DNA of 38,236 nucleotides, taken from contig JBIIIL010000001.1 of the NCBI GenBank assembly GCA_044234825.1, forward strand, positions 1-38,236, written 5' to 3'. Position numbers and translations under genes: made by a program. This DNA is from Phycisphaerales bacterium (GTDB taxonomy: Bacteria; Planctomycetota; Phycisphaerae; Phycisphaerales; SM1A02). Below are positions 1 to 38,236 of the stretch, piece after piece (position 1 is the stretch's first letter; every line of letters begins with the position of its first letter). A model generated the notes under the pieces. That model worked only from the letters and a program-made list of their open reading frames with translations, did no database searches and had not been told where the DNA came from.

Positions 1-2
1 GG

Positions 3-1043
3 CTTGCGCGACTCGACCGCACCGGAGTGCCGGGGCTTGCCGCGCTGGCGAGGGCATGCGGCATTCGACCGGGCAGCGAGGTCGACGTGGAGAAGGTCCA
101 GTTCTCGGTCGGGCCGGTCCTCAACGCCAGCGGTCGCATCGGCGACGCGAACGCGGCCGTCGAGCTGCTCTCGATGCCCGCAGAGCGCGGCAGCGGATTC
201 CGGGCCTTCGGCGAGCCTTCGCCGGAAGTGCTGGCGCGCGTCACCGCGCTCGCCGCGTCGTTCGTGGCGATGAATGACCGGCGCAAGGAGCTCGAGCGGA
301 TGGTGCACCAGCGTGCCGTCGAGCGCGTCGAGCGCGAGGGCATCGGGGCCTCGCGTGGCGCCGTCGTGCTCGCCGATGCCGCATGGCCTCGCGGCATCGT
401 GGGCATCGCCAGCGCGCGTGTCGTGGAGCGCACCGGACTGCCGAGCGTCCTGCTCTCCATCGAGGACGGCGTCTGCCAGGGCTCCGCACGCAGCATCGAG
501 GGCTACTCGATCCTCGAGGGGCTCAATGCCTGCGCGCCGCACCTGCTTCGCTGGGGTGGCCATGCCGCGGCTGCGGGAGTGGCGCTGCATGCGTCATCGC
601 TGGGCGCCTTCCGCGAGGCGCTCTCCGATCACGCGGCCTCGCACATCGGCGCCGCTCCGCCCCGTCTGCATGCGATCGACTGCACTGCGGGCGCCGGGGA
701 TCTCGATGAGCGCACCATCCGGTCCCTCGGCAGGATGGGTCCGTTCGGCCACGGATGGCCTGTGCCGACCGTGCTCGTCGCGCGGGTCCGTGTGGTCGGC
801 CGCCCGCGTGCGTTCGGCCGCGAGCGGGAGCACGCCGAGTTCGTCGCATCCGTCGAAGGTGCCGAGCGCCGCGAGCTGCGGTGCGTCTGGTGGCGGCAGG
901 CCGCGCAGCTCGCGCGCCTCTCCGAGGGACTCGTGCTCGACCTCGTCGCCGAGCTCAAGGTCGACGGCTTCCGCGGCATCTTTGCCCGCGTGCGCGACGT
1001 CGCCGAGCCGGCCGCTACAGCAGCAGGCGCTCGCCTGCGCTGA
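3..1043 (+). CDS. recJ: Single-stranded-DNA-specific exonuclease RecJ, C-terminal part (5' end outside window)
   Basis: The reading frame is open to the window edge. The translation has GPVLNASGRIGD (RecJ/DHH-family loop) and the DHHA1 motif GGHAAAAG, followed by a RecJ-type C-terminal region. Confidence 0.85.
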   Translation, partial: LARLDRTGVPGLAALARACGIRPGSEVDVEKVQFSVGPVLNASGRIGDANAAVELLSMPAERGSGFRAFGEPSPEVLARVTALAASFVAMNDRRKELERMVHQRAVERVEREGIGASRGAVVLADAAWPRGIVGIASARVVERTGLPSVLLSIEDGVCQGSARSIEGYSILEGLNACAPHLLRWGGHAAAAGVALHASSLGAFREALSDHAASHIGAAPPRLHAIDCTAGAGDLDERTIRSLGRMGPFGHGWPVPTVLVARVRVVGRPRAFGREREHAEFVASVEGAERRELRCVWWRQAAQLARLSEGLVLDLVAELKVDGFRGIFARVRDVAEPAATAAGARLR

Positions 1044-2460
1044 CCTCGCCCGGGACGCGGTCAGCGGGCAGCTCACCTGCATCGCAGGCCGTGCGGGGGG
1101 AGATCTCGATCTCGCAGCGCAGCGCACCGGAGGCGTCCCGCGCCACTCGCGTCCCGCGCGACTCGAGCCAGCGCGCGGCGCGTTCGAGCTGGGCACTCCG
1201 GCTCGATGCGGGCGAGTCCTCCCCCTCCGCGTTCTTGATCGGGGCGAACTCCTCAGCGCGGTCCGTCTCGAGCACCAGCGCCTTGCGCGCCAGCGGGACG
1301 GCGTCAAAGATGAATGTCTCCAGCTTCACCGCGTTCGGCGACTGCGGATCGACCATTCGCCCGTCGGGGACCGTGATGTGAGGGACCCTCTTGGCGGCGT
1401 GATGAAGGGGCAGGGCGCCCGCGCCCTCGGCGATCCGCGAGAGGAAGGGAACCCCGAACGCATGGATCGCGATCGATCCAGCCGCGAAGCGCAGCGCCCC
1501 GTCCGGACCGACGCTCGACGCAAGCCCCGCAGGCAGGTCGCTGTACTCGACCACCATCGTGCGTCCTCCGCACGTGCAGAAGACGCCGACCTTCTCGGCT
1601 GCATTGCGCTTGGGGACGACCTTGCTCGAGGCCTCGGCGGAGCTTGCCGGGTGCTCGGCGTGCAGGCCGATGAACAGCGGGTCCACCACGCGCACCAGCG
1701 GGTTGTCGACCTGGAACATGCTCAGCGTGTCGACGCCCTCGCGCCGCATCTGCTCGAGCGCGCCGCCGTCTCGGAGCGCGCGCACTGCGCCGCCGTGGCC
1801 ATCGGGATTCACGGCGATGGAGGACTCCGAGGCCAGCAGCATCCGCCCATCGCGCGACAGCGAGGGAAGGGTGCCTTGGGGGATGAGCGTGACCGTGTCC
1901 GCGCCGAGGCCGAACCACGAGTGCGCGGCGAGGAACTCGTGCGTCTGCGCATGGTTGAGCGGGCTTGTCATGACGTACCAGCGCACCATCGCGCGGTGGC
2001 GCGCGCGCGCGGCGGCAATGCCCTCGGCGAACACCTGGAACAGCGACTTCGAGGTCAGCGGCGTCGCGGGGAACATCCCCTTGGGGCCATCCCAGCCGAG
2101 CCGCGTGCCCTGGCCGCCTGCCACGGTGAAGCAGGCCACGCGTCCCTCGCCGATGATGCGCGCGCCGATCCCGGACCAGTGGCGCGCGTCGATGTCGCGC
2201 CGCCGGAGGACCGGCGCAGGCTCGAGGTCCCCGGGCACTGCCTCCGCCGATGCGCGGTCGCCGCGAATGGCGCGCGCCTCGCGGTCGACCACGTCAAGCG
2301 GGATGGACTCGATCTGGGTGAGCAGGGCGTCGCGCGCTGCATCATCAAGCCTGGCCCAGAACGCGAGCGCGTGCTCCTGCCCGACCGGGCGCAGCCGCTC
2401 GGCGACCGCAGCGTGCCGTGCCGCAAGGGATCCCGCGCTGCTGGTGCCCGGTCCGCTCAT
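1015..2460 (-). CDS. UDP-sugar / UDP-N-acetylglucosamine pyrophosphorylase (UDPGP/UAP1 family)
   Basis: 481-aa ORF with the nucleotide-binding loop FTVAGGQGTRLGWDGPKGMF, WYVMTS, and DGHGG, all typical of the UDPGP family. The ATG at 2460 overlaps the phoU stop (ATGA). Confidence 0.85.
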   Translation of the reverse strand: MSGPGTSSAGSLAARHAAVAERLRPVGQEHALAFWARLDDAARDALLTQIESIPLDVVDREARAIRGDRASAEAVPGDLEPAPVLRRRDIDARHWSGIGARIIGEGRVACFTVAGGQGTRLGWDGPKGMFPATPLTSKSLFQVFAEGIAAARARHRAMVRWYVMTSPLNHAQTHEFLAAHSWFGLGADTVTLIPQGTLPSLSRDGRMLLASESSIAVNPDGHGGAVRALRDGGALEQMRREGVDTLSMFQVDNPLVRVVDPLFIGLHAEHPASSAEASSKVVPKRNAAEKVGVFCTCGGRTMVVEYSDLPAGLASSVGPDGALRFAAGSIAIHAFGVPFLSRIAEGAGALPLHHAAKRVPHITVPDGRMVDPQSPNAVKLETFIFDAVPLARKALVLETDRAEEFAPIKNAEGEDSPASSRSAQLERAARWLESRGTRVARDASGALRCEIEISPRTACDAGELPADRVPGEVSAGERLLL

Positions 2461-3137
2461 TCCGACGGCTCGACGGGCTCCGACCAGCCTTCAGGCTGGT
2501 GTCGAACGATCTTGCCCGTCCTCAGGTAGATGACCTGCTCGCAGATGTTGGTCGCATGGTCCGCGACGCGCTCGAGGCTCCGCGTCACGCCCGAGAGCCG
2601 GAACGCGAACTGCACGCCGAATGTGCCCAGGGCCACCTGCTCCTGGGCATTGAGGAGAAGCTCGTTGCGGAAGCGATCCACGGTGTCGTCGAAGAGCAGC
2701 ACCTGCCGCGCGAGCGCCGGATCCCGCGTCGCGAGCGCCTTGATCGCATCCCGGAGCATCCCGAGCACGCTGTTGGCCATCACGCGGAATGTGGGCGGCA
2801 CGCGCTCGGAGGTCCGCTCGTGGCCGATCACCTGCTCGGCGACGTTCACGCCGCAGTCCGCGATGCGCTCGAGCTCGTTGTTGACCTTGACGATGGTGAG
2901 GACCGACCGGATGCCGTGCTCGCTCCGCTCGCCGAGGCCAAGCAGCGGGATCGATGTGCGCTCGATCTCGACGTCGACCTGGTCCACGAGGTCATCATCG
3001 GCGACCACGCGCCGCGCCTTGTCCTGGTCGTGCTCGAAGTACGCCTCGACCGCGCGCGTCAGGAGGTCGAGCACCCGGCCGCCCTGCGCCACCAGGTCTG
3101 CCTCGAGCTGCTCGAGCTGACGTGCGAAGTCGGACAT
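2457..3137 (-). CDS. phoU: Phosphate signalling/transport regulator PhoU
   Basis: 226 aa starting at MSDFARQ (ATG at 3137). There are two PhoU repeats, each with an E..RIADxxxNI(A/C)E motif (ELERIADCGVNVAEQ and SLERVADHATNICEQ). The longer 497-aa ORF in the track is an artefactual upstream extension antisense to pdxJ. Confidence 0.9.
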   Translation of the reverse strand: MSDFARQLEQLEADLVAQGGRVLDLLTRAVEAYFEHDQDKARRVVADDDLVDQVDVEIERTSIPLLGLGERSEHGIRSVLTIVKVNNELERIADCGVNVAEQVIGHERTSERVPPTFRVMANSVLGMLRDAIKALATRDPALARQVLLFDDTVDRFRNELLLNAQEQVALGTFGVQFAFRLSGVTRSLERVADHATNICEQVIYLRTGKIVRHQPEGWSEPVEPSE

Positions 3138-3146
3138 GAAGCCATC

Positions 3147-3152
3147 TAGGAT
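3147..3152 (+). promoter_or_regulatory. -10-like TAGGAT, 6 nt upstream of pdxJ ATG (leaderless-type promoter)
   Basis: The sequence ctaggat-agcccc-ATG has no purine-rich SD. It sits in the 21-nt divergent gap between phoU and pdxJ. Confidence 0.45.
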
Positions 3153-3158
3153 AGCCCC

Positions 3159-3899
3159 ATGCCTCTCCTGAGCGTGAACATCGACCACGTGGCGACCGTG
3201 AGGCAGGCCCGGCGCACGTGGGAGCCGGATCCGATCGAGGCCGCGCTCGAGGCGCAGCGCGGCGGCGCCGACGGCATCACGGTGCACCTGCGCGAGGACC
3301 GGCGCCACATCCAGGATTCCGACGTGGAGCGCCTGCGCGGCGCGGTGTCGGTGCCGCTGCACCTCGAGATGGCGGTCACCGTCGAGATGGTCGCGATCGC
3401 GCGTCGCATCCGCCCTGCGACGGCCATGCTGGTGCCCGAAGGCCGGCTCGAGATCACCACCGAGGGCGGGCTCGACGTCATCGGCAGCGAGTCGCGGGTG
3501 CGCGATGCGATCGCGGCACTCGCGGATGCGGGCATCCCGTGCAGCATCTTCATCGATGCGGACTTGCGGCAGGTCGAGGCTGCCTCGCGCGTCGGGGCGC
3601 GCATCAGCGAGGTGCACACCGGCCCGTATGCGCACGCAGTGCACGCGGAGGGCGGTCTCGGCGCCCGGGCGAGCGGAGAGCTCGCGAGAGTCCGCGCGGC
3701 GGGGGAGGCGATAGCCGCCGCGGGCATGCGCTTCAATGCCGGCCACGCGCTGCACTACGAGAACGTGGCGCATGTCGCGTCGCTGCCGGGGCTGCACGAG
3801 CTGCACATCGGCCATGCCATCGTGAGCAGGGCGGTGATCGCCGGGATGCGCACGGCAGTCTCGCAGATGCGCGACGCGATGGGCACCGTGCGCGGATGA
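3159..3899 (+). CDS. pdxJ: Pyridoxine 5'-phosphate synthase
   Basis: LSVNIDHVATVRQAR, GITVHLREDRRHI, EVHTGPYA and NAGHAL are hallmark PdxJ blocks over a full-length 246 aa. Confidence 0.95.
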   Translation: MPLLSVNIDHVATVRQARRTWEPDPIEAALEAQRGGADGITVHLREDRRHIQDSDVERLRGAVSVPLHLEMAVTVEMVAIARRIRPATAMLVPEGRLEITTEGGLDVIGSESRVRDAIAALADAGIPCSIFIDADLRQVEAASRVGARISEVHTGPYAHAVHAEGGLGARASGELARVRAAGEAIAAAGMRFNAGHALHYENVAHVASLPGLHELHIGHAIVSRAVIAGMRTAVSQMRDAMGTVRG

Positions 3900-3927
3900 C
3901 CGCACGGATCGGGCCGCCGGCCCGCTG

Positions 3928-3933
3928 TAGGAT
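3928..3933 (+). promoter_or_regulatory. -10-like TAGGAT, 7 nt upstream of dapA ATG
   Basis: The sequence gtaggat-ccgccgg-ATG uses the same hexamer as upstream of pdxJ and the giant gene. Confidence 0.45.
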
Positions 3934-3940
3934 CCGCCGG

Positions 3941-4879
3941 ATGCACGCACGGATTCGCGTCGTCGGCGCCCACACCGCCATCGTCACGCCCTTCTCGGAC
4001 GACGGATCGTCCGTCGACCTCGCGAGGCTCGACGCGCAGGTCCTGAGGCAGTGCGAAGCGGGCGTGACGAGCGTCGTGCCGTGCGGCACGACCGGCGAGG
4101 CGCCCACCCTCGAGGAGCATGAGCATCTGGCGGTCGTCGAGCGCGCCGCCGCGGTCGCGCGTGCGCGCAGCGTGCAGGTGATCGCGGGCGCGGGCTCCAA
4201 CAGCACGGCCCATGCGGTGCGCATGCACCGCGCCGTGGCCGCGCACGGCGCCGACGCTGCACTGCATGTCGCGCCGTACTACAACAAGCCCTCGCAGGAG
4301 GGCATCTACCGCCACTTCATGACGGTCGCCGACTCGAGCGACCTGCCTGTCGTGCTCTACTCGATCCCGGGCCGGTGCGGCGTCGCGATACTCCCGGAGA
4401 CCGTCGAGCGCCTGGGCGCGCATCCCAACATCGTGGCGATCAAGGAAGCCACCGGATCGCTCGATTCCGCGAGCGAGATCCGCCGGCGCTGCGCCCTGCC
4501 GATCCTGTCGGGCGACGACAGCCTGACCATCGGGTTCGCCTCGGTGGGCGCGGTCGGCGTGGTCAGCGTGATCTCCAACATCGCGCCGGCGCGCGTCAGC
4601 GCGATGTGCACCGCGCTCGCGGCGAACGACCTCGCGTCGGCGCGCCAGATCCACGAGTCCCTCTATCCGCTGGCCCGCGGGCTGCTCTCGATCGACACGA
4701 ACCCGGTGCCCGTCAAGTGCGCGCTCGAGCTCATGGGACTCGACAGCGGCGCGGTGCGGCTTCCGCTCGTGCGCGCGTCGGAGCACGCGCGCGCGCAGGT
4801 TCGCGCGCTCCTGGCGCACAGCCGGGGTTCGCTCGATGCGCCCGCATCGCCGTCCCGCGCCGCCACCGCTGTCGCCTGA
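3941..4879 (+). CDS. dapA: 4-hydroxy-tetrahydrodipicolinate synthase
   Basis: 312 aa from the ATG at 3941. Motifs: TAIVTPF, CGTTGE, YYNKPSQEG, and VAIKEATG (Schiff-base Lys). The upstream part of the 553-aa track ORF overlaps pdxJ out of frame and is rejected. Confidence 0.95.
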   Translation: MHARIRVVGAHTAIVTPFSDDGSSVDLARLDAQVLRQCEAGVTSVVPCGTTGEAPTLEEHEHLAVVERAAAVARARSVQVIAGAGSNSTAHAVRMHRAVAAHGADAALHVAPYYNKPSQEGIYRHFMTVADSSDLPVVLYSIPGRCGVAILPETVERLGAHPNIVAIKEATGSLDSASEIRRRCALPILSGDDSLTIGFASVGAVGVVSVISNIAPARVSAMCTALAANDLASARQIHESLYPLARGLLSIDTNPVPVKCALELMGLDSGAVRLPLVRASEHARAQVRALLAHSRGSLDAPASPSRAATAVA

Positions 4880-4885
4880 GGCTCC

Positions 4886-5443
4886 ATGTCAGACCTCGAC
4901 CACCCTCGGTACGAGACTGCGTCGCTGCCCTACCGCGTGGCGGTCCTGTGCTACCTGTGGGACTCGGAGGATCGGCTCCTCCTGCTGCACAGGCGCAAGC
5001 AGCCCAACGCGGGAATGCACTCGCCGGTGGGCGGCAAGGTGGAGATCGCGCGCGGCGAGTCGCCGCACGAGTGCGCGCTGCGCGAGGCGCACGAGGAGAC
5101 CGGCGTTCAGCTGCAGCGCGGCGAGATGCGGCTGTTCGGGATGGTGGCCGAGCGTGCGTATGCCGGGCAGCACCACTGGCTGCTCTTCCTGTTCGAGTGC
5201 ACCCGTCCGGTCCGCCACGAGGAGCTCGGCGCCACAGACATGGACGAGGGGCAGCTGATCTGGGTGCCCACCGCCGAAGTGGCCAGCGTCCGGATCCCCG
5301 ACACTGACCGCCAGTTCATGTGGCCTCAGGTCCTCCGCCACCGCCGCGGCGGCTTCTTCGTGCTGGACATCGACTGCTCGGTGCAGCCGCACGCGCAGCA
5401 GCTCATGGAGAGCCGGATCCCGGCGGTCACTCCGGGAGGGTGA
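4886..5443 (+). CDS. NUDIX family hydrolase
   Basis: Nudix box GGKVEIARGESPHECALREAHEETGV (GX5EX7REUXEEXGU) in a 185-aa ORF 6 nt downstream of dapA. Confidence 0.85.
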   Translation: MSDLDHPRYETASLPYRVAVLCYLWDSEDRLLLLHRRKQPNAGMHSPVGGKVEIARGESPHECALREAHEETGVQLQRGEMRLFGMVAERAYAGQHHWLLFLFECTRPVRHEELGATDMDEGQLIWVPTAEVASVRIPDTDRQFMWPQVLRHRRGGFFVLDIDCSVQPHAQQLMESRIPAVTPGG

Positions 5444-6872
5444 GGCCCGCGGATGCGGCGCATCCGCGCGCCAGCCGCAGCGCGTCGTCAGGCGTGCGGC
5501 CCTCGGCGATGATGCGCATGATCGGCTCGGTGTTGGAGGCGCGGAAGTGCACCCACCCCTCCGGCACGTCGATCCTGACCCCGTCGAGCTCGCTCACCGA
5601 CGCGGCGGCCTGCGCCGCGTGCGCATCGGCCACCTTGCGAAGCAGCCCAGGCACCGCGGCGATCCCGCCCACCGCGCTGAGGTCGAGCGTGCGCTTGACC
5701 ATCGCATACCGGGGCAGCTCCGCCACGAGCTGCGAGAGCGCCTTGCGCTCGGCGGCCATGAGCTCGAGCACAAGCGCCATCGCCGACAGCGAGTCGCGCA
5801 CGAGGCACACGGCAGGCCAGATCACGCCGCCGTTGCCCTCGCCGCCGAGGGTGGCTCCAGCGGCGCGCATGGCGGCGACCACGTTCGCCTCGCCGACAGC
5901 CGATCGGGTCACTCGCGCACCGGGCACCGCCGCAGCGATGTCATCGATCATGCGGCTCGTGGAGAGGTTCGCCGCCAGCGCCACAGCCCCGCTGCGCGCG
6001 AGGATCCGGCGCGCGCACAGCGCGAGCGTGCACTCCTCGCCGATGTAGCGGCCGCGCTCGTCGATGATCGCGAGGCGGTCGGCGTCGGGGTCCTGCGCGA
6101 ATCCCACGAGCGGCAGCGCTGCCGTGCCCATGCGCGCGGCACGCTCGCCGACCGCGGCCGCGAGGCCCGCAAGGTTGCGCTCGGTCGGCTCGGGCACATG
6201 CGCAAAGGTGCCGGTGCGCTCGCCGTTGAGGTGCACGAGGTCGCAGCCGAGCGCCTCGAGCAGCATGCGTCCCGACGACGCTCCGCCGCCGTTGACGCTG
6301 TCGAGGGTGACCGCGATGCGCGCGCCAGCGATGGAGGCCACGTTGACCTGCGAGAGCACGCGGTCCACATGCGTACGGTCGGCGCCGCTCACCGCCGTCA
6401 GGTCGCCTCCGCGCGAATGCCCGCGCTCCCACGCGAGATCTCCCGACCGGAATCGGGCGATGATGCGGCCCGCAGCCTCGGGCGGCGGCGCAAGCCCGTC
6501 GCGGTCGAGCGCCTTCAGGCCGTTCCACTCGATCGGGTTGTGGCTGGCGGTGCACATGAGCCCGCCATGCGCGCCGAGCGCGCCGATCATCACGGCCACC
6601 GTCGGCGTGGCGCAGATCCCGATGTCCGCGACATCGCATCCGCATGCGCGCAGGCCCGCGATCGCGGCCGGCGCGATCCACTCGCCCGATGCGCGCCCGT
6701 CGCGGCCAACGACCACCTTCGGCCTCGAGCCCGCCGTCACCGCGGCGCGGAGCTCCGTGCCGACCGCAGCGCCGAACCGGGCGGCGGTCTCGGCCGTCAT
6801 GGTGACGCCGGCGATGCCGCGGGCTCCGGACACGGACAGCATCAGGGGCGCCTCTGCGGTCTGCGCGGACAT
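5427..6872 (-). CDS. alpha-D-phosphohexomutase (phosphoglucosamine/phosphomannomutase family)
   Basis: Phosphoserine loop CTASHNPIEWNGLK, metal loop FAQDPDADRLAIID, and sugar loop GGEGNGGVIW in a 481-aa ORF. Confidence 0.85.
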   Translation of the reverse strand: MSAQTAEAPLMLSVSGARGIAGVTMTAETAARFGAAVGTELRAAVTAGSRPKVVVGRDGRASGEWIAPAAIAGLRACGCDVADIGICATPTVAVMIGALGAHGGLMCTASHNPIEWNGLKALDRDGLAPPPEAAGRIIARFRSGDLAWERGHSRGGDLTAVSGADRTHVDRVLSQVNVASIAGARIAVTLDSVNGGGASSGRMLLEALGCDLVHLNGERTGTFAHVPEPTERNLAGLAAAVGERAARMGTAALPLVGFAQDPDADRLAIIDERGRYIGEECTLALCARRILARSGAVALAANLSTSRMIDDIAAAVPGARVTRSAVGEANVVAAMRAAGATLGGEGNGGVIWPAVCLVRDSLSAMALVLELMAAERKALSQLVAELPRYAMVKRTLDLSAVGGIAAVPGLLRKVADAHAAQAAASVSELDGVRIDVPEGWVHFRASNTEPIMRIIAEGRTPDDALRLARGCAASAGLTLPE

Positions 6873-6879
6873 GCGTGGC

Positions 6880-6885
6880 TTTATA
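6880..6885 (-). promoter_or_regulatory. -10-like TATAAA, 7 nt upstream of phosphohexomutase ATG
   Basis: On the minus strand the sequence reads TATAAA-gccacgc-ATG. It lies in an AT-rich island within the 35-nt divergent gap. Confidence 0.4.
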
Positions 6886-6895
6886 TGTGCAGGGC

Positions 6896-6901
6896 TATAC
6901 T
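6896..6901 (+). promoter_or_regulatory. -10-like TATACT, 6 nt upstream of QueD-like ATG 6908
   Basis: The sequence is ctatact-cgcgtc-ATG. Confidence 0.4.
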
Positions 6902-6907
6902 CGCGTC

Positions 6908-7285
6908 ATGTTCGAGCTCGAGATCCGCAGGCGCTTCTCTGCTGCGCATGCGATCCTGATGCGCGGCGTCCGGGAGCCCGTCCACGGCCATGACTGGGAG
7001 GTCACGGTGACCGTCAGCGGCACCGGTCTGGATGGCGATGGGCTCCTCTGCGACTTCCATGCGCTCGAGCGGCAGGTCGACGCCATCGTGAGGCCGATGG
7101 ACTCGAGGCACCTGAACGAGACGCCTCCCTTTGACCGCCTCAATCCGACCGCAGAGCACGTGGCGAAGTTCATCGCGGACACGCTCCTGCCGCAGCTCCC
7201 TCGTGGAGTCCGGGTCGCCTCGGTGCGTGTCACGGAGGCCCCAGGCTGCGCCGCGCGCTTCATCCCCCCCGAGGTGTCGACGTGA
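6908..7285 (+). CDS. 6-carboxy-tetrahydropterin / 6-pyruvoyl-tetrahydropterin synthase family protein (QueD-like, COG0720)
   Basis: RRFSAAH ... VHGHDWEV ... LLCDFHALE ... HLNE blocks match the PTPS/QueD fold. The start is set at ATG 6908 (TATACT lies 6 nt upstream). The track's GTG at 6875 is an alternative start. The canonical Cys of CxxxHGH is Arg here. Confidence 0.75.
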   Translation: MFELEIRRRFSAAHAILMRGVREPVHGHDWEVTVTVSGTGLDGDGLLCDFHALERQVDAIVRPMDSRHLNETPPFDRLNPTAEHVAKFIADTLLPQLPRGVRVASVRVTEAPGCAARFIPPEVST

Positions 7286-9507
7286 GCCGCAGGAAGCGTG
7301 ACCACGCGGGCGCATCGCACCGCGCCCACCATCCGCATGCCGATTTCCTCGGTGACCTTCCGGGCGGACCGGTCCAGGACCCTGCGGCCCCGGTCGATCC
7401 GCCAGCAGGCGGCGTGTCCGCGGCGGCGCAAGGCTCCGCCGCGGAGTGGGGCGACCCGTCGCGGTTCCTCAACCGGGACCTGTCTTGGCTCGAGTTCAAC
7501 CGCAGGGTGCTGTCGATGGCGACAGACCAGCGCACGCCGCTGCTCGAGCGGTTGCGCTTCCTCACGATCTTCAGCGCGAACCTCGACGAGTTCTTCATGA
7601 AGCGGGTCGGACGGATCCGCCATGCCGTCGACACCGGTCGCTTCGGCCCGGTGCCCGAGCCGATGTCGCCCTCGGAGCTCCTTCACGCGGTGCGCGAGCG
7701 CGTGCGCGGTCTCGACCAGGTGCAGGCGGACTGCTACCGCGACAGCATCCTTCCCGCGCTGAAGGCGGCCGGAATCTCGGTCGTCGAGTGGGAGGAGCTG
7801 GGCGAGGCGGAGCGGGACGAGGCGCGCCTGTGGTTCCGGCGAAACGTCTTCCCGATCCTCACGCCGCTCGCGGTCGACTCGGGGCACCGCTTCCCGTTCA
7901 TCTCGAACATGAGCGTGTCCCTGGGCCTTGTGGTGCGCCGGCCCGGCGAGACGGAGACGCTGTTCGCGCGCGTCAAGGTCCCCGACGTGCCCGGCCGCAT
8001 GTACGAGTTCCGCGGCGGCCGCCGCTTCATCTCCGTGCAGGAGATCATCGAGCACAACCTCGGCGAGCTCTTTCCCGGCATGGAGATCCTGCAGGTGGTG
8101 CTCTTCCGCGTCACGCGCGATGCGGAGATCGAGCCCGAGCAGGATGACGCCGAGACGCTGCTCGAGGCTGTCGAGCAGAAGCTCAAGGAGCGGCGATTCG
8201 CCGATGTGGTGCGCCTCGAGGTGGGCCATGGCGCGAATCCGCGCCTGCTCCGGTTCCTCATGGAGGAGCTCGATGTGGGCCCTGAGGACGTCTACGAGAC
8301 GCACGGGCTCATCGACTACGGATGCCTCGCGCCCGTGTGCGACGTCGACCTGCCCGAGCTCAAGTACCCGCGCTGGACGCCAGTGACGCCGCGCGGGCTC
8401 GACGAGGACGCGGACATCTTCGCGGCGATTCGCGCCGGGGACATCCTGGTGCACCATCCGTACGAGTCGTTCGACTCGACGGTGGAGAGGTTCGTCACCC
8501 AGGCCGCACTCGATCCCAAGGTCCTCTGCATCAAGCAGTCGCTCTACCGCACGAGCGGCGACAGCCCCTTCATCGCGAGCCTCATCCGCGCTGCGGAGAG
8601 CGGCAAGCAGGTCGCCGTGCTGGTCGAGCTGCGTGCGCGCTTCGACGAGGCGCGCAACATCGAGTGGGCCCGCAAGCTCGAGAATGCCGGCGTTCACGTC
8701 ACGTACGGCGTCATCGGCCTCAAGACCCACACCAAGACGGCGCTTGTGGTGCGGCAGGAGGCGGGTGGCATCCGCTGCTACGGCCATATCGGCACAGGCA
8801 ACTACAACTCCCGCACGGCGCGCGTGTACGAGGACCTGGGCCTGCTCACCTGCGACCCCCTCATCACCGAGGACCTTGTTGGCCTCTTCAACTACATGAC
8901 GGGCCGGTCGCTCCAGCGCGAGTACCACCGCCTGCTGGTCGCGCCGGTCACCATGAAGCGCCGGTTCATCGAGCTCATCGAGCGCGAGATGGCGATCGCG
9001 AGGGCGGGCGGCCAGGGCCGCGTCATCGCGAAGATGAACCAGATCGAGGACCGCGCCGTGATGGACGCCCTCTATGCGGCGAGCCAGGCGGGCGTGCAGG
9101 TGGACCTCATCGTCCGCGGCTTCTGCTGCCTGCGCCCCGGCGTGCCTGGACTGAGCGAGAACATCCGCGTGCGCTCCATCGTGGGCAGGTTCCTCGAGCA
9201 CAGCCGCATCTTCTGGTTCTCGGGCGGCAAGGAGGATCCGGAGGAGGGCGACTTCCTGATCGGCAGCGCCGACTGGATGTACCGCAACCTGCAGACGCGT
9301 GTGGAGGCTGCGACGCCGATCCAGCACCCTGCGCACCGCCGCAGGCTCTGGTCGCTGCTCCAGTCATGCCTCGGTGATGCGCGCCTGGCATGGCAGATGC
9401 AGCCCGATGGCTCGTACGCGCAGGTCACCGGAGCTGGCGTCCCGGAGGGAGATCCGCGCCTGCTCGGCCTGCACCAGCGACTGATGGACGACGCGCTCGC
9501 GCGCTGA
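7282..9507 (+). CDS. ppk: Polyphosphate kinase 1
   Basis: 741-aa ORF with FLNRDLSWLEFNRRVL, LRFLTIFSANLDEFFMKRV, the GLKTHTKTALVVR phospho-His region and C-terminal PLD-like domains. The GTG start overlaps the QueD-like stop (GTGA), and the exact start is uncertain. Confidence 0.93.
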   Translation: MSRRKRDHAGASHRAHHPHADFLGDLPGGPVQDPAAPVDPPAGGVSAAAQGSAAEWGDPSRFLNRDLSWLEFNRRVLSMATDQRTPLLERLRFLTIFSANLDEFFMKRVGRIRHAVDTGRFGPVPEPMSPSELLHAVRERVRGLDQVQADCYRDSILPALKAAGISVVEWEELGEAERDEARLWFRRNVFPILTPLAVDSGHRFPFISNMSVSLGLVVRRPGETETLFARVKVPDVPGRMYEFRGGRRFISVQEIIEHNLGELFPGMEILQVVLFRVTRDAEIEPEQDDAETLLEAVEQKLKERRFADVVRLEVGHGANPRLLRFLMEELDVGPEDVYETHGLIDYGCLAPVCDVDLPELKYPRWTPVTPRGLDEDADIFAAIRAGDILVHHPYESFDSTVERFVTQAALDPKVLCIKQSLYRTSGDSPFIASLIRAAESGKQVAVLVELRARFDEARNIEWARKLENAGVHVTYGVIGLKTHTKTALVVRQEAGGIRCYGHIGTGNYNSRTARVYEDLGLLTCDPLITEDLVGLFNYMTGRSLQREYHRLLVAPVTMKRRFIELIEREMAIARAGGQGRVIAKMNQIEDRAVMDALYAASQAGVQVDLIVRGFCCLRPGVPGLSENIRVRSIVGRFLEHSRIFWFSGGKEDPEEGDFLIGSADWMYRNLQTRVEAATPIQHPAHRRRLWSLLQSCLGDARLAWQMQPDGSYAQVTGAGVPEGDPRLLGLHQRLMDDALAR

Positions 9508-9508
9508 C

Positions 9509-10054
9509 TCACGGAGTCGCGGATGCGGGAATCGTCTCCGTGCCGGGCAGCGGCGCTGCCGTCGGCACGGTCGCTCCCTCCTTCGCCGCGATGGTGCCCT
9601 CTCCCGAGAAGAGCGCTTCGGGTCGGCTCAGCCCGATGTCGAAGAGCGTCTCGGCGAGTCGGCCCGGAAGCAGGTAGCGCACGGAGCCATTGACGCGCCA
9701 GCGCGTGGCGACCTCCTCCCCATCGCGCTGCAGCACCGCCGGGATCGAGACCTCGGTACCCGTGCCCGGCGGCAGCGTGCGTGACGCGACCCATTCGCCG
9801 CTGTAGCGCCCCGCATCGGTGTCGAGCGAGTAGTTCCACCGGTCCAGCACGAGGGGATCCTCGGTCGGGTTCTCGAGCCTGATGCGGACCGCGTACTCGT
9901 CCGCGCTCGATCCCTTCACGACACGGTCGACGCCAGTCACCGTGATCTTGGGATCGCCGGCGCACCCTGCGAGCATCGTGGCCTGCAGGGCTGCACCCAG
10001 AATGACGGCAGGCGTACTCGGCGACCGCGTCCGGTCCGCACGTGGAGGACTCAT
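9509..10054 (-). CDS. Lipoprotein with LEA_2/WHy-like beta-sandwich domain
   Basis: Signal peptide ends in the lipobox LAGC. The mature part (ITVTGVDRV...YAVRIRLENPTEDPLVLDRWNYSLDTDAGRY...) resembles LEA-14/WHy domains. TAGAGT lies 6 nt upstream of the ATG. Confidence 0.55.
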   Translation of the reverse strand: MSPPRADRTRSPSTPAVILGAALQATMLAGCAGDPKITVTGVDRVVKGSSADEYAVRIRLENPTEDPLVLDRWNYSLDTDAGRYSGEWVASRTLPPGTGTEVSIPAVLQRDGEEVATRWRVNGSVRYLLPGRLAETLFDIGLSRPEALFSGEGTIAAKEGATVPTAAPLPGTETIPASATP

Positions 10055-10060
10055 CCCGGC

Positions 10061-10066
10061 ACTCTA
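10061..10066 (-). promoter_or_regulatory. -10-like TAGAGT, 6 nt upstream of LEA_2-like lipoprotein ATG
   Basis: The minus strand reads TAGAGT-gccggg-ATG. Confidence 0.4.
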
Positions 10067-10147
10067 GCGCGGATTCGAGTGCCCTTGAGCGTCCCCGTCG
10101 GCCGCGGGCAGGCGCTGATTCTGCGGTGCGGTCCCTGACAAGCCCCG

Positions 10148-10153
10148 TAGGAT
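10148..10153 (+). promoter_or_regulatory. -10-like TAGGAT, 6 nt upstream of the GTG start of the giant gene
   Basis: The sequence is cgtaggat-cggctc-GTG. Confidence 0.45.
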
Positions 10154-10159
10154 CGGCTC

Positions 10160-13100
10160 GTGCGCAAGTTCCTGCCACGACTGCACCGTTGGGCGTGCGT
10201 CACAGCCGCCGCGGCATGCGCATCGTGGCACGCCGCGGCGCAGGAGCGCGCCACAGTGGCGGTCGATGACTCGCCGACGGCAATCCAGATGCTTGCGCAG
10301 GCCGCCGATCAGGCTTCCGCCAACCCCGCAGAGTCCGCCCGCCTGATCAGGCAGGTACTCGCGGAGTTCGGGCGCAAGCTGGTGCCGATGCCCGAGGACG
10401 CAGATCGGTTCAGCGATGCGCAGTCCGTCGCTGAGCGCCTGCTGCGCGGGCACCCCGAGGTCCTGCGCAGGTGGCGAGCGCTCGAGTCTGCGGAGGCCGT
10501 GCGCCAGGTTGCCGAGGGAGAGGCGGCCGGCGCGGCAGCGCAGCGGCTGCTCACGTCGGCTGGGCTCGAGGCCCAGCTGCTGCGTGCGGATGAGGCGCTT
10601 GTCCATGCACGGTTCGGCAAGGCGCTCGCGCTGCTCGATTCGGTCGTCGGTCATCCGGACCTCAGTGGCGACGTGCAGCGGCGCGCATGGAGGATCGAGG
10701 CGCTTGCCGCGTGGGGCGCTGGAGACCGTGCGCGTGCGGAGGCTTCGGCCGCGCGGCTCGATCCGGCCTCTTCGCCGGAGGCGGCAGCGCTGCGTGCGCT
10801 GGTCGCCTCGCCTGCGCCTGCGACGCGGGAGGAGGTCAACGATCCGCTGTCGCCGCAGCCCTTCGGCAACATCAGTCGCGCGCCGATCCGGCTGTGGCAG
10901 GAGCCGCTTGACCAGTCGCTGAAGCGGCGCATCGAGGCAGGTTCGGATGCGAGGCAGCGACCGCCGATGCTTCCCGAGGCCGCGAACGAGCGCGGCAGGT
11001 ACCTCGTCAGCGTGCCTGCGATCTCGAGGGGCCTGGTGATCGTCAACGAGGGCCATCGACTGCAGGCGCTAGGCATCTTCACGCGCGAGCCGCTATGGAG
11101 CCTGCTGATGATGTCGCCTGGTGCCGTGCGCGAAGGGACGGTTGGCGACCTGAGCGTGCCTGTGATCTGCGGCGACAGGGTGCTCGCCGTGAGTGGCCAC
11201 TCCAGCGGTGGCGATCGTGACGGCGGCATCGACCGCGAAGGTGGCGGAAGGCTCATCTGCTGCTCGATCGACGACGGGCGCAGGCTCTGGGAGTTCCAGC
11301 CGCGCTGGCACGCGCGGCTTGGCCTCGACGGCACCTTCATCGTGGGCTCGCCCGCTGTGGTCGAGGACACGGTGGCGCTGCTGCTTCGGCGGGTCTCGCC
11401 CCGGCAGGAGACCATCTCGCTGGCGGTTGGCATCGCGGTGCAGGACGGAACGGTCCAGTGGATCGCGCCCCTGGGATCGACTCCGGGAATCCGGGTGACC
11501 TCTTCTGCGATCAGGCCCTGCGCCACGCCCGTGGCGATGCGCGACTCGTTCGTGTTCCACACGGGCGCGGGAGTGACCGCGCGGCTCTCGTGCGTGGATG
11601 GCCGCGTGATGTGGCTCCGGCGCGACCAGGTTCCGATCCGCGATGCGCGGTGGGACCTCGAGCCTTGGCAGCTGCAGCGGCCGGCCGTGTGCGGCAACCG
11701 CATCATGCTGATCGATCCTGACCAGCAGCATGTGCAGGTCCTCGATGCGTCAGACGGCCGGCAACTGTCGCTGGTGCCCATCGGGAGCGGCACGGCGTGG
11801 CGCGGCACGAGGTGGCTCCTTGCGGGCGCCGATGGCGCGCATGTGCTGGGGATCGGCGAGGAGGTCATCTGCTTCGGCGCGGATGACCTTCGCGCACCCC
11901 GCTGGTCGTGCGGTGCCCAGTCCGGATCGCGATCGCCGGCAGGCGCTGCGCCTGTGATCGGGCGCGTGCAGGTCGGCACGCTCTCGGACGGTCGATGTGC
12001 GGTGGCCATCCCAACCGGAGGCCAGGTTGCGGTGCGCGCCGCTGATGATGGAGCCGAGGTCGCGGTGCTCGAGGTGGGTGCGCACGCGAACCCATCGCTG
12101 CGCGATGGGATCGGCTCCATGGCGACCGATGACGCGCTCGCGATGTTCGTGGACTCGACGCGGACCGAGCAGTTCCTCGCCAAGGCCGCAGCCGATGGCG
12201 ATCCCACCGCCATGGCAGGGCTGCTCGAGCTGGCCATTGCGTCGTCGCGGCCCGATCTCGCCAGGAGCGCGTCGCGATTGGCATCGGAGTGGCTGGCACG
12301 CGATGGCGCGCGTGCCGGCTCAGGTCGCCCGGAGCTCCCGGGCCGAGTCGCGGCGCTGCTCGTCGACGTCGCATGCACCGGCATGCTCGATCCGCAGGAG
12401 TCGAGCGAGCTGTTCGATCGGGTGATCGCCCGCGAAGGCGACCCCGCGCGGCGCGCGCAGGCGCTGCTGATCCAGGGCGACTGGTTCGAGCGCTCGGGAA
12501 GGCTCGCCGCCGCTGCCGCCGTGTGGCGGAGGGTCCTCTCGGATGGAGCGCTTCGCGAGAGCTGGATCGCGCCCGCCGGGGACGATGCGCGTCTGCTTCG
12601 CGCCGGCGTCGCTGCGCGGGACCGCCTCGTCGCGCTCGATCCGGCGAAGGCAGGTGCTGCGGCGCGATCGGCAGGAACGCGGCCGCCGGGCAATGGCGCG
12701 GACACTGATGCGCTGATCCGCTACGCACGCACGTCAGCGTGCTCGCGTGAGGCTGCGGAGGCATGGATCGCCGCCAGCGAGGCCGCTGCCAACGCCGGCG
12801 ACCGCGTGCGTGCTGCCGCCACCGCGGCAGTGGCCGTGAACGAGTCGATTGCGCTCAAGGATCCGGCGCTCCTCGCTGCAGTGCTCGACCGGGCACTCGC
12901 CGTGCTCGAGCGCGAAACGCTCCCGGACACGGCGGCCAGGCTTGTGGACCTCGCGGTCATGTCGGGCATGGATGTGGCGCTGCCCTCCCGAAAGGGGGAG
13001 CCTGCGTCACGGGTGCGGGCGCAGATGGCATCCGCATCCTTGGTGCGGGGTGAGCCGCGCGTGGCGGGATCCCAGGGATCGCGCGCCGTGCGGTTGCTTC

Positions 13101-14356
13101 GCGGCGATCCCACGGCCATGACGGCACGCGCCCGGACGACACGACCGACTGATCGCCTGTGGCTCACTGAGCGCGGGAGCCTTTCCTGCCTGTCGGCGGA
13201 CTCGCTGCAGCAGATCTGGCGGCTGCCTCTTGGAGGGCAGTCGCCCACGATCGTGCAGCACACCGCAGCTGGCGCAGTGCTGTGGGAGGCGATGGATGCC
13301 GACCGTTCCTCGCTGAGCCTGATTGACGACGCAGGCGCACCGAAGTGGTCCATCCCCGACCTGGATGCGCTGCTCGATGGCGAGCTCCATCAGCGTGCCG
13401 CGGGACCCGAGCCGGTGCCGCGGACGGTCCGCGAGAGCACGCTTCGGCTCGAAGGAGTGTTCCCGGGACCCGCAGACGTCGTGCTCATTCGCGCCGATGG
13501 CGCCATCGCGGCGATCGACGCCGCGGAAGGCACACCACGCTGGACGTCGAAGGGCGCGTTTCGGGAGATCATCGGTGCAGACACGGATGACTCGGTCGTG
13601 ATCGTGGCTGGGGTCGGCAGCGGCGGAGGGGGCGAGGCGCAAGCCGTCGCGCTCGACCGCGCCACGGGCCGGCCGGTGGCGGTGCTCGCCGATCGGGCCA
13701 TCGGCCCCATCCGGTGGGTGCGCATCGTGGCGCCCGGGCAGGTTGCCGTCGGTCACGATGCAGGCACCAGCCGGTGGGATCTTGCGGCTGACCATGTGCC
13801 GTGGATCAGGGACGATCCCGCGAGCCTTCGGAGCATCGGCATCGACGGGACCTTCCGCACGTTCCTGCTGAGTTCAGAGGCACGTGCGCCGCAGGCGATC
13901 CGCTGGAGCGATGGGAGCCTCGATCCCGACGCGTTCGCGCTGCTCACGCAGCGCATGCCACGCGCGCCAGAGTGGATCGAGTTCATGCGCAGCGGCGATG
14001 TCATCGTGGCAGGCGACGAGCAGGGCGCGGCGCTGTTCAGCCTCGACGGTGCGCAGGTCGGGGCCAGCGTTTCGATTCCAGGGCGCACCCTGCACGCCGC
14101 ATGCCCGGTCGGCGCCGGCCTTGTGGTGACCGAGCAGGCCGGCCGCGTGGATCCGGCCGTGGGCATGGGAGGCAGGGTCCGCTCCCGCCTCCGGCTCCAG
14201 CTGCTGGGTTGGTCCGATGGGCTCAAGATGCTCGGCGCGCCGATATCGGTCGAGGTGCCCGCGCAGACGTTTGGCACGCCGATTGCCATCGACGGGTGGA
14301 TCGTGGTTCCCGCAGGGAAGGACTCCAGTTATGCAGTGCCAATTCCATCAGGTTGA
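10160..14356 (+). CDS. Giant secreted protein: signal peptide, TPR-like helical regions and two PQQ/BamB-like beta-propellers
   Basis: 1398-aa ORF. The N-terminus MRKFLPRLHRWACVTAAAACASWHAAAQE is signal-like. Blade-like G-x3-W motifs recur (GRRLWEFQP, DGTVQWIAP, DGRVMWLRR, LQQIWRLPL, GAPKWSIPD, GTPRWTSKG), separated by Ala/Leu-rich helical stretches. The GTG start is preceded by TAGGAT-N6. Confidence 0.7.
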   Translation: MRKFLPRLHRWACVTAAAACASWHAAAQERATVAVDDSPTAIQMLAQAADQASANPAESARLIRQVLAEFGRKLVPMPEDADRFSDAQSVAERLLRGHPEVLRRWRALESAEAVRQVAEGEAAGAAAQRLLTSAGLEAQLLRADEALVHARFGKALALLDSVVGHPDLSGDVQRRAWRIEALAAWGAGDRARAEASAARLDPASSPEAAALRALVASPAPATREEVNDPLSPQPFGNISRAPIRLWQEPLDQSLKRRIEAGSDARQRPPMLPEAANERGRYLVSVPAISRGLVIVNEGHRLQALGIFTREPLWSLLMMSPGAVREGTVGDLSVPVICGDRVLAVSGHSSGGDRDGGIDREGGGRLICCSIDDGRRLWEFQPRWHARLGLDGTFIVGSPAVVEDTVALLLRRVSPRQETISLAVGIAVQDGTVQWIAPLGSTPGIRVTSSAIRPCATPVAMRDSFVFHTGAGVTARLSCVDGRVMWLRRDQVPIRDARWDLEPWQLQRPAVCGNRIMLIDPDQQHVQVLDASDGRQLSLVPIGSGTAWRGTRWLLAGADGAHVLGIGEEVICFGADDLRAPRWSCGAQSGSRSPAGAAPVIGRVQVGTLSDGRCAVAIPTGGQVAVRAADDGAEVAVLEVGAHANPSLRDGIGSMATDDALAMFVDSTRTEQFLAKAAADGDPTAMAGLLELAIASSRPDLARSASRLASEWLARDGARAGSGRPELPGRVAALLVDVACTGMLDPQESSELFDRVIAREGDPARRAQALLIQGDWFERSGRLAAAAAVWRRVLSDGALRESWIAPAGDDARLLRAGVAARDRLVALDPAKAGAAARSAGTRPPGNGADTDALIRYARTSACSREAAEAWIAASEAAANAGDRVRAAATAAVAVNESIALKDPALLAAVLDRALAVLERETLPDTAARLVDLAVMSGMDVALPSRKGEPASRVRAQMASASLVRGEPRVAGSQGSRAVRLLRGDPTAMTARARTTRPTDRLWLTERGSLSCLSADSLQQIWRLPLGGQSPTIVQHTAAGAVLWEAMDADRSSLSLIDDAGAPKWSIPDLDALLDGELHQRAAGPEPVPRTVRESTLRLEGVFPGPADVVLIRADGAIAAIDAAEGTPRWTSKGAFREIIGADTDDSVVIVAGVGSGGGGEAQAVALDRATGRPVAVLADRAIGPIRWVRIVAPGQVAVGHDAGTSRWDLAADHVPWIRDDPASLRSIGIDGTFRTFLLSSEARAPQAIRWSDGSLDPDAFALLTQRMPRAPEWIEFMRSGDVIVAGDEQGAALFSLDGAQVGASVSIPGRTLHAACPVGAGLVVTEQAGRVDPAVGMGGRVRSRLRLQLLGWSDGLKMLGAPISVEVPAQTFGTPIAIDGWIVVPAGKDSSYAVPIPSG

Positions 14357-14381
14357 CATTCTTGCCCTTCGCGGACATTCT
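14353..14381 (+). promoter_or_regulatory. Sigma-70-like promoter TTGACA-N17-CATTCT for the acidic-protein gene
   Basis: A perfect -35 TTGACA (14353-14358) overlaps the stop codon of the giant gene. After a 17-nt spacer comes CATTCT (14376-14381), and the ATG at 14394 follows 12 nt later with no SD. Confidence 0.45.
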
Positions 14382-14393
14382 CTCGCCGTCCCC

Positions 14394-14846
14394 ATGACGA
14401 ACCGACTCCTTCAGGATCCCTCCGAGGCCACGCGTTGGCTCATCCCCGGCACCCTTCCGCCCGTCTCGGCATACGACGACGAGGATGAGGACGAGGTCGA
14501 CTTCGACGACGAGGGGGATGACTTCGACGACGAGGAGTTCGCTGACGAGGATGGCTTTGAGGCTGACGAGGAGCGCGAGGGCACCTTCGAGCAGGACTCC
14601 GAAGAGGAGGAGGAAGAGGACGACTTCGACGACTTCGATGACCTTGATGAGGACGAGGAGGAGGACGACGAAGAGGAAGAGGAAGAGGAAGAGGAAGAAG
14701 AGGAGGAAGAGGAAGAGGGCGAGGAGGAGGACGACGACGATGATGATGAGGAAGACGACGAGGACGACGAGGACGATGACTCGTCAGACGACTTCGACGA
14801 CGACGATGAGGAAGACGAAGAAGACGACGAGGACGACGAGGACTAG
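14394..14846 (+). CDS. Hyper-acidic poly-Asp/Glu protein (150 aa; 27-aa neutral N-terminus, then about 100 D/E in 123 residues)
   Basis: ORF with high G/C at third positions in its 5' half, in the acidic frame. It has its own TTGACA-N17-CATTCT promoter-like element ending 12 nt before the ATG. The sequence runs ...SAYDDEDEDEVDFDDEGDDFDDEEF...E16 GEEEDDDDDD.... An in-frame ATG at 14331 is an alternative start. Confidence 0.6.
   Translation: MTNRLLQDPSEATRWLIPGTLPPVSAYDDEDEDEVDFDDEGDDFDDEEFADEDGFEADEEREGTFEQDSEEEEEEDDFDDFDDLDEDEEEDDEEEEEEEEEEEEEEEEGEEEDDDDDDEEDDEDDEDDDSSDDFDDDDEEDEEDDEDDED
14670..14719 (+). repeat. 50-nt uninterrupted polypurine (GAA/GAG)n tract
   Basis: Read base by base: the last pyrimidine before the tract is at 14669 and the next is at 14720. 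The tract encodes 16 consecutive Glu. Flanking DNA from about 14470 to 14843 is also strongly purine-skewed. Confidence 0.95.
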
Positions 14847-24111: not shown

Positions 24112-25082
24112 GGACGACCTCCGCCGCGACCGCCCATGCCGCCGCGTCCGCCGCGACCGCCCATGCCGCCGCCGCCACCACCGCTCCCGAATCCGCGATC
24201 TCCGGTGAATCCCGCACCAGTGCCACCGGTTGCTCCCACGCCTCCGGGCGGGCCGAGCGTGCCCTGACCCGCGCCAGCACCGTCGGGTCCGCCAGCGCCT
24301 CCGCCACCGCCACCGCCACCGACTGGCGCCCCTCCCGGCCCTCCGGCAAGCCCTCCATCGGCGGCACCGGACGGCTGGGCGGATGGCTCCACCGGCACAT
24401 AGGGAGGCGGCACGCGATCGAGCGGCACAATGGTCGACAGGCTCAGCAGGTCGCGGGGATCCTCGAAGGGATCCTCGCCGTCAGGGCGACCAGTGCCGCT
24501 GATCGTGACGCGTACTGCCCATGGCATCCCTTCGATGTCGGAGTCCCACTCGTCCTGCCACGTCAAGCCGTCGTAGGCCTCGAGCTTGAGGCCGATGATG
24601 CCGGACATCATGGGTTCAGCCGTGCCTCCGCCGCGGTCGACGTCATCGGGCACCGCGTCGGTGCGCATCCAGAGCGCTGACCCGAGATCGTCCTCCTCGA
24701 CGCGGAGGTGAGTCTCCCACTCCTGGCCATCGCCGCTGTAGGTGCGCTCGCGCACGGGCTTGACCTTCGAGTTGAAGACAAGGAGCTCGTCGCGGTCGAG
24801 GTCGCCTACCGGCGCGCTGACCGTGTCGTCGAGGATCAGCAGCCGCGAGTCGAAGAGGTCGTCGCTGCGGATGGCGCCCTGAATCTCGCGGCGGATGCGG
24901 TCGAGCGCCATCGAAGTGCGCAGGTGCGACTCGAGGCGCACGCGCGACACGGTGCGTGTGCGCGCGAGCTGCGAGAGGCTGGCGCCGATCGCGCCGACGA
25001 CGATGGCGGCAACGAGGCCGGCGACCACAAGCTCCGCGAGCGTGAACCCGCGGCGCAGCCTGATGCGCGGACTACGGCGCAC
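24108..25082 (-). CDS. gspJ: GspJ-like minor pseudopilin with 100-aa Gly/RGG-rich C-terminal extension
   Basis: Prepilin-type N-terminus RRG|FTLAELVVAGLVAAIVVG. The core ends with the GspJ-like PWAVRVTISG. No ATG is available, so the start is set at GTG 25082 (TTG 25094 is an alternative). The stop overlaps the gspK ATG (ATGA). Confidence 0.7.
   Translation of the reverse strand: MRRSPRIRLRRGFTLAELVVAGLVAAIVVGAIGASLSQLARTRTVSRVRLESHLRTSMALDRIRREIQGAIRSDDLFDSRLLILDDTVSAPVGDLDRDELLVFNSKVKPVRERTYSGDGQEWETHLRVEEDDLGSALWMRTDAVPDDVDRGGGTAEPMMSGIIGLKLEAYDGLTWQDEWDSDIEGMPWAVRVTISGTGRPDGEDPFEDPRDLLSLSTIVPLDRVPPPYVPVEPSAQPSGAADGGLAGGPGGAPVGGGGGGGGAGGPDGAGAGQGTLGPPGGVGATGGTGAGFTGDRGFGSGGGGGGMGGRGGRGGMGGRGGGRP
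24121..24174 (-). repeat. 27-bp tandem direct repeat x2 inside the gspJ-like 3' end
   Basis: ccgccgcgaccgcccatgccgccgcgt followed by ccgccgcgaccgcccatgccgccgccg (25/27 identical). On the coding strand this encodes the GGMGGRGGR / GGMGGRGGG repeat. Confidence 0.9.
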
Positions 25083-25524
25083 CGCCGCCTCCAACGCGCT
25101 TGGCGGACCAGCGCTGCTCGCGGTCCACGGGCTCGGGCGGCGCCCGGTCGGGATTGGGCTCGTCAGTGGTGCGCGGCGCGAGGCGCGTCGCGCACCGGTA
25201 CTCGCGCCCGGTCGGGTCGCGCACGATCGCGAGCACGTCGCACGCATCGCCCGGATTGGCATCCTCGATGCGGACCTCGTACTCGAAGTCCTCCCACGGG
25301 TCAGGGCAGCGGCCGCTGGTGCCGTTGATCCGCGCGTAGTCGACAGGGCCGTCCACAAGCACCTGCCCGAGCAGGCCGTCGAGCAGAGCCGCTGCAGCGA
25401 CGGCGTGCTCTCCGCGCTGCTGGTCCGCGAGCGCCCGTGCCGCGACGGACACGACGGCGCTGAGGCCGATCGCGAGCACGATGCCCGCGATCACCACCTC
25501 AATGAGGGCAAATCCGCGCCGCAT
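25072..25524 (-). CDS. gspI: GspI-like minor pseudopilin
   Basis: 150 aa starting MRRG|FALIEVVIAGIVLAIGL (prepilin methylation motif). Size and position between H and J fit GspI. The ATG overlaps the gspH stop by 1 nt (TGATG). Confidence 0.7.
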   Translation of the reverse strand: MRRGFALIEVVIAGIVLAIGLSAVVSVAARALADQQRGEHAVAAAALLDGLLGQVLVDGPVDYARINGTSGRCPDPWEDFEYEVRIEDANPGDACDVLAIVRDPTGREYRCATRLAPRTTDEPNPDRAPPEPVDREQRWSAKRVGGGGAP

Positions 25525-26111
25525 CACCAGAACTCCCTGCCGCGACCGGTGCCTTCGAGGTCGATGGGCTCGCGCATCGGCGGAGCGGGGCGGTTGCTGT
25601 CGATGCGCACCGGCGTGATCGCGTTCGACTCCAGCACCAGCACCGTATCCATGTCGTCCCCCACAAGCCGGATCTCCACGCGCGGCCGTCCGCCACCCGG
25701 GATGCTCGCCACCATCCAGTCCACGGCCCCGATCGAGTCGCTGTCGACGATCACGTCCGCGATCTCGACTCCGCGCGGGAGCCGGAAGGGCATCGTCAGC
25801 GGATCCGGGATCCATTCGGGCGCCTCGGAGTCGCTGCCCTCGCCGAGCGTGCGCTGCATGACGGACAGGCCGATCTCGCCGGTATCCGGGTCCTGCAGCA
25901 TCGCCACCTGCTGGATGCCGGTCGACTCGCGCGTCGCGAAGGTCGACATCAGCGCCGTCACCTGCTCGATCGTCGACTCGTAGGACTGCGTCGAGGACCG
26001 GTTGAGGCGCGGCAGCAGGATCGCCGCGAGCACCGCGATCACCATCGCCGCGATGATCACCTCGATGAGCGTGAATGCTCGTTGTGGCGCTCGTCGCGGC
26101 AGGGCACGCAC
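25524..26111 (-). CDS. gspH: GspH-like minor pseudopilin
   Basis: 195 aa from a GTG start. The N-terminus is MRALPRRAPQRA|FTLIEVIIAAMVIAVLAAILLP. Position immediately after gspG. Confidence 0.7.
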   Translation of the reverse strand: MRALPRRAPQRAFTLIEVIIAAMVIAVLAAILLPRLNRSSTQSYESTIEQVTALMSTFATRESTGIQQVAMLQDPDTGEIGLSVMQRTLGEGSDSEAPEWIPDPLTMPFRLPRGVEIADVIVDSDSIGAVDWMVASIPGGGRPRVEIRLVGDDMDTVLVLESNAITPVRIDSNRPAPPMREPIDLEGTGRGREFW

Positions 26112-26120
26112 GGACCGGGA

Positions 26121-26627
26121 TCACTCCTCCCCGTTGGTGATGTCCTTCGCCTCGCCCTCGCCTCCCGGGGCGCCGTCGGCGCCATACGAGACGACATCGA
26201 AGTCGAAGTTCACCCGTCCGGGCACGACGATCGCGTACGGGTTGCCCCACGGGTCGTTGAGCGCGCCGCGGTTGGGCAGGTAGGGGTTGTCGCCCTCGGC
26301 GAGGACCTCGAGCTCGAAGTCATCAGGCAGTCGCGAGAACCCGTTCTCGGTCATGTAGAGGCGCACCTGCTGCGCGAGCGATGCGGACTCCGTGCGCGCG
26401 CGCTTGTCCTTGGCGCTGCCGATGAAGCGGGTGAGACGCGGCACGAAGATCGCGGCCATGATGGCGACGATGGTCACGGCGACGATCACCTCGATGAGGC
26501 TGAACGCGCGCCGCGCGCGGGCAAGGGCGCTGCGCGCGGGCTGTCGCGACGCGGCCCGCGGACCGGCGGCGCTGGGGCGGGCTGCGGAGGGAACTCGTGA
26601 TGCGTCGGATGCGGTGCTGAGGTTCAT
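26121..26627 (-). CDS. gspG: Type II secretion major pseudopilin GspG (41-aa leader)
   Basis: 168 aa. ...RARRA|FSLIEVIVAVTIVAIMAAIFVP is followed by the GspG-specific DPWGNPY and SYGADG blocks. ATG 26627 is the only ATG/GTG/TTG upstream of the cleavage motif in this frame. Confidence 0.9.
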   Translation of the reverse strand: MNLSTASDASRVPSAARPSAAGPRAASRQPARSALARARRAFSLIEVIVAVTIVAIMAAIFVPRLTRFIGSAKDKRARTESASLAQQVRLYMTENGFSRLPDDFELEVLAEGDNPYLPNRGALNDPWGNPYAIVVPGRVNFDFDVVSYGADGAPGGEGEAKDITNGEE

Positions 26628-26682
26628 GGCAGGGGTGGTCTCCGTGAGGGGGAACGCGCGTGGGTCGTCGTGATTGCGGCTG

Positions 26683-27972
26683 TCAGCCGCCCGCGAGGGA
26701 CTGCGCCTGCAGCAGGGGCAGCAGGATGCCCGCAAGGACGAATCCGGCCACCACCGCCATGATGCAGAGCAGCACCGGCGGCAAGGCCTTCGTGAACACC
26801 TTGAGGGAGCTGTTGACCTGCCGGTCGAAGGCGCCGGCAGCGTGCATGAGCATCGACTCGAGGCGCCCGGACTTCTCGCCGATCGCCACGATCTGCACCA
26901 GCAGCGGCGGGAAGAACCCCGACCGCTCGAGCGGGTCGGCAAGCGACGTGCCGGTCGTGACGCGCTCCTGCACCTGGTCGATCGCCGACATCATCGCGGC
27001 GTTCCCGAGCGTGTCGCGCACGACCCGCAGCGCCGACAGGATCGGGATGCCCGCGGAGACCAGCGTGCCGAGCGTGCGGGTGAAGCGGGCCACCGCGACG
27101 TCGCGCAGCAGGGTCCCCAGGAGGGGTATGCGCAGCAGCCACATGTCCACCAGCATCCGGTTCGCCGGACGGCGGATCCAGGTGCGGAAGCCGACGAGAG
27201 ACAGCACGGCGCCGACGATGACGGCCCACCACCAGTTGCCGAAGAAGTCGGCGACGCCAAGCAGCACGCGTGTGGGGAAGGGCAGCACGATGCCTGGGCG
27301 GTTGAGCGCGCCCTCCATCAGGCGCGGAAGCACGAACGTGACCAGCACGATGACGCTGGCCATGAGCAGCGTCAGCACGATGATCGGGTAGACCGTCGCA
27401 CCGACGATCTCGCGCCTCAGCTCCACCGCGCGGTCAAGCAGGTCTGCCAGCTGGTTGAGCACCTCATGCATGCGTCCCGAGGCGTCGGCCGCGCGGAACA
27501 TGCCGAGCACAAGGTCGTCGAAGGGCGGTCCGTACTCCTTCGCGGCCTGGTGCAGCGGCTTGCCCGCCTCCACCTGCTCGATCACGAAGTCGAGGATGAC
27601 CGGCAGGGCCTTCCCGTGCGCCTGGCGCCGCACGGTCTTGAGCGCCTGCATGAGCGGGAGGCCGGCCTCGATCGCGGTGCCGAGCTCGCGCACGAAGTTG
27701 GCCATCTCGGTGCGGCTGATCGTCGGCCTCGCCGAACTGCGTCCCCGGATCGCGTCGAGCGCCCGCGTTGCGCCAGCGGCCGCGGCGCCTGCAGCACTCG
27801 CGGCCTTTGCCGCGGCAGCGCCCGCTCCAGATCCGCCGATGGGCTCCACCATGACAGGGACGACGCCCTGCTGCTCGAGCTGGCGCATGGCGCTCGCGCG
27901 ATCGGTGGCCGACAGCGTGCCGGTCGCCACCGCGCCGCCCTGACCGAGTGCCTCGTACCTGAAGGTCTGCAT
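26683..27972 (-). CDS. gspF: Type II secretion inner-membrane platform protein GspF
   Basis: 429 aa. The N-terminus MQTFRYEALGQGGAVATGTLSA is typical of GspF. Two T2SSF repeats with three TM segments. Confidence 0.92.
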   Translation of the reverse strand: MQTFRYEALGQGGAVATGTLSATDRASAMRQLEQQGVVPVMVEPIGGSGAGAAAAKAASAAGAAAAGATRALDAIRGRSSARPTISRTEMANFVRELGTAIEAGLPLMQALKTVRRQAHGKALPVILDFVIEQVEAGKPLHQAAKEYGPPFDDLVLGMFRAADASGRMHEVLNQLADLLDRAVELRREIVGATVYPIIVLTLLMASVIVLVTFVLPRLMEGALNRPGIVLPFPTRVLLGVADFFGNWWWAVIVGAVLSLVGFRTWIRRPANRMLVDMWLLRIPLLGTLLRDVAVARFTRTLGTLVSAGIPILSALRVVRDTLGNAAMMSAIDQVQERVTTGTSLADPLERSGFFPPLLVQIVAIGEKSGRLESMLMHAAGAFDRQVNSSLKVFTKALPPVLLCIMAVVAGFVLAGILLPLLQAQSLAGG

Positions 27973-27994
27973 CGTTCAGCGACCTGGCCGGCTG

Positions 27995-29683
27995 TCAGCC
28001 GATCTCCTCGTCCACCTGCTGCGTGGCGCGCAGCACCTCGCTGATCGTGGTCGCCCCCTCGACGGCCTTGCGCACGCCATCCGCGCGCATCGTCACGAAG
28101 TCGGCGCCAAGCAGCGTGCGGAGCTCGTTGATCGGCCTGCCCTGGGCTATGGCGGTGCGCAGCGTGGGCGAGACCCGCACGAGCTCGAAGAATCCCATGC
28201 GGCCCTTGAATCCCTGGCTGTTGCACTCGTCGCATCCGCCCGGGCCCCACGCGCCCGCGGTGAAGAGCGACGCCTCCTCTGGCGTGAGCCGCGCGCGCAT
28301 GTCGTCGGCAAGCGGGATTCGCTTGCGGCAGAACGGGCACAGGCGCCGGCCGAGGCGCTGCGCGAGGATGCCCTCGAGCACGCTCGCCACGAGGTACGGC
28401 TCCGCGCCCATGTCCACCAGTCGCCCGACGGACGAGATCGAGTCGTTGGTGTGCAGGGTGCTGAGGATGAGGTGGCCCGTGAGGGCTGACCGGATGGCGA
28501 TGTCGACCGTCTCGTTGTCGCGGATCTCGCCCACGAGCACGACATCCGGGTCCTGGCGGAGGATCGCGCGCAGCCCGGTCGCGAAGGTCAGGCCGCGCTT
28601 GGGGTTCACGGGAATCTGGTTGATCCCGTTGAGCTCGTACTCGACGGGATCCTCGATGGTGATGATCTTCTTGCGCGGGTCGTAGAGCTTCGACAGCGCC
28701 GCGTACAGCGTCGTGGTCTTTCCCGATCCCGTCGGTCCCGTCACCAGCACCAGGCCGTGCGGCTTCTCGATGAGGCGGTCCATCTGGGCGCGGTGCACCT
28801 CGCCCATGCCGAGGCTCACGAGGTCAAGGCGCAGGTTGCTCTTGTCGAGGATTCGCATCACGACGCTCTCGCCGTAGATGGTGGGCACCGTCGACACGCG
28901 GATGTCGACCTTGCGGCCCTCGAAGCGCAGCGTGATGTGGCCGTCCTGCGGCACGTAGCGCTCCGCGATGTTCATGTGCGCCATGATCTTGATGCGCCCG
29001 ATGATCGCGGCCTGCAGGTGCTTGGGCGGCTGCGGCTGCTCGAGCAGCACGCCGTCCACGCGGTACTTCACCTTGAGGTCGCTCTCGAAGGGCTCGACGT
29101 GGATGTCGCTGGTGCGGCTCTGGATCGCCTCGAGGATGAGCAGGTTCACCAGGTTGACCAGCGTCGGCTGCTCGGCCATCCGGTGCACGTCAGCAGCATC
29201 AATCGCGTCGAGGTTGTGCTCGGGCTCTCCGGCGGCCTGCTCGCCCTGGCCCGCGAGGCTCTCGGCGATGCGCGCTGCGGTGGTCCCGTAGGCGCGCCGC
29301 ATGAGGTCGCCGAAGACATCGGCCTCCATGCCGACGCGCGTGACCGGCCGGCTCGTGAGCGCAGCGACCTCGTCAGCCGCCGACACGTCGAGCGGATCCA
29401 TCATCGCCACCACGAGGCGGCCGCGGTCCACGCGGAGCGGCACGGCCCGCAGCCGGACGGCAACATCGGCGGCCAGCAGGGCCGCCGCGTCGGCCTCCAT
29501 CTCGGGGGCCTTGTCATGCCACACGATGCCCAGCAGCGCGCAGCGCTCGCGCATCCGCGGGTCCGCTGCACCCCGTGCGGGGGCTGCCGCATTCGGGGCC
29601 ACCAGCTCGGTGGCGTCCGCCGTCGACGCGCGCGCAGCGTCACCGCTGCGTTCGGCAATGCCTGACTCGGGGAGTTCGCTCAT
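27995..29683 (-). CDS. gspE: Type II secretion ATPase GspE
   Basis: 562 aa from ATG 29683. It has the T2SSE N-domain, Walker A GPTGSGKTTT, the Asp/His boxes and the tetra-Cys motif CPFC...CDEC, which is characteristic of GspE. The 92-aa upstream extension in the track is Arg/Pro-rich and is rejected. Confidence 0.92.
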   Translation of the reverse strand: MSELPESGIAERSGDAARASTADATELVAPNAAAPARGAADPRMRERCALLGIVWHDKAPEMEADAAALLAADVAVRLRAVPLRVDRGRLVVAMMDPLDVSAADEVAALTSRPVTRVGMEADVFGDLMRRAYGTTAARIAESLAGQGEQAAGEPEHNLDAIDAADVHRMAEQPTLVNLVNLLILEAIQSRTSDIHVEPFESDLKVKYRVDGVLLEQPQPPKHLQAAIIGRIKIMAHMNIAERYVPQDGHITLRFEGRKVDIRVSTVPTIYGESVVMRILDKSNLRLDLVSLGMGEVHRAQMDRLIEKPHGLVLVTGPTGSGKTTTLYAALSKLYDPRKKIITIEDPVEYELNGINQIPVNPKRGLTFATGLRAILRQDPDVVLVGEIRDNETVDIAIRSALTGHLILSTLHTNDSISSVGRLVDMGAEPYLVASVLEGILAQRLGRRLCPFCRKRIPLADDMRARLTPEEASLFTAGAWGPGGCDECNSQGFKGRMGFFELVRVSPTLRTAIAQGRPINELRTLLGADFVTMRADGVRKAVEGATTISEVLRATQQVDEEIG

Positions 29684-29747
29684 GGCCAGTCGTTCGTGTG
29701 CGTGGGCCGGATGGCGTGGTTGCCGTGCGCTGGGAGGTGTTGCGCGT

Positions 29748-31097
29748 TCACTCGGCGCCTGACGGCGACATCGGGCGACCAGGCTCCGCGCTCGGAGGAT
29801 TGTCCTTTGAGGATTCGCGCAGCCCGCCCTTGCCACGGACTGACCGGTCGGCTGACGACTTGCCGATCTTCTCCCGGTCGGAACCCTCCTTGGACGCACC
29901 CGCTGCCGCGGCACGCTCTGCCTTGGCCTTCTCGGCGCCGCCAGGCAGCTGCTGGGCAAGCTCCGGGCCGACCACCTTCGACACGTCTTCGCGTGCCTTC
30001 TCGTTCATGCGCTCGCGCTCGTCGCGGAAGGCGCGGTACGGATCCGGATCGGGCTTCGCGATGTCACCACTCGCTGCAGCCATGCGGAGCCTCACGTCCG
30101 CGAGCTGCAGCTTCGGCTCGTGACTCCGCATCCCTGCGGCCCAGCGGTTCTCGAGGTCGGCATGGGCCACGACGTAGGCGGCCTCGATCCCGTCGATCGC
30201 AGACACCTGCTCTGCCGACAGGCCCGGCAGCGCGCGCGCTGCGGCGAAGTAGGGGATCAGCGGACTGGGGCGGTAGGCCTGGGGGTAGGCGGCACGAAGC
30301 GCACGCTCCTTGAAGTCCGTGCCGGCGGGCCCGAGCGACGCGGCAATCGCGTCGATGTAGCGGTCCTGCACGTCCCTGAGCGCAACGCGCCTCGAGACGA
30401 TCGCTTCGAGCTGCGTCAGTCCCTTGCCCCAGTCCTGCGCCACCATCGCCTCCTGGATGATCGGCTGCGACTGCGCGAGCTGCGATGCGCGGGCGCGCAG
30501 CGCGTCATCGAGCGCCACCGAGTACTCCTCGACCACCGCCTTGGCCCGGTCGTTCTGCGCGCCCTCAGGATTCGATTCGCGCGCGAGAACGATCAGGTTG
30601 ACGGACTCGCCGGACAGGACGCCGCGCGGGAGCTCCTTCTCGCGAAGCATCGCACGCTCGAGCGCATCCCAGCGCGCCGCCTGCGATTCCGAGAGCTGTC
30701 CGCGAAGGTTGTCGAGGAAGCGCTGGCGCAGCATCGCCTTCTCGCGCGTCCACTCGCCGATCGGGCCCATGATGATGCCCATCGCGTTGCGGTCGCCGCT
30801 GGCCTTGATCTCCTCGCCCTTCGCCTTGAGCTTGTCCTTCAGTCCATCGACGCCCACCCGGAAGTCGTTCTGGTAGTCGTTGAGCAGGCTCTCGAGGATC
30901 GTGCGCTGCCACTCCTCGAGCTCGAGAGTCTCGACGATCAGGTCCATGTCTCGCGCAAGGAAGTCGGCCTGGAAGGCCTCCGTGAAGCCGGCGCTCTGGC
31001 CGAGCTGCGGTGAGGCGACCGCAGTCATGGTCGGAAGTGACGTCGACGCAGCCGCAAGGGCCACGAGGGGCGCAGCGAAACGTGAGAATCGGTTCAT
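29748..31097 (-). CDS. Secreted all-helical protein with LSxxQ (LTXXQ/CpxP-Spy-like) repeats and a basic disordered tail; first gene of the T2SS operon
   Basis: 449 aa from ATG 31097. The Sec signal is MNRFSRFAAPLVALAAASTSLPTMTAVA|SP. Motifs include LSESQAARWDAL, LSAEQVSAIDGI and LELEEWQRTIL. It lies 64 nt upstream of gspE on the same strand. Confidence 0.6.
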   Translation of the reverse strand: MNRFSRFAAPLVALAAASTSLPTMTAVASPQLGQSAGFTEAFQADFLARDMDLIVETLELEEWQRTILESLLNDYQNDFRVGVDGLKDKLKAKGEEIKASGDRNAMGIIMGPIGEWTREKAMLRQRFLDNLRGQLSESQAARWDALERAMLREKELPRGVLSGESVNLIVLARESNPEGAQNDRAKAVVEEYSVALDDALRARASQLAQSQPIIQEAMVAQDWGKGLTQLEAIVSRRVALRDVQDRYIDAIAASLGPAGTDFKERALRAAYPQAYRPSPLIPYFAAARALPGLSAEQVSAIDGIEAAYVVAHADLENRWAAGMRSHEPKLQLADVRLRMAAASGDIAKPDPDPYRAFRDERERMNEKAREDVSKVVGPELAQQLPGGAEKAKAERAAAAGASKEGSDREKIGKSSADRSVRGKGGLRESSKDNPPSAEPGRPMSPSGAE

Positions 31098-31280
31098 GGC
31101 AGTGGTGGTGGAACGTGCGAGTGCGCGCCGTATGTCCGGCGGCGTTGCGGATGACTCCGAGTCACTTCGGACATTTTCGCATTCAGGTTGTGCGGAATCG
31201 GTGGAGCCACGATCAAGAGCGCCACACGGGCGAGACGCCACGACGCGAACCCGAATGGAGTCCTATAACAGGTCGAGAAA

Positions 31281-31295
31281 GAGGGTGCTGCCCTC
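31281..31295 (-). terminator. Weak terminator-like hairpin 6 nt after scoA stop
   Basis: The minus strand reads GAGGG-CAGCA-CCCTC followed by TTTCT. The stem is only 5 bp. Confidence 0.3.
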
Positions 31296-31301
31296 GGTCA
31301 C

Positions 31302-32000
31302 TCACGTCCGAACAGTGCGCTGCTCGATGCGCTTCTCGGAGACGGTCTGGACGATCCGGTCCACGAAGATCCCGGGAGTGTGAATCTGGTCGGGGTCGAG
31401 CGCACCAGTCTCGACGATCTCCTCAACCTCGGCCACGCAGGCCGCACCGCACGTCGCCACCATCGGGTTGAAGTTGCGGGCGGTCTTGCGATACACGAGG
31501 TTGCCGGACCGGTCCGCCTTCCACGCCTTGACGAGCGACAGGTCGGTCCGAATCGCGCGCTCCATCACGTACGTCTCGCCGTCGAAGATCTCGTGGGGCT
31601 TCCCTTCGGCCACCACAGTGCCCACGCCGGTGCGGGTGTAGAAGGCGGGAATCCCCGCGCCTCCCGCCCGCATGCGTTCGGCCAGCGTGCCCTGCGGCGT
31701 GAACTCGAGCTCGAGCTCCCCCGACATGAACTGCCGCTCGAACTCGGCATTCTCGCCCACGTAGCTCGACACCATCCTGCGAACCTGGCGGGTCTGGAGA
31801 AGCAGGCCAAGTCCCCACCCGTCGACGCCGGCGTTGTTCGACACGCAGGTCAGCCCCGTGACTCCCGAGTCGCGAAGCGCGATGATCAGCTGCTCTGGGA
31901 TTCCGCACAACCCGAAGCCGCCGACCGCAATCGACATGTCGCTCTTCAGGAGACCCTGAAGCGCGGCCGCCGCCGAGGGATACACCTTCTGGATCGCCAT
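31302..32000 (-). CDS. scoA: 3-oxoacid CoA-transferase subunit A
   Basis: 232 aa. Motifs: [41 protein letters not shown] and [11 protein letters not shown]. Matches family I CoA-transferase subunit A over its full length. Confidence 0.9.
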
Positions 32001-32008
32001 GGGCCCGA

Positions 32009-32014
32009 AGTCTA
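32009..32014 (-). promoter_or_regulatory. -10-like TAGACT, 8 nt upstream of scoA ATG
   Basis: The minus strand reads TAGACT-tcgggccc-ATG. It lies 19 nt after the sigma-factor stop. Confidence 0.35.
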
Positions 32015-32032
32015 CGCGCCCTGGCGCAGCGC

Positions 32033-38236: not shown

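What the first reader, a model, noticed from the sequence alone, without database searches (positions are those of the whole stretch)
14394..14846. Stand-alone hyper-acidic poly-D/E protein with acidic-aromatic spacing and its own promoter
The protein is 150 aa. The first 27 residues are ordinary (MTNRLLQDPSEATRWLIPGTLPPVSAY). About 100 of the remaining 123 residues are Asp/Glu, including a run of 16 Glu. They are punctuated almost only by Phe/Leu/Gly (DFDDEGDDFDDEEF, DDFDDFDDLDED, DDFDDDD). There is no signal peptide.

The third-codon positions in the 5' half are G/C-rich in this frame, which supports translation. The gene has a perfect TTGACA -35 overlapping the upstream stop.

Unlike the rest of the window, it uses many GAA/GAT codons and is visibly less GC-rich.

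Such composition is known from eukaryotic histone chaperones and prothymosin-like proteins, and from phage DNA-mimic proteins. Here the protein could be:
- a DNA or polyphosphate mimic
- a divalent-cation buffer
- a chaperone or counter-ion for very basic partners

The neighbouring T2SS carries RGG tails, and top6B has a basic tail. That connection is pure speculation. I cannot assign the protein to any family.
Basis: partly seen in the sequence, partly recalled or inferred. Interest (0 to 1): 0.7.

Follow-up and report, generated by a model that had tools for sequence, protein, structure and literature searches.

The report
Conserved hyper-acidic disordered protein, Phycisphaerales
This is a real, conserved bacterial gene for a 150-residue, structure-less protein with about 100 negative charges and a strongly conserved acidic-phenylalanine motif; it has its own promoter, belongs to no catalogued family, always sits beside a type II secretion gene cluster, and its function is still unknown.

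Summary
ORF 14394-14846(+) encodes 150 aa with 103 Asp/Glu, net charge -100, a run of 16 Glu and 8 Phe.

It is a genuine gene. By synteny I recovered hyper-acidic ORFs in nine related Planctomycetota (mostly Phycisphaerales) loci. They always lie between a 1400-aa BamB-like exported protein and a convergent lipoprotein-secretin operon.

Codons 28-66 (YDDEDEDEVDFDDEGDDFDDEEFADEDGFEADEEREGTFE) have pN/pS 0.08 at near-saturated synonymous divergence. The flanking giant gene has 0.33. The same core is recognisable where that giant gene is only ~35% identical.

The rest of the tail is an unalignable GAG/GAA/GAC slippage array. Even so, every full-length ortholog keeps 91-107 acidic residues (net -84 to -104).

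TTGACA-N17-nATnnT at the upstream stop codon is conserved in the close relatives and the ~35% clade. It is the only such site in 38 kb.

AlphaFold finds no structure. Pfam, NCBIfam, PHROGs, PADLOC, PDB and Rfam give nothing. One lineage keeps the cluster but lacks the gene.

Best reading: a cytoplasmic polyanion that docks through the Phe motif and acts by charge, as a competitor or chaperone. The partner is unknown. No basic partner is encoded nearby. The phage DNA-mimic reading is not supported.

The parts
14353..14358 (+). -35-like hexamer TTGACA, overlapping the TGA stop (14354-14356) of the upstream giant gene
   Evidence: Invariant in the window and L001-L005. Also present at the equivalent place in distant L006/L007. 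TTGACA occurs only once per strand in 38 kb (alignment).
14376..14381 (+). -10-like hexamer CATTCT, 17 nt after the -35. Its last base is 12 nt from the ATG, which implies a very short or near-leaderless 5'UTR (inference).
   Evidence: CAT[T/C/G]CT is conserved with A2/T3/T6 invariant, while the spacer sequence differs in L005. L006/L007 have GATATT at the same 17-nt spacing. The consensus scanner did not call it.
14394..14846 (+). Coding sequence of the 150-aa hyper-acidic protein. The stop TAG is at 14844-14846.
   Evidence: An in-frame upstream ATG at 14331 is an alternative start. It is disfavoured because in L007 the -35 element itself contains the in-frame stop.
14394..14474 (+). Non-acidic N-terminal 27 codons. 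Length is conserved but sequence is only weakly constrained; Trp15 and Pro18 are invariant among close relatives.
   Evidence: pN/pS 0.62; alignment A3. Non-acidic leaders of 26-86 aa are present in all orthologs.
14475..14591 (+). Conserved acidic-aromatic core, codons 28-66: DDEDEDEVDFDDEGDDFDDEEFADEDGFEADEEREGTFE, preceded by the invariant Tyr27
   Evidence: pN/pS 0.078 with pS 0.66. It is 71-79% identical across the first 72 residues to relatives whose giant gene is about 72% identical. It is recognisable in L006/L007. A permutation test gave 3 of 2000 shuffles reaching the observed match.
14619..14654 (+). Second acidic-aromatic motif DDFDDFDDLDED (residues 76-87)
   Evidence: Conserved in the window and L002-L005 as DDFD[DE]F[DG]DLDE. 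TRF reports a 9-nt GACGACTTC repeat here.
14655..14843 (+). Variable poly-Glu/Asp tail (residues 88-150). It includes the 16-Glu run and a 50-nt homopurine run at 14670-14719.
   Evidence: Imperfect GAG/GAGGAA/GAC arrays. The tail is unalignable between orthologs, yet total D+E is kept at 91-107. Homopurine run.
14843..14846 (.). 4-bp convergent stop-codon overlap (CTAG) with the 421-aa lipoprotein gene. There is no room for a terminator.
   Evidence: The same overlap occurs in L002-L005. The gap is 17-93 nt in L007-L009. No terminator was found.
10160..14356 (+). Context: 1398-aa exported BamB/PQQ-repeat protein, the invariant upstream neighbour
   Evidence: Pfam PQQ_2. Homologs range from 100% down to 26% identity. 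Synteny.
14843..19110 (-). Context: the convergent 421-aa lipoprotein-like gene (14843-16108) and the GspD secretin (16105-19110), the invariant downstream neighbours. The rest of the T2SS operon follows.
   Evidence: Synteny.

Best explanation
Window 14394-14846 is a real protein-coding gene, transcribed on its own from a sigma-70-like promoter that overlaps the stop codon of the upstream gene.

Its product is a cytoplasmic, intrinsically disordered polyanion with three parts:
1. A roughly 27-residue non-acidic leader that is only loosely constrained.
2. A strongly constrained acidic-aromatic segment, Y-DDEDE-x3-DF-x6-F-DDEEF-x-DEDGF-x-DE.
3. A poly-Asp/Glu tail with a free sequence that evolves by trinucleotide slippage. 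Its total charge is held near -90 to -100.

Most likely mechanism (inferred, not shown): the Phe-in-acid segment is a docking motif for a basic or hydrophobic groove on a specific partner. The tail then works through charge alone. It could act as a nucleic-acid- or polyphosphate-like competitor that keeps a basic surface unoccupied. It could also act as an electrostatic chaperone or solubiliser, in the manner of prothymosin-alpha, poly-D/E chaperones and the acidic tail of RNA polymerase delta.

The partner is unknown. Conserved position inside a type II secretion / giant beta-propeller gene cluster suggests, but does not show, that the function is tied to that apparatus.

The non-acidic leader and the periodic bulky Phe/Leu may also be what makes such a sequence translatable at all.

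Shown: a real gene, translated in this frame; conservation; the constraint pattern; conserved charge; a footprinted promoter; no predicted fold.
Inferred: docking, electrostatic action, the link to secretion, and the translatability role.
For: Coding and under selection:
- Core codons 28-66 have pN/pS 0.078 at pS 0.66. The giant gene has 0.33 and the leader 0.62.
- Changes between the window and L001 in the core are 8 synonymous against 3 non-synonymous.

Conservation:
- Hyper-acidic ORFs, open in frame at the same position, occur in L002, L003, L004, L005, L006/L007, L008/L009 and L010.
- Two more loci have a 146-aa and a 186-aa ORF there, but no DNA was available.
- The core shared with L007 exceeds composition-matched shuffles: 3 of 2000 shuffles reached the observed match, and the match falls at the same offset from the conserved Tyr.
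- L007 builds its tail from 53 consecutive Asp instead of Glu. Selection therefore acts on the protein's charge, not on a DNA motif.

Charge: D+E is 91-107 and net charge -84 to -104 in eight full-length orthologs whose tails cannot be aligned.

Promoter:
- TTGACA-N17-CATnCT is conserved while the spacer changes in L005.
- TTGACA-N17-GATATT occurs in L006/L007.
- It is the only TTGACA-N16-18-nAnnnT site in the window.
- In L007 the -35 element contains the in-frame stop, so it must lie outside the ORF.

Disorder: AlphaFold2 gives pLDDT 53, pTM 0.12 and no secondary structure.

Tail dynamics: imperfect GAG/GAGGAA/GAC arrays.

Translatability: in E. coli, about 30 preceding residues and bulky side chains counteract the ribosome destabilisation caused by D/E runs (paper 10.1101/2021.02.02.429294). 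Every ortholog has a non-acidic leader of at least 26 aa.
Against: - There is no expression data of any kind.
- No partner was identified, and no strongly basic protein is encoded in the conserved block.
- The gene has its own promoter and is not co-transcribed with either neighbour, so synteny is only weak evidence of a shared function.
- One lineage (L011) keeps the giant gene, the lipoprotein and the secretin but has no acidic ORF. The gene is therefore dispensable for that cluster.
- The most distant positional equivalents (L008-L010) share only composition, not demonstrable sequence homology (119 of 500 shuffles matched).
- The AlphaFold run used a single sequence.
- A conserved charge of about -100 fits a cation-buffer role equally well.
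Confidence: 0.45

Rival explanations
1. Cation or polyamine buffer. The protein is a soluble store or counter-ion for Mg2+, Ca2+ or polyamines, analogous to calsequestrin tails or to polyphosphate. Only total charge matters for this role.
For: The count of acidic residues is conserved (91-107) while Asp and Glu are freely exchanged. ppk1 lies two genes upstream in the window clade and in L005-L007.
Against: The exact Phe/Gly positions in the core are under far stronger constraint than a buffer needs (pN/pS 0.08). ppk1 adjacency is lost in L008-L011 and in the P0043 locus, while the acidic ORF stays in all of these except L011. A single 150-aa protein has little buffering capacity unless it is very abundant.
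Confidence: 0.15
2. Translation-level sensor. The long D/E tract is a 'risky' sequence whose complete translation depends on Mg2+ and ribosome stability (intrinsic ribosome destabilisation, as in MgtL). Aborted or completed translation then controls how far transcription reads, antisense, into the convergent T2SS operon. The peptide itself is secondary.
For: D/E runs of 20-53 residues. The IRD mechanism and its use as an Mg2+ sensor are documented in E. coli and Salmonella. The stop codons overlap convergently or lie 17-93 nt apart, with no terminator.
Against: There is no regulated gene downstream on the same strand. A non-acidic leader of at least 26 aa is just what suppresses IRD. The invariant DEDGF/DEEF motif and the conserved total charge point to selection on the finished protein.
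Confidence: 0.1
3. DNA-mimic anti-restriction or anti-defence protein (Ocr/ArdA-like), acquired from a mobile element.
For: Extreme negative charge. Locally lower GC.
Against: The position is conserved in the core chromosome across genomes whose flanking gene is only 27-73% identical. There are no mobile-element genes nearby. There are no PHROGs, PADLOC or Pfam hits. No fold is predicted, whereas known mimics are folded. The GC drop follows from GAN codons.
Confidence: 0.04
4. Not a functional protein. The tract is a purine-rich microsatellite or H-DNA-forming spacer between convergent transcription units, and it happens to be open in frame.
For: Five of six frames are open by construction. 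There is a 50-nt homopurine run. The tract has a slippage-array structure.
Against: The synonymous-biased substitution pattern is specific to this frame. The ATG and the stop position are conserved. The protein motif is kept in L006/L007 with different DNA. L007's poly-Asp tract is not homopurine.
Confidence: 0.03

Closest known systems
Prothymosin-alpha (vertebrate; comparison from my own knowledge, since the literature tool was down)
   Same: A small (~110 aa), stand-alone, fully disordered protein that is roughly half Asp/Glu. It acts through charge on a very basic partner (linker histone H1).
   Different: It is eukaryotic and nuclear with an NLS, and has no Phe-in-acid motif. No Pfam model matched here. 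The window protein is far more acidic (69% D/E, net -100).
Poly-D/E 'protein-folding enabler' class (DAXX, ANP32, SET) and Hero proteins (own knowledge)
   Same: Long continuous D/E tracts, disordered and heat-stable in type, proposed to act as electrostatic chaperones or anti-aggregation shields.
   Different: Those tracts are usually parts of larger folded eukaryotic proteins. Here the tract is essentially the whole protein and the host is a bacterium. Chaperone activity was not tested.
Acidic C-terminal tail of RNA polymerase delta subunit (RpoE) of Firmicutes (own knowledge)
   Same: A bacterial polyanionic disordered tail of about 70-100 residues, thought to mimic nucleic acid and displace it from a basic channel.
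   Different: Delta has a folded HARE-HTH N-terminal domain. The window protein has only a 27-aa leader and no domain hit. The phylum and gene context also differ.
Phage and plasmid DNA mimics Ocr and ArdA (own knowledge)
   Same: A highly negative surface and competition with DNA.
   Different: They are folded, with charges placed to imitate B-DNA, and are encoded on mobile elements. Here no fold is predicted, there is no PHROGs or Pfam match, and the locus is core chromosomal.
SSB C-terminal acidic tip (DDDIPF) and similar acidic-aromatic docking motifs (own knowledge)
   Same: Phe embedded in Asp/Glu, at the end of or within a disordered region, used as a short linear motif to dock on partner proteins.
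   Different: The SSB tip is a single C-terminal hexapeptide on a DNA-binding protein. Here four or five Phe are spaced 5-10 residues apart in an internal 39-residue segment.
MgtL-type intrinsic-ribosome-destabilisation peptides (paper 10.1101/2021.02.02.429294)
   Same: Runs of D/E that challenge the translating ribosome. Synthesis may be sensitive to Mg2+.
   Different: MgtL is a very short leader ORF upstream of the gene it regulates, with D/E/P at the extreme N-terminus. Here a 27-aa leader precedes the tract and no gene follows on the same strand.

Membership tests
Any catalogued protein family (Pfam-A, NCBIfam) | Match to a curated family HMM | tested here: not met
   The window protein has 0 families at E<=0.01. 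Five orthologs have none at E<=1 apart from a chance Tfb4 hit at E=0.54. These libraries should include the models for prothymosin, nucleoplasmin, NAP, calsequestrin, MsyB, Ocr and ArdA (from my own knowledge of Pfam's content).
Phage/plasmid DNA-mimic proteins (Ocr, ArdA and the like) | A folded scaffold that displays the charges | tested here: not met
   AlphaFold2 gives pLDDT 53, pTM 0.12 and no secondary structure (single-sequence run). No PDB sequence match at E<=10.
Phage/plasmid DNA-mimic proteins (Ocr, ArdA and the like) | Encoded on a phage, plasmid or other mobile element, or matches a viral protein family | tested here: not met
   No PHROGs hit and no PADLOC hit. Chromosomal synteny is conserved across 27-73% flank identity.
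Phage/plasmid DNA-mimic proteins (Ocr, ArdA and the like) | Competes with DNA for a DNA-binding enzyme | not testable with these tools
   This needs biochemistry.
RNA polymerase delta subunit (RpoE) | N-terminal HARE-HTH domain preceding the acidic tail | tested here: not met
   Only 27 non-acidic residues precede the tract, and there is no domain hit.
Poly-D/E disordered polyanions (functional class: prothymosin, DAXX-type, Hero-type) | A long, nearly continuous D/E tract with intrinsic disorder | tested here: met
   69% D/E, a longest uninterrupted D/E run of 24, net charge -100, and no predicted structure.
Poly-D/E disordered polyanions (functional class: prothymosin, DAXX-type, Hero-type) | Binds basic clients, or has chaperone or anti-aggregation activity | not testable with these tools
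   No partner is encoded nearby. This needs pull-downs and aggregation assays.
MgtL-type IRD leader peptide | D/E(P)-rich run able to destabilise the ribosome | tested here: met
   Runs of 16 Glu and 24 D/E. The criterion of about 10 consecutive D/E comes.
MgtL-type IRD leader peptide | A short ORF at the 5' end of, and on the same strand as, the gene it regulates, with the acidic run at the extreme N-terminus | tested here: not met
   The next gene is convergent. The tract starts at residue 28.
Type II secretion system component | Match to a Gsp/Pil family model | tested here: not met
   No hit, whereas the neighbours match GspD, M, K, J, F and E.
Type II secretion system component | Always present with the cluster | tested here: not met
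   L011 keeps the giant gene, the lipoprotein, the secretin and GspE/F but has no acidic ORF.

The most novel reading that the evidence does not exclude
Phycisphaerales carry a dedicated bacterial counterpart of prothymosin. It is a free-standing, fully disordered polyanion whose charge is held at about 100 negative charges as a functional quantity, a 'charge ruler' roughly equivalent to 50 bp of DNA or a 100-mer of polyphosphate. It docks through a previously undescribed acidic-Phe linear motif onto a cytoplasmic component of the secretion and envelope machinery. Its synthesis is itself gated by ribosome stability and Mg2+.
Probability: 0.15. Interest if true: 0.8.

Novelty: new variant of a known kind. 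Interest (0 to 1): 0.55.

Why it matters
To my knowledge, stand-alone proteins that are about 70% Asp/Glu are essentially uncharacterised in bacteria. This one is not compositional noise. Its core is under stronger purifying selection than its large neighbour, and it keeps about 100 acidic residues while its sequence drifts freely. Selection on charge quantity with sequence left free is a clear and testable case.

If a partner is found, the result would extend the eukaryotic idea of polyanionic disordered regulators or chaperones to bacteria. It would also define a new acidic-aromatic docking motif.

The protein is also a natural extreme test case for how ribosomes manage to translate more than 100 consecutive acidic codons.

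There is a methodological lesson. Both sequence-similarity searches missed every ortholog, and only synteny found them. Families of this type are therefore probably undercounted in databases.

Tried and rejected
1. Direct homology searches found no true ortholog.
- The word-indexed search with the full protein was saturated by 8000 poly-D/E candidates and returned only P0001.
- A search with the core alignment returned nothing.
- An exhaustive HMMER search with P0001 hit only its unrelated C-terminal half.
- Two metagenome scans returned nothing.
- Orthologs were found only through the giant neighbour gene.

2. I first took P0001's non-acidic C-terminal domain to be the 'true' C-terminus of the family. 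I rejected that. It belongs to another family (P0002-P0014), and the junction lies in a GAG repeat on a 932-bp contig. The contig is probably an assembly chimera or a recombinant.

3. Basic partner in cis: none in the conserved block. The basic N-terminus of the GspE ORF lies in a stretch that overlaps the preceding ORF, so it is probably not translated.

4. Overlapping polycationic ORF in the +1 frame (14485-14898): its ATG is lost in L004 and L005, and its sequence changes with every synonymous change of the main frame. It is a by-product of the repeat.

5. Frameshift origin of the (AKK)7 block in L007: rejected, because the other frames carry stops.

6. Upstream start at 14331, as chosen by gene callers on P0001 and L005.
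- A period-3 pattern of variable sites (6 of 8, p=0.02) disappears when L005 is added.
- In L007 the -35 element holds the in-frame stop.
- 14394 is favoured; 14331 is not excluded.

7. Rfam: only a sub-threshold chance hit to sR53.

8. AlphaFold of the 421-aa lipoprotein gave pLDDT 38.5, too poor for a fold search, so none was run.

9. Literature searches and look-ups failed from then on. Only the IRD papers could be consulted. All other comparisons rest on my own knowledge, and I could not check whether this family has been described.
Full report
**1. What is there**

Window 14394-14846(+) is an ATG-to-TAG ORF of 150 codons.
- The product starts MTNRLLQDPSEATRWLIPGTLPPVSAY. After that, 101 of 123 residues are Asp/Glu.
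- In total it has 51 D, 52 E and 3 K/R, giving net charge -100. The longest Glu run is 16 and the longest D/E run is 24. There are 8 Phe.
- It is the only stretch with at least 18 D/E in 30 residues, in any frame of the 38-kb window.
- The window is 69% GC, and the ORF is 59.6% GC.
- The GC drop is largely forced, because GAN codons cannot exceed 67% GC.
- Glu codons do use GAA five times more often than 13 other genes (27% against 5.5%). Asp codons do not over-use GAT (22% against 29%).
- The tail is a set of imperfect GAG, GAGGAA and GAC arrays.

**2. Is it a gene?**

A (GAN)n tract is open in five of six frames by construction, so openness proves nothing. The evidence comes from relatives.
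- Three Planctomycetota MAGs carry a giant upstream gene that is 71-73% identical. Two are labelled Phycisphaerales and one Isosphaeraceae.
- All three hold an open, in-frame, 144-156-aa acidic ORF at the same place. It ends ...DDED and has the same 4-bp convergent stop overlap.
- Nei-Gojobori counts over the window and L002-L004:

| Region | pN/pS | Note |
|---|---|---|
| Core, codons 28-66 | 0.078 | pS = 0.66, near saturation |
| N-terminal leader, codons 2-27 | 0.62 | loosely constrained |
| Last 449 codons of the giant gene | 0.33 | neighbour for comparison |

The acidic-aromatic core is therefore translated in this frame, and it is more constrained than its neighbour.

**3. How far does it extend?**

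Sequence searches failed.
- The word-indexed search was saturated by poly-D/E candidates.
- The core profile found nothing.
- Two metagenome scans found nothing.

I therefore searched with the giant gene and pulled contigs at graded distances.

| Locus | Giant-gene identity | What occupies the position |
|---|---|---|
| L005 | 64% | 151-aa ortholog with the same core |
| L006, L007 | 34-36% | ORF keeps YDEDEEKDFELEEDDDFGDEEFGDEDGFGEDED |
| L008, L009, L010 | 27-29% | Hyper-acidic, Phe/Leu-punctuated ORFs; similarity is compositional only (119 of 500 shuffles) |
| Two loci without DNA | 28%, 34% | Called ORFs of 146 and 186 aa |
| L011 | 28% over half the protein | No acidic ORF; giant gene, lipoprotein, secretin and GspE/F retained |

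- The L007 core match exceeds composition-preserving shuffles. Only 3 of 2000 reached the observed match, which falls at the same offset from the conserved Tyr.
- L007's tail is 53 consecutive Asp followed by (AKK)7.
- The gene is therefore widespread in this lineage but dispensable for the cluster.

**4. A conserved quantity**

The eight full-length orthologs have tails that cannot be aligned, and their Asp:Glu ratios range from 1:1 to 3:1. Yet D+E is 91-107 and net charge is -84 to -104. Selection seems to act on the amount of charge rather than on the sequence.

**5. Promoter and start**
- TTGACA (14353-14358) overlaps the giant gene's TGA. CATTCT follows after 17 nt, and the ATG lies 12 nt beyond that.
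- The pair is conserved in the window and L001-L005. In L005 the spacer has changed but the hexamers have not.
- L006 and L007 have TTGACA-N17-GATATT at the same place, followed by a GAGGAG Shine-Dalgarno-like sequence.
- It is the only TTGACA-N16-18-nAnnnT site in the window.
- The consensus scanner did not call it, because the -10 matches only 3 of 6 positions.
- I infer an independent transcript that is nearly leaderless in the window clade.
- Gene callers elsewhere chose an upstream in-frame ATG, equivalent to window 14331. A period-3 pattern of variable sites (6 of 8, p=0.02) hinted at this, but it vanishes when L005 is included.
- In L007 the -35 hexamer itself supplies the in-frame stop.
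- I favour 14394 as the start, but 14331 is not excluded.

**6. Structure and family**
- AlphaFold2 (single sequence) gives pLDDT 53, pTM 0.12 and no secondary structure.
- There is no match in Pfam or NCBIfam, PHROGs, PADLOC or PDB sequences.
- Rfam gives only a sub-threshold chance hit.

**7. Context**

The invariant block has five parts:
- a divergent lipoprotein of about 160 aa (9509-10054, LAGC lipobox);
- the exported 1398-aa BamB/PQQ-repeat protein;
- the acidic ORF;
- a convergent lipoprotein of about 400 aa;
- the GspD secretin.

The rest of a T2SS operon (GspM, K, J, F, E) follows in the window. In the more distant genomes GspE/F sit on the other side of the block.

ppk1 is two genes upstream only in the window clade and in the clade with a ~35% identical giant gene. 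None of these neighbours is strongly basic.

**8. A misleading relative**

The only database hit, P0001, is a 210-aa protein on a 932-bp metagenome contig.
- It shares the N-terminus and the first acidic segment at about 88% nucleotide identity. It then continues into a Pro-rich linker and a non-acidic domain.
- That half belongs to an unrelated family, P0002-P0014.
- The junction lies in a GAG repeat that both families contain.
- I treat the contig as a probable assembly chimera or recombinant and draw nothing from its C-terminus.

**9. Interpretation**

Shown:
- a real, conserved, independently promoted gene;
- a disordered product;
- a constrained Phe-in-acid core;
- a sequence-free tail of conserved charge.

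Inferred:
- The core is a docking motif.
- The tail acts electrostatically on a basic partner, as a competitor for nucleic-acid or polyP sites or as a chaperone. This would resemble prothymosin-alpha, poly-D/E chaperones and the RNAP delta tail (comparisons from my own knowledge).
- The non-acidic leader of at least 26 aa and the periodic bulky residues match what counteracts D/E-induced ribosome destabilisation in E. coli. This may explain why the leader's length is conserved but its sequence is not.

Rivals:
- A cation buffer fits the conserved charge but not the constrained motif.
- An IRD-based regulator of convergent transcription fits the D/E runs and the missing terminator. It does not fit the leader or the conserved motif.
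- The DNA-mimic-from-a-mobile-element and non-coding-spacer readings are disfavoured by context and by selection.

**10. Limits**
- There is no expression data and no identified partner.
- The AlphaFold runs used single sequences.
- The literature tool failed for all but one query, so I could not check whether this family has been described. To my knowledge it has not.

Noticed in passing
L001:1-932 (P0001); junction near L001:400-410, equivalent to window ~14615: The only database 'homolog' is a fusion. It joins the acidic ORF's 5' part to the C-terminal half of an unrelated family (P0002-P0014: a Cys-rich N-domain, an Ala/Pro/Glu linker, and an IGxxGDARD...PGNEIxSLxEVxW C-domain). The join lies inside a GAG repeat. 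It is probably a metagenome assembly chimera. That other family has no Pfam match either.
   Followed up: partly
window 9509-10054(-), 10160-14356(+), 14843-16108(-): A conserved trio of uncharacterised envelope proteins is embedded in the T2SS cluster in all relatives. They are a ~160-aa lipoprotein (LAGC lipobox), a 1398-aa signal-peptide BamB/PQQ-repeat protein, and a ~400-aa mostly-beta lipoprotein directly downstream of the secretin. Only the giant protein has a Pfam hit. The AlphaFold model of the 421-aa protein was too poor to use (pLDDT 38.5).
   Followed up: partly
L007:9257-9850: This distant ortholog has 53 consecutive Asp followed immediately by (AKK)7 and a short acidic end. It is a block polyampholyte. 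The basic block is not a frameshifted acidic repeat, because the other frames contain stops.
   Followed up: yes
L011:9215-9230: One lineage has the giant gene followed 15 nt later by the convergent lipoprotein gene, with no acidic ORF anywhere in 14 kb. This natural loss could be exploited for phylogenetic profiling.
   Followed up: partly
window 14485-14898(+), frame +1 of the acidic ORF: The overlapping frame encodes a 137-aa Lys/Arg/Thr-rich polycation (Glu codons read as Arg/Lys, Asp codons as Thr/Met). A +1 slip in the repeat would invert the charge. The ATG is lost in L004 and L005, so it is not a conserved gene.
   Followed up: yes
window 14670-14719: A 50-nt uninterrupted homopurine run inside the poly-Glu codons lies between convergent transcription units. 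It could form triplex (H-) DNA. Orthologs with poly-Asp tails lack such a run.
   Followed up: no
window 24073-24171(-): ARAGORN calls a 99-nt tRNA-Pro(GGG) that straddles the junction of the GspK and GspJ ORFs inside the T2SS operon. The length and position suggest a false positive.
   Followed up: no
window 33843-37235(+): Topoisomerase VI subunits B and A (Pfam Topo-VIb_trans, TP6A_N, Toprim) are encoded in tandem in this bacterial window, next to ndk and a basic 351-aa sigma-70-family protein (pI 9.9).
   Followed up: no
Both the word-indexed and the exhaustive HMMER searches missed every true ortholog of this low-complexity protein, probably through candidate saturation and compositional filtering. 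Only synteny recovered them. Hyper-acidic families are probably under-reported in protein databases.
   Followed up: partly
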